From: Octopus sinensis
Taxonomy: Eukaryota
Reading direction: 5' to 3'
Length of the DNA: 64,000 nt
NCBI RefSeq assembly: GCF_006345805.1
Contig: NC_043006.1
Span: 682,001-746,000 of the forward strand
The notes under the pieces are model-generated. The model worked only from the letters and a program-made list of their open reading frames with translations, made no database searches and had not been told where the DNA came from. Numbering within the stretch: position 1 is the first letter of the stretch; each line of letters starts with the position of its first letter. Shown in pieces: positions 1 through 64,000 of this stretch. The translations under genes and the position numbers were made by a program.

Positions 1-47
1 ATATATATATAATATATATATATATATATTGTATCTTTATATAATAT

Positions 48-1735
48 AATAGCAGAGTTACCCGGCGTTGCCCGTGTTACATACAATTGAAGAATTAGAC
101 TTTTCTGTTATATTTTCTGTAATGAACTGGAGTACCTATGTTTCGAATTTCATCAAAATTGCAGATGAGGGTTATTTCCCTCTTTATTCACCCAAACAAA
201 ATTGTAATCGTGCCACATGTATCACATACTACTGATTTTTATGCGGATATTCCAAAATACCAGTCTTATAGAACCTGTTAAAAAGGGATTTTGCTCCGGA
301 AAAATGGAGGTCATGGAGCTCTAAAATGTGAGAGTTAACGCCCCTATTGGGGGTGGGTATCTTAATGTCAACCAGAGAAGTTGAATTGTTCAGAATCTTT
401 TTAACTTGGGTCTTATATCTATTGTGTGAATTTCTTTGAAATATGAAATATATGTATGCTCACCAGGTTTGTAAAAGAGAGCAAAGCTACAGGAAACCAA
501 ACGACGAATGATCACAATAAGCAGTCAGTTACCCTACCCTAGTCGTTACCACTCCCAATGTAGTATTCCTCACCATACAGGTGACAGGCACAGACATAAG
601 ATGCATTACGAATCTATAGCAATTGGAAGGGCGTGACCCAACTGAAATCAACATTAACAACTGTGTGACGTGAGGGCTAAGGAGAAATGAAAGTTGGAGT
701 TTGCAAATGACCACTATACTGATACGTAACTGGACAGAATAAATATACAATCTATAAATGTCTTTGAATAACCAGTCACTCATCTGGGAAAGCCTTGAAA
801 TCAATGTTACCATCAGGGGACTATGTGTGACCGAGTGATAATAAAAAGACTGAAAGGAGATCTGCAATCAAATAACTTTACTCAACACTTTGCAACTGGA
901 TCAGTGGAGGCAAAGATGCCTCTCATTTACTTGACAATTTATGCAGCACATTGCAGAAATCACAATCTAAGTGTATGTCAAAGCAAACTCTTACACTGTT
1001 GTACCATTGAATTACAAATAACGCTCATCTTCTATGCTCGGATGACCCCACTGCTTCCAAGAGCACAACTATTCGTCTTTGCTTAGATAAAATGACAAAA
1101 TTGCGGGTGTTAAGTCCCCATGAAGGGGTCTTTCTAGCTTGTAAGAAGATGAAATTTTATAAATATTACTTCATTTGTATCTAATATCTATGGTTAAAAT
1201 TTCATCAACAGCAAAAATATATGAATTGTCATGGGGGTTGTGGCCCTTATGCATAGAATATAATTTCCAAATTTCATAAAGATCCATTCAGTACTTTTGA
1301 CTTAGTTTTGGATCATAAATGAAATGACTAAAATTCGGGAGTTAAGGCCCCCATTAGGGTGTCTTAGAATCCTCATGTGAAGTGGAAACTTTGAGAATAC
1401 TTCCTGATGTGTGTCAATTACCCATGGTTGAAATTTCAGCAACATCGAAAATTTATGCATTTTCATGAGGGGTTCTGCCCCCTTTAAGCCATCTGAAATT
1501 CAAACCAAAAATAATGCATTATACCCACCCTTATGCATTGAATTTAAGTTTCAAATATCATAAGGATCCATTCAGTGATTTTGGTCCATGAAATTGTATG
1601 AAACACACAGCATTACCCTTCTCCCTAGGCTTCGATTTTGTGTTCCAAATTTCATTATGATCGGTGCAGCAGTTTTCGAATGTATAAGTAATACACGAAC
1701 ACATAAACACATTGTCTTAAATATGAAAGTACACA
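48..1735 (-). mobile_element. Old Helitron-derived element (non-autonomous/decayed)
   Basis: Minus strand ends ...CACGGGCAACGCCGGGTAACTCTGCTA, the same 3' hairpin and CTA(G) terminus as the clean Helitron at 11711-12238. The other end (about 1640-1730) resembles Helitron 5' sequence (accgatcataatgaaatttggaacac). Internal degenerate repeats (aaatttcat...). Boundaries approximate. Confidence 0.55.
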
Positions 1736-1738
1736 TAT

Positions 1739-1865
<127 letters not shown>

Positions 1866-1918
1866 GTCGAACCGCTAAATCATTTTATCGTAATTGTTTA
1901 GCGAACCGCTAATTCGAT

Positions 1919-2342
1919 CATATGGATTAACTATTAAGTCAAATAAGCACGTGCTTAGGGCATCAAGGGAGGTGGAGGCACCACAGAAATGGTAAATGGT
2001 TTACGGTGCTGAAGACATCACTTTAAACTTGCTACACTAATACTCAGGATGCCTGTATCTCTACTAAATATAAATGCATATGTGTTATGCTAAAATTAAT
2101 TTCGAGGATCTGATCAAAGACTTTGCAATTCAAAAAAGTAGGAAAAAAGCTTTTCAAATATAAATATGGTGGGAGTAGACAAAAATAAACATTATTTTCC
2201 TTCTTACTGTTTCGTTTCGTTTTGAAAAAAAAAATTTATTTTATGGATTGTTATTGCTAATATTTTGAATTACATATGCTTTTATGGGGGCACCAAAATC
2301 TTTCAAGTGCTTAGGGTCTCGGTGGGTCTTAATCCGGCCCTG
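1919..2342 (+). mobile_element. hAT (Tip100-like) internally deleted element, copy 1
   Basis: Right TIR CTTAATCCGGCCCTG; left TIR decayed (tggattaa); subterminal GTGCTTAGGG repeats; internal remnant translating KINFEDLIKDFAIQKSRKKAF, typical of the C-terminal tail of hAT/ZMYM1-like transposases. Confidence 0.7.
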
Positions 2343-3130
2343 TAGAAATGTCGGTATTATTATGGTCAAGATATAACACGTTTTTCTACTGTAATTTCAG
2401 TAAAATTTGTAGATATTAGTGTTATTTCTATTCAATGATATAACAAATAATATGTGTTCTCCATACGAAAAAATGAAGCAGCTTTCTATGAGGTAACATG
2501 TAATAGCATGGTAATAACAACAGCAATTTTGACCTCATGGCGGTGACCGTTTAGTGAGACATGCTCACGAAGAAAATTGCCGCATAAATTATAATGAAAT
2601 GAACGATGATAGAAGAATCATTGTGATTGACTCTGTCACAACACACAGACAAGATAGACAATCGAAACCTCCAGTATTTTGGCGTCTGTGTTGTATAGGA
2701 ACTGCTCAGTGTTTCAGTCAAACGTTGGTGGAATTCTCACTGGTGATTGATTGTGCAGGACGAGTGAGATTATGAATTCATACAGAAACGTAATGGTTTC
2801 TGGCATATATAAGGACCGCAGAAACAGAGAGAATGAAGTCAAAAGGTTACTTTTGAAGTGATTTAGTTAGTATCTTGAAGGGAATTCCCGGATCTTGGCC
2901 CACAGACGTCGAACTTCTAGTTTAATTTGACCTGTTGTTTTAGAAAATTATCATAGAGAAAATGTACTGCAATATGTATGGCGGAATAGGTATTTTGATG
3001 ATGTGTTCGAAGATCGGTTGTTGAAATCTGGGTGCCGAGTTATGATAGATATTATATTTATTTAGATTAACTCATTCTGTGAGTGCCATGTATTGACCTG
3101 GTAATATTATGTTGTAATACTACAGCAGTT
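1935..3130 (+). repeat. Segmental duplication unit A (paralog about 4852-6050, offset about 2.92 kb)
   Basis: Near-identical sequence over about 900 bp, then more diverged; gives the twin ORFs 2554-2775 and 5470-5691. Confidence 0.93.
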
Positions 3131-3164
3131 GCTCTACAGTATCACATATTCATAATACAGGCAA

Positions 3165-3606
3165 TATTATTGATTAGTGATGAAGGCGACAAACTGGCAG
3201 AATCATTAGGAGGCCGGGCAAAATGCTTGGCGGCATTTCGTCGGTCTTTACGTACTGAATTCAAATTCCGCCGAGGTGGACTTTGCCTTTCTAGCGTTTC
3301 GAAGCCCATAAAACAAATACCAGTTGAACACCTGTGTCGATGTTGAAATTGCTGGTCTTACACCAAAATTTGAAAGTAAAATTGTAGCTCAGAGACAAAT
3401 CATATGCATATGTCATCGTTTAAAAGACAAAGCGAATTTCTGTCAACGAATGCATTAACAGAAAAAGAAAAAACCGCTTACGCCCGCAGAGGGATTTGAA
3501 CCCGCGACCCTCAGATTTCTTCACTTCATTACTCGTAAAAGTCTGATGCTCTACCGACTGAGCTATGCGGGCGGCTACGATCGATCGCATGCACCAATAC
3601 TCTTTA
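3165..3606 (+). repeat. Segmental duplication unit B (SINE + tRNA-Lys; paralog 6685-7126, offset 3520)
   Basis: Nearly identical about 440-bp blocks, each containing a SINE fragment and a tRNA-Lys gene. Confidence 0.93.
3481..3572 (-). tRNA. tRNA-Lys-TTT: tRNA-Lys(TTT) with 19-nt intron (3517-3535)
   Basis: Minus strand GCCCGCATAGCTCAGTCGGTAGAGCATCAGACTTTTA-[CGAGTAATGAAGTGAAGAA]-ATCTGAGGGTCGCGGGTTCAAATCCCTCTGCGGGCG. Perfect acceptor stem, A and B boxes, intron at canonical 37/38, downstream oligo-T. Confidence 0.93.
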
Positions 3607-3872
3607 TTGGGAAAATACATTCTGATAAAAGTCATTTGTTCTGTCTTGTCCAGCGTAAATCTGTTAAAACCACATTCTTATAACACAGGAAATATACCGT
3701 TAAAACGTTGGCACTATGCCATTAAGCTCAGCCATGTCATAATGTCATAAAATAGGCAAGTGCTGACATAGGAATATTGTCTTATATGCAGGACAGTAAA
3801 TAGCATGGACATTATGGTGTCAATGACTAAGTCAATGACCGCAGTGGCATCCGTCAAACGAAATATGTATTG

Positions 3873-4083
3873 ACGAGTTGGCAGAATCGTTAGCGTGCCG
3901 GACGAAATGCTTAGCGGTTACATTGTGAGTTCAAATTCCGCCGAGGTCGACTTTGCCTTTCATTCTTTCGGGGTCGATAAATTAAGTACCAGTTACGCAC
4001 TGGGGTCGATATAATCAACTTAATCCGTTTGTCTGTCCTTGTTTGTCCTCTCTGTGTTTAGCCCCTTGTGGGTAGTAAAGAAA
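3873..4083 (+). mobile_element. tRNA-derived SINE, family A
   Basis: Head gagttggcagaatcgttagc..., B-box gagttcaaattcc, core gtcgactttgcctttcat...cggggtcgataaattaagtaccag; many copies in the window. Confidence 0.85.
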
Positions 4084-4503
4084 TGGGTTTTCAACATGGC
4101 AAATAACCTGCCCCACATGCACCTTACATTCTTTGTTCATCACGCAAGCGTAGTTCTATAATTTTGATACAAAATGTCACATATTTATGAGTAAAATGAA
4201 TTTAGAAGAGACGAGAGAATGAGAATGGCTCGTGTTTACACTTAAAATATTTACAGTATATAAATGTTGCTTTTTAAAGAGCAGATCTTTGTGCTGTGGC
4301 AATTCTTTCAACAAGTCATTACTCCGCGCTCTCCAATGACTGAAGATGTAATTACTTATGTATTTATGTTTACCCTTGGTTTGTGTGTTTGAAGTCATGC
4401 ACGAGTTGTATGATAACGCGAAGCAGTTTTGTCAATTCTGTCAAGACATTCATCTTAAGGAAAGAAAAAAATTGAAAAGAAAGCAAAAATAAATAATACA
4501 TTC

Positions 4504-4596
4504 AGGCTTGCAAAGAAATTCGAATCTACAACTCTCGGATTCTTCTATTATATTTACTGCGAAAAGCTGATGCTCTACCGACTGAGGTACGCGGGG
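4504..4596 (-). pseudogene. Degenerate intron-containing tRNA-Lys pseudogene
   Basis: CTCAGTCGGTAGAGCATCAG-CTTTT retained, but anticodon stem has a deletion and the acceptor and T stems are disrupted. Confidence 0.75.
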
Positions 4597-4834
4597 TGCG
4601 GGTGTGGGTGGGGAGTGTTGGCTATAAGCGTAGTTCTTCAGCGATAGCATTGTTGTGACAGTAAGTTTTTGATACCGCCATTTAATCCTATCGTCTGCTC
4701 ACTGTGCGTAAATCTGTAAAAAGCACACCGTTAAAATAAAGGAAATATACTGTTAAGATATCGACAATCCGTCACTAAGTCGAAACACTTGTTATCCTAT
4801 ACTACAGAATATACAGGAACACATATTATACATT

Positions 4835-5259
4835 CAGCACTGGATTAAGTAATAAGTCAAATAAGCACGAGCTTAGGGCATCAAGGGAGGTGGAGGCACC
4901 ACAGAAATGGTAAATGGTTTATGGCACAAAAGAAATCACTTTAAACTTGCTAAAATAATTCTCAGGATGCCTTTATCTCTACTAAATATAAATGCATATG
5001 TGTTATGCTAAAATTAATTTCGAGGATCTGATCAAAGACTTTGCAATTCAAAAAAGTAGGAAAAAAGCTTTTCAAATATAAATATGGTGGGAGTAGACAA
5101 AAATAAACATTATTTTCCTTCTTACTGTTTCGTTTCGTTTTGAAAAAAAAAATTATTTTATGGATTGTTATTGCTAATATTTTGAATTACATATGCTTTT
5201 ATGGGGGCACCAAAATCTTTCAAGTGCTTAGGGTCTCGGTGGGTCTTAATCCGGCCCTG
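4835..5259 (+). mobile_element. hAT (Tip100-like) internally deleted element, copy 2
   Basis: TIRs CAGCACTGGATTAAG ... CTTAATCCGGCCCTG; same transposase C-terminal remnant as copy 1; part of duplication A. Confidence 0.75.
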
Positions 5260-6453
5260 TAGAAATGTCGGTATTATTATGGTCAAGATATAACACGTTT
5301 TTCTACTGTAATTTCAGTAAAATTTGTAGATATTAGTGTTATTTCTATTCAATGATATAACAAATAATATGTGTTCTCCATACGAAAAAATGAAGCAGCT
5401 TTCTATGAGGTAAATGTAATAGCATGGTAATAACAACAGCAAATTTGACCTCATGGCGGTGACCGTTTAGTGAGACATGCTCACAAAGAAAATTGCCGCA
5501 TAAATTATAATGAAATGAACGATGATAGAAGAATCATTGTGATTGACTCTGTCACAACACACAGACAAGATAGACAATCGAAACCTCCAGTATTTTGGCG
5601 TCTGTGTTGTATAGGAACTGCTCAGTGTTTCAGTCAAACGTTGGTGGAATTCTCACTGGTGATTGATTGTGCAGGACGAGTGGAAATGTGAATTCATACA
5701 AAAACGTAATAGTTTCTGGCATATATAAGGACCGCAGAAACAGAGAGAATGAAGTCAAAAGGTTACTTTTGAAGTGATTTAGTTAGTATCTTGAAGGAAA
5801 TTCACGGATTTTACTCCCCAGATGACGAACTTCTAGTTTAATTTGACCTGTTTTTATAGAAAATAATTATAGAGATAACGTACTGTAATATGTATGGAAG
5901 ACTAAACATTTTGATGATGTGACCGAAGATCGGCCGCTGAAACCCGAGTGTAGAGTTATAAAAGATATTATATTTGATTGGATTAACTCATTCTCTGAGG
6001 GTAAAATGTATTACTGTAAGTATATGTTGAAACAGCGCAGCAGTTGTTCTATAGTATTAATTATTCGAATATGTAAATGTATAAGGATTGATAGTGTTGT
6101 AAAAAAAAAAACATTGAAAATAGTTGGCGTCGAACTGGCAGAATGATTGGTCGGGCAAAATGCTTAGCGGCGTCTCATTCGTCTTCACGTTCACAGTTCA
6201 AATTCCGCCGAGGTTGACTTTGCTCTTCTAGCGTTTGGAGGTCGATAAAATAAAAACCAGTCGAACGATGGGTTCTATATAATCGACTTACCCCCTCTCC
6301 CGAAATTGCCGACCTCGTGCCAAAAACTGATATCAATACTCAGAGAATAATCAAATGCAAACAACATCTTTCATAAGTGATAGTAAATTTCTGTTATCAG
6401 ATACATTTGCAGAAAATAGAAATTGCAGAAGACAAAAAAAAAGTCGGTGCTTG

Positions 6454-6545
6454 CGCCCGCAGGGGGATTCGAACCCGCGACCCTCAGATTCCTTCATTCT
6501 ATTATACGTAAAAGTCTGATGCTCTACCGACTGAGCTATGCGGGC
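6454..6545 (-). tRNA. tRNA-Lys-TTT: tRNA-Lys(TTT) with 19-nt intron (6490-6508), divergent intron allele
   Basis: Same exon 1; intron CGTATAATAGAATGAAGGA; T-loop TTCGAAT; downstream T9 terminator. Confidence 0.93.
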
Positions 6546-7000
6546 TACAACAAATAAATATGCTTCATTGATAATATTTATTGTGAAAATACATTCCGAG
6601 AGTTTGCGTTATTCTATTCGCTCACCGTAAATCTCTACCAATCGCACCGTTCAGTCGCCATGTATTACGTATAACACGCACTGATATTATTGATTAGTGA
6701 TGAAGGCGACAAACTGGCAGAATCATTAGGAGGCCGGGCAAAATGCTTGGCGGCATTTCGTCGGTCTTTACGTACTGAATTCAAATTCCGCCGAGGTGGA
6801 CTTTGGCTTTCTAGCGTTTCGAAGCCCATAAAACAAATACCAGTTGAACACCTGTGTCGATGTTGAAATTGCTGGTCTTACACCAAAATTTGAAAGTAAA
6901 ATCGTAGCTCAGAGACAAACCATATGCATATGTCATCGTTTAAAAGACAAAGCGAATTTCTGTCAACGAATGCATTAACAGAAAAAGAATAAACCGCTTA

Positions 7001-7092
7001 CGCCCGCAGAGGGATTTGAACCCGCGACCCTCAGATTTCTCCACTTCATTACTCGTAAAAGTCTGATGCTCTACCGACTGAGCTATGCGGGC
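7001..7092 (-). tRNA. tRNA-Lys-TTT: tRNA-Lys(TTT) with 19-nt intron (7037-7055)
   Basis: Exons identical to 3481-3572; one substitution in the intron. Confidence 0.93.
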
Positions 7093-7486
7093 GGCTACGA
7101 TCGATCGCGTGCACCAATACTCTTTATATGTATGACTGTAGCTAACATGGATATTATTGCGTCTTTGGCTTTGTCAAAGACATCAGTGGCACCTGCCAAG
7201 TGAAATATATATCAACGGGTTTTCAACATGGCAAATAGGCCGCTATTCATAGTTAATCACCCAATCTAGTACTATATTCCTAGGACAAAAAGCCACATAT
7301 TTCTGAGCAAAGTGAATGTTGAAGAAATGAGAGAATGGGAGTGACTCGTGTGTACAGCTGTAGTATTTGCAGTTTATGAATGTTATTTTATAAAGAACAG
7401 ATCATTGTGCTGTGCCAATGTTTTCCAACAAGACCGTGATTTGTATTCTATAATAACCAAAGGAATAATCGCTGCCGCAGACCTAA

Positions 7487-7769
7487 TCTCTCTCTATATA
7501 AAGCTGAAGTTGTCTGTGTATGGCAGGTTTGGTAGCCTTCAACTAACACTATCTCCTTCGAGACCCTGCGGCGCAAGTTGACCAAAATTGAGAGTATGAT
7601 AGAAGAAGGCTTGCTCTTCTTTCCGTAGAAGAAAAAAAATTCAAATCAGACCATGTTAACACCAAAAATTATTTACATCAAAAAGGTGCTTTTTTTCTAT
7701 GAAAATCCCTATTTTTTATGATTTTTTTGGCTGCTGTGTCGCCATTTTTAAGTGTATTTCAACCAGTTG
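7487..7769 (+). mobile_element. Helitron 5' fragment
   Basis: A|TCTCTCTCTATATAAAG start matching the 5' end of the Helitron at 11711; truncated where the CRE fragment begins. Confidence 0.6.
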
Positions 7770-8846
7770 AGTATCCGCATGGCGCGCAAAGCGACCAGAA
7801 TTCAGGCGGCAAGAAAGGCCATGGAGGCCTGTGGAGTCGAGGAGCCTTCCACAACGACAGGTCAAACCCGTGCATAAGTCAGCTCCCACTCTGAGGGCAA
7901 GGGAGACACGAAGTTCATCCAAGCTGAGTAGGCCACCAACATTAGTCATAAGGATGGCATCAATCCAGTCATCGGAGTATTTGGCGCTAGCGACAGAAAG
8001 CGGAACCTTGAAAACTGGTCCGACTGGATGAAGAAGGAATCGAAGATGGCCTTCGAAAGTATGTTGTCTCTCGCTCTCTGATTCCGACAGTCCTTCACCT
8101 TTTCAGGAGCAGACAAGCCCAGTTCCCGCCAGCGTTGGAGAGCTTCACCCAATTCCCTGTTGGAACAGGTCCATGTTGGAGAGGAGCGGATGTTGCTCAC
8201 CAGGGTGAACCAGGCGTGGGTGGAGGAAAGGAAGCAGGGGAGAGAGAGGGACGAACACTTACGAAGACCAAGACCTCCAAATCGCTTGGACAATGCAGCC
8301 TGATCGCGGGACGTTGGAGAAAGTCTGGCATTGACTAGGCATTCGAGTTTTTCAAAGATTAGGTTGTCGAAGCGTTGGAGGCACGATGGGAATCGGTAAG
8401 ATGAGCTGACTCTGAGTAAATATAGAAGCTTAGGGATCGAGAGGTAATTCCTTGATGGGTCTCGATAGCTTCAATATTTTTCCGCAATTGCTCAAGGGCA
8501 ACCACCTTCGACTGGAAGATGGGCTCAAAGGCAAAGTCAGTGATAGGGGCACCTAGAGAGCACCAAACCGATGGGGGAGGGACTGCAATAGAAGGGAAGG
8601 ACTCTGCAAAACGGTCAATAGTTGGTTGATGTTGAGAAGCCGAGTGGTTGAAGATCCAGAGCTCACATTTGGAGCTGTTTACTTGGAGACCCCGGCGACC
8701 AAACCCCCTAATGGCGAGAACACTATCTGGAGGTCCCCACAAACAAGCATCGTCGGGAAACCAGACGTTGAAGTCTAGCTAGACTCCCATCTTGGTGATG
8801 TCATCTATGCCCAGTGCGAACAGATCGGGCTCGATTGGGTCACCCT
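7770..8846 (-). mobile_element. CRE-clade non-LTR retrotransposon fragment (RT C-terminal half + CCHC knuckle), frameshifted
   Basis: GDPIEPDLFALGIDD...FNVWFPDDACL (QGDPLGPLLF...WYLDD), GLQVNSSKCEL, FGGLGLR...LPCFLSS, CRCGRLLDSTGLHGLSC...RFARH; stops and frameshifts across ORFs 8359-8742, 7946-8293, 7716-7949. Confidence 0.85.
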
Positions 8847-8975
8847 ATAAACTCAGTCACGTGTTATGTTATAATAAATCGTCGACAAACAAAAATATAG
8901 CCTCACAAACATGTCTGTTGCTGACGTGAATCTTGTGGAATGTCCATAACTTTGTTAAAAATAAGAGTGTCAAAG

Positions 8976-9577
8976 GGCGGCGAGCTGACAGAAGCGTTAG
9001 CACGCCGGGCGAAATGCGTAGCCGTATTTCGTCTGCCGCTACGTTCTGAGTTCAAATTCTGCCGAGGTCGACTTTGCCTTTCATCCTTTCGAGGTCGATT
9101 AAATAAGTACCACGCACTGGGGTCGATGTAATCGACTTAATCCGTTTGTCTGTCCCTGTTTGTTCCCTCTGTGTTTAGCCCTTCGTGGGTAGTAAAGAAA
9201 TAGGTATTTTGTCTGCCGCTACGTTCTGAGTTCAAATTCCGCCGAGGTCGATTTTGCCTTTCATTCTTTCGGGGTCAATTAAATAAGTGCCAGTTACGCA
9301 CTGGGGTCGATATAATCGACTTAATCCCTTTGTCTGTCCCTGTTTGTTCCCTCTGTGTTTAGCCCCTCGTGGGTAGTAAAGAAATAGGTATTTCGTCTGC
9401 CGCTACGTTCTGAGTTCAAATTCCGCCGAGGTCGACTTTGCCTTTCATTCTTTCGGGGTCAATTAAATAAGTACCAGTTACGCACTGGGCTCGATGTAAT
9501 CGACTTAATCCCTTTGTCTGTCCCTGTTTGTTCCCTCTGTGTTTAGCCCCTTGTGGGTAGTAAAGAAATAAGAATAA
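8976..9577 (+). mobile_element. SINE family A trimer (one head + two headless about 184-bp units)
   Basis: tatt(t)cgtctgccgctacgttctgagttc restarts at about 9025, 9205 and 9389. Confidence 0.9.
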
Positions 9578-9951
9578 GCATGTCATCTGCCAAATGAAAT
9601 ATATATTAACATTTTTTTCAGTATGGCAACTATATTTTCAGCAAATTCAACGATTTCATCTATCGTGCTTCTTCTCACATAGCAATCAATATATTTGCAC
9701 TTATAATATCGATGGCAATAAGGAAAATATTTCGATTAACGAAGTGCCGGCAACTATAAAAATAATGAAAAAATTGTTTGTAAAATGTTCTATTGATACT
9801 GACAAAGTAAGAATATAAAATTAGAAACAAGTAAATAAATAGAAAATATCCAACTTTACAAAACCAAGGGAAAGAACTTTTCAATTGATTCTCTCCCTTA
9901 CACTGCAAACTCCGATATCATTCATTGAAAATTTATATTTTCTATGAAGGC

Positions 9952-10350
9952 AGGTGGCGAGCTGGCAGAAACGTTAGCACATCGGGTGAAAGGCTTAGCG
10001 GCATTTTGTCTGTCTTTACGTTCTGAGTTCAAATTCCACCGAGGTCGACTTTGCCTTTCATCCTTTCGGGGTCAAATAAATAAGTACCAGTTACGCACTG
10101 GAGTCGATGTAATCGACATAATCCGTTTGTCTGTCCTGGTTTGTTCCCCTCTGTGTTTAGCCCCTTGTGGGTTGTAAAGAAATAGGTAATTCGTCTGCTG
10201 CTACGTTCTGAGTTCAAATTCCACCGAGGTCGACTTTGCTTTTCATCCTTTCGGGATCTATAAATTAAGTACCAGTTACATACTGGCGTCGATCTAATCG
10301 ACTGGTCCCCTTCCCCGAAATTTAGGGCCTTGTACCTAGAGTAGAAAAGA
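9952..10350 (+). mobile_element. SINE family A dimer
   Basis: Head ggtggcgagctggcagaaacg plus a second headless unit from about 10185. Confidence 0.88.
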
Positions 10351-10402
10351 ATATTTTCTATGAAGGAAAATATACATACATACATACATACATACATACA
10401 TA

Positions 10403-10441
<39 letters not shown>

Positions 10442-11076
10442 TGCATACATTGGTCGGTAGTTCATATATTCAAAAGAGAAGCAGACTATTAGAATTTCTG
10501 ACTTGTCTGCAACTGAAGAGATGTCTAATAAGCATGCCGCCCATAACAATCAAACACTGCATGTCAGTGGTTTCTCACAAAAAAATAAAATTCTTGCCTA
10601 ATACAAACCTTAATTACCCAAGACAATTAGATCCTAATTATATGCACCTTAAAACAACGAACATAATTGGAGCACTCGCCCCAATACCTCACACCGTAAA
10701 TACCAACTTGCTGAACGTATGCAACCACCCTTGCAACACCCTCCTCAAAATCTCATGCAAAATATAATCCTGAAGATTAGAGTCGCATCTCAAACATCTA
10801 CTTGGAAATGGAATTCTATGCTCTCATGATTACCTTATCAAAGCAGGGAAAGAACCATACTTTCGTATACATCCGGTTCTCTTTAATTGTTAGGGGCCGA
10901 CCAGAGCAATTCTTTGCCATTATCAAATCTCATTTCCCACCCGACCATAAGTACCACTCAATCTTTAACTGATCTACACTGAAACTATCCTATTCCACTA
11001 CACCTCTAACATGGGGATCACTGATAGCCTCATCTAATAAGCACAAATTTAATAGACATAACCCACCAGCCACAAC

Positions 11077-11139
<63 letters not shown>

Positions 11140-11140
<1 letters not shown>

Positions 11141-11294
11141 CATCATCATCATCATTTAATGTCCACCTTCCATGCTAGCATGGGTTGGACGGTTTGACTG
11201 AGGGCTGGCGAACCAGATGGCTGCACCAGGCTCCAGTCTTGATCTGGCAGAGTTTCTACAGTTGGATGCCTTTCCTAATGCCAACCACTCCGCC

Positions 11295-11295
<1 letters not shown>
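11140..11295 (-). mobile_element. Family D repeat with (GAT)n tail (RTE-type 3' end or RTE-partner SINE)
   Basis: catcatcatttaa..tccatgctagcatgggttggacgg...ggatgcc..tcctaatgccaaccactcc; further copies at about 45720, 53990, 56285, 57527, 61608. Confidence 0.7.
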
Positions 11296-11363
<68 letters not shown>

Positions 11364-11376
11364 AATAATAATGATA

Positions 11377-11605
11377 GGACCGTTTGAGCGGGATGGGCTA
11401 CTCAACCTGAAGAAAATTCTAACTGGGCCCCACCTGCAAGGTCATGTGCTGTTTATCTTGATATGAGATCACCATGTCGCGCACATATGGTTGTGATGCA
11501 TGTGCCTGGTGTACCCTTATCAGACGGGTAGTCATGATGGGTATACTGGGCTTCGTATATTTTACCCCAGTGTCACTTTGATGGCATGAACTGCTCTCTC
11601 ACTCA
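11377..11605 (+). mobile_element. 3' end of a (TAA)n-embedded retroelement (probably Dong/R4 3'UTR)
   Basis: Unique 230 bp flanked on both sides by (TAA)n; its terminal 63 bp recur at 38468-38530 (minus), again inside (TTA)n. Confidence 0.6.
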
Positions 11606-11632
11606 ATAATAATAATAATAATAATAATAATG

Positions 11633-11663
<31 letters not shown>

Positions 11664-11710
11664 TGATGATAATAATAATGAGAACACTAGCACCAACATC
11701 AATAGTACTA

Positions 11711-12238
11711 TCTCTCTCTATATAAACGGCAGTTTGTCTGTCTGTGTGTCTGTGTGTCTGTCAGGTTGTACCCTCGCCCTGACCACAGCTTTCAACCGAT
11801 TCTGATGAAACTTGACACACACATAGCCCAATGTCATAATTCAAAACTAACGCAGCGAAAATTTTGAAAAGTTCCCCCAGTTCTGAAAAAATTCGATAAA
11901 TTCGACATGGGGTCAAGAATCTAACCTTTTTATATGCAACACATTTTCTGTTGTAGTTTTCGCAACTTGCAATCGATTTTCACCAAACTCATGGTGAAGC
12001 TTAATGTTACCCTAAGAAACTTAATTCTAACGTTAGTTTTCCATGCAATACCTTACCATCAGAAAAAATCGATAAAATCATGCCATTTTGGGAAATCGTG
12101 TTCAAATTTAAGATGACATATTTTCGACAATATCTTTCACAAATTGGCAGGAAATTAGAGGGAAAGGACTAGATTGGGATTAGTCGTTGCCTACTAGGGG
12201 CTCTTACATACCCGGGCAACGCCGGGCTATGCTGCTAG
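11711..12238 (+). mobile_element. Complete non-autonomous Helitron (528 bp)
   Basis: Starts TC after A(11710), ends CTAG before T(12239); subterminal hairpin CCCGG-gcaacg-CCGGG at 12211-12226; no TSD; GTCT microsatellite near the 5' end. Confidence 0.88.
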
Positions 12239-12316
12239 TTTACAATAATAGGGTTTGCGCCACCAACTGCAACAATAATGCTGCATTGACTATCTCTTAC
12301 GAGACAAGAACATCTA

Positions 12317-12549
12317 GGCGGCAAGCTGGCAGAAACGTTAGCACGTCGGGCGAAATGCTTATTGATAGTTCGTCTGTCTTTACGTTCTGAGTTCAAATTC
12401 CGCCGAGGTTGACTTTGTCTTTCATCCTTTCGGGGTCGATTAAATAAGTACCAGTTACGCACTGGGGTTGATGTAATCGACTTAACCCGTTTGTCTGTCC
12501 TTGTTTGTCCTCTCTGTGTTTAGCCCCTTGTTGGTAGTAAAGAAATAAG
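12317..12549 (+). mobile_element. SINE family A
   Basis: Full-length copy with head, B box and core. Confidence 0.88.
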
Positions 12550-13319
12550 AACATCTCTGCTCTCAATCCCCAATACTTACAACAACAGCACAGACTACAT
12601 GGAGAATAACACGTATTGGGAGAGTGGATCGGAAAGAACTAACTTTACACATAACAGATCTTCTAGTTACGCAAACTCTAATACACTTTGCGGAAAGACT
12701 CCTAAACCAAACAAATCCTATTATATCTTCAAAATATGAGATAACTGCCCGTTCGTTGTAAGCTCACTGCAAAAGGCTTAATATAGTACATAAGTGCTCC
12801 GTTCTAAATGGACTCCAAAACATCACCAAAGTTTAGATTCTGGGCAAATAAATTCATTTGAACATGAAAAACATAGCAAAACTATTTTTCTGGCAGAACA
12901 CATAATTACCTCAGGAAAAAGAACACACTACACATTATAGTCCATCATTGACTCAGGTCCTCCATACGAAAGCCAAAAAACTCCACGGTGGTTGTGTTTG
13001 AGCGAATCTCTGAACATCCTGTCACATAACCCTGCACAATTATTAAATAAGCAGCACGAGGCCTTCTCTTCGTGTGCTCATAAGTTTTTGAGAACCTTTA
13101 AATTTTACCATAAATCCAAATACAGTAAGACATTCTCGCTGATATGTAGTTTAAACATCTTACAAGCTCTCTTAATTAGATAAGTATTTTTACCTTACCA
13201 TCATATCCTTTTTCATCTATTTATTTTATAGGTTATTTCTCCCTTAGTTCATATTTCTACACCACACCAATTTTATAATTAATCTAATACCTATTTGATT
13301 GCAACACAGTTATTATTAT

Positions 13320-14100
13320 TATTATTTTCCGATTGATTTGCATTTTATTTCGACTTCCGACCAGGCCTCAACCAAAGAGTCCTAAGGCACGTATATATTA
13401 CATGGAGTGAAACTTCCTGAGAATGTGGGCGGTTCATATAAGTACAATTTTTTGAGTCTCATAGATTGTTGGTTTCCCAGGGATCAAAAAATTTGTTACT
13501 GCCTTTCTTGATCATTCGCATAACATCTACAATAACAGGAATGGTTCTGGCTTTTAATCGCCATGTCCTAGATATCTCAATCTCAATGTCCTTATAGTTT
13601 GAGAGTTTTTCAAATTCCTTTGCTGAGGCGTTTCTATCAATAGGCACTGCCATATCAATTGTCTTAAGTCTTTGTTGGCGATGTCTGGTCTGTTATCATT
13701 TATTTGCCTGTCTATGTATCTCATAATCCCATAGGATGGTAACATTCTCTCCTACAGTGACTAACTCTAGACGGTGTTCATACTAGTTCTTAGGGTGCGG
13801 GATATCATAGTGACAGTATATGTTCCAGTGCAAGTAGGGGCCAACTCATTCATGCCTGGTTATATATTCTACAGGTGCAAGGACTGAGCAACCGGCAAAA
13901 ATGTGGTCAGAACTCTCAGGTTTGTCATTTCAGTGTCTACACATTGCGTCTGTCTCATTGTGTATGACATTAGCTTGATAGTTCCAGGTAAGGAAACTCC
14001 GATCTTGTGCTGCTCGGAGAAAACCTTCTGTTTCGGCCTTCAAACCAGAACTCTGCAGCCACTGAGGAGTTCTCATATCTATATCAGCTTCACCAGCTCG
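13320..14100 (-). mobile_element. Dong/R4-clade LINE 3' fragment (restriction-like endonuclease), decayed
   Basis: Y-LHWNI, ENVTILWD, NDNRPDI, DMAVPIDRNASAKEFEKLSNYKDIEIEISRTW...IPVIV; ends next to a (TAA)n tract. Confidence 0.8.
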
Positions 14101-14161
14101 TTTGAAATATCACCGATGCAATATTTCTTTCAAGCCAGTCTCAATATTTCTTTCAAGCTTT

Positions 14162-14440
14162 CGGCTCACAATCGTAAGGTCGTGAGTTCGATTCCCGGCG
14201 GCTCGTTGAGTCCTTGAGCAAGACAAATTATTTCACGTTGCTCCTGTCCACTCAACTGATAAAAATGAGTTGTGGCGGTAATTCAACGGGCCAACCTTGT
14301 CACGCTGAATGTCTTGAGAACTATGTTAAGGGTACGCATGCTTGTGAGTGATCAGCCACTTGTACGTTAATTTCACGAGAAGGCTGTTCCGTTGATCAGA
14401 CCAACTGAAACACTCGTCGTCGTAACCGACGGAAGACCAG
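14162..14440 (+). mobile_element. CORE-like tRNA SINE, family B
   Basis: gagttcgattcccgg B box, gtccttgagcaagaca..tatttcacgttgctcc core; homologous to 52655-52975. Confidence 0.75.
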
Positions 14441-15569
14441 ATGAAAGTGGTTGGATGAACATTTTATTTTCTTGTGGAAATATTTCATAATATCTGAAAG
14501 TGAATGAGAAGAAGAAGAAAAAAATGCGAAAGGGTTAGTATACGAACAGAAATGTATAATTTATGCTTCTTGCAGAAAACAAATTTTAGAGGAACTAAAT
14601 TGTCATCTGTGTATCATACTTAACGTATATACGCTATTTTAATTTAATACTATTCAGAAAACCAGAATCGAAGCCTTTAGTACAGTTAAATTTATTAACT
14701 ATTTACACATGTAATGGATATTGCAAGCATGAAGTGGATTCGATCCACCATAGCCAAATTTAAATTATCACTGCAACAGAACTTTTCCCACGGTGGAACA
14801 ATGGTTTTTCTCTAACAGCAGTTTAATATTTCCCAGATGCTTTTAGCTAGGCCGAAATAGTGTCTTCACCACTTGACACTTTCTAACCTCTTCTACTTCA
14901 CCAAAAGCTAGAATAGAGATAACAAGACCACCAACTAAATCTATTGTTCTCAATGATATACCTATCCTTTTGGATAGTTATAAAAGCAAGCCACACCCCA
15001 AGCAAAAAACCAGTTAGTCACAGTCGGTGACGACTCAACCAAGTAATCACTTTGGTGACGACGAAGTCTGCCTGACCAGCTAGAACCTTGGTCAGAGGGA
15101 GAAATGAAGTTTACTGTCAGCAACTGTGAGACAACACCCTACAATTCTCTCTAGCTCCAATTCTGTTCTCCCACAACAACATTCTATCGCTATCTGTGGA
15201 TTACTACTAACTATTCGTATACGCTAAACTATGTAAAGAGACATTCTACCGCATCTAACTTTCTTTCGCATGCTTTTGGATTTATCATAACGTCCCCGTC
15301 GAGGCAAGGTTTTGTAACATAACGGTAAACAAACCTTTCCTTAAAACTTCATGCATTGTTCATCTTTCACATCCTACAGTATGCGATTATAACACATTTT
15401 TATCGTTACAACTGCTGACTCCGACATTTCATAATAATGTTTACTAATCAATCTTACAATTGGTAAATACTCCAAAAATAAAATCCTTATCGTTACCACT
15501 GGTGGCCCCGAACAAGAGAATTGCAGCCTTCCTAAGAACCAAAACTTTATCGTTACACACATTCAATAA

Positions 15570-15735
15570 GATCAGACTTCGTGAGCAGTAGACAGATGCT
15601 TTAGTAAACTCACTCACACCAAATACTTTATCCAGGTCTACCATGTCTAAAGCTCAACTTGTTGATTTAGCAGGCCTAAGTATTGAACCGAACATTGCCA
15701 GAGCAATCGATTTTGACGATGTTATTTCCTTGGCT
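15570..15735 (+). mobile_element. hAT transposase dimerisation-domain remnant
   Basis: TS*AVDRCFSKLTHTKYF / RSTMSKAQLVDLAGLSIEPNIARAIDFDDVI, matching the hATC consensus (ERSFSKL...RSTM...L..LSIE); stop and frameshift. Confidence 0.75.
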
Positions 15736-16693
15736 GATTAGGTTTATAATTGTTTTGCATAAAATATTATCTGGTTGGTCTGATGTACTGGGAATAAAAC
15801 ATTGACGTAAGTTTACCATCGAGCATTTCAGATAACCTGGTTTTAGTTATCATGTTTGATTATGCATCCATAATAATACACAAAAGCTGCCTAATTTGTT
15901 TATATTTTATCATAAAAGACCCCCTGCGACTTTAACATTGCACGTTATCATTTTAAAATGACTTAATCAAGGATTTAAGATTCATTTACATCTTAATTTC
16001 TCAATTTTGAGTGGAGTTCCGAAAGCACTTTTGTTTTGTCCTGCGAAATTTCTCTCGGTTGTCCTGACGACCAGTGCTGCAGCTATCTACGAAACCTTGG
16101 CATATCCTTTATTGTTACTTTTATTAGCTATTGTTCTCCACCAGCCATGTCTGCAATCAAGTTCCGATCCCAATGTGGGAGACATTTGATAACCATTGAT
16201 TAATGTAGGATCCCTTAAAATATATTGCAGATATTTTACATCGACACTGTAGATGAAATACTGGTTTTTTTTTCTTGCATATTCTGTACACGTCTGATTC
16301 CACTCCCAGCCTTCTCAAATGGTTTTTTTGTTTGTTTTTCTATCATTTGCTCCTGTATGTTAATGAAGAAACAAATTAACCAAGAATCAAAGTTACGGCT
16401 TATTCATCCATACATTTTTTTCCTAATCTAAGCTATTGATTAAATACTGGGCGTGGGAGAAAAACCTGCCACATTTCACACTGATATTGACGTAATGCCG
16501 GTCAAGTTAGATGATAACGGTATCATCGTGTAAAAATTAACACTTCCTTCTCCAAGCTTAGATTCGAAACCGAATCTAAGGATTCTCGCTTGTCCAAACC
16601 ACCACGATCAACAGGCGCGAAAAAAGGCTTTCTTTGTTCTGTCAAAAAAAAAAAAAAATGATAAATCATCTCCCTTTCACTAGGACCTCAGCC

Positions 16694-17065
16694 GTCCCCA
16701 AAGTCCATCCCCTCCTCACCGGGGTGGGGACGCTGGCAACGGGTAGTGTCAGAGCTATGCCGTCGGGAACTTCGGTTCCTGGTAGGGCCACCCAAGGCGG
16801 ATTGGTCTGACACCGAGTGGTATTAGGGCCACAACCCGGCAGACGGGGCTCTGGTGAAAATCCTCGGAGTGTCTGTTTGTGTCCCCAAAGTCCATCCCCT
16901 CCTCACCGTGGTGGGGACGCTGGCAACGGGTAGTGTCAGAGCTATGCCGTCGGGAACTTCGGTTCCTGGTAGGGCCACCCAAGGCGGATTGGTCTGACAC
17001 CGAGTGGTATTAGGGCCACAACCCGGCAGACGGGGCTCTGGTGAAAATCCTCGGAGTGTCTGTTT
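16694..17065 (-). repeat. Tandem duplication, 2 x 187 bp, of an RTE-like 5'UTR segment
   Basis: 16694-16878 vs 16881-17065 differ by about 1 nt; contains GGCCCTACCAGGAAC..GTTCCCGACGGCATAGCTCT...CCCCACCACGG, resembling RTE LINE 5'UTRs. Confidence 0.8.
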
Positions 17066-17214
17066 CGGCAACCGGCGGCTCCTCGGTCGTTCTGTCCCTG
17101 CGTCTGCGGATAATCTGCGGCAAACAGAATGTCTCCACACGCGGGATTGTTGGGGACCGCTTGTGAAATCCACATATTCCCACGAAACTTCTTCCATGAA
17201 TTCTCAATGGCGAA

Positions 17215-17494
17215 TACAATGAGCCGTGATGTCCTTCTCCCAACAGGCGGAAACGAGCGGGGGGGGGGGCAGCTGAAGACCTGGGTTACGACGATCAAGG
17301 AGGACCTCTCCGTGCTCACGGAACCGCAGGTGGTCGGCCTGCGCCGAAGGAACCGTGACTAGCTCGCTATCTCCAGTGAAGTGGCGCAGGACCGTCGTGC
17401 GTGGGCTGCCATGATTCGAGATGCCTCGAGGGTGGTAGAAGAAGCCGACTCAACCCGCCCAGGGTGAATGTCGCCACAAGTAGTAAGTAAGTAA
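17215..17494 (+). mobile_element. RTE-clade LINE 3' end with (GTAA)n tail
   Basis: GGQLKTWVTTIKEDL...AQDRRAWAAMIRDA, then short 3'UTR and caagtagtaagtaagtaa tail. Confidence 0.8.
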
Positions 17495-17668
17495 ATGTTA
17501 GGCGAAGTTCAAATGGGTAGAAGCTGACCTACTTAGGCACAACCTCTGCTGCAGTATGTTTGTCCTTCTAGCTGCCACAGCGGTTATAAAATACCGTGGT
17601 CAAGAGAGAGACGGACAGAAAGGCTTTGGCAGACAGACTGAAAGGTTCATGGCAGACTACATTCTCAC

Positions 17669-17734
<66 letters not shown>

Positions 17735-18162
17735 TCAGTTCTGACATATCACTCCGCACAGATGTGCCCTGTTTCTATTTCTAGCAACTCGTAGTAATTG
17801 TCAACAATTACATGTAGTGAAGAATATTGTATACCAAAGGCAAATGCATGTACAGTCAATAAATTAACTATGAATCGATGTCATTTATTTGTTTACTTCA
17901 AAGGTATCCACCTGCCTATCGTATTTGTTCACCTTAACCCATACTGATACACACTTAACCACTGCAATCACATAGCTAAATTCTGTTGTGTCTGGGGAGA
18001 GTCATTTTCTTTTTGTGCCTTATTATGTAACGCCACTCACCGGTAAAATTTCCACTTATTTCTTATTTTTATTTTCCTAAAATTTTCGTTGCGTCTTGCA
18101 ACCTTTTCAAAAAAACTCTCCCCAGACACAACAGAATATGCTTCAACACACGAACTCATATA

Positions 18163-18370
18163 CTCTTACTCTTTTACTTGTTTCAGTCATTTGACTGCGG
18201 CCATGCTGGAGCACCGCCTTTTAGTCGAGCAAATCGACCCCGGGACTTATTCTTTGTAAGCTCAGTACTTATTCTATCGGTCTCTTTTGCCGAACCGCTA
18301 AGTGATGGGGGCGTAAACACACCAGCATCGGTTGTCAAGCAATGCTAGGGGGACAAACACAGACACACAA

Positions 18371-18442
<72 letters not shown>

Positions 18443-18603
18443 CGACAGGCTTCTTTCAGTTTCCGTCTACCAAATCCACTCACAAGGCATTGGTCGGCCC
18501 GGGGCTATAGCAGAAGACACTTGCCCAAGATGCCACGCAGTGGGACTGAACCCAGAACCATGTGGTTGGTTAGCAAGCTACTTACCACACAGCCACTCCT
18601 GCA
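18163..18603 (-). mobile_element. CORE-like SINE family C with internal (TA)n/(TG)n
   Basis: Head gcaggagtggctgtgtggtaag...gggttcagtccc, core ttgggcaagtgtcttc, tail gactgaaacaagtaaaagagtaagag. Confidence 0.88.
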
Positions 18604-19522
18604 AGCTAAATTTTCATCGCTTGTTTTTCAGTTACTATCATAGTTTAAACCGGGCACATTGAGCGCTTTCCGCTGAAACAGTTATCAAGAACAATGGATC
18701 TGGAAGCTTTTATTTGACGCGCGCTGAACTCCACAATAAAGTGTATCATTTCAATGCAGCTTAACTGTTAATCCCTCAGGATATTTTGCAGTTACTTGCT
18801 CAGGTTGCATCAGATTTCGTTTTACGAAACATTAATTCTTCCTATTCATTTTGATTTTTTTTTTCCCCAATCAAATTTCGTTTTTCTCACAAAACTGTAT
18901 TACTAATTTAACTCTGTCTGGTTTTAGTTATTGAACCGATGCCATGATGGAAACATCTTTGAATGGTGTTTTAAAATCGATTTTATTGATTCCAGCACTT
19001 ATAGTCTTGCACTTATTTTATCGAACACAGATAATCTCTGCCTATAGTGTAATTAGTTACTATAATGTCTATAATATAATTAGTATTAATGTAATTAGTA
19101 TTAATGTAATTAGCTACTTTCAGCTGAGTATGAAGAATTCAAAACAGGAATATATTGCTTTGGTGTGAAGAAGAGGGGCAAAAAGCCGAATGTTTCTGAA
19201 AGGATATTTCATCAGGAAGCGATGTTTCAGATCTGTGAACTGCTGATGCTGACCAATTACCGTTGTAGGCCATCGTTAGTTTTTTTTAATTTCTTTTTTT
19301 CAGAATCCCATTTTACTTCCAGTTAAAACTGTCTCCTTCACTTCATTTACACAGCTTCAATAAATTGAGCCTGTTTGGTATTTTTGTCTTCATGAGAATC
19401 GAACCCTCTACTCACCTGTCTCTTCACGTGCACTGCGATTAATAACTCATCTATGAGAAATCGAACCAGTAAATGTTACCGTTCGTAAATCCCAGTCTTA
19501 TTCATGAGCCATATTTGCTTTG

Positions 19523-20060
19523 TGGAGGCACGTGGCTTAGTGGTTAGGGTGTCAGCATCATGATCGTAAGATTGTGGTTTCGATTCCTGGACCGGGCGAC
19601 GCGTTGTGTTCTTGAGCAAAACACTTCATTTCACGTTGCTCCAGTCCACTCAGCTGGCAAAATTGAGTAACGCTGCGATGGACTGGCGTCCCCCCAGCTG
19701 GGGAACACATATGCCATAGAAACCGGGAAACCGGACCCATGAGCCTGGCTAGGCTTTAAAAAGGGCGCAGTGGAGGCGCAATGGCCCAGTTAGGGCAGCG
19801 GACTCGCGGTCGGAGGATCGCGGTTTCGATTCCCAGACCGGGCGTTGTGTGTGTTTATTGAGTAAAAACACCTAAAAGTTCCACGATGTTCCGGCAGGGG
19901 GTGGTGGCGACCCCTGTTTTACTCTTTCGCCACAACTTTCTCTCACTCTCTCATCCTGTTTCTTGAGTAACGCTGCGATGGACTGGCGTCCCGTCCAGCT
20001 ACGGGAACACAGAAACCGGGGAACTGGACCCATAAGCCTGGCTTGGCTTGAAAAGAGCGA
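19523..20060 (+). mobile_element. Two head-to-tail tRNA SINEs (different heads, same tail)
   Basis: Heads tggaggcacgtggcttagtgg (19523) and tggaggcgcaatggcccagt (19771); both end in ttgagtaacgctgcgatggactggcgtccc...gaaaccggg...gcctggct. Confidence 0.8.
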
Positions 20061-20759
20061 CGTTTAACGTTTTTGATATTTGCTTTATTCCTATTGGCAT
20101 TGACTGCCAGACTCAGTCATCCCTAATTGCTTCTCTCATCAGACCACGCACTTGCTCTGGTACAACTTTCCAATCATATCAACTTATGATCCAATGATAA
20201 TTCACAGAATGATCGAGTTTCTACAAGTTTCATTTCCTTTGCTGCAAAGTTTATAAAGTTGGATCTCACTAATCTGGCATCGTTGCGACCAGTGGAATAC
20301 CGGATTAGGGATTTTGATAGATGACTGGTGGTTAGATTAGCACACATAGTTTACGTAACAGCTAACCATTCAATCCTCCACTGAAAATATCTTGTAAACC
20401 GGAACAAGCTGGTTAATAATGAAAAAACTCAAAATACCATTTAAAAGCAAGTTAAATTTTAATGAAGAACACGGCTGAGGTGCGGTAATTGTGTTGATAC
20501 GTGTACAAGAGTTCGCCTCTTCCAAAGGGAAGAAATAGAGTTTATAACTATGCAGATTTAGATGACAGAAAATTGGGGCCACGATGGTTACCACCTTCAA
20601 CTTGAAAGATGACTGAAACATTAGGAAGGGGTCATTAAACTGGTACAATATCTTTCTCGGGAACTGATAATGATGGCTGGAGCAACATCTGGGTGAGTAG
20701 AAATCGATGGCACTGGATATCTAAATATCATCTATTTGGTCGCGCGATTCTTTAGTAAT

Positions 20760-21190
20760 ATCTTTTACCGTTTTATTTCTATTGAAATAGCTTCGTTGAA
20801 ATTAATTTTGAAAACATGGAAGAATTTATGAAATGATACCATTATTAAGCTGGTGTTTCGAACATAAATTAACATGAAATTTTGATTTACGGTTTTAATT
20901 TAGATCATTTTAGCTAATTTGTTTCGATATTTTTGTTGAAATTCACTGCCTTTGTTTCCATTTTCGAAATAATGAAAGATTCAGCAAAATAAATTTGTCA
21001 TTATTTAGCAAGTTTTTCAAACATGAATTCACATGAAAGTTTGATTTACAGTTTTAATTTAGATAACTTTACCAATTCCGTTATCTATTTTTGTTGTACA
21101 TTCTCTTTGTTTCAATTAATTTTGAAAATAGTAAAGAATTTTGTAAAATAAATTGTTTATTAAGCTGGTGCTTGTAACATATTGCATTAG
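20760..21190 (-). repeat. Degenerate about 130-140-bp tandem units of a MITE-associated repeat
   Basis: attaattttgaaaa..aagaattt...attaagctggtg..aacat repeated about 3 times; relatives at about 36630-36945, 40245-40460 and 63190-63505, some ending in an aagggttaa-like terminus. Confidence 0.6.
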
Positions 21191-21250
21191 AAATTCTTCC
21201 TTCTTTATTTAAACATTCGTGGACTCCAGTTCAATCTGAATCTCACATAC

Positions 21251-21423
21251 TTATTTCTTTACTACCCACAAGGGGCTAAACACAGAGAGGACAAACAAGG
21301 ACAGACAAACGGATTAAGTCGATTACATCGACCCCAGTGCGAAACTGGTACTTTATTTATTGACCCCGAAAGGATGAAAGGCAAAGTCGCCTCGGCGGAA
21401 TTTGAACTCAGAACGTAACTGGT

Positions 21424-21474
<51 letters not shown>

Positions 21475-21714
21475 TATATATATAATTTCTTTACTACCCA
21501 CAAGGGGCTAAGCACAGAGGGGACAAACAAGGACAGACAAAGGGATTAAGTCGATTACATCGACCCTAGTGCGTAACTGGTACTTAATTTATCGACCCCG
21601 AAAGGAGGAAAGGCAAAGTCGACCTCGGCGGAATTTGAACGCAGAACGTAACGGCAGACGAAATACGGCGACGCATTTCGCCCGGCGTGCTAACGTTTCT
21701 GCCAGCTCGCCGCC
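21251..21714 (-). mobile_element. SINE family A dimer interrupted by (TA)n
   Basis: Reverse complement of family A; two tails. Confidence 0.88.
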
Positions 21715-22149
21715 CCTAAATCTCACATACCATCTATCACTCACCTCTCTCACTTGTACATTCGCAACTAAGAATTCCAGTTCCTCTTGACCAAATTCAT
21801 TTACTGCTTCTATCACTTTTGTGAACTCCTTTAATCACTACCAACTTTTCGACCATCTCTCGTATCAACAATGTCTATCTTATTTCACACTTCTCTGAAC
21901 TCATCGTCCTTCTTCGAGACTCAATGTCCTCAAGTCTTGTTGGTTCTCACTTTTCGCTCTAACCAAAACTTTTGATAGCCTTGATCGACACAGGCACCTC
22001 TGACAACCTTGACAGTTGCCACACCTTCAAGCTTAGCTTTACTAAGCTATCTTCGCCCTTGTACCAGTCGATAATCCTACTGCAACCTAATTACGACTTC
22101 CCACATACCAGAATACTCAAGAATCCCTACCTTCAGAACACTATGGTAT

Positions 22150-22567
22150 TTCAAATTAGAAAGGGTATGGCCTGGTCAGCCTGTCATGATATGCATAAGA
22201 TCTGGTTATCAAATCTAAGTAGAGATTTCAAACTTAAAATCTTCAAAGCCACAGTCGAACCAATTCTGCTATATGGCTCAGAAACCTGGACGTTATTAAA
22301 GAAGCTTGAGAGGCGGTTGGATGCAACTTACACTCGCCTCCTTATGAGAGCTCAAAATCTCTCGTGGAAGCGTCATCCAACCAAAATGCAAATATATGGC
22401 AAACTACCACCTGTATCATCTCTTGTGAACAGTAGAAGAGTCCAGTTTGCTGGACATTGTTGTAGAGCTGAAAATGAAGTAATTTCTACTCTTCTCATCT
22501 GGAAGCCATCTGCTCGCGATACCAGAGGGCGCACACTCTCCTACCCTGATGTAATCTCCAAGGATAC
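22150..22567 (+). mobile_element. RTE-clade LINE fragment (post-RT region)
   Basis: RKGMAWSA..M.KIW.S.LSR.FKLKIFKATVEPILLYGSETWTL...LDATYTRLLMRA...RRVQFAGHC.RA...RGR; truncated at both ends. Confidence 0.88.
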
Positions 22568-23619
22568 TAACTGAACCGCAACAGTACAGGTTCAAAGCAC
22601 TTCCCTACAACGCTTGGGAAAATAACTACCTCTGCTATCTTGATGGCTCTTATCTACAGTTATACTTTCTGAAAGACTACCGTCTGTGAAGCAGAAAAAA
22701 ACAGAACAGGTGTGTCACTTGTTTCCAACATTATAAGAAATTTAACCTTTAATCCCTTGTCAAAGATATCTACCAACTTTATGGAGTTCTAACCAATATT
22801 ACTCAGCTGTGATGACTCCATAAGTATTTTTCCCACAGAGAAAATACACACAGTTCTGGCCTGATCTACATTCGACTCCACTTTGCACACATCGACAAAA
22901 CTCTTTCGAAACTTTCCTTCTACATCAATCTTCTACATCCGAAGCCAACGATGAGGCCTCTACGCCATCGCTCTATCTGCTAGAAATTACAGTCAGGACA
23001 CCGTCCAACAGTCGTTTTTTTAAAATTAAATATGTTGAGTAATTGGCTAATATATAACTCGGATTGGTTACAGTTGGAACGATTCGATCATAGGTCTGCT
23101 CTATCAAGGCCGACCAAGGGCTAAACTAGAACAACAGTAGCAACAACTACAACAACAACAACTACACCTCCAACACCACTTGCAAAGTGTTTTCACTCTC
23201 TTCAAACCAGGATCACCGGCCCTGGCAATGCCCTTTCGATTATCCTCAAACAGGTTATCGCAGTTATTCGCGCAAACTTAAGATTTTTCTGGATCTTTGG
23301 AAATCTGCTTCAACGTGTCCTGAAGAACAACGTCTCTGATCATCAGTCTATCGTTTCCACTTCGAACACCTCTAGTGTAACGGAAACAGTTGTTAACAAT
23401 TACTTCCTCCGTCATCTTCAGTCCCTTTCCTTGAGGCAGATTTACTGGAAATCTGCCATTCTATGCCCACTGCCAGTTTTCGCTCGTTCTTACGAAATTT
23501 GGTGAAAATAATGTCGTTGCACGGTCAAATTTTTTACATCACCGTGTTTTATGCAAAGAATTTCTTAGCTAAACTGTTATCCGTCGCTCCGATGTCATGA
23601 GTTGGAATTTTAGTATCCG

Positions 23620-23985
23620 ATCACTCCATTGCAGCGTGTGTTGCTGTTGAGCGAACGGTCTTCGTCCCAGAGCTCGCAAGATGGGAGAATTCCGAAATGT
23701 GGTCCTTTGCTATTCGTAAGACCCGCAGAAGAGAAAGCAGGTCAACCCCCGACACCAAGAGCATCGACGGATGGATGAATGCGCATCCAGGCTCAGCGGT
23801 TGCGTAGGAAGTCGGGGACAAGAAACAGGAAGAAAGAGTGAGAGAAAGTTGGAGCGAAAGAGTACATCAGGGGTCGCCACCACCCCTGCCGGAGCCTCGT
23901 GGAGCTTTAGGTGTTTTCGCTCAATAAACACTCACAACGCCCAGTCTGGGAATCGAAACCGCGATCCTCCGACCTGCGCCTCTAC
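23620..23985 (-). mobile_element. tRNA-derived SINE (head shared with the 19771 copy)
   Basis: ggaggatcgcggtttcgattcccagactgggcgttgtgagtgtttattgagcgaaaacacc on the minus strand. Confidence 0.78.
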
Positions 23986-24411
23986 TGCAATGTGTGCTGA
24001 TAGGCTTGTGACAATAATAGAGGCTGCTTTATGTTTGTGAACATAATTCATTGTTACATTGATGCAGGAGGTGTTAATGCAATTCAAAGAAAGGAATATT
24101 CAGATGAAACAACGTATATGACAAGTGCAGAGTCTTCGTTAGGAATTCAACATTCGAACTAATTTTCACATATCAATACATATTCCTGTTGCTATGGCGT
24201 ATCTTCTTCGATCGTTCAGGTTGAATATGTAGCTGTAAAAACAGCCATGTTTCGAGAGTGAACACTACCAGGAACCGAATGACTGTAGTTTTGGCGCTCA
24301 GTTGAGCTGTTTTTGTAGGCTGTGTTCACAGAAGGTCCTAGTCATGTCACCGAACTATCACGTGAACAACTTATGTGGCAAAGCGTGAGATCAAATCCAA
24401 TTGTTACAGGT

Positions 24412-24442
<31 letters not shown>

Positions 24443-24549
24443 TACACACACACAAACTCTATCACCTTTGGTATGCCCCAACGTTCGGTTTTATCACTCA
24501 CTTTCTTTTGCCTGTATTCACCAACGGAACAATATTGGACTTCATAAAA

Positions 24550-24965
24550 GGTGGCGAGCTGGCAGAACCGTTAGCGCGTCGGGCGAAATGCTTAGCGGTA
24601 TTTCGTCTGCCGTTACGTTCTGAGTTCAAATTCCACCGAGGCCGACTTTGCCTTTCATCCTTTCGGGGTCGATTATATAAGTACCAGTTACGTACTGGAG
24701 TCGATGTAATCGACTTAATCCGTTTGTCTGCCCTTGTTTGTCCTCTCTGTGTTTAGCCCCTTGTGGGTAGTTAAGCAATAGGTATTTCGTCTGCCGCTAC
24801 GTTCTGAGTTCAAATTCCGCCGAGGCCGACTATGCCTTTCATCCTTTCAGGGTCGATTAAATAAGTACCAGTTACGTACTGGAGTCGATATAATCGACTT
24901 AATCCGTTTGTCTGTCCTTGTTTGTCCCCTCTGTGTTTCGCCCCCCGTGGGCAATAAAGAAATAA
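24550..24965 (+). mobile_element. SINE family A dimer
   Basis: Head plus a second headless 184-bp unit from about 24781. Confidence 0.88.
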
Positions 24966-26165
24966 ATATTGTACTTCATACTCTCCTCCCTTAGCCAACT
25001 CTCAATTAAAAGTCGCTATAAATGCCAAACATCACAAACACTGATAATTGCTAATGGTGACCCCACATTTATCATTTAGGGCCCAAAGACTAGTCCTCTT
25101 TATTAGAGCCACTCTGTCTCTTCAACCCTGATTACAACTGCATCTGATCTTTAGAACTAATAACTTGCGAATTGTTAGTCACTTCGATGTAAAATCACTG
25201 ACGCATCTGCCCCTCCTCATGTGACCAACCATTTTACGTCACTCCTTCCATGCCCCACCGACCAACTACTCTACCTATTCCTTCCTCGTTAGAACTTCAC
25301 CAACCGTTAGAATTTCTTTCCCGTCCGCATTTTTTCACCCGATGTCGACTTGTGTAACCAGGTTAACTCATTTTCACACGACAGGTGAAATTTTATGGAT
25401 TCTACAACAGCTCCGATTTAGAATGGAATTTAGCAGCTGTTTCAAGTTCTTTAAGACGGGAATATTATTTCGTGTACGATTATTTATAACCGTTTAGCAT
25501 TCAGATTACTCTGTCAAATGTAATGCTTATTGATTCACATTGTTTCGAGTTTATACATTATCTTGTAGCTTTGGGATTTATATGATCTGGTTGTTTATTT
25601 CTAGAATGACATTGCATGATAGGTGTGAGAGGCTTGATATGGCCTGTTTGAATACTAAAGGGACAAAGAAACTTACGGTTTCATTTTCACTTCATTCTCT
25701 CCATGGATCTGTGACTATTCCTGCACTCCCTACCATATGTTTTCATTCTCACTGCTCCAAACGGACAAATTATATCTTAAATAAGCTTTAGTTCCTTTTG
25801 GCGCCAGGTCAACATTGACCGATCAGACCTATCATGAAAGACATTCCAACCATGATTATCTTGTCTTTTTAGAGGTATATACAACATCATAATCTGGTGT
25901 GTCCTCTCCTTATTTAAGACAGTGGGATACAGTTTCTAGCAGGATATCATCATCATCATCATCATCGATATATCTTTGGAAATAAAAAACAAAAAACAAA
26001 ATTGTTTTGCAAGAACGAACTCCTTTTATGTTCTTGGATCTGTCACAGTGTGATTGAAGGTCTTCAGTTGATGCTGGTTTACAGAGAGATCAATGGACTT
26101 AAACTAAAGTAAAATCTCATTCCAGAGTAAGCAAAATAATTGTGGAGGATCTAATTTCTTGTGAT

Positions 26166-26435
26166 TACCGTAAATCCTCGAGTATAATCCGCAGGGAATT
26201 TTTAGGGGGCTGTACCTCTGAAAAACTTAAACCTTGTGTATAATACGCACCTCTTCTCTAACTTGAGTCAAGGAGGTCTATATAACGTCCTTGGTTTGTA
26301 AAAATGTGTACGGTAACGTCCTTTATTATTATTGTATATATAACATAATGCAAACGTATAGCTTTTTTGTGCATTTTGTTTGCAGAAAATAAAGAAATAA
26401 CAGTAACGGTACTTTACACAGTAATGATATATTTA
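26166..26435 (+). mobile_element. Tc1/mariner/pogo-type MITE fragment
   Basis: TA|CCGTAAATCCTCGAGTATAATCCGCA terminus with internal repeat tgtataatacgca; second TIR not seen. Confidence 0.45.
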
Positions 26436-26439
26436 GGTG

Positions 26440-26953
26440 TTTGTGAAGATACCATTGACTCTGTTACTATCTAGTGTAATAATTTAAAAATGATAATAAC
26501 CGAAAGAAAATATAGGCGATTGTAAGCACCAAAAAAAAAAAAAAAAGCATTAAATAGCTGAAAGACTAAAATTAATCAAAGGACATACTAAATGTGTCTA
26601 CCTGCTGGAAATAACAGTCAAGTCTGTCTCTGTAAGTCTGCTATATGAATCAATATGGAAGCATACTGAGAGCAATCTCTGATTTATTTTCTAAGATGCC
26701 AATGGCTCTTTGTCCCACTTTGGAAGATGGATAAAATGCAAATTAGATCTTGGTGAAATCTAATCTCGGAGAGGCTAAATAGATGAGTTCATTGTAATGT
26801 CTATGGATCCAGCAACAGACTGTTTGTGAAAACCTATTCATTACTGCATTAAAGTGTAAATAAAATCATATTTCTAAAAAATGTTCAGTAAATCTATGTT
26901 TTGCCATGATACCTTTTGGCTTTGTTCTTCAGTGTTTGAGAGGAACATGACAT

Positions 26954-26989
<36 letters not shown>

Positions 26990-27462
26990 TTGCACTCTGT
27001 CTACATGTCAGTCTACTTGTACTTTTCCCTCTCCCTCTCATGTATGCACACACGCACACATACACATGCTTACATACACATAAACCACAGGATTCTTTCA
27101 GTTTCCAGCTACTTTGGTTGGCTAGAATAAAAGGCACTTGTCCAAGGCATCCTGCTGTGGAACTAAACCAAAGACCACATGGTTGGGAAGCAAACTTCTT
27201 AAACTTACAGCAATGCTTATACCTCTCTCTCTCTAATCTATATTTATATATCATTTCAATATGGAGCAAATAATTCATGAAAAAGTAATTTGTGAAGATA
27301 CCATTGACTCTGTTACTATCTAGTGTAATAGTTTAAAAATAATAATAACCGAAAGAAAATATAGGCGATTGCAAGCACCAAAAAAAAAGCATTAAATATC
27401 TGAAGGATTAAAATTAATCAAAGAACATACTAAATATGTCTACCTGCTGGAAATAACAGTCA
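26440..27462 (+). repeat. About 180-bp direct repeat (26440-26621 and 27289-27462)
   Basis: tttgtgaagataccattgactctgttactatctagtgtaata...cctgctggaaataacagtcaa occurs twice. Confidence 0.9.
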
Positions 27463-27692
27463 AAACTCTTATTTAAATCGCCAAAATACACTGATAATAA
27501 CTATGGAAACCAACCGTCTGAAGGCAAACGATCTAAAACAATCTCCTAACGTACATTCAAGTATTTGGACTCATGTGGACTGGTTTCTGCACAGGCAAAT
27601 AAACTCAGCTTCCATTATTATCTTGTCCTTATTCTTAGTGCAAGTTTTGAAGAGTGCAGTTCAAGTTTAACGGTTATATTTTCAAAGCTATA

Positions 27693-28672
27693 ATGGAAGT
27701 GACAAAGGAGCATATTTGGCATATTTTGCTTTATGAGTTCAATAAAGGCAACAATGCAAAGGAAAGTGCGAGGAATATTAATGCAGTATATGGGGATTGG
27801 ACAATAAGTGTAAGCCAGTGTCAACGGTGGCTCCAGAAATTCCAAGTTGGAAACTACAGCCTAGAAGATGAGCCTCATCCTGGAAGATCTGTAGAGCTCA
27901 ACTAGGATGTCCTGCAAACCTTGGTGGAACAAAATTGCATCGTAACTGTTGAGGAACTAGCAGAGAAGCCGGGATTTGGTCAATCAACCATTCAACCATT
28001 TGCTGGAAAAATCAGCAAATTGGGTCCATGGGTTCCTAACAAACTTTCTGAGTCTAACCATGCACAGAGAGTGAAGGTGTGCTCTTCTTTGCTGTCACAT
28101 CTCATGAATGAACCTTTTTTGGACAGAATAGTAACTAGTGACAAGAAATGGGTTCTCTATAAAAATATCAAGCACTGAAGACAGTGGGTAGGGAAAGGAG
28201 AAACACCAGTACCCCAGGCTAAAGAAGGTCTTCCCCCACCTCAGGTGTTGTGATCTGTTTGTTGGGATATGAAAAGTTTAGTCCCCTTTGAACTTTTAAA
28301 CCCAAACCCAAACAATAACAAGGGAGATCTACTGTGAGCAGCTTTAGTTTGAAGTTGAAAAGTGTTTTCCATCAGAATAATGCTTGGCCACATACAGCGA
28401 GGATGACATTCCAAAGGCCGAAGCAGTGTGAATGGTAAGCGATGCCCCACCCACCATATTCGCTGGACATTGCCTCATTTGATTATCATTTATTCCGCAA
28501 TCTTCAAAATCATTTTGACGGAAAAAATATGAATTCTGTAGATGAGGTCAGAACAGTACTGGAGGTGTATTTTTCATCATGGACAAGCGAATTTTGGAAG
28601 ATGGGCCTTGCAAGTCTACCAGTTAGATGAAAGAGAATTGTAGAAAATGAAGGGGAGTATATTTTAGATTAA
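27693..28672 (+). pseudogene. Mariner (DD34D-type, SETMAR/Mos1-like) transposase pseudogene
   Basis: MEVTKEHIWHILLYEF..G....., LEDEPHPGRS, WVPNKL (WVPHEL), IVTSDKKWVLY (TGDEKW), HPPYSLDIASFDYHLF (YSPDLAPSDY), ...GEYILD*; multiple stops and frameshifts. Right TIR-like cattatttatgggatgacccTA at about 28729-28750; left TIR not found. Confidence 0.92.
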
Positions 28673-28793
28673 AAAAGAAATTCGTTCATCTTAAATTTGA
28701 AAAATAAAAAATAAATATAAAATAACTGCATTATTTATGGGATGACCCTATATATATATACATATATATATTATATATATATATATATACATA

Positions 28794-28893
<100 letters not shown>

Positions 28894-28901
28894 TATATAT
28901 A

Positions 28902-28987
28902 GGCCAACTAAAGGCTTGTGAGTGGATTTGGTAGATGGAAACTGAAAAAATGCCTATTGTATGTGCTTATATGTATGTATGTATGCA

Positions 28988-29026
<39 letters not shown>

Positions 29027-29114
29027 TACATATACATACATACATATAAGCACATACAATAGGCTTTTTTTCAGTTTCCATCTACCAAATCCACTCACAA
29101 GGATTTAGTTGGCC
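28902..29114. repeat. Foldback inverted repeat (about 87-bp arms) around (TA)n
   Basis: ggccaactaaa..cttgtgagtggatttggtagatggaaactgaaaaaa.gcctattgtatgtgcttatatg and its reverse complement. Confidence 0.9.
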
Positions 29115-29499
29115 CAGAGCTATAGTACAAAGCACTTGCTTATGCTGTGAAACTGAACCTGAATTGACATGGTTGGCAAACAAACTTCTTAACAATACAG
29201 CCGTGCCTGCTCCTGTTAGAGTGAAAAAAGCAAAGATAAATTGAAAGAACAAAGTAAGACAACTGTAGTCTGTGAGAAAAAGGTTTAATCAAAGTAGCCA
29301 TCATTGTCATGAAAATAGTAAAGTGCAAAGTTATATATACAAAAAAAAAAAAAGGTATGTTTAAAATGTTCCATAAAGATTGGGATTGGAGGACAGGTAG
29401 AGAGGAAATGGTGGCTAATTTAGCAAGAATGAACAGGTTGATTTGAAGCAAGAGGTGTTGTCTTGAGAATACAAGCATGCACGCAAACATGCGCACAAG

Positions 29500-33400
<3,901 letters not shown>

Positions 33401-34568
33401 ATACATAAGTCATATTATGAACTAGATCAGAAAAATCTGTTGCGTTTCTTAAAAAGTGGATTTTGAGCAAAATGGTGTTGATTGGAGAAAGAAGGTTAAA
33501 ATATTGAAAATATATTTTGGTGACACACAAATATTTTTACACATACACACATATACACACTGCACTTATACACATGCACCTATGCATCCATACACATACA
33601 GACTTTTACATGTAAACTGTTTTTTGTTTGTAGGTTATATATACTATGTTATGTGTTTATGTGCTTTATATATATGTGTATGTGTGTGTGAGTTGTGTGT
33701 GTGAGTTGTGTGTGTGAGTTGTGTGTGTGTGTGTGTGTGTATGTGTGTGTGTATTTTGCTTAACAGGGACATAAGATGTACTTTATTACAGTCATATACT
33801 TTTAGAAAGAAATCCAGATATACTGCTTATATGAGCTTATGTTTTACATTGATTAGATAAGGTATATAGATCGCTAGATAGATAATTAGATAGACAAATA
33901 CTATAAGAGTCCATGTTGAGGACTTTCTATGTACAAAACTCCTCTTGATATGGGGTCCTATATTGTCTCAGTAACCTTTAATATCATATATATCATGCAG
34001 TATTTCACAACAGCTACAATAAATGTTCTATTATAATCCAATAGATTAGTTTCAGTACTTCGTTTTATATTAAGCATATTGATAGGGAGTAAAAATCATC
34101 TAAAAATTAAATTGTAATTATCATATAATTGTGTTTTTTTTTCTTTGTATATGTGGACAGGGAAAATATTAGTAGCCTAAAACCATTTGTTGTAAACACT
34201 TCATGTTTAATATCGGTTTCAGTGAAAAAAGTGTGTGCTATATTATGGATTTTTTGCAGGAGATAGAAACTTAGATTAGAAGGTAGTCAAACAGGTAGAT
34301 AAATAGATAGATTGACAGATAGACGATAGATAGACTGATAGATAGATAGATAGGTAGATAGATAGATAGATAGATAGATAGAGGGATAGATAGATAGATA
34401 GATAGATAGACAGACAGATAGATACTCAGTTATATATGCAGACCTAGGCTTCATGTTGGTATTTTGGTTGAGATCCTTGTTATCAGCATTTATCAATACC
34501 CATATGATCTATTCTGAAAATTTTCTCCATTTAATTTGTGATGATTCACATTTCATTTTCATAGAGAT

Positions 34569-34608
<40 letters not shown>

Positions 34609-34716
34609 ACACACACACGCATACACAGACACATACACATGTATGTATATATGTGCGTGTGTATGAGATGTAAAATATATACCTACACATATAAATATAT
34701 GCAAAACACTCAAATG

Positions 34717-34750
<34 letters not shown>

Positions 34751-34981
34751 CTGTAAAGATTATATGTAGCAGTTATGACCAGGTGTACTGTAGCTTCCAC
34801 AAGTTTGAACCAATGATGCAAAAAACTGGATCACAAAGTTGAGACAACAACATCATCAAAGATTAGCTGCGAAACAGAGACACCAGCATATGTTTTACCA
34901 TGATGGTTCAAAGACACACACACACACAAATATGTATGCTGATGCACAAATATATATTTACACACACCCACAAATACACAC

Positions 34982-35143
<162 letters not shown>

Positions 35144-35505
35144 AGGTATATTTATGTATGATGGAAATATTTTTCCTTGATAGGCATTTAGATGAAAAAT
35201 ATTTCCATGTTTCTTTGAAGAAGATTGATTCCAGTGTAGTTCCAGAGTTTCTAAGGATTTATCTCCCTTGATCATAAAACCTTGGAATTCTTGGAAACAA
35301 CGTCTCTAATAAGAAAAAAATCTCAGAACAGAAAATATATCGAGAAGTGATATTTGGATTTTCTTGTCATACATAAAGAATTACATTGGATGCTGATTCT
35401 GCTTGCATTTGTTGGTATCTGATGGTTTGAGAGAGTTTACCAAATTTATTTAACACTGAGTGCTTTATAAATATCTGCCTGGATTTATTAATCACTTTTT
35501 CTTTC

Positions 35506-35542
<37 letters not shown>

Positions 35543-36025
35543 GTATATATATAAATGTGTGTGTGTGTGTGTGTATGAAGTTTTGACCAAAAAGCAACAA
35601 AATACAGAATTCAATTCACAAAGCTAGGAATATTCTTTGATAAATTGCTACTGAATACATACACAGACACATACATTCATATATATATACTTGTGTGTGT
35701 GCGTATATATATATATGTGCGTGTGTGTGTGTATCTCTATATATATATGCATGTATGTACAAGTGTGTGTGTACAGTTGTTATCTCATATCTGTCTCTAG
35801 CTTTACGTATTATACTATATAAACATGGAAGACTCACAGACAGTACCATGGTGCTATCCGATTACCAATTGGTAGTCAACACTCATACCACAAATTTTAG
35901 AAATAACTGAAGATGAAATTAGATACGAAATAGAATTTCTCTTTCTTTTACTGTTTCCATTACCATATTTTCACTAAAATTTATACATTAACATATCAAT
36001 GTCTAAATTTTTATGAAAATATAGC

Positions 36026-36057
<32 letters not shown>

Positions 36058-38327
36058 AATGGTCTAATATCAGTTTATAAAGAAAGAAGAGAAATTAATA
36101 AGAAACATCAATATTTTTCTACCTGTATATATCTATCCATGTATATACCTACAGACATCTACACCCACCCACACACATATGTTCAGGTGTAATTGGTCAT
36201 TATTCAGTTGTCAGATGCATACATATCACCTTATAGTGTAAAGTCCTATTTGATACAGTGCTTAATTGGAAAAGACTACTAACCATAGGTAGACTGCAGA
36301 CAAAGCTGACCTTTCACAGTACAACAGGCTCTCGTGGTCACATACATTGACATCAGTTAGAGGAAAAGATGTCCTTTCCCCTTTTTAAAATACATAATGG
36401 GTCCACTAAGGGTGTGACTGAAGAGATTTTACAGTGTATCAAATAAGGCATGTCATGTTTGCACAGCACATCACCCATCAAGTTACGTTTACCTGAATAA
36501 CTGAAGCAGCCACTGAGAACAGACAAAATTTTATAGATCTGCAACTGGAAATTCTCCTTTCTCAAATTCGTGTTCTTACCTGAGACTGCCCTTGGACCTA
36601 TGATAGCAGATGAGTTACCTGTTTTAAAGAGATCTAAATTAAAATTGCCATTAAGATTTCATGTTGGTTTATGATCCAAACACCGGATTAATAACGATAA
36701 AATTATTTTACTAAATTCATCTTTTCAAAATTAAGTGAAACAAAGGCGGGATATTCCAACAGAAATATGGTAACAAAAAAGTTAAATTGATTTAAATTAA
36801 AACCTCCCATTAAAATTTCATGTTAATTCGTTCCAGACACCAAATTAATCATGACAGCTATTTTTACTGAATTCTTCATTATTTTCAAAATTAATTGAAG
36901 CAAAGGCAATGTATTTGAAGAGAAATACAGCAACAAAACGGTAATGCTTAGTGGAATGGAATAGTTTGTGTGACTTGTTTTCTCCATCATTGGTCATGGT
37001 GCAGAAAAGCTGTTAGAAAGGGAATTATCAAATTTTAATCAAGCCATTGAATTTATTATTATGTATAAAAAGTGACAGGTTACTGTTATAATAAATCCAA
37101 TAATGGATTATTTGCCATGATAGAATTTGTAAAGCTTTAATGGTTTTAATGGTCCTTTGAAGATAGACATATACATAGTCATATGTTCACATATATAAAT
37201 CTATGCATATATCCAGGTGTATATATCCAATTCTATATAATGCACCAAAAGATCTTTCAACAAAGAATATTTAGCTTCAGAAAATCTTTTTTTAAAACTA
37301 GATTTAAATATGATTTCTAAAGAACAAATTTGATTTAGTCAACATCAGAGAACTACTGGTAATTTTTTATTTTATTAGCCTTCTCCTTTCCCCAGAATGA
37401 CCAACTTGATCCTTGTAACATTTGAACTCACAAAATAGGGCGATGAAACTAAAATAACTCTAGGAATTTAGATCTATACTCTAGCATTGTCAACTTGCAT
37501 TCCAATAGTATTTTTTGATCTACATGCTGGATAAAACTTCAGATATGCCTCTAAAGACTTATCTATGCTGGTTGTTTGTAGCCCTGCCAATCCATACAGC
37601 CCAAATGCGGACTGACCCTGGTGCTTCCAGGGTCAAATGATTAACCATGGCCATCTAGATGGAATTTGCACCCAGAAAGGAAAAAAGTTAAAACAGCTAC
37701 CACAAATCATTAGGTTTGATACTCTTACAATTCCATCAACCACCACACTGGATTGCTACTCTATTGACCCAAAATAATAAACGGTAATGTTGGCCTTGAT
37801 GAGATTTGAACCTGGAGTATATTCATTGCCAACATAATACTCTGTTATCATATTCATTATCAGTGAGTTTTACATCTGCCTTTTTGGTCTGGCATGGATT
37901 AGGTGGACTCTCTGAGATAGCATTTTATGGACCGATGCCCTTTCTCTCACCAACCCTTTTAGTTGTCTTACAATATACATTAACCCTGACTATTTATTCA
38001 AAGATTGGAAATATGTTAACTATTTTTCTTTACATTATCTCAGCAGCTTCTTACATTAAAACCCTGTTTTAGTTATTTCTCCCCCCCCCCATTACTCTTC
38101 TGGTTGCCTGCCTCTCCCTCTCTGCCAGTTTGTCAACCTGTCTCTCTAACCGAAATATCTGTTAAGAATTCTGCTAATTCCATGAGGCCTGTACATTATT
38201 TATAATCTCTTGGTTTCCATGATATTCCTCCTATCAATGGCCATTTATTATTATTGTCATTATCATTAATATTGCTATTGTTATAGTTGTCATCATCATC
38301 ATCAGCAGCAGCATTATATGTTTCACT

Positions 38328-38435
38328 TTTGCTTTGTATTGGTACAAGTCGGTTCCAAGTCTCACCCAGCGACTTCAAGAGACAACAAGTTAGAAGTTCA
38401 AGTTGGTGTTATGACTAGGGTGCCATATTTTGCAC
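38328..38435 (-). mobile_element. Short LINE 3'-end fragment (Dong/R4-like), second copy about 41866-41978
   Basis: tccaagtctcacccagc.acttcaagagacaacaagttagaagttca.gttggtgttatgact..ggtgccatat present twice, both beside (TTA)n. Confidence 0.55.
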
Positions 38436-38437
38436 AA

Positions 38438-38468
<31 letters not shown>

Positions 38469-38529
38469 GAGTGAGAAAGCAGTTCATGCCATCAAAGTGA
38501 CACTGGGGTAAAATATACGAAGCCCAGTA

Positions 38530-38564
<35 letters not shown>

Positions 38565-39371
38565 TATTATTATTATTATTATTGTTATTATTATTATTAT
38601 TTCAAGAAGATTTGAATTACTGATATTCTTCAGCTGATTGTCCCTGAATATCAACAATTTCTTGGTTGCTGTTTCTGTTTATCAGTGACTGGCCCCCATT
38701 TCTTTATATTTCTCCAAATGTTAATTATCACTTTTTGACTACCTATCTCAGTAGATTATTCCACACCTAATAATCTCCGTATATTAATGACTCCTCCATG
38801 GCTTGAATATTTGACCCCTTCAATTCTTAAATATATAAGTCTTTATTTAGACAATAACAGCCATTCTGGCAGATTTCATGGTCAAAATTCTGAAGAACAT
38901 TGAATGAAAAGCAACAATGCTGAAGCCATCCTCCCCTCCTCCTCCTCCTCCTCCTCATTATTATCTTCATCATTGCCATTGTTGTTGTTGGTCAACATAT
39001 GTTTTTCTGCTTGTTGCACACCCTATGACCTGTGAATTATTGCAGTATTTATTCAGGTAATTAATATTTGTTATAGGTTAATGACAAACATTATATATGT
39101 TTGTCATTAACCTATGACAAACATTCGTTATTTACTGATGCCTATCTCCATATATGAGGACAACCCTTATGCTAGAAGTAGATCCGCTATGGTCTAACCA
39201 CTAAGAAATGTTCTCAAGAAAAATTTAGCAAACACCAGAACATAAGCGTTGTCCCTCTCATATGTATATAATATAATTTACTGAATCTTCAGAATTTTAG
39301 TATGCTAGACCACTGGTGTTAAATTGATGTTGATTAAATTAATATCCAATTTCTCACCCTCATTTTAAATT

Positions 39372-39408
<37 letters not shown>

Positions 39409-41776
39409 CTTTAGCATTTACACTGATCATACCTGACTCCTATATTTTCTGTTATGTTCAAACCGGCCGGATTAAGCCTTTTACATCTGCCCTACAATAT
39501 CATTTTTAAAACAAGCAATCGCATCATCAAAATCTTGAAGATAATGCATGATTAGTTACAATGTGAATGAATTATTATTATATTTGACAGAATAATCTGA
39601 ATGCTAAATGGATATTAGTAATAACTGAAGTTCCTTACTACTATTACCGTTAGCTTCTCACTACAGTATGCCCCTCACCAAAGAATATAAGCAACTATCT
39701 TTTAACTTTTAAGCATTTGCAACCATTCTACTACCATAAGAAATGAGTTATCATATACTGTTATATCTGTAAATTAGTTATTTATCTGTGGCGCATGTAG
39801 GTTATTTGTGCTCTTAATGCATCAAAAATTTTTATTAGTAACAGTGATCCTACATGGTGCGTATATAGTAGATACTCCTTACTCACTTGCAGTACTCCCT
39901 CACACTGTTATTTGCATACAGTATCTGCTTTGAATAAAATATTCACTTTATCTATGTTACAATGAATTTTAAGACTTGGCAAGAATATCGTCACTGTAAT
40001 TATGTATCAAGCTTGGCAGTAAGGCCAACAGAGGCAATTTGAAAAACAGACTGAATATTATTTTGATTAATAAAGATTTATAGCAGGGGGAATCTCAATG
40101 TAAGCAGTTTGTTTATTGGTTGTTTCTTTTTTATTGCAAAAACGAGAATCGTCCAGCCAGGTGTCAATTATTTTTTATATTTTATTTTCCTTTGATGAAA
40201 TAAGATGTCATCTTGCGAAGCTTGCTAAACTAAACTACAGATATTAACTCTTTCGATACCAACCCATCTGAAACCGCCTCTGGCTCTGAGTACAAATGTC
40301 TCGTTTCTATAAGTTTTGAATTAAAATCTTCCACCAAGCCTTAGTCACAATTTATGTTCCTAAAACTAGCTGAATGATAACTAAGTTATTTTACTAAATT
40401 CTTTGTTATATTTAAAATAATTCAAAGAAACACAGAGCATCTCAAAATAAATACAGTAATACAGTAAGATTCAGACTGAATCTTAAGGGTCTTCTGGGGC
40501 TAATACTCATATTAGTCTGATCTGTTTTCACTTATTCATATATTTATTCTTCTGGTTACTTACCATACTCTGGTTCAATACCTGCTTCATATCTTACATC
40601 GGAATTCCCATTTGCTTCTATAAGTTTGTATTTTTTTACGCAGTAAACAACTCAACATTTCTTATTTTGCTTTCTCTTGTCAACAGCATTCTTCCTCAAA
40701 CATTGCAGTCTCTTCTAGCTTTCATATTCTATATTTCCTGCAGAAGTTTCTTTTATATATTTTCTTTCTTTGGTATTGATATATTTATTCTCATAGAAGC
40801 AACTCAATAAATATCCCTGATTTACTATTTTTCCCCTCCCCGATCACCTGCTTTGGTGTTGTTCCCAGTTATACTATGATAAGCAAGAATGAATTACTTG
40901 CACATGTCCCAGGATTTTCTCAGAGAGTTGGCCAAGTTCCAATATGTTATTTTCATACAGAATATATGATACTGCCTATTACCACGCATACTATTATATT
41001 ATATGCCAAAAACATGATATTACATACCTTGGCTCTGATATCATATCAGGAATAGTAAAATATATGATATATATATTTCGATTGCCCTGTCATACGACTC
41101 ATTCTATGATCTGATATACTTTGCCTTTTGCTCTATTTTGAGCATTATCTAATCTTTATTATTTTTGTTAAATGCTTACTTTGTACTAATAAATAACACA
41201 GGAACTTACAATAGTCACTTCTAATTAGTTTTCTCTTTGGTAATTGAACTATTTTCATCTAATTTATATTAAAATTTCCTGCTAAACATTCCTTGGTGTC
41301 ATGTAGTCTTTTAGGGTGGTTTTAGAATCTGGTTTCAATTCCTAGACTAGGTTGTGCATTGTGTCCTTGAGCAAAACACTTCATTTCATGTTGGTTTGCA
41401 TTCATATGGTACACCTGTTTCAGGCAACGTTGATTTGATGGAGGGAGTGAGCTAATGTTACAGCACATACAAAAACTGAAGACTCTTATGTCATCTTTGA
41501 CAAGAGAGTTGATTGTTATTATCATTGTTATCATTGCTGTGATCATTACCAACATCATTATCAGGGCAATGAACTGGCAGAGTTGTTGGAACAGCAGTAA
41601 AAATGCTTTACAGTAATAGCTCCAGCTCTTTACATTCTGAGTTCAAATCCTGTCCTGTTCAGCTTTGCTTGTCATCCTTTTGGATATTCTATATTGAGGA
41701 CCAGTCGAGTAATAGTGTTGATGGTACCAGCTGACACCCATCTCCAAATTTCTAATCTTGTACCTATATCAGAAAC

Positions 41777-41834
<58 letters not shown>

Positions 41835-42058
41835 GTTATTATTATTACTTTTATTATATATTTGATTTTTGCTTTGTATTTGTTGACTCCAAGTCTCACC
41901 CAGCAACTTCAAGAGACAACAAGTTAGAAGTTCATGTTGGTGTTATGACTAAGGTGCCATATATTTGGTTTTGTACATAGCATTGTTCCAGAGAATGTCT
42001 GTCAAAATGTAAGAAAATTAGTAGCTTGTTATTATAATTATTATCATCATCATCATCA

Positions 42059-42120
<62 letters not shown>

Positions 42121-43770
42121 GATGTTATTAATGGTATTTTCATCATTGTACTATAAACTGTGTAGTAATAAGTTGAACTGGAAAGATCTTACTAATGTGT
42201 TTGTTGACATTTACGATAATCATTAAACTACTGGTAAACTTAATTATCCATGGAAATCCATTTAGTTTCCAAATGCCTCTAAAGATTTTGAGAAAGGTAT
42301 GAATGTCACATAATCTCATTCCATTCCACTATAGATTTGTGGCTGTGGTTTACTCAACAATCACTGCCATTGTTGTTGCAATAATCTAGGTTGATGGTCA
42401 ACTGTTACTTACTGATTGGTTAGTCATTGTACCACAGAACAGGGAGTGGATTGGTTATGTCTGTGCTTCACCTTAGAGCTAATTGCTTTTGTTGTTGTTG
42501 TTGCTGTATAACCCTAGGTAATGTCTGAATGAGATCTATGACCAAAAACACTCCAGTCAAGACCATCCCATTATTTTTTAAGGGTTATCTAGCACCACAT
42601 TAACCAATGTGTCTTTCCTTGTTTAAGACAGAGGGGTGGAGGTTAGGGATAGATTTGAGTGAGGTTTAGTGTCTATTTCTTACAGTTTAAATGACTTACA
42701 TAGAGTTTCACCACTCCTATTTAAAGGATCTTTTCAAGGGCATACAGTGCTGAGCTGAAAAGCCTCAAGTGGGCAAGGCACACACAGAAAAGGAATAGGT
42801 GTTGCAATAACAACAACAACAACAACAACAGTAACACCAGCTACAATAAAAAAAAAAGCCACACCAAAAATACAAAAAGCATTAATAAACAATAACAACA
42901 ACCATTTCTTGGCACAGAAGCTTTTTTTTTGTGTAAATGGCAATAGAAATTAAAGAATATCTCTCAGACTTTTAAATTTACTCCTTTGACCATTCAGAAG
43001 GTAACAGTTGCTCACAATGGCACAATATTTGCATAAAAACAAAACAAAATGCAAAAAAAAATACCCCAAAACAAAACGAAACAAACAAACCAGAAAACAA
43101 ACGAAAATAAACAAAAACAAAACAACTGGATGTTAATTGTGGACCACTGTATTAGACTAATTGAATATTTAAATTGGTTTGTTTCAGATTTTAACACTGG
43201 AGTCAAACACTGATATGGTTTTATTGACCTTTCATCATTCCAAAATCATAACAAGATAAGCAGGTGTGTGTGATATTCTTCTTCTGGATAAAATGTCTCT
43301 AAAACATTTCCAGATAATTTGATTCCTATTCCCGACCTTTCAGTACAACACCTTGTCTCACATTGACATGAGCAATGCAAAGAGGATAAAAGAATGAAAA
43401 ATTATTATTTGATACACAGAGTGCGACAGGAAAACCTCCTATATTTTACACAGCCAGTGGGGTGGCGCTAGTGAAGATAAGCAAGTAGTAGAGATCTCTT
43501 TATATGGCTAATGCTTTATTGTTTTTTTTTTATTAGTTACCATCATGGTTTGTACCAGTGCATACCATGCATTTATTGTCGAAATATTTATCAAGAATGG
43601 TGAATCAGAGGTTTTTTTATCGCACATTGTTCAATAAGATGAGTTTAGTTCAATAACATACTCAGTGAAACAGGGCAAATTTAGCAAATCTCGTCAACTA
43701 GCACACCTACATAAAAATAGGAACAAAACACCTCGTAAATGTTTTTACACCAGTTTCCTTATATATATAT

Positions 43771-43831
<61 letters not shown>

Positions 43832-43930
43832 GCACATGTACATACATACAGACACATAACAATCCTCCTTTGTTTAATTTTTTATGACATAACATAAAAA
43901 TAAACACACACACATACACATGGGTGTATG

Positions 43931-43998
<68 letters not shown>

Positions 43999-44026
43999 TA
44001 TGTATCTATCTATGTGTGTCTGTCTG

Positions 44027-44091
<65 letters not shown>

Positions 44092-44214
44092 GTGTGTACA
44101 TATATATTCGCCATGCTGGACCACTGAACTCAATAGATTTGTTTGTTGTTCCTATACCTGTCTTTGTCTTTGTTTTTCTATAATTTTTAACTATATATCA
44201 TCGTCATCATCATT

Positions 44215-44288
<74 letters not shown>

Positions 44289-44387
44289 ATAGACTGATAG
44301 ATAGATAGGTCAATGGATAGATAGATAAATGGACAGATAAGTAGACACATAGACATAGAGATAGATAGATAGACAAATAGATGATTA

Positions 44388-44390
44388 GAC

Positions 44391-44475
<85 letters not shown>

Positions 44476-44488
44476 AATAGATAGATAA

Positions 44489-44568
<80 letters not shown>

Positions 44569-44570
44569 AT

Positions 44571-44600
<30 letters not shown>
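44388..44600. repeat. (ATAG)n microsatellite
   Basis: Direct reading. Confidence 0.98.
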
Positions 44601-44602
<2 letters not shown>

Positions 44603-45267
44603 TACACTGACCTAACAAGTATTTCCAGAGCAATCAGTTAAACACAATTATACTTATTCTAGCCTATACAGGTCATGATATGAATACGTTTGATATATAT
44701 AGAGCAGTGAAGAAAATTTCTATATTCCATTCTAGGTGATGCATTTTAAAGTGAATATTTTCTGTTAAAGAAAAGCAAACTTGTCTTTTACTAAACATCA
44801 ATGCTCATGTTAGTAATTTCTTACAGAGTTAAAAACGAAGGTAAATTCTACAAGTTGGGTCAAATACGATGTAAATCACAGCAAAATTTGAACTTGAAAC
44901 AGGAAGAATCAAACTTAGTTCATTAGAATCATGTTTAGTTCATCTCTCAGTTAGTTTGTTGGTTTTCGTTATCTTGGAGGAAATATTCCTTACCCAATAA
45001 GGATATGTAATGAATGCTTGTTTTTCATTGGTTTCTGCAGATGTTACATTTGTAGGTTTTCACTTGTTAATCAAAATAACTGATAATATCATAAAATAGA
45101 AAGGAGAAAGAAAATTGGAAAAAATATTGGTTGTGGCATAACACTTAGAGAGATTACATAAATATATATACACAAAGATATATGTGCCTATGTCTTTTGA
45201 AGGCAGATATATGTGTCTGTGTATGGGATGGGGTATGTATGCATGTATGTATGTATGTATGTATGTA

Positions 45268-45334
<67 letters not shown>

Positions 45335-45459
45335 TATATATATATATAATATATATATATATATACACACACATACATATATATATATACACATATATAT
45401 ATATACACACATATATATATATATACATGGATATATGCATATATGTATACACACATATA

Positions 45460-45504
<45 letters not shown>

Positions 45505-45577
45505 TATACACACATGCATATATACATATACATATATATGTATATATATATATAATATATATATATCTATATCTATA

Positions 45578-45627
<50 letters not shown>

Positions 45628-45676
45628 GATATATATATATATATATATATATGAACATAGACTTACATATATATAT

Positions 45677-45708
<32 letters not shown>

Positions 45709-46434
45709 CATAGACTTACATCATCCTCATCATTTAATGTCTGTTTTCCATGCTGGCATGGGTTCGATGATTTGACTGAAAATTGGTAAGTTGGAGAGCT
45801 GCACCAAGTTTCATTCTGATTTGCCATGGTTTCTACTGCTGGATGCGCTTCCTAATGCCAACAATTCCAAGAGTGTTGTGGGTGCTTTTCATGTGCACAC
45901 ATATACATATATACACATAGACACACACACACACACAAGTATTTATATATATGTGTATATAAGTATCTATGGGAGAGTGTGTGTAGTGTAAGGTTGGTAT
46001 CCGTACATCTTTACTCACAATTATGAATGTCGGAAAACTGATCAGTTTATCTTCAATCTAATATATTAAGAATACCATTAGTTCCCACAGTCCGTAGCTG
46101 TTTACTGATTATATTAAATTTCCAGTTTTTAGTTATGTAAATTACTGCTAAGGAAATTATTACTTGTAAGCAGCTGGCAAATCATCTATTTTGAATAACT
46201 GAGCAGAGACTGTGTCTGTGTGTGTTACACATGTATATGAAGCGTTCAGTGAAGTCAAGCAACCCAAAACATCTAAGTAACTATCATCATTCTTCTTGTA
46301 AAAGTATAGTAAATATATATTCTGCATAAAAGAGTATTGAGTAATCCTTCAGCTTAACGTAGTATTGTTTTTATTATAGCTCAACAACAAAAAACAAACA
46401 TTGATAAATAAATCAATAAATAAATAAATAATAT

Positions 46435-46487
<53 letters not shown>

Positions 46488-46539
46488 GCATACATATGCA
46501 TATATATAGATACAACACCATAAATATGCATATATATAT

Positions 46540-46572
<33 letters not shown>

Positions 46573-47270
46573 GTGTGTAGGTATGTATGTATGTATACAT
46601 ATATAATAACAAACCAGGTGTGTCTTTTCAATGCCAACAATAGAAAACAGTCACTGTATTTCCTTCCATAACTACCATCTCTGAAGAGTGTAGGGTTACA
46701 TAATCAGACTGTTACCTAATACTCCATTGAACCCCTGCTGCAAAACTGATAGGAAATATCAGTCATAACCGATATACATAATACTGTGCTCTTTAATTAA
46801 TATATATATATATATTACATAAACATACATACATGCACATACTGGTACACATAAGCTGATACACACACACACTCAAACACATAATCCTTATTACCACCAA
46901 CATCTCGTACAAGTAAACTTAATATTTTTCTAGAGATTTTCCCCTTTATTGTTTATATCACTGCATGATCCAATACTGTAAAATACATCAAGTAATACTA
47001 TTACAATATACTATCATCCCTGCATCCCCTGCCTCTTTCTCATGTTTGTATCTCTTTCAATATTGCTAACACTGACCTCTGGATCTTGCTCTTCCTTTTT
47101 CGAAATGCTCTCCTTCAGCATTTAATTCCCTTTCATTTTCCTCTCTCACTTTACTAGTGTATGTTTATATATACATATGACATATGCATACATACATATA
47201 TACATAGATACATACAAACTTGCAGACATACATATATGCATGCATACATGTATATATACACATCAGTAAT

Positions 47271-47322
<52 letters not shown>

Positions 47323-47527
47323 TATATATATATATATATAGATATGTATGTTGTATGTATGTATATATATGTATGTATATATGTGTATGTATATATATAT
47401 GGTGCATGGTGAATCTACAACTGATGCAAATTACAAATAAATGAAACTAGTACTGATTACTGCTAGATTGAATTGTATAACATTATTTATTCAAAGCTTA
47501 TATTAGTTGCCGCACTTATTTCTGATG

Positions 47528-47563
<36 letters not shown>

Positions 47564-47816
47564 ACATATCTGTATGTATGTGTGTATGTATGTGTGTATG
47601 TATGTGTGTATGTATGTATTTATGTATTTATGTACTTATGCATATATGTACGTTTATGCATATATATACACACACACACATGTTCTCATGTGATTCATTT
47701 TTCAATCAATGATCAACATGTATACATTTTGCAAAACCATCATTTTGCTGTGATGTGCAAAATCTATTGATATATATTTTGATTTATGTCAAGAAAATAT
47801 TCTTAAATTTATCCAT

Positions 47817-47930
47817 TTACCTACCTACCTACCTACCTACCTACCAACCTACCTACCTACCTACCTACCTACCTACCTACCTACATACCTACCTACCTAC
47901 CTACCCACCTACCCACCTATCTATCTATCC

Positions 47931-47962
<32 letters not shown>

Positions 47963-47985
47963 GTCTGTCTGTCTATCTGTCTGTA
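47817..47985. repeat. (CCTA)n/(TCTA)n/(TCTG)n microsatellite
   Basis: Direct reading. Confidence 0.96.
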
Positions 47986-48119
47986 CACCCCCACACATAT
48001 ACACCCTAATCTATTTATAATTATATATATTTGATATGTTTATATATATGTATATTATATTAGATACATATCTATATGTGTATGTAGATATATATGTTTT
48101 TATGCAAGTATATATATAA

Positions 48120-48152
<33 letters not shown>

Positions 48153-48287
48153 CATTTATCAAAAAGGGGATGACGAAAGAACAACCGATAATCTTAGGAA
48201 CTCCATTAGCTTACCACTGTTTCCGCTCTAAGATGTGGTGGACACCAGTGATTTGAACACAAAGTGCAATTTATTACAGAAAACAAA

Positions 48288-48336
<49 letters not shown>

Positions 48337-48501
48337 CATATATATATATATAGATAGAAAGATAATTTGATAGATTGATGGATAGATTGATAAATAGATA
48401 ATTAGATAGATAGATAAATAGATGGATATAGGTATAGATATAACAGCATGTGTGTATAGATATGCATATTTGTGTACATATGCATACACACATATACATA
48501 C

Positions 48502-48533
<32 letters not shown>

Positions 48534-49017
48534 GTGCACAAGCACACATTTGTACATTTCAAGTAAATTTTAACCCTGTTACTACTGCTCTGAGCTTTTC
48601 TAATTATGTGGACATTAATTTAGGTCACTCGAAATGTCCATGCAATTAGAGACTTTGTTTAGCAATTTGGCAAAGCATTACCTGTGGTTAAATGAATGAA
48701 GACACTCTGCTACACGTGTTAAATATTCTTTGCACTCATTTTGATACTGACATGTACACACACACACATATTATACATGGAGTGTGAGAAAGAGAGGGAG
48801 AGATATATAGGTAAAAAAAGTGTGAGAGCAAATTCATACACTTGAACTTATACATGTATATATATATGCATGTTTTATATTTTTTTGTTTTTTATCACAT
48901 CTGATCACAATTTTCCTTGATAGAAGCACAAAGCACATTCACACAAACACATGTCCTCATTCCTCCTCACACATATGCACATACATACACTCCCACACAT
49001 AAAAAAGCACACACACA

Positions 49018-49930
<913 letters not shown>

Positions 49931-50013
49931 GTATATATTTTATGTGTTATTATGATGAATCATAGCTGTTGGTAGTATCAACTGTGGTAAGGGCCAAGGG
50001 TTCGATGGGGGGG

Positions 50014-50300
50014 TCAGACTTGCTGCAGCTCTGTTTGATGGTGACCCAATGGATGTCCTCTACCTCCGCCACCCCTCCTACACTGATTCTGGTTGCTACT
50101 TCCCATGCAAAGAGTGCAGCAGATAGATGTGGAAGACTCTCGGACAATATCATCAAGACTCATACAAAGGGCTGCGGCAAAAAAGAATATAGTTCCCCCC
50201 CATCCGAGACCATAGCCCGTTCCGTAGTGATGGGATAACAGCTTTAAGTCATGTTCTATGGCAACAGGGAATATTATCAGTGCTACCGTCGTGCTGAGAG
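50014..50300 (-). CDS. PMP22/claudin-superfamily tetraspan protein (TMEM47/PERP/VAB-9-like), last coding exon
   Basis: Acceptor ttccttccAG at 50301-50302; phase 1 matches the upstream exon; (A)LSTTVALIIFPV...HYGTGYGLGWGGTIFFFAAALC...TELQQV*. TM3, the GYGLxWG motif and TM4 are typical of TMEM47/PERP. Confidence 0.88.
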
Positions 50301-50614
50301 CTGGAAGGAAATACAAAACGAAATGAATAGAATGCAATAGAATATTACGAAGAAAATACAATACATCAAAAAAACAAAAAACAAAAAACAAAAAAAAAAA
50401 TAATTTCAAAATTTGGCACCAGGCCAGCAATTTTTGGTTGAAGGGTAAATCATTTACATTGACCCCAGTATGCAACTGGTACATATTTTACCGTCCCTGA
50501 AAGGACGAAAGACAAAATTGACCTTGACTGTATTTGAATTCAGAATGTAAAGTCGGACAAAACGCCATTAAGCATCTTCTCTGGTCCACTAAGCAATAGC
50601 TCACAGCCTAAACA

Positions 50615-50615
50615 A

Positions 50616-50700
<85 letters not shown>

Positions 50701-50735
50701 CGTAGTAGTAGTAATAATAATAATCATAATCATAA
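50615..50735. repeat. (TAG)n microsatellite between decayed minus-strand family A SINEs (about 50400-50600, 50737-50950, 50995-51185)
   Basis: Direct reading. Confidence 0.9.
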
Positions 50736-52088
50736 TACTTTCTACTAAAGGCACAAGGCCTGAAATTTTGGGGTAGGGGTTAACTTGATCACATCAATCC
50801 CTGTGCTTCACTGGTACTTAATTTATTGACCCCAAAAGAATAAAAGGCAAAATTGACTTCGGTGGAATTTGAACACAGAACATAAAGACAGACGAAATGC
50901 CCCTCAACATTTACTCCTGTGCACTAGCAATTCTGCTAGCTCATTGCCTTAGTAGTAGTAGTAATATAATAATAATAATAATTATCTTTTAAACTATAGG
51001 CACAAGGCCTAATATTTGGGGGAGGGGGATAATCGACCCCATTGCACAACTGGTACTTAATTTATCGACTCTGAAAGGCTGAAAGGCAAAGTCAACCTCA
51101 GCAGAATTTGAACTCAGAATGTGAAGATGGATGACATACCACTAAGCATTTTGTCCAGATTGCTAATGATTCTGCCAGCTCACTACCCTAACAGCAACAA
51201 CAACAATAATAATGGTGATGATATTCATAATAATGATGATGATGAAGATGATGATGATGGTGATGATAACAGAAGAATAAATAATGTTATTTTTGGCTAT
51301 TTTACATTCATTTCCTCCTAACAGCGTAAGTAGGCCAGTGATTTTACAACAATAGTTTTTTTACACTTGGATGACTCTTTTTCTCTTGCTAACCAGTTAA
51401 CCATGACAGCAAGCAGAAGGCAAGTTTAGTGTTAAAATATTTAATGTATGGGACATTGAAAAAAAAAAACCCTGATTAGATGTAAATATTTGGTGAAACA
51501 GATAGAAAAACTAGTGTTAACATGTTTAACAGAAAACGCCTTAAAAAACAGAAATATACAAACGGTTTGAAAGTATGATTTTCGTCAGTAATGAATAATG
51601 AAAGCTTAACATCCACTTCTCCATGCTTGCATAGGTCAGACTGAATTCATTGAAGTGGATTTTCTACAGCTGGATAACTTTCCTATCACCCATCCTAAGT
51701 GATGGTTCCATGAACAAAAGCAGCCAGTACTCTATAAAGTGGTTGGCATTAGGAGAGATATCTAGCTGTAGGAACCATTCTAAAGCAGACATTGGAACAT
51801 GGTACATTCCTCTGGTTCAACAGTACCCATTGAACTGTTCAACCCATGCCTGCATGGAAAACGGATGTTGAATAATGATGATGATGATCATGATGAAGAC
51901 GAATTGTTGGTGTTACTAAAGGAAGTAATTTATATGATTGTGTTTATAGCATTGTAGGAAAATATAACAGTATAAAGAATAAATAATTTAGAGATGCCAT
52001 CTACATGAAAAATAATAGGCAAGTATATTTAATACAAAGAACTTTAAAAAGCTACCTTAAATAAATATGTGGTGTGGTAGACAAATCA

Positions 52089-52161
<73 letters not shown>

Positions 52162-52202
52162 GAGATAGATAGATAGATAGATAGATAGAGAAATAGATAG
52201 AG

Positions 52203-52236
<34 letters not shown>

Positions 52237-52616
52237 ATAAATTAGTAAGTTAATGTCAACATAATACAAGGCACTTGAGAAGTCTTACTCAATAAATAGT
52301 GAGATGGATTGACAAATATACAGATAAGTAAATAATTAATAATATTTAACGTATAGAGCATTCAGGGCAGCAAGCTGGCAGAATCGTTAGCATGCTGGGC
52401 ATAATACTTAGTGGTATTTTGTCTGTCTTTATGTTCTGAGTTCAAATTCTGCTGAGGTCGACTTTGCCTTTCATCCTTTCAGGGAATCAATAAAATAAGT
52501 ACCAATCAAGTTCTGGGGTCAATGTAATCAACTTACCTCTTCCCCTAAATTTTGCTTTTATATGTATATATCCCAAAAAACAACAACATTACTTTCTCAA
52601 ATGTTTTACATAGTCA

Positions 52617-53177
52617 AACCCTTTAACATTCAGATTACTCTATCAAATGCTTCTTTTAGGAGCACTCTGCCGGTTATGACGACGAGGGTCCCAGCTGATA
52701 CGATCAAAAGAACAGCCTGCTCGTGAAATTAATGTGCAAGTGGCTGAGCAATCCACAGACACGTGTACCCCTAACGTAGTTAGATTCAGCGTGACACAAA
52801 GTGAGACAAGGCTGGCCCTTTGAAATACAGGTACAACTCATTTTTGCCAGCTGAGTGGACTGGGACAACGTGAAATAAAATGTCTTGCTCAAGGACACAA
52901 CATGTCGCTGGGGATCGAACTCACGACCTTGCAATTGTGAGCCAAATGCCCCTGACCACTAAGCCACACACCTTCAATCAAATGTAATGCTTATTTATTC
53001 ACATTTATTTGAATTAGTTACGCATTAGCTCGTAACTTTGAGATTTCAATGACATGATTGTTTATTTCTAGAATGACATTGTAGGGTAAGTGTGAGAGGC
53101 CAGATCTGGTCAGTTTGAATATAAAACTGGTAGAATATTTTGGCTGGATATGGTTGATTTAAATGCTGAAGGGTTAA
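52617..53177. mobile_element. piggyBac-type MITE (ccctttagcatt...aatgctgaagggTTAA) split by a family B SINE (about 52655-52975, minus)
   Basis: Uninterrupted relatives at about 25488-25662 and 39410-39610; ATCAAATG duplicated on both sides of the SINE. Confidence 0.7.
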
Positions 53178-53849
53178 CATGTTTCCAGCCACTGAAACAT
53201 TTCCTTAGTGAGTTCTATGGAAAACCCACACAAGTAAACCTATGAAAAAACATTACAGGAATTTTGAAAGATATCTATAAAGCTATTTATTAAAGATCAA
53301 ATGGTTATGAAGGTCCACCAGAATGAAACAGTAATCAAAGGGGGCCATAGGTAAAAAGGGGCTGAGAATCACTGATTTAAATGCTTGTCTTCCTGATGTG
53401 TTACTGGGCCACTAAATTAGTGTTTAGTTAGCAGTGAGGAAGGTAATGAGTAAATTGTCAACTAATTACTCCAACAAAATCTATCCTATTCTATATATTA
53501 CAAAAATAATTGATGTAAAACCTTGGTAGAATCAGAATGATCCCAGTCTATAATGAAATGAAACTAAATTTAGAAAGTCACAGAGTCAGTTGCTGTATTC
53601 TTTTCTCAGATCTTTATATTTTATTAATATTATCCTATATTATCATAATTAAATACACATATAAGCAATCGATATTTTCTTTTCATGAAAGAAGTTAGTA
53701 TACATAACATGAAAGATTTATTAGCAATCAATATCTTCCTGTTATATTACATGGAATATTTGTAAATAATATAGAAACAGGAAAACGAAATGGAAGTCAT
53801 GGTTTCATCTCTAATGAAGGGTTTTGTCTTCATATAATATGCAGGGTAG

Positions 53850-53990
53850 ATATGAGGGGGTGCTGAAAAGTTCCAGGCTTTAAGGGTATCACAAAAGGCC
53901 TGGTTGGACGCCCCACATTCTGAGTTCTTTTGTAGGGCTTAGGATAACTGTTAGGCTACTGCAATAGATGTGTGTAACTGAGAGGGGAAT
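53850..53990 (+). mobile_element. Mariner-type MITE fragment
   Basis: TA(T/C)GAGGGGGTGCTGAAAAGTTCC terminus; right end lost at a (CAT)n family D insertion. Confidence 0.5.
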
Positions 53991-54261
53991 CATCATCATC
54001 ATCATCATCATCATTTAGCGTCCGCTTTCCATGCTAGCATAGGTTGGACGGTTCAACTGGGGTCTGTGAAGTCAGAAGGCTGCACCAGGACCAGTCTGAT
54101 CTGGGAGTGTTTCTATGGCTGGATGCCCTTCCTAATGCCAACCACTCCATGAGTGTAGTGGGTGCTTTTTACGTGCCAGACGAGTCTGGCAAACGGCCAC
54201 GATCGGATGGTGCTTTTTACGTGCCACACACATATACATACACACACACACACATATACAT

Positions 54262-54318
<57 letters not shown>

Positions 54319-55179
54319 AACAAAAGAAAGAGGCACTCAACATATTTAGTAGGAGTTGCATGTATTATTATTGAAAACAGTTTGATTTGCCCCCCCTGCA
54401 ACGTCCGTGGGCTGATTGAGCTCAGGCAAGCAAATAGAGTGATGCAGGAAGTGTGAGGTGGCTGCTGGAAACTGCGCTGCTACCGGTCGAGGCAGGTCAC
54501 ATGATGTTGTTGGAAATAATGTTGAAATTCTGTAACTTTATAAACTGTGATAAAGTCATCTATGAGCCTAATGGTGGCTGTGAACCAGGAAACGTCTGAA
54601 GTCTGCTACCAAAGACATGAGAGTTAAAGGAAGTGAAATAGATCTATTAAGAACTGAAATGGTGCCTCAGAAGAAGTTCACTCTTTTATCTTCTATCTTT
54701 TGCTTGTTTCACTCATTAGACTGTGGCCATGCTGGGGCACCACCTTGAAGAATTTTTAGTTGATTGTTTTATTGACCCCCAGCACTTATTTTTGTTTTAA
54801 AGCTGGGTACTCCATAGAGTACCTAGCCAGTCTACAGAGAGTTCTGGGTGCTTTTTATGATGAACTGCTAAGTTACAAGGACTTAAACACCACAGCATTG
54901 GATATCGAGTGGTGGGGTGGGGAGACAAACACATAAATATATATATATACATATGTAATTGGGCTTTTTCAATTTCTGTCTACCAAATTCACTCGTAAGG
55001 CTTTGTTTGGCCTGAGGCTATAGTTGAAGACACTTGCCCAAGGTATCACACAGTGGATCTGAACCCAGAACCATGTGCTGGGAAGCAAGCTTCTTACTAC
55101 ACAACCATACCTGCACCTTTAATGACTCATTAGGAACTTTATCATGATATAACAGACATAGATTCAAAATAATACCATA

Positions 55180-55350
55180 GGCGCAGCAGTGGCTCTGTGG
55201 TAAGTAGCTTGCTAACCAACCACATGGTTCCGGGTTCAGTCCCACTGCGTGGCATCTTGGGCAAGTGTCTTCTGCTATAGCCCCGGGCCGACCAATGCCT
55301 TGTGAGTGGATTTGGTAGACGGAAACTGAAAGAAGCCTGTCGTATATATG

Positions 55351-55381
<31 letters not shown>

Positions 55382-55586
55382 GTATGTGTGTCTGTGTTTG
55401 TCCCCCTAGCATTGCTTGACAACCGATGCTGGTGTGTCTACGTCCCCGTCACTTAGCGGTTCGGCAAAAGAGACCGATAGAATAAGTACTGGGCTTACAA
55501 AGAATAAGTCCCGGGGTCGATTTGCTCGACTAAAGGCGGTGCTCCAGCATGGCCGCAGTCAAATGACTGAAACAAGTAAAAGAGTA
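55180..55586 (+). mobile_element. SINE family C, young full-length copy
   Basis: Near-identical to 18163-18603; CpGs intact. Confidence 0.9.
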
Positions 55587-56742
55587 AGCTTATTCATTTT
55601 CAGTTGTGACTTGAAGCTGCTGTCTGTGGTTCCTCTTACAGATGATGTTTTACTAACCTTACTTTCACTTTCACTTTCATCTGGCAATTTGATAATGAGT
55701 TTATCTTTTATATTACATTTAAGGGATTAGATATAGTTAATGTGTGTTGTTGTGAAACTAATTGTTCTTACAGTAAATATTTAAATTTTCGGACAACAGT
55801 AACCAAAAAAAAAACACTAAAACAAAATAAATTCTCATTTCAATTAATTATTATCTTATCACTATTTACCATTAACAGAGAGAAAAATAAATATAAACCA
55901 ATGAAACTGGGTTAATAAATAAACTCTGTTTAAACCACCAAATAATAATTTAATGAATATTTTCTAGATAATGTTTTTCAAATTTGTTTAGTGTGATGAC
56001 TCATCATCATCATCATCATCAACAACAGCAGCAGTAGCAGCATTGTCGTTATCATCAACATCGTTTTGGATGTTGGATGGAATTTGTCAAGGCAGATTTT
56101 CTACAGCTGAATAACTTTCATGCGACCAACCCTCACTTACTTCCAACTGAAATATCCCCCCAGGGACCAGACATGTCATTCACAGAAGACATCACTTATA
56201 ATGAAGATGACCACTCATTTACAGTTACCATGTGATACCAAAACAAGGATATACTAACACACAAATGCACACACACACACATATATCATCATCATCAACA
56301 TTTAAATTCCCTTTTCCATGCTGGCATGGGCCAGACAGCTTCACAGGAATGGGCAGGGCATGGGGCTGCATCAAGTTCCATAGTCAGCTGTGGCATGGTT
56401 ACTATTGCTGGATGCCTTTCATAATGCCAGCCACTCTACAGAGCGTTCTGGGTGCATTTTATGTGGCACCATCACCAATGCTTTTTACATGGCTCCTTGC
56501 TTATATATTTGCAGCCACTTTTCTCCTTTGCCTTACACCCTTAAGCCTCTTAATGCTGGTTGCAACAAAGTTTCTTATACCATTTTGACACAACAATCTC
56601 CATTTTGTTTGTGTAAGGCTGTTCGCTCCAAGGCTGTCGTGAGCTACCTTGACTGCTGAGAGGTCACTCTTCAGCTTGTCCTTATATCTGAGCCATGGTT
56701 GACCAACTTTTCTGTGCCCACTAAATACATATATATATATAT

Positions 56743-56920
56743 ATATAAATTAGAAAAAAACCACCTTTTATCAATTTAATAATGAAAAATTAAATTATGC
56801 CATTTAGAAAAATTACATATTATAGAAAGATTAAGTATAAGATAAAACATATAATGATAATTAAGTAATGTGCAAAATAATTTTTCATTATTGAATTGAT
56901 AAAAGGTGTTTTAATTTATA
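56743..56920. repeat. AT-rich inverted repeat (about 45-bp arms) flanked by (TA)n
   Basis: tataaatta...caccttttatcaatt(t)aataatgaaaaatta / taatttttcattattgaattgataaaaggtg...taatttata. Confidence 0.8.
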
Positions 56921-56937
56921 TATATATATATATATAT

Positions 56938-57378
56938 ATATAAGCGGGATCAGCCATCTGAATGTGGCTAGGGACAGGGCGGGGTGGTGGGGGTGTTACT
57001 GATGCATTTAGCCCCAGGCGACTATAGACGTCACTAGAAGAGCCGACACCATCACGGTGTCCTTGCTGGCCTGCAAAGGGAGATCAGCCTCCCCGAAGAT
57101 ACGGATGCTACACACGGACCGGTTTCGAGGTAATCGCCTCTCGTCAGCGCATGGCAAGCACCGTTCTTCATTGAGGGACTTCCTGTACAGGCCAGATAAA
57201 TATAGAAACCGGTCCATGATGGTGTCGGCTCTTCTAGTGACGTCTATAGTCGCCTGGGGCTAAATGCATCAGTAACACCCCCACCACCCCGCCCTGTCCC
57301 TAGCCACATTCAGATGGCTGATCCCGCTTATATTAAAGAGCAGTTACTGTTTATACCTTGCTCAGAGATTTATTATTG

Positions 57379-57380
<2 letters not shown>
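56938..57380. mobile_element. Penelope-like pseudo-LTR element: perfect 117-bp inverted repeats (56938-57054, 57217-57333), 162-nt spacer, about 45-nt one-sided tail
   Basis: Arms checked base by base as exact reverse complements; spacer holds a hammerhead; inserted in (TA)n. Confidence 0.8.
57111..57153 (-). ncRNA. Minimal type I hammerhead ribozyme
   Basis: CAUGCG-CUGACGA-GAGG(CGAUUA)CCUC-GAAA-CCGG-UC|CGUGUG: complete catalytic core, 4-bp stem II, palindromic stem III (ACCGGU), GUC cleavage triplet, 6-bp stem I with two G-U pairs. Confidence 0.85.
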
Positions 57381-57423
<43 letters not shown>

Positions 57424-57889
57424 TATATTTTGTGAAATTTGATTTAGTATTTCTAAATTGAATTTTTCCCTGTAAGTTTGGAATAATATTCCCTCATATT
57501 ATTACTCTTATATATATATATATATTATCATCATCATTTAGCGTCCGCTTTCCATGCTAGCATGGGTTGGACGGTTCAACTGGGGGTCTGTGAAGCCAGA
57601 AGGCTGCATCAGGCCCAGTCTGATCTGGCAGTGTTTCTACGGCTGGATGCCCTTCCTAATGCCAACCACTCCGTGAGTGTAGTGGGAGCTTTTTACATAT
57701 ATCTATATACATACATATGTCCAACCCATTGGCAGCATGGAAAAAGGACATTAAATGATAAGGATGAGGATGAACAATTGTTACTTATTCACAACAGTGG
57801 TTATGTATTGTGGTTTCTGTCTTATTGAATCTTTATCTTCTTCTTGTTTCAGTCATGCTGGGGCACTGGCTTACTCTTTTTTTACTCTT

Positions 57890-58216
57890 TTACTTGTTTC
57901 AGTCATTTGACTGTGGCCATGCTGGAGCACCGGCTTTAGTCGAGCAAATCGACCCCAGGACTTATTGCTTGTAAGCTTCAAGTCACAACTGAAAATGAAT
58001 AAGCTTACTCTTTTATTCTTTTACTTGTTTCAGTCATTTGACTGCGGCCATGCTGGAGCACCGCCTTTAGTCGAGCAAATCGACCCCGGGACTTATTCTT
58101 TGTAAGCCCAGTACTTATTCTATCGGTCTCTTTTGCCGAACCGCTAAGTGACGGGGACGTAGACACACCAGCATCAGTTGTCAAGCAATGCTAGGGGGAC
58201 AAACACAGACACACAA

Positions 58217-58247
<31 letters not shown>

Positions 58248-58418
58248 CATATATACGACAGGCTTCTTTCAGTTTCCGTCTACCAAATCCACTCACAAGG
58301 CATTGGTCGGCCCGGGGCTATAGCAGAAGACACTTGCCCAAGATGCCATGCAGTGGGAATGAACCCAAAGCCATGTGGTTCGTAAGCAAGCTAGTTACCA
58401 CACAGTCACTCCTGTGCC
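57890..58418 (-). mobile_element. SINE family C (full copy 58005-58418 plus extra 3' tail 57890-57977)
   Basis: Reverse complement of 55180-55586; older decayed copies adjacent (58440-58740, 54680-55115). Confidence 0.88.
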
Positions 58419-59592
58419 CATAAAAGAACTTGTAGTTCAATGAATCAACTGTAGGACTTATTATTAAGCATAGTACTCATTCTGTTGGTCTTTTTGCTGA
58501 ACTGCTAAGTTAGAAGGACTTAAACACACCAATACCAGTTATCAAGTGGTGGGGGACAAGCACTGACACACACACACACAAACACACCCAACGGACTTCT
58601 TTCAGTTTCCATCTACCAAATCTATGCAATAGCCTTGGGTTGGCCCAAGGCTATTGCAGAAAACACATGCCCAAGGTACCATGCTGTGGTACTGAACCTG
58701 GAACTGTATGGTTGGGAGCAAGCTTCTTACCACACAGCCATACCTTTCCAGTCTTTGCTAAAAACTTTTACCTTACTTATCTTCCCATCTCCACTACAAA
58801 TTCTTCAAAATTGTCTTTCTGTACTGTAATAAATTCCATAAAAATAATGGTTTCTAGAACAGCTGATATGATTTAAATGATACAATAGAGAAAATATTTG
58901 AGTGTTGTGACGAAGTTGATATAAATTATAGAAATGACTTTTACCTGAAATTTTGTCATGCCACAAGTTGTTGTCAACAAAGTTTTATTTGAGAAATTTG
59001 GTTAGAATTCCTCTGTTTTTAATTTTCCTATTGCTTTAAGGTAACTTTGATAGACTTAGCCACATTTATGAGTGTTGTCAAAGCAGTACATGTTGTTGCA
59101 GTTGTTATTGTTTAGTTTCAGGCCAGTCTTGACTGAACCCACCTGTGACTAAAGGTATTCCAGCTGTGACCATCCCACTTGATATACTACATACTGGACT
59201 ACATTATCCAACATGTCTTTCTCTTTTTTTTCAAGCAGGAAGGTGTGATATGAAGGGAATTCAGCTGCTATTTTTAGCAGATTGTGTGATCAGGTCACAC
59301 TCTCACACTCTTCTGTAAAGTACATGCAAAGGCAGTCCTTGCAGCTAATCTAGTTGAATTTGCTACCACTAGGGCTGTGAACTTAGTAAAACACATAAGT
59401 CTCCATAGACAATAGGATTTGGCATTTTTTTCTGTGTACGCCTCATGACTTATTTTAGTTTAGGTTTAAATTGATTCAGGGTCCTACATGTTAAGTGTAG
59501 CATTTTATTGGGAAGCCTGGAAGACCAAGGATTATACTGGAACACAAATGAATCCTAAGCAAAACAAAATAAAACGTAAATCAAATACTTAC

Positions 59593-59742
59593 CACATATA
59601 AGAAATATTTCACCAGCAGAGTGGTAATAATATATCTTCTTCGGCAACGGGGTGGTCAGCACACCACATATCGATAAAACTGCAGCTAAAGCACCAAAAG
59701 ATGCGGCAAACATCATCAAGCCAAGGACAGCGTTCTGCCAAT
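59593..59742 (-). CDS. PMP22/claudin-superfamily (TMEM47/PERP-like) internal coding exon, 150 nt
   Basis: Acceptor ctcttcatAG, donor G|GTAAGT, phase 1/1; xWQNAVLGLMMFAASFGALAAVLSICGVLTTPLPKKIYYYHSAGEIFLIC(A) joins in frame to 50300 across a 9292-nt intron. The WQ.A...L start of TM2 is typical. Upstream exon(s) not identified, probably beyond 64000. Confidence 0.88.
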
Positions 59743-60099
59743 CTATGAAGAGATGGTAAATATAGAATAAATATCATTCTTCTTATATGAATATTGGTTG
59801 TTAAGAATTACATATTGAATGTGAAGAAGTAATCAAAAGAGTGGAATAGTTTGTTTCAGTTGTTGATTGGTTTGAGCCAGCTATATATCCTGTGGGAGCT
59901 ACGAGTATAGGGAGAGTTTACAGAAAAAACAAAAGACGAAGACAGGTGGTGTAGAAAACAAACAGATGTATTAGTATAACGCTCAGGGATAGAAAAAGTC
60001 TTTTACGCTCTTCTACAGAAAGGGACACAGAAAAAAACAAGGAGAGAAACAAGGAGAGAAAAAAATGTGTGTAGTGGCTAACGATCTATCATGGCGACT

Positions 60100-60182
<83 letters not shown>

Positions 60183-60276
60183 ATCCAAACAAGAAAACAC
60201 AAAAAACACAACAACGCGAGGACGTGGAACAAATATAGTATTATTGGACGCTCAGGAAAGAAGGGAAGAAGGAGGA

Positions 60277-60309
60277 TTTAACGTTTCGAGCGGAGCTCTT
60301 CGTCGGAAA
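60277..60309 (-). ncRNA. Minimal hammerhead-like motif (CCGACGA-A variant)
   Basis: UUU-CCGACGA-A-GAGC(UCC)GCUC-GAAA-CG-UU|AAA; palindromic ACGU stem III. Confidence 0.6.
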
Positions 60310-60485
60310 CATAGGAGAAGGAAAGATCCCGAGAAGGGAAGACAGAGGAAAAAAATCGCCAACGGTACACACGAGGTCACATTTTGAAAGACCAGGGAGA
60401 GTTTACGAAAAAAACCAAAAGATGAAGACAGGTGGTGTACAAAACAAACAGATGTATTAGTATAACACTCAGGAATAGAAAAAGT

Positions 60486-60521
60486 CTTTTACGTTTCGAG
60501 CCTACGCTCTTCTACAGAAAG
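60486..60521 (-). ncRNA. Minimal hammerhead-like motif (CUGUAGA-A variant), copy 1
   Basis: CUUU-CUGUAGA-A-GAGC(GUAG)GCUC-GAAA-CG-UA|AAAG; A6 replaced by U. Confidence 0.55.
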
Positions 60522-60922
60522 GGACACAGAAAGAAACAAGGAGTGAAAAAAATGTGTGTAGTAGCTAAAGAAATTATAAAGAAAGTAATGATAATAATAA
60601 TAATAACAGTTTTACATAAAGTTCAAAGGTTTTTTGACGTCGTGGTGTATTGCAAGGATTTTTCATCAAGAGTAGAGTCCTCAGTGATCCGTAGGTAGGA
60701 GAGGTGCAGCCGGAGGATAAATATCCAAACGAGAATCCGTAAAGAGTAGATAGAAAGTCCAGCGCAGAAGTTCGTGTGTGATAAGAAATGACAAGATCAA
60801 TTGGTGCGACCACGTGAGTGTGTGATATATAGGGAGATATTACGAAAAAAAACAAAAGACGAAGACAGGTGGTGTAAAAAACAAACAGATGTATTAGTGT
60901 AACACTCAGGAATAGAAAAAGT

Positions 60923-60958
60923 CTTTTACGTTTCGAGCCTACGCTCTTCTACAGAAAG
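60923..60958 (-). ncRNA. Minimal hammerhead-like motif (CUGUAGA-A variant), copy 2
   Basis: Identical to 60486-60521, 437 nt away. Confidence 0.55.
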
Positions 60959-62099
60959 GAACACAGAAAAAAAAACAAGGGGAGAAACGAGGAGAGAAAA
61001 AATGTGTGTAGTGGCTACTGATCAATCATGGCGACTGGTATATATCATGGCTTCTAGTATATATGTGTGTATTAATCTGATCACATTTATCAGAATGGAC
61101 AATGGGCAGCTTCTGAAATATCTTTTCTATGATAAGTTGAAACAGTGTAAGTGTTGAATGGGTGTATGGTGCAAATGCTATGGATGCCTCTTTGAAGCTT
61201 CTCAGGAAGACTTCTGCATCAGTCCAGAAATAAGGACTAGTCTTAAGTCTAACACACACACACTTATAGAGCATGACATGGTCATGGCTGGATTTGGACT
61301 CAGAATATAAAGGATTATAACCAAATACAAGAAGGTATTTTGTTCAAGGCTTTAATGAATCTCACTAGCCATTAAAAATTGATTAACCTGTATTTGTGTA
61401 GGAATGTGTGGATGAGAAGTTCACTATCTAACTACGGATTCGAGTTCTGTCCCACTGCATGGCACCTTGGGCAAATGTCTTCTAGAACAGCCTTGAGTTG
61501 ACCAAAACCTTGTCAGTGGATTCAGTAAATAGAAACTAAAAGAAGCCCCTTTTGTGTATGTGTGTGTGTGTGTGTGTTGTGTGTGTGTGTGTGCACGTGT
61601 ATGTACCATCATCATCATCATTATCCTTTAACGTCCGTTTTCCATGCTGGCATGTGTTGGACGATTTGACCAGAGCTGGCAAGACAGGAGAGCTGCATCA
61701 AGTTCCAGTCTGATTCAGTTTGGTTTCTATGGCTAGATGACATTCCTAATGCCAACCACTTTAGAATGTGTGCTGGGTGCTTTTAAAATGGCATCAGTAT
61801 GAGTGCTTTTATGTGGAACCAACGTGTGTGCTTTTTTTTAGGGGCACTGGCGCGGAGCTCCTACAGGCCAATCTTCTTCATCCGATGGAGTGGCATTATC
61901 ATTTCTGCTGTTGTGGATGGGTCTTCTTGAGTTACACCATGGCACAGGATATCTCGATTCTTTGCAAGGGACAGTGTTCTGAGGTCATTCTTCAGTTCTT
62001 CATCCCACGTCTTCCCGGATCTCCCTCTTCCACGAGTTCCATCCTCTTTGAGTGATCAGAACTTCTTTATAGAGCTGTCAACATCCATCCGCAATATAT

Positions 62100-62337
62100 A
62101 TGTGTATGCGTGCATGCATGTGCGAGTGTGTATGTGCGTGTGTGTGTGCATCCATGTATGTGTGTGTATGTGTGTGTACATCCATGTGTGTGCGTGCATG
62201 TGCATGTGTGTGTGTAAGTGTGTGTGCATCCATGTATGTGTTATGTATGTGTCTGTGTGTATGTGTGTGTGTGTATGTGTGTGTGTGTGTATGTGCGTGT
62301 GTATGTGTGTGTATCCATGTGTGTGTGTGTGTGTGTT
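62100..62337. repeat. Degenerate (TG)n microsatellite inside a decayed SINE
   Basis: Direct reading. Confidence 0.93.
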
Positions 62338-62927
62338 TGTACCTCCTTGTCTTGACATTGTGTGATAATTGAAGTAAAAGTGTCAACACCATACAAAATG
62401 GTGTCATTCATTGCCAATCTTCCTTGAAAACATGTCCAGCCATTGGGAAATATTACCTTGCTTGCAAATAGGAGAGGAGTGGCAACAGGAAGAGCACCTG
62501 TCCATAAAAATCTGCCTCAACAAATTCAATCTGACCAAACAAGCATGGAGAAGTGGACATTAAACATTAACGATGATGATGAAGTTTCATTAATATTTCC
62601 TCGATCGAATCTTACTAAAATGTGTATCGTATGATCTGACATACACCACATGGAGAAGTCGTTGTGTGATGCACCACTGTACCAATATTTTATTGGAATC
62701 ACCATTATCAATGAACCAAATCTCTCCAAAATAAAATGCTTAGTTACTTTTCTTTACTTGTTTGAATGTTATCAGATAATTTTATTTCTAAATTTTTGAC
62801 ATATTCCTTAACCATTTTCAGTGCAATGGCATTCAATACATGGCAGCTGTAATCAGAAATGGCATCAAGACTCATGATGCCTTTCAGTAATCATGCATTC
62901 TTCCTGACATTCGGAGGCACAGAAAGC

Positions 62928-62971
62928 ACTTGGATAAACTTGGATAAACTTGGATAAACTTGGATAAACTT
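62928..62971. repeat. 10-bp tandem repeat (ACTTGGATAA) x4
   Basis: Direct reading. Confidence 0.95.
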
Positions 62972-64000
62972 CTCTTGGGGAATTTAGATGACATTCCAAG
63001 CCTACATTTTCTTTTGCTTGTTGCATCAAAAGATAAATTCTAACTTAAAAGAGATGTGGTGGCTGAGTTATTAACTTGCTGATCCTTTTCTCTGTATAGT
63101 TGCTTGGATTAATTCTTGATATCAACCCTCTTGAGACTGTCTCTTGTTCTACAATGCAAAATTTCTTTTTAAAAGTATCTAAACGAAAAACCTCCGTTAG
63201 GATTTCCTGTTTATTTATGTCCCAAACACCAGCTTAATAACGACGAAGATATTTTACTAAATTCTTCATTATTCTAAAAATTAATTGCAACAAAACCAGT
63301 GTATTTCAATAAAAATATGGTAATAAAACTGTTACAGTAATCTAAATTAAAACCTTTCATCAAAATTTCCTGTTAATTTTTGTTCAAAATACCAACCAGC
63401 TTAATAAAAATGATTAAGTATTTTATTAAGTTTTTTATTATTTTCCAAATTAACTGAAACAAAGTCAGTGTATTTCAGCGGAAATATCGTAATAAAACTG
63501 TTTATTGTATCTATATTCATTAGTCTATACAAATCTAAGATTTTTATAGACACTGCTGTGCCATCCATTCTAGTTATACCTGTTGTATAAGATTCTAAAG
63601 CTGCCTTCTTAATGCAGATGTTTAAATATGACAAATATGTCTGAGATCTGAAACAAAAAATAAATTTCTAGAGAACTAATTAAAACCAAGATCAATCATG
63701 TTGGGAAGATGTAACCAATTCTTATTGTTATATTTGCAATTAACAAAATCATTTATTACTTCATTTCACATTGTTTTATTTTTAATTACATTTGACAGAT
63801 AAATATATTTTCTGATTATTTAGAAGTATTATTATTTAAAAAAAAAATGTCTTCATTTATGATCAGATTTTAATTAAAATTATTACTAAATATACGACAA
63901 TCTATTGTGTATTTTAAATTTCCTTCATTTGCCCAATTAGGGAAATGTAGAAATTTCATATATATTACTGCTGTTGCTGCTGCTACTACTGTATCATCAT

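Follow-up and report, generated by a model that had tools for sequence, protein, structure and literature searches.

A head-to-head insertion of a 360-nt hammerhead repeat in an octopus intron, likely pasted into a TA run by Penelope-type enzymes

The element and its intronic setting

The window analysed here, which comprises 64,000 nucleotides of the Octopus sinensis contig NC_043006.1 (positions 682,001 to 746,000), contains a minus-strand gene whose product is a 243-aa claudin-family protein (PF00822), which, over a query of 96 aa, matches at 100% identity a record that bears the label Octopus vulgaris. The four exons of this gene map to the minus strand; and since exon 3 (59593-59741, amino acids 99-148 of the protein, with a GT donor at 59592) and the last coding exon (50014-50300, with an AG acceptor at 50302-50301) bound the last intron, of 9.3 kb, the element described below lies within that intron and is sense to the pre-mRNA; an intronic, sense position had been assigned to it in an earlier note on this DNA. 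The protein (P0001) is of the PMP22/claudin family, and its source name, "endoglucanase 4-like", is probably a misannotation. At 7716-8778 on the minus strand are broken frames, which by eye we take to be retrotransposon reverse transcriptase-like; no protein match to a Penelope-like element (PLE) was found within the window.

The element has a GC content of 0.52 and a CpG observed/expected ratio of 0.70, as compared with 0.37 and 0.36 in one 5-kb flank and 0.39 and 0.49 in the other, so that the enrichment previously claimed holds on both sides. Its long arm (56938-57206, minus strand) corresponds to positions 93-360 of a 360-nt retrozyme unit, is 5'-truncated, and stops at what we shall call the main fixed end. 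The short arm (57217-57333, plus strand) is the 3' end of the unit in the opposite orientation and, as the earlier note had seen, is the exact reverse complement over 117 nt of the left repeat copy at 56938-57054; no further exact extension is possible, and the pair reaches 120 nt if one mismatch is allowed. A one-sided tail of 48 nt (57333-57380, plus strand) follows, consisting of unit positions 1-48 and stopping at a second fixed end. Between the arms lies the inversion junction (57205-57216, plus strand), where unit positions 173-183 are joined to the long arm through a 2-nt overlap. In the 11 nt at 57205-57215 a piece of the ribozyme core occurs for a second time, in inverted orientation (GAAACCGGTCC); this dead remnant had been overlooked, and when the sequence is read against the unit, 60 nt are seen to have been lost after it, between CCGTG repeats, with one G>A change. 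In terms of the natural unit, the copy thus contains positions 93-360 in one orientation, and 173-183, the 60-nt deletion, 242-360, and 1-48 in the other.

Insertion into (TA)n, also claimed before, is evident from the TA runs at 56914-56941 on the left and 57379-57419 on the right. That TA run lies between older AT-rich repeat pieces at 56749-56912 and 57416-57515, the former being a remnant, itself head-to-head, that resembles at 75-82% the 3' end of a PLE family with reverse transcriptase (RT) and GIY-YIG domains (loci L267-L296), and the latter being present also in L131, L144, and others.

The hammerhead motif and its predicted folding

On the minus strand of the long arm, at 57106-57160, we recognized a type I hammerhead motif of the C3-G8 variant (core 57147-57117) from its sequence together with covariation. 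Stem I is formed by CAUGCG (57153-57148) and CGUGUG (57116-57111), and is followed by CUGACGA (57147-57141), a stem II of GAGG/CCUC (57140-57127), GAAA (57126-57123), the stem III palindrome ACCGGU (57123-57118), and C17 at 57117; the full core, the palindrome, and the cleavage between 57117 and 57116 claimed earlier are therefore all upheld, the last as a prediction. The minimal form found in the pseudo-LTRs (pLTRs) of autonomous PLEs (PMC4209133), to which the earlier note had referred, does not apply: with six base pairs in helix I and four in helix II, the geometry is canonical, as in non-LTR retrozymes. The Rfam scans that had been suggested returned no hammerhead match, which null result we do not count as evidence against the motif because the motif covaries. 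In a structure survey of 26 of the 48 distinct motifs, picked to span the families, 93.8% of the cells of the hammerhead fold were paired and seven pairs had changed on both sides, versus none to two in slid controls, so that the stem covariation looked for among genomic copies was indeed seen, the covarying cells stemming from a few events between families. Compensatory changes in the core and stems thus show long-term selection on the predicted ribozyme.

Stem III varies among copies and stays palindromic (ACCGGU, ACUCGAGU, ACCCGGGU, or ACUGCAGU), each of the four palindromes being predicted to form a stable self-duplex, as would be expected for cleavage as a dimer (described in PMC4209133 and PMC7229834). 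The core pair 3-8 varies as well: among 94 segments from 59 insertions it was C-G in 50, U-A in 24, C·A in 18, A·A in one, and U·G in one, and in a hand count of the 100 genome matches listed out of 293 it was U-A in 59, C-G in 34, C·A in six, and U·G in one. The C3·A8 mismatch lineage is present in at least 12 insertions, whose spread suggests that efficient cleavage may be unneeded for movement and that an uncut multimer could then serve as template. The requirement of C3-G8 for cleavage holds also as regards G8A. With other substitutions that requirement was demonstrated in PMC11167929, and the U3-A8 variant is known from Schistosoma PLEs (PMC4209133). In a 46-row tree, the U-A copies are basal, along with a sister family, while the C·A copies and two C-G groups form a clade (94/99) whose internal fork the tree leaves open; the order from C·A to C-G is therefore not established, and decay of a CpG in C-G copies could have given rise to C·A. 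The window copy belongs to a young seven-member C-G group with an end branch of 0.008, in keeping with the youth attributed to it.

As to folding, the motif caps a predicted rod of ~130 nt (57066-57195, minus strand) that extends helix I and holds the ribozyme at its tip (z -4.7; equalled in 0 of 200 shuffles). The lowest-energy predicted fold nevertheless conceals the core, at -62.7 versus -51.3 to -45.4 kcal/mol for active-like folds modelled without tertiary contacts. In intron 1 of the same gene we found a sister-family copy (L178, 782-1106, minus strand), likewise sense to the pre-mRNA, which copy we considered as a dimer partner and rejected, its palindrome being a different one (ACCCGGGU) and its stem II decayed. 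The window copy is therefore predicted to cut the pre-mRNA poorly, having a single ribozyme, a stem III of only one or two pairs, a core hidden in the predicted fold, and an incompatible second copy. Axolotl monomers with a weak stem III cut poorly, at 6% in an hour; and even among dimers predicted from Xenopus retrozymes, eight of nine failed to cleave (bioRxiv 2026.07.22.740005). We consider the intronic copy likely to be a passenger whose arms, by prediction, form a 120-bp double-stranded hairpin on either strand, and this single copy is most likely neutral. The long hairpin pictured earlier, in which the ribozyme occupies the loop, fits what this insertion formed, but not the mobile RNA, since the hairpin is the by-product of one insertion. 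Each head-to-head copy would nevertheless provide a perfect double-stranded RNA hairpin in whichever strand is transcribed, here within an intron. Such hairpins could feed A-to-I editing in octopus.

The 360-nt unit, its insertions, and the competing readings

A genome search gave 193 matches from 40 of 2140 candidates scored, many of them 360 bp apart; loci L022 and L007 contain 360-nt units head-to-tail, and such tandem arrays reach ~3.7 units. The unit contains no protein and no LTR layout, its predicted cut site falls after position 182, and its size in tandem is within the 150-450-bp range of non-LTR retrozymes. An exact pattern for the family core had 293 matches in the genome (reversed control, 0) and a pattern for the tail had 324 (control, 0), from 100 of which, as listed, 84 tail loci were examined. 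At least three sister families have the tail in common, their identity to the window copy being 41-55% where the two can be aligned. The mobile unit is thus a protein-free, 360-nt non-LTR retrozyme: what had been described as a non-coding, ribozyme-bearing member of a family stands, whereas the MITE-shaped unit of ~440 bp does not, the unit being 360 nt and often in tandem.

Contigs of three sequencing runs, whose status as RNA is a guess, hold pieces of the unit, although such contigs cannot indicate strand, ends, or circles. The ribozyme region was found in contigs of runs whose codes stand for several organisms (C, D, and E besides A and B), and the family therefore likely extends beyond one species. 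Two further observations concern related repeats. At L022 (1602-1799), contigs in two runs omit 196 nt that include the ribozyme, a hint that the unit has a shorter variant that lacks the ribozyme; and at L141 (5700-6300, minus strand) there is another tandem hammerhead repeat with a spacing of ~400 nt, a U3-A8 core, and the palindrome ACAUGU, which resembles the family profile weakly (E 2e-10).

For the anatomy of the insertions, we kept by script 73 distinct insertions of the window family, after excluding those that ran off the edge of a locus and those with less than 88% identity, one local duplicate pair being counted twice among the 73. Since the loci had been chosen for their resemblance to the window copy, unit, or tail, the shares of tailed and inverted copies given here are biased upward, a bias that cannot account for the absence of two-tailed copies. 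Fifty of the insertions were head-to-head, 22 one-directional, and one complex. In 44 of the 50, one outer end lay at unit position 355-360 and the other at 43-50; the remainder comprised four with a tail plus a damaged end, one with two main ends, and one with a main plus a damaged end. A single tail, of 43-50 nt, was therefore present in 48 of the 50, and two tails in none. The inner breakpoints, by contrast with these fixed ends, were dispersed round the unit, and a junction was repeated only in the local duplicate pair. The family-wide check that had been proposed consequently found hundreds of copies, most of those surveyed with inverted arms, but not a constant layout, in that each insertion has a new junction. 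TA runs flanked 42 insertions on both sides, 18 on one side, and 13 on neither (60 of 73 on at least one side), and six of the 13 non-TA insertions (L005, L006, L009, L049, L153, and L156) had clear target duplications of 11-12 bp. The inverted, 5'-truncated copies with head-to-head arms and the insertion ends are a Penelope signature, as the earlier note had proposed for the inversion and one-sided tail.

These same data bear on two readings of the window copy by itself. In that copy alone, perfect inverted arms flanked by TA have the appearance of a MITE, i.e., of an element that derives from a DNA transposon, has long inverted repeats at its ends, and inserts at TA; the copies surveyed, however, measure 91-1513 bp (median 586, with only five of the 73 at 430-455 bp) and have variable centres, tandem units, a one-sided tail, and 11-12-bp duplications, so that neither a constant length, nor fixed inverted repeats, nor a short fixed target duplication exists, and we regard the MITE reading as refuted by the survey and as having next to no probability. 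Equally improbable is a fold-back artefact of reads or assembly: although no contig in four runs bridged the window junction, the short arm has a deletion, a point change, and a tail of its own, and the layout is common to 50 insertions, some of them with target duplications.

We consequently consider it probable that a non-LTR retrozyme, namely a hammerhead repeat of 360 nt without coding capacity, inserted recently and head-to-head at this place in the window, and that a PLE acting in trans likely supplied the reverse transcriptase and the endonuclease that pasted it into the TA run. By the mechanism that we propose, tandem copies would be transcribed, and the ribozyme, predicted to act as a dimer via its palindromic stem III, would cut the multimers into units, which might then be ligated to circles; a borrowed PLE enzyme would nick the target strands 11-12 bp apart, and the two target 3' ends would then be primed on the RNA at different places, namely the main site for one and a site ~45 nt downstream for the other, which offset would give the tail; both cDNAs would extend beyond the ribozyme site and for more than a unit length, halt at random, and be joined, so as to leave mirror arms with a new centre in each insertion.

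With respect to the template, 67 of 98 arms reach position 200 and 64 of those 67 run past the cut site, while 27 of 88 arms are longer than one unit. Because the arms pass the cut site and exceed one unit, the linear self-cut monomer is not the template, which must be either circular or a multimer left uncut. Insertion itself appears to generate the tandem units. The core scrap at the window junction had given us the idea that inversion points gather at the cut site, for which we found no support, there being no excess of arm ends just 3' of the cut (positions 183-193: five versus 2.9 expected, P 0.17). Minor alleles were shared in 289 of 326 instances (89%) between inverted arms and in 162 of 191 (85%) between tandem units of one insertion, sharing between different insertions being 13%; such sharing within insertions is what would be seen if each event drew on a single type of template. 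A nearest-neighbour distance test for a common template was uninformative, the within-locus distance not being below that to the nearest other locus.

With respect to priming, the tail arm was shorter than the other in 30 of the 44 main-plus-tail insertions and longer in 14 (3 tail only), and the two arm lengths were uncorrelated (rho 0.18). A fold-back copy of the first cDNA needs a tail arm that contains the other arm; the tail arm being mostly the shorter, we infer that two separate priming events fit better. A purified PLE protein is reported to nick both strands of AT-rich DNA and to start at two internal RNA sites bounding the tail (PMC11167929).

If, alternatively, the same element and Penelope-type enzyme used an uncut linear multimer as template and made the inverted arm by self-priming or a template switch, the ribozyme would be dispensable for movement. 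Ribozyme mutants did in fact leave insertion unaffected in vitro, where uncut RNA was the main substrate (PMC11167929), and self-priming has been proposed for PLE inversions (PMC3846280); the spread of the C3·A8 lineage and the disregard of the arms for the cut site are also in favour of this alternative. Nevertheless, the selection on the putative ribozyme referred to above argues against it, and so do a tail arm that, being shorter in most of those 44 insertions, cannot simply template the other arm, a tail that is not copyable from an arm without one, and the lack of any junction inherited by daughter copies, in view of which we judge it rather unlikely. A bolder form of our own proposal, to which we give somewhat less than an even chance, is that a single circular RNA with the ribozyme would serve to prime both nicked strands, at two sites offset from each other and strictly one per end, and would be copied all the way round; that the family would constitute a cephalopod superfamily whose insertions record the building of mirror structures by Penelope-type enzymes; and that its subfamilies would keep, within the active site of the hammerhead, the compensatory path U3-A8, C3·A8, C3-G8.

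The copies might also be stumps, left by 5' truncation of an autonomous PLE in which the 360-nt unit serves as the pLTR. Most PLE insertions are described as lacking their 5' part and as having this kind of inversion and tail (PMC8557442); and, as happens in the pLTRs of PLEs, a short frame begins at an ATG close to the end of the unit and runs through the tail. Every long arm, however, passes from the tail into the next unit and never into an ORF, in the sister families likewise, and no ORF-linked copy was found in 140 PLE loci or beside the tail and family loci, which makes this reading quite improbable. ORFs of PLEs that encode both RT and GIY-YIG domains do exist in the genome, several of them intact (775-883 aa), and in one PLE family the 3' region includes a U3-A8 hammerhead of the minimal form. 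Among the 140 PLE-ORF loci searched (50 GIY-YIG loci plus 90 loci from three more PLE lineages, out of thousands of candidates), we found no autonomous element with the unit or tail in common, such as the earlier note had proposed to look for; the matches to the family profile there were separate nested insertions, as read directly in L123, L129, and L141 and judged from orientation in the others. Nor was an autonomous element found beside the tail and family loci examined, or an RT plus GIY-YIG ORF in the unit or in phase with it, so that the link to PLEs is drawn from the insertion anatomy. The search also brought to light a young autonomous PLE family with copies ~99% alike (L131 1142-5979, L132-L136, and L140), in which a 479-aa upstream frame overlaps a 781-aa RT plus GIY-YIG frame, a CxxxxCxxC motif precedes the nuclease, and a minimal U3-A8 hammerhead with the palindrome ACAUGU lies near the 3' end; and a further lineage (L238-L266) with a conserved minimal U3-A8 hammerhead-like motif, of stem III AAUU, ~600-800 nt past the ORF in 20 of the 30 loci listed.

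Comparison with known systems

Non-LTR retrozymes, their proposed PLE origin, inverted pLTRs with tails, and two internal RT start sites are already published in the sources that we cite. Our literature searches, which covered cephalopod hammerhead elements as well as the inversions and tails of retrozymes, retrieved no description of this family; the main text of the O. vulgaris repeat paper (PMC13282606) does not contain the words "hammerhead" or "ribozyme". An element that measures 360 nt, has two fixed ends, varies naturally in its core, and can be read in hundreds of insertions constitutes a compact substrate for examining how animal retrozymes move and how the inversions and tails of PLEs are formed, both of which questions are described as open; and the U3-A8, C3·A8, and C3-G8 subfamilies would, if the bolder form of our proposal is true, be a natural test of the need of cleavage for movement.

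The metazoan non-LTR retrozymes, with units of 350-390 bp in mussel and 330 and 350 bp in axolotl (Cervera and de la Peña 2020, PMC7229834), resemble the octopus family in the non-coding tandem unit of ~360 nt with one canonical type I hammerhead per unit, the self-paired RNA (z -4.35), and target duplications of more than 4 bp, the weak palindromic helix III being like that of the axolotl HHR_Amex1. The octopus insertions differ in being short, dispersed (up to ~4 units), mostly head-to-head, and limited by two fixed ends, and the family is known here from DNA, whereas the retrozyme class is expressed as circles; the word "inverted" is absent from the main text of PMC7229834. With the endonuclease-bearing PLEs, as they are described in PMC3846280, PMC8557442, and PMC11167929, the family has in common an inverted 5'-truncated copy with a one-sided tail, AT-rich or (TA)n targets, target duplications of ~10 bp, a hammerhead in the repeat, and the U3-A8 variant; unlike those elements, the octopus unit has no ORF, a canonical rather than a minimal ribozyme, and no matching autonomous element among those found, and its tail measures 43-50 nt as against the 30-40 bp described for PLEs. 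Finally, the vertebrate retrozymes have been concluded to be non-autonomous PLE derivatives (Li, Clavereau, Pollet, bioRxiv 10.64898/2026.07.22.740005), the same origin as that proposed here; that conclusion, as presented there, is based on co-occurrence and pLTR homology, includes no mollusc, and favours local tandem growth, whereas in the octopus the basis is the ends of the insertions themselves.

What the first reader, a model, noticed from the sequence alone, without database searches (positions are those of the whole stretch)
59909..61037. Retrozyme-like array: repeated hammerhead motifs that would excise a 437-nt RNA from the intron
Seen: two identical motifs CUUU-CUGUAGAA-GAGC(GUAG)GCUC-GAAACGUA-AAAG at 60923-60958 and 60486-60521, inside direct repeats bracketing a unique about 260-nt spacer, with predicted cut sites 437 nt apart. 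They are sense to the host gene and 0.75-1.2 kb upstream of the 3' splice site at 59743. Established: non-LTR retrozymes and PLE pLTRs use tandem minimal hammerheads that pair through palindromic stem III, and some yield small circular RNAs. Inference: host transcription could release a 437-nt monomer or circle. Caveat: the core has U at the normally invariant A6 and an extra A after A9, so activity is uncertain.
Basis: partly seen in the sequence, partly recalled or inferred. Interest (0 to 1): 0.7.

Follow-up and report, generated by a model that had tools for sequence, protein, structure and literature searches.

The report
Octopus jumping-gene ends, altered hammerhead core
The two ribozyme-like motifs are the ends of a broken copy of a very common octopus jumping gene and likely release little or no 437-nt RNA; the oddity is that this jumping-gene lineage, intact copies included, has U in place of a normally invariant A while keeping the rest of the ribozyme pattern.

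Summary
The motifs, coordinates, 437-nt spacing, orientation and splice site are confirmed. The spacer is not unique. It is the first ~255 nt of the body of a Penelope-like element (PLE), and the repeats are its pseudo-LTR ends. The pair is an internally deleted PLE; 19 of 30 spacer loci are similar, and 18 of 18 mapped junctions differ. A second PLE family's end and a core-deleted third copy complete the cluster. The exact motif occurs 2,751 times in the genome. The extra A is normal for PLE minimal hammerheads. U6 is not copy decay: it is present in 132 of 136 readable flank-selected copies and 43 of 43 protein-selected ones, including intact ~950-aa ORFs. Positions 7 and 17 vary freely, and helix I shows a compensatory swap. 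Retrozyme membership fails: no tandem unit, weak folding, non-canonical core. Cleavage is untested and probably low. The locus is ordinary; the lineage-wide U6 core is a modest new variant that I did not find in print (one key paper unreadable). The scan reported a different PLE core variant in another genome.

The parts
60831..61037 (-). Copy 1: 3' part of the pseudo-LTR of PLE family A, starting at the family's usual 5' truncation point
   Evidence: 87% to the left pLTR of full-length L061; 52 of 89 family copies begin 81-100 nt before the cut site
60923..60958 (-). Minimal hammerhead-like motif 1, core CUGUAGA+A (U6); predicted cut between 60927 and 60926
   Evidence: 2,751 exact genome copies of its 35-nt part
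60575..60830 (-). 'Spacer': first ~255 nt of the PLE body (5' region upstream of the ORF), cut off at an AT-rich stretch
   Evidence: follows the left pLTR directly in L061, L062 and L063 at 82-90% identity; 403 candidates in the genome
60394..60572 (-). Copy 2: 3' part of the right pseudo-LTR, joined to the spacer by an internal deletion of ~3.8 kb
   Evidence: maps to r4405-4579 of the L061 reference, while the spacer ends at r628
60486..60521 (-). Minimal hammerhead-like motif 2, identical to motif 1; predicted cut between 60490 and 60489
60180..60393 (-). 3' end of a second, younger PLE family with a CCGACGA (U4C) core at 60306-60281
   Evidence: 96-99% to 39 other loci; L225 has a GIY-YIG-type ORF piece 856 nt upstream
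60100..60178 (.). (TA)n tract, the typical insertion context of these families
   Evidence: copies of both families usually end in (TA)n
59909..60099 (-). Copy 3: solo family A pseudo-LTR end with a 13-nt deletion that removes the 3' strand of helix II and GAAA
59593..59742 (-). Host exon 3 of a PMP22/claudin-family gene; acceptor AG at 59744-59743
   Evidence: 100% to a protein labelled Octopus vulgaris; PF00822 E=6e-13; spliced contigs in 3 of 4 runs

Best explanation
The pair is an internally deleted copy of a high-copy Penelope-like retrotransposon in an octopus intron, and its two hammerhead-like motifs are the element's standard end motifs, which likely cut little or not at all here. Shown: repeat = pseudo-LTR end; spacer = start of the element body; neighbours = a second PLE family's end and a core-deleted third copy beside a (TA)n tract; U6 is fixed across the lineage, intact elements included. 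Inferred: reverse transcription started at the pseudo-LTR end on uncleaved RNA, primed at a (TA)n target, copied ~180 nt, then jumped to the AT-rich start of the body and ran on into the left pseudo-LTR. Such jumps would be recurrent, since every mapped junction differs. The other two pieces would be separate insertions into the same tract. Also inferred: U6 weakens chemistry, transposition does not need efficient cleavage, and the motif's shape is still kept for a residual, perhaps protein-assisted, role in autonomous elements rather than at this locus.
For: Full-length pLTR-ORF-pLTR elements L061 and L063 carry the repeat at both ends, with the spacer right after the left one. RVT_1 E=7e-07; 656 homologues, many of those listed with both RT and GIY-YIG domains. 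19 of 30 spacer loci are mini-copies; the 18 mapped junctions are all distinct and rejoin 45-147 nt upstream of the cut, none at it. 5' ends at the cut +/-3 nt: 0 of 89, 0 of 30 and 0 of 30 in three U6 sets. 7 of 89 family loci have a second same-strand core within 780 nt, so close pairs are common. Circular 437-mer MFE -51.5 vs shuffles -56.0+/-4.5, with 51 of 60 shuffles as good or better; forced dimer +19.8 kcal/mol. Literature: CUGA mutants show low activity (PMC9901934); natural A6C kobs <0.1/min (PMC3088659); PLE minimal hammerheads are weak even as dimers (PMC4209133); hammerhead mutants do not affect insertion in vitro (PMC11167929); 8 of 9 predicted Xenopus dimers did not cleave (bioRxiv 10.64898/2026.07.22.740005).
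Against: No cleavage assay exists for A6U in this context. The truncation test does not discriminate: the canonical-core control also gave 0 of 29 at the cut. Five of 119 A/B copies begin 5-6 nt after the cut, inside a T run. The motif is more conserved between U6 subfamilies than its flanks (35 of 36 vs 98 of 140 gap-free columns), which argues for some function. Folding models penalise three-way junctions, and I ran no active-dimer control. The anole PLE hammerhead cleaves only with its protein, so naked-RNA rules may understate activity. The GIY-YIG hit on L061 itself is weak (E=0.087).
Confidence: 0.8

Rival explanations
1. U6 is a working natural core variant. In autonomous elements the motif self-cleaves slowly or with help from the element's own protein, and this locus would give a trace of 437-nt RNA when host pre-mRNA passes through.
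For: Among 166 U6/4-nt-loop motifs, position 7 takes all four bases and position 17 is A or U in 165: the two positions free in real hammerheads. Helix I pair 1.4 is C-G in 144 of 166 U6 motifs and G-C or G-U in 35 of 38 A6 triloop motifs, a compensatory swap. U6 is in 43 of 43 protein-selected elements, including 949- and 963-aa ORFs, and in one old element whose endonuclease is only 55% identical (L215). Protein-assisted cleavage is published for another PLE.
Against: A6 changes impair other hammerheads. Subfamilies B and C were picked through motif-bearing members, which inflates the conservation statistic. A second, non-ribozyme block in the pLTR is about as conserved. The helix I swap may predate U6. 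No cleavage footprint in genomic ends. Copies 1 and 2 sit in a dead element with no protein of its own.
Confidence: 0.15
2. The unit is a true non-LTR retrozyme: host transcription releases an abundant 437-nt monomer or circle that is itself mobilised.
For: Size 437 nt and GC 36.8% fit the class. Two intact motifs lie in the same orientation in a transcribed intron. Copies 1 and 2 share a C-to-T change found in only 4 of 89 family copies, so they probably arrived together. Retrozymes are proposed to derive from PLE ends.
Against: Only one unit, and no tandem array. Junction shared with none of 17 other mini-copies. Not highly self-paired. The core is minimal and non-canonical, whereas described retrozymes carry canonical type I motifs.
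Confidence: 0.04
3. The pair is a chance juxtaposition: a short solo copy inserted into the AT-rich 5' region of an older element, with no template jump.
For: PLEs are reported to insert into or beside existing copies and to cut AT-rich DNA. The left breakpoints cluster in an ATT-rich stretch.
Against: The rest of the older element should follow the inserted copy. In the mini-copies it does not; (TA)n or unrelated DNA follows. Copies 1 and 2 share a rare change.
Confidence: 0.05

Closest known systems
Minimal hammerheads in pseudo-LTRs of metazoan Penelope-like elements (Cervera and De la Pena 2014, PMC4209133)
   Same: U-rich lead-in, 4-bp helix I, extra nucleotide between 9 and 10.1, G10.1-C11.1, GAAA, palindromic ACGU in place of helix III, H17; thousands of dispersed solo copies, some close pairs.
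   Different: U at position 6 fixed across a lineage; published consensus is CUGANGAH, and the only core change named in the sections I read is U3-A8. Helix II is 4 bp, at the short end.
Canonical EN+ Penelope-like elements with a CX2-5CxxC linker (Neptune-type; Craig et al. 2021, PMC8557442)
   Same: Single ORF, RT then C-terminal GIY-YIG, Cys-rich linker, direct pseudo-LTRs, microsatellite insertion bias.
   Different: The window copy has lost the whole ORF. Clade placement was not tested by a tree, so Nematis is not excluded.
Non-LTR retrozymes of animals (PMC7229834; bioRxiv 10.64898/2026.07.22.740005)
   Same: Non-coding unit of a few hundred nt bounded by type I hammerhead motifs, low GC, related to PLE ends.
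   Different: No tandem array of the unit, minimal non-canonical core, weak predicted self-pairing, private junction, no circRNA evidence. At most it is the raw material from which a retrozyme could arise.
Natural A6C hammerhead of phage Bcep176 (PMC3088659; PMC7151607)
   Same: Natural change at position 6.
   Different: A single phage motif with C6, low activity in Mg2+ and better activity in Mn2+; here U6, at high copy number, in a minimal type I motif, activity untested.

Membership tests
Penelope-like element (EN+), parent family | Direct pseudo-LTRs flanking one ORF | tested here: met
   L061 and L063; intact 949-aa ORF with motifs on both sides in L341
Penelope-like element (EN+), parent family | RT followed by C-terminal GIY-YIG endonuclease | tested here: met
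   RVT_1 E=7e-07, GIY-YIG weak at E=0.087; closest homologue P0021 has both; KPADKG, YIDD, YIGQTG in order
Neptune clade | CX2-5CxxC linker between RT and endonuclease | tested here: met
   read by eye in the L061 and L062 translations; my regex was mis-specified and missed it
Neptune clade | RT tree placement with Neptune references | not tested
   no named reference set was fetched
PLE minimal type I hammerhead | Core CUGANGA | tested here: not met
   U6 in 81 of 84, 25 of 25 and 26 of 27 readable copies; A6 in 0 of 136
PLE minimal type I hammerhead | Extra nucleotide after A9, G10.1-C11.1, GAAA, palindromic 15.1-16.1, H17 | tested here: met
PLE minimal type I hammerhead | Helix I pairing with covariation | tested here: met
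   C-G vs G-C/G-U at pair 1.4 between lineages; this is one evolutionary event
PLE minimal type I hammerhead | Self-cleavage as a dimer | not testable with these tools
   needs an in vitro assay; folding predicts the dimer is disfavoured
Non-LTR retrozyme | Tandem repeats of the whole unit, each with a complete hammerhead | tested here: not met
   no 437-period array; spacer occurs once; third copy core-deleted
Non-LTR retrozyme | Canonical type I hammerhead | tested here: not met
   minimal motif with U6; no Rfam hammerhead hit
Non-LTR retrozyme | Unit 150-450 nt, GC under 45% | tested here: met
   437 nt, 36.8% GC
Non-LTR retrozyme | Highly self-paired circular RNA | tested here: not met
   z=+1.6 linear; z=+1.0 circular, 47% paired
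Non-LTR retrozyme | Unit spread as a family from a shared master | tested here: not met
   18 of 18 mapped junctions distinct; sample limited to the 30 best spacer loci
Non-LTR retrozyme | Abundant linear and circular RNA in tissue | not testable with these tools
   only assembled contigs were available

The most novel reading that the evidence does not exclude
A lineage of octopus Penelope-like elements (on the order of 15,000 copies by extrapolation, intact young elements among them) uses a hammerhead whose 'invariant' A6 has been replaced by U. The fold is still under selection and either cleaves with help from the element's protein or has become a non-catalytic protein-binding signal. Recurrent template jumps keep generating hammerhead-spacer-hammerhead mini-copies such as this one, the raw material of retrozymes. 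Searches that require CUGANGA would miss the whole lineage.
Probability: 0.3. Interest if true: 0.65.

Novelty: new variant of a known kind. Interest (0 to 1): 0.36.

Why it matters
The locus itself is one of thousands of transposon remnants and probably does nothing for the host gene. The lineage-wide U6 core matters more, because the role of hammerheads in Penelope-like elements is an open question. One genome here holds successful families with canonical, U4C and A6U cores side by side, a natural series for testing whether cleavage is needed. If U6 is dead, intact U6 elements show in vivo that it is not needed. If U6 works, the accepted core rules are too strict and motif searches undercount these ribozymes.

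Tried and rejected
Rfam scan: no hammerhead match; uninformative for minimal motifs. Sequencing runs: no RNA holder listed, contigs only. Laying 4 of 22 runs on 60330-61060 gave fragments of a high-copy repeat and no usable evidence on cleavage, circles or expression of the unit. The pile-up test for 5' ends at the cut site was negative in U6 sets and in the canonical control, so it cannot tell active from inactive cores. Automatic microhomology lengths over-extended in T-rich sequence and were not used. I first read the 64 A6 matches as a canonical sister subfamily and dropped that: flank-selected samples of those subfamilies are U6, so they are best read as single T-to-A mutants. An alternative register with an inserted U breaks the C3-G8 pair and was rejected by inspection. 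U6 as a splice-acceptor signal (UAG) was rejected because position 7 varies. Pfam on the 49-aa exon alone found nothing relevant. Luense et al. 2017 on PLE hammerhead variants is not held. Searches for print; none of the listed titles or abstract openings describes a U6 PLE hammerhead or octopus PLE hammerheads; one search listed 15 of 34.

Full report
Observation. The two 36-nt motifs are at 60958-60923 and 60521-60486 on the minus strand, with predicted cuts 437 nt apart. They sit in direct repeats 87% alike. A third copy at 60099-59909 lacks 13 nt of the core, and a fourth motif with a CCGACGA core lies at 60306-60281. The host is a PMP22/claudin-family gene whose exon 59742-59593 is 100% identical to a protein labelled Octopus vulgaris. 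The upstream exon lies ~2.5 kb beyond the window end. Contigs in 3 of 4 runs splice that exon straight to 59742, so the intron, its acceptor and host expression in some samples are real.

What the repeat and spacer are. The repeat had 2,917 first-look candidates, and its 35-nt motif has 2,751 exact matches against 0 for the reversed control. The spacer is also repetitive (403 candidates; 42 matches listed from 40 scored). Three spacer loci run on into an ORF. L061 and L063 are full-length: repeat, spacer, ORF, repeat, about 4.2 kb from cut to cut. The ORF has an RVT_1 domain (E=7e-07) and a weak GIY-YIG hit (E=0.087), a CX4CxxC linker read by eye, and 656 homologues at E<=1e-20; the best has both RT and GIY-YIG. 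This is a canonical Penelope-like element of Neptune type by its linker and (TA)n context; no tree was built. The window pair is left pseudo-LTR end, first ~255 nt of the body, then a jump to the right pseudo-LTR. The 60393-60180 piece is the end of a second family, 96-99% identical to 39 other loci, one of which has an endonuclease ORF piece upstream.

Mini-copies recur. Of the 30 best spacer loci, 19 jump from the same ~100-nt AT-rich stretch into the right pseudo-LTR, 3 continue into the ORF, and 8 do neither. I mapped 18 of the 19 (L054, which has an insertion, was left out). All 18 junctions differ, rejoining 45-147 nt upstream of the cut. Cut-to-cut spacing is 342-511 nt in the 6 loci where both sites were matched. 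In an unbiased sample chosen by a flank pattern, 2 of 89 copies are of this mini type and 7 of 89 have a second same-strand core within 780 nt. One of 90 loci was dropped as a duplicate. The pair is therefore neither rare nor the product of a shared master. Template jumping during reverse transcription is my inference; internal initiation on unprocessed RNA at AT-rich targets is published for an anole PLE (PMC11167929).

The core. The extra A is a conserved trait of PLE minimal hammerheads (PMC4209133); only A6 to U departs from that consensus. U6 is not decay. In copies chosen by flank, position 6 is U in 81 of 84 (set A, 5 unreadable), 25 of 25 (B, 5 unreadable) and 26 of 27 (C, 3 unreadable), and never A. 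A control family had A in 25 of 25 (4 unreadable, 1 duplicate dropped). In 50 elements chosen by the endonuclease protein (the 30 best hits plus 20 picked for long frames, of 150), 43 had a readable downstream motif and all 43 had U6, including those with 949- and 963-aa ORFs. A relaxed pattern has 29,101 exact matches. My hand count of the first 100, all on contig 1, is 51 U6 (all with 4-nt loops; position 7 U 25, A 11, C 11, G 4), 29 CCGACGA and 20 canonical. About 15,000 U6 copies is an extrapolation. The 64 A6 matches in the U6 context are best read as single mutants.

Is the fold still selected? Among three U6 subfamilies, 35 of 36 motif columns are identical, the exception being position 7, against 98 of 140 gap-free flank columns (P=3e-4). 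That figure is inflated, because B and C were found through motif-bearing members, and another pLTR block is similarly conserved. Independent of that bias: the protein-selected set keeps the motif; positions 7 and 17 vary as hammerhead rules allow; and helix I pair 1.4 is C-G in 144 of 166 U6 motifs but G-C or G-U in 35 of 38 A6 triloop motifs (221 motifs from all fetched loci, not a random sample, and one event). This suggests a kept structure but does not show cleavage.

Would it cut? Against: mutations in the CUGA turn gave low activity in a full mutational scan (PMC9901934); the natural A6C variant is slow (PMC3088659); PLE minimal hammerheads are weak even as dimers; 8 of 9 predicted Xenopus dimers did not cleave. 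The forced double-hammerhead is 19.8 kcal/mol above the free ensemble of the 641-nt precursor, and the 437-mer folds no better than shuffles; no active control was folded. For: the conservation above, protein-assisted cleavage in another PLE, and Mn2+ rescue of A6C (PMC7151607). No copy begins within 3 nt of the cut in any set, the canonical control included (0 of 89, 30, 30, 29), so that test is silent.

Papers seen. PMC4209133: parts 1-2 of 4 and passages of supplementary file 2; file 1 not searchable. bioRxiv 10.64898/2026.07.22.740005: parts 1-3 of 5; supplements closed. PMC11167929: parts 1-2 of 4. PMC8557442, PMC7229834, PMC3088659, PMC7151607, PMC9901934, PMC6765202: passages only. Luense et al. 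2017: reference entry only. Hammerhead numbering and the freedom of positions 7 and 17 follow these papers and my own knowledge. I found no report of a U6 PLE hammerhead, but unseen supplements may hold one.

Verdict. An ordinary cluster of PLE remnants that looks like a retrozyme unit but fails its defining tests. The lineage-wide U6 core is a new variant of a known motif and is directly testable. Interest 0.36.

Noticed in passing
window 60306-60281 (-); G000 genome-wide: A second abundant, young PLE family has a U4C core (CCGACGA; 29 of the first 100 relaxed matches). Some CTGACGA copies may be CpG-decayed versions of it.
   Followed up: partly
window 60975-60947 and 60538-60510 (-): U6-A7-G8 follows a long pyrimidine tract, so each family A copy looks like a strong 3' splice acceptor, sense to the host intron and upstream of the real one. 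The spliced contigs seen use only the normal site.
   Followed up: partly
L046, L047, L055 (G000:C15 ~4.088-4.090 Mb): Tandem and inverted copies of the element's 5' body piece without a hammerhead, ending at the same AT-rich stretch followed by (TA)n; a possible second start site for reverse transcription.
   Followed up: no
sets A and K: Solo copies have a sharp 5' truncation hotspot; in set A 52 of 89 begin 81-100 nt upstream of the cut site. It may be a transcript start or a second-strand priming site.
   Followed up: partly
L339-L344 (e.g. G000:C10:22690800-22697800): Young U6 subfamily (CUGUUGA, GUU triplet) with long open frames of 822-963 aa in the search (five of the six confirmed, L339 not), which points to recent activity.
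   Followed up: partly
P0001; window 59742-59593 and ~50300-50014: The host protein is labelled 'endoglucanase 4-like' by its source but is a PMP22/claudin-family protein; the label looks wrong.
   Followed up: yes
window 9024-9570, 24597-24951, 16694-17065: Tandem arrays of 184-187-nt units, probably SINE-like repeats.
   Followed up: no
window 57147-57123 (-): A CTGACGA...CTCGAAA string that loosely fits a hammerhead core outside the cluster.
   Followed up: no
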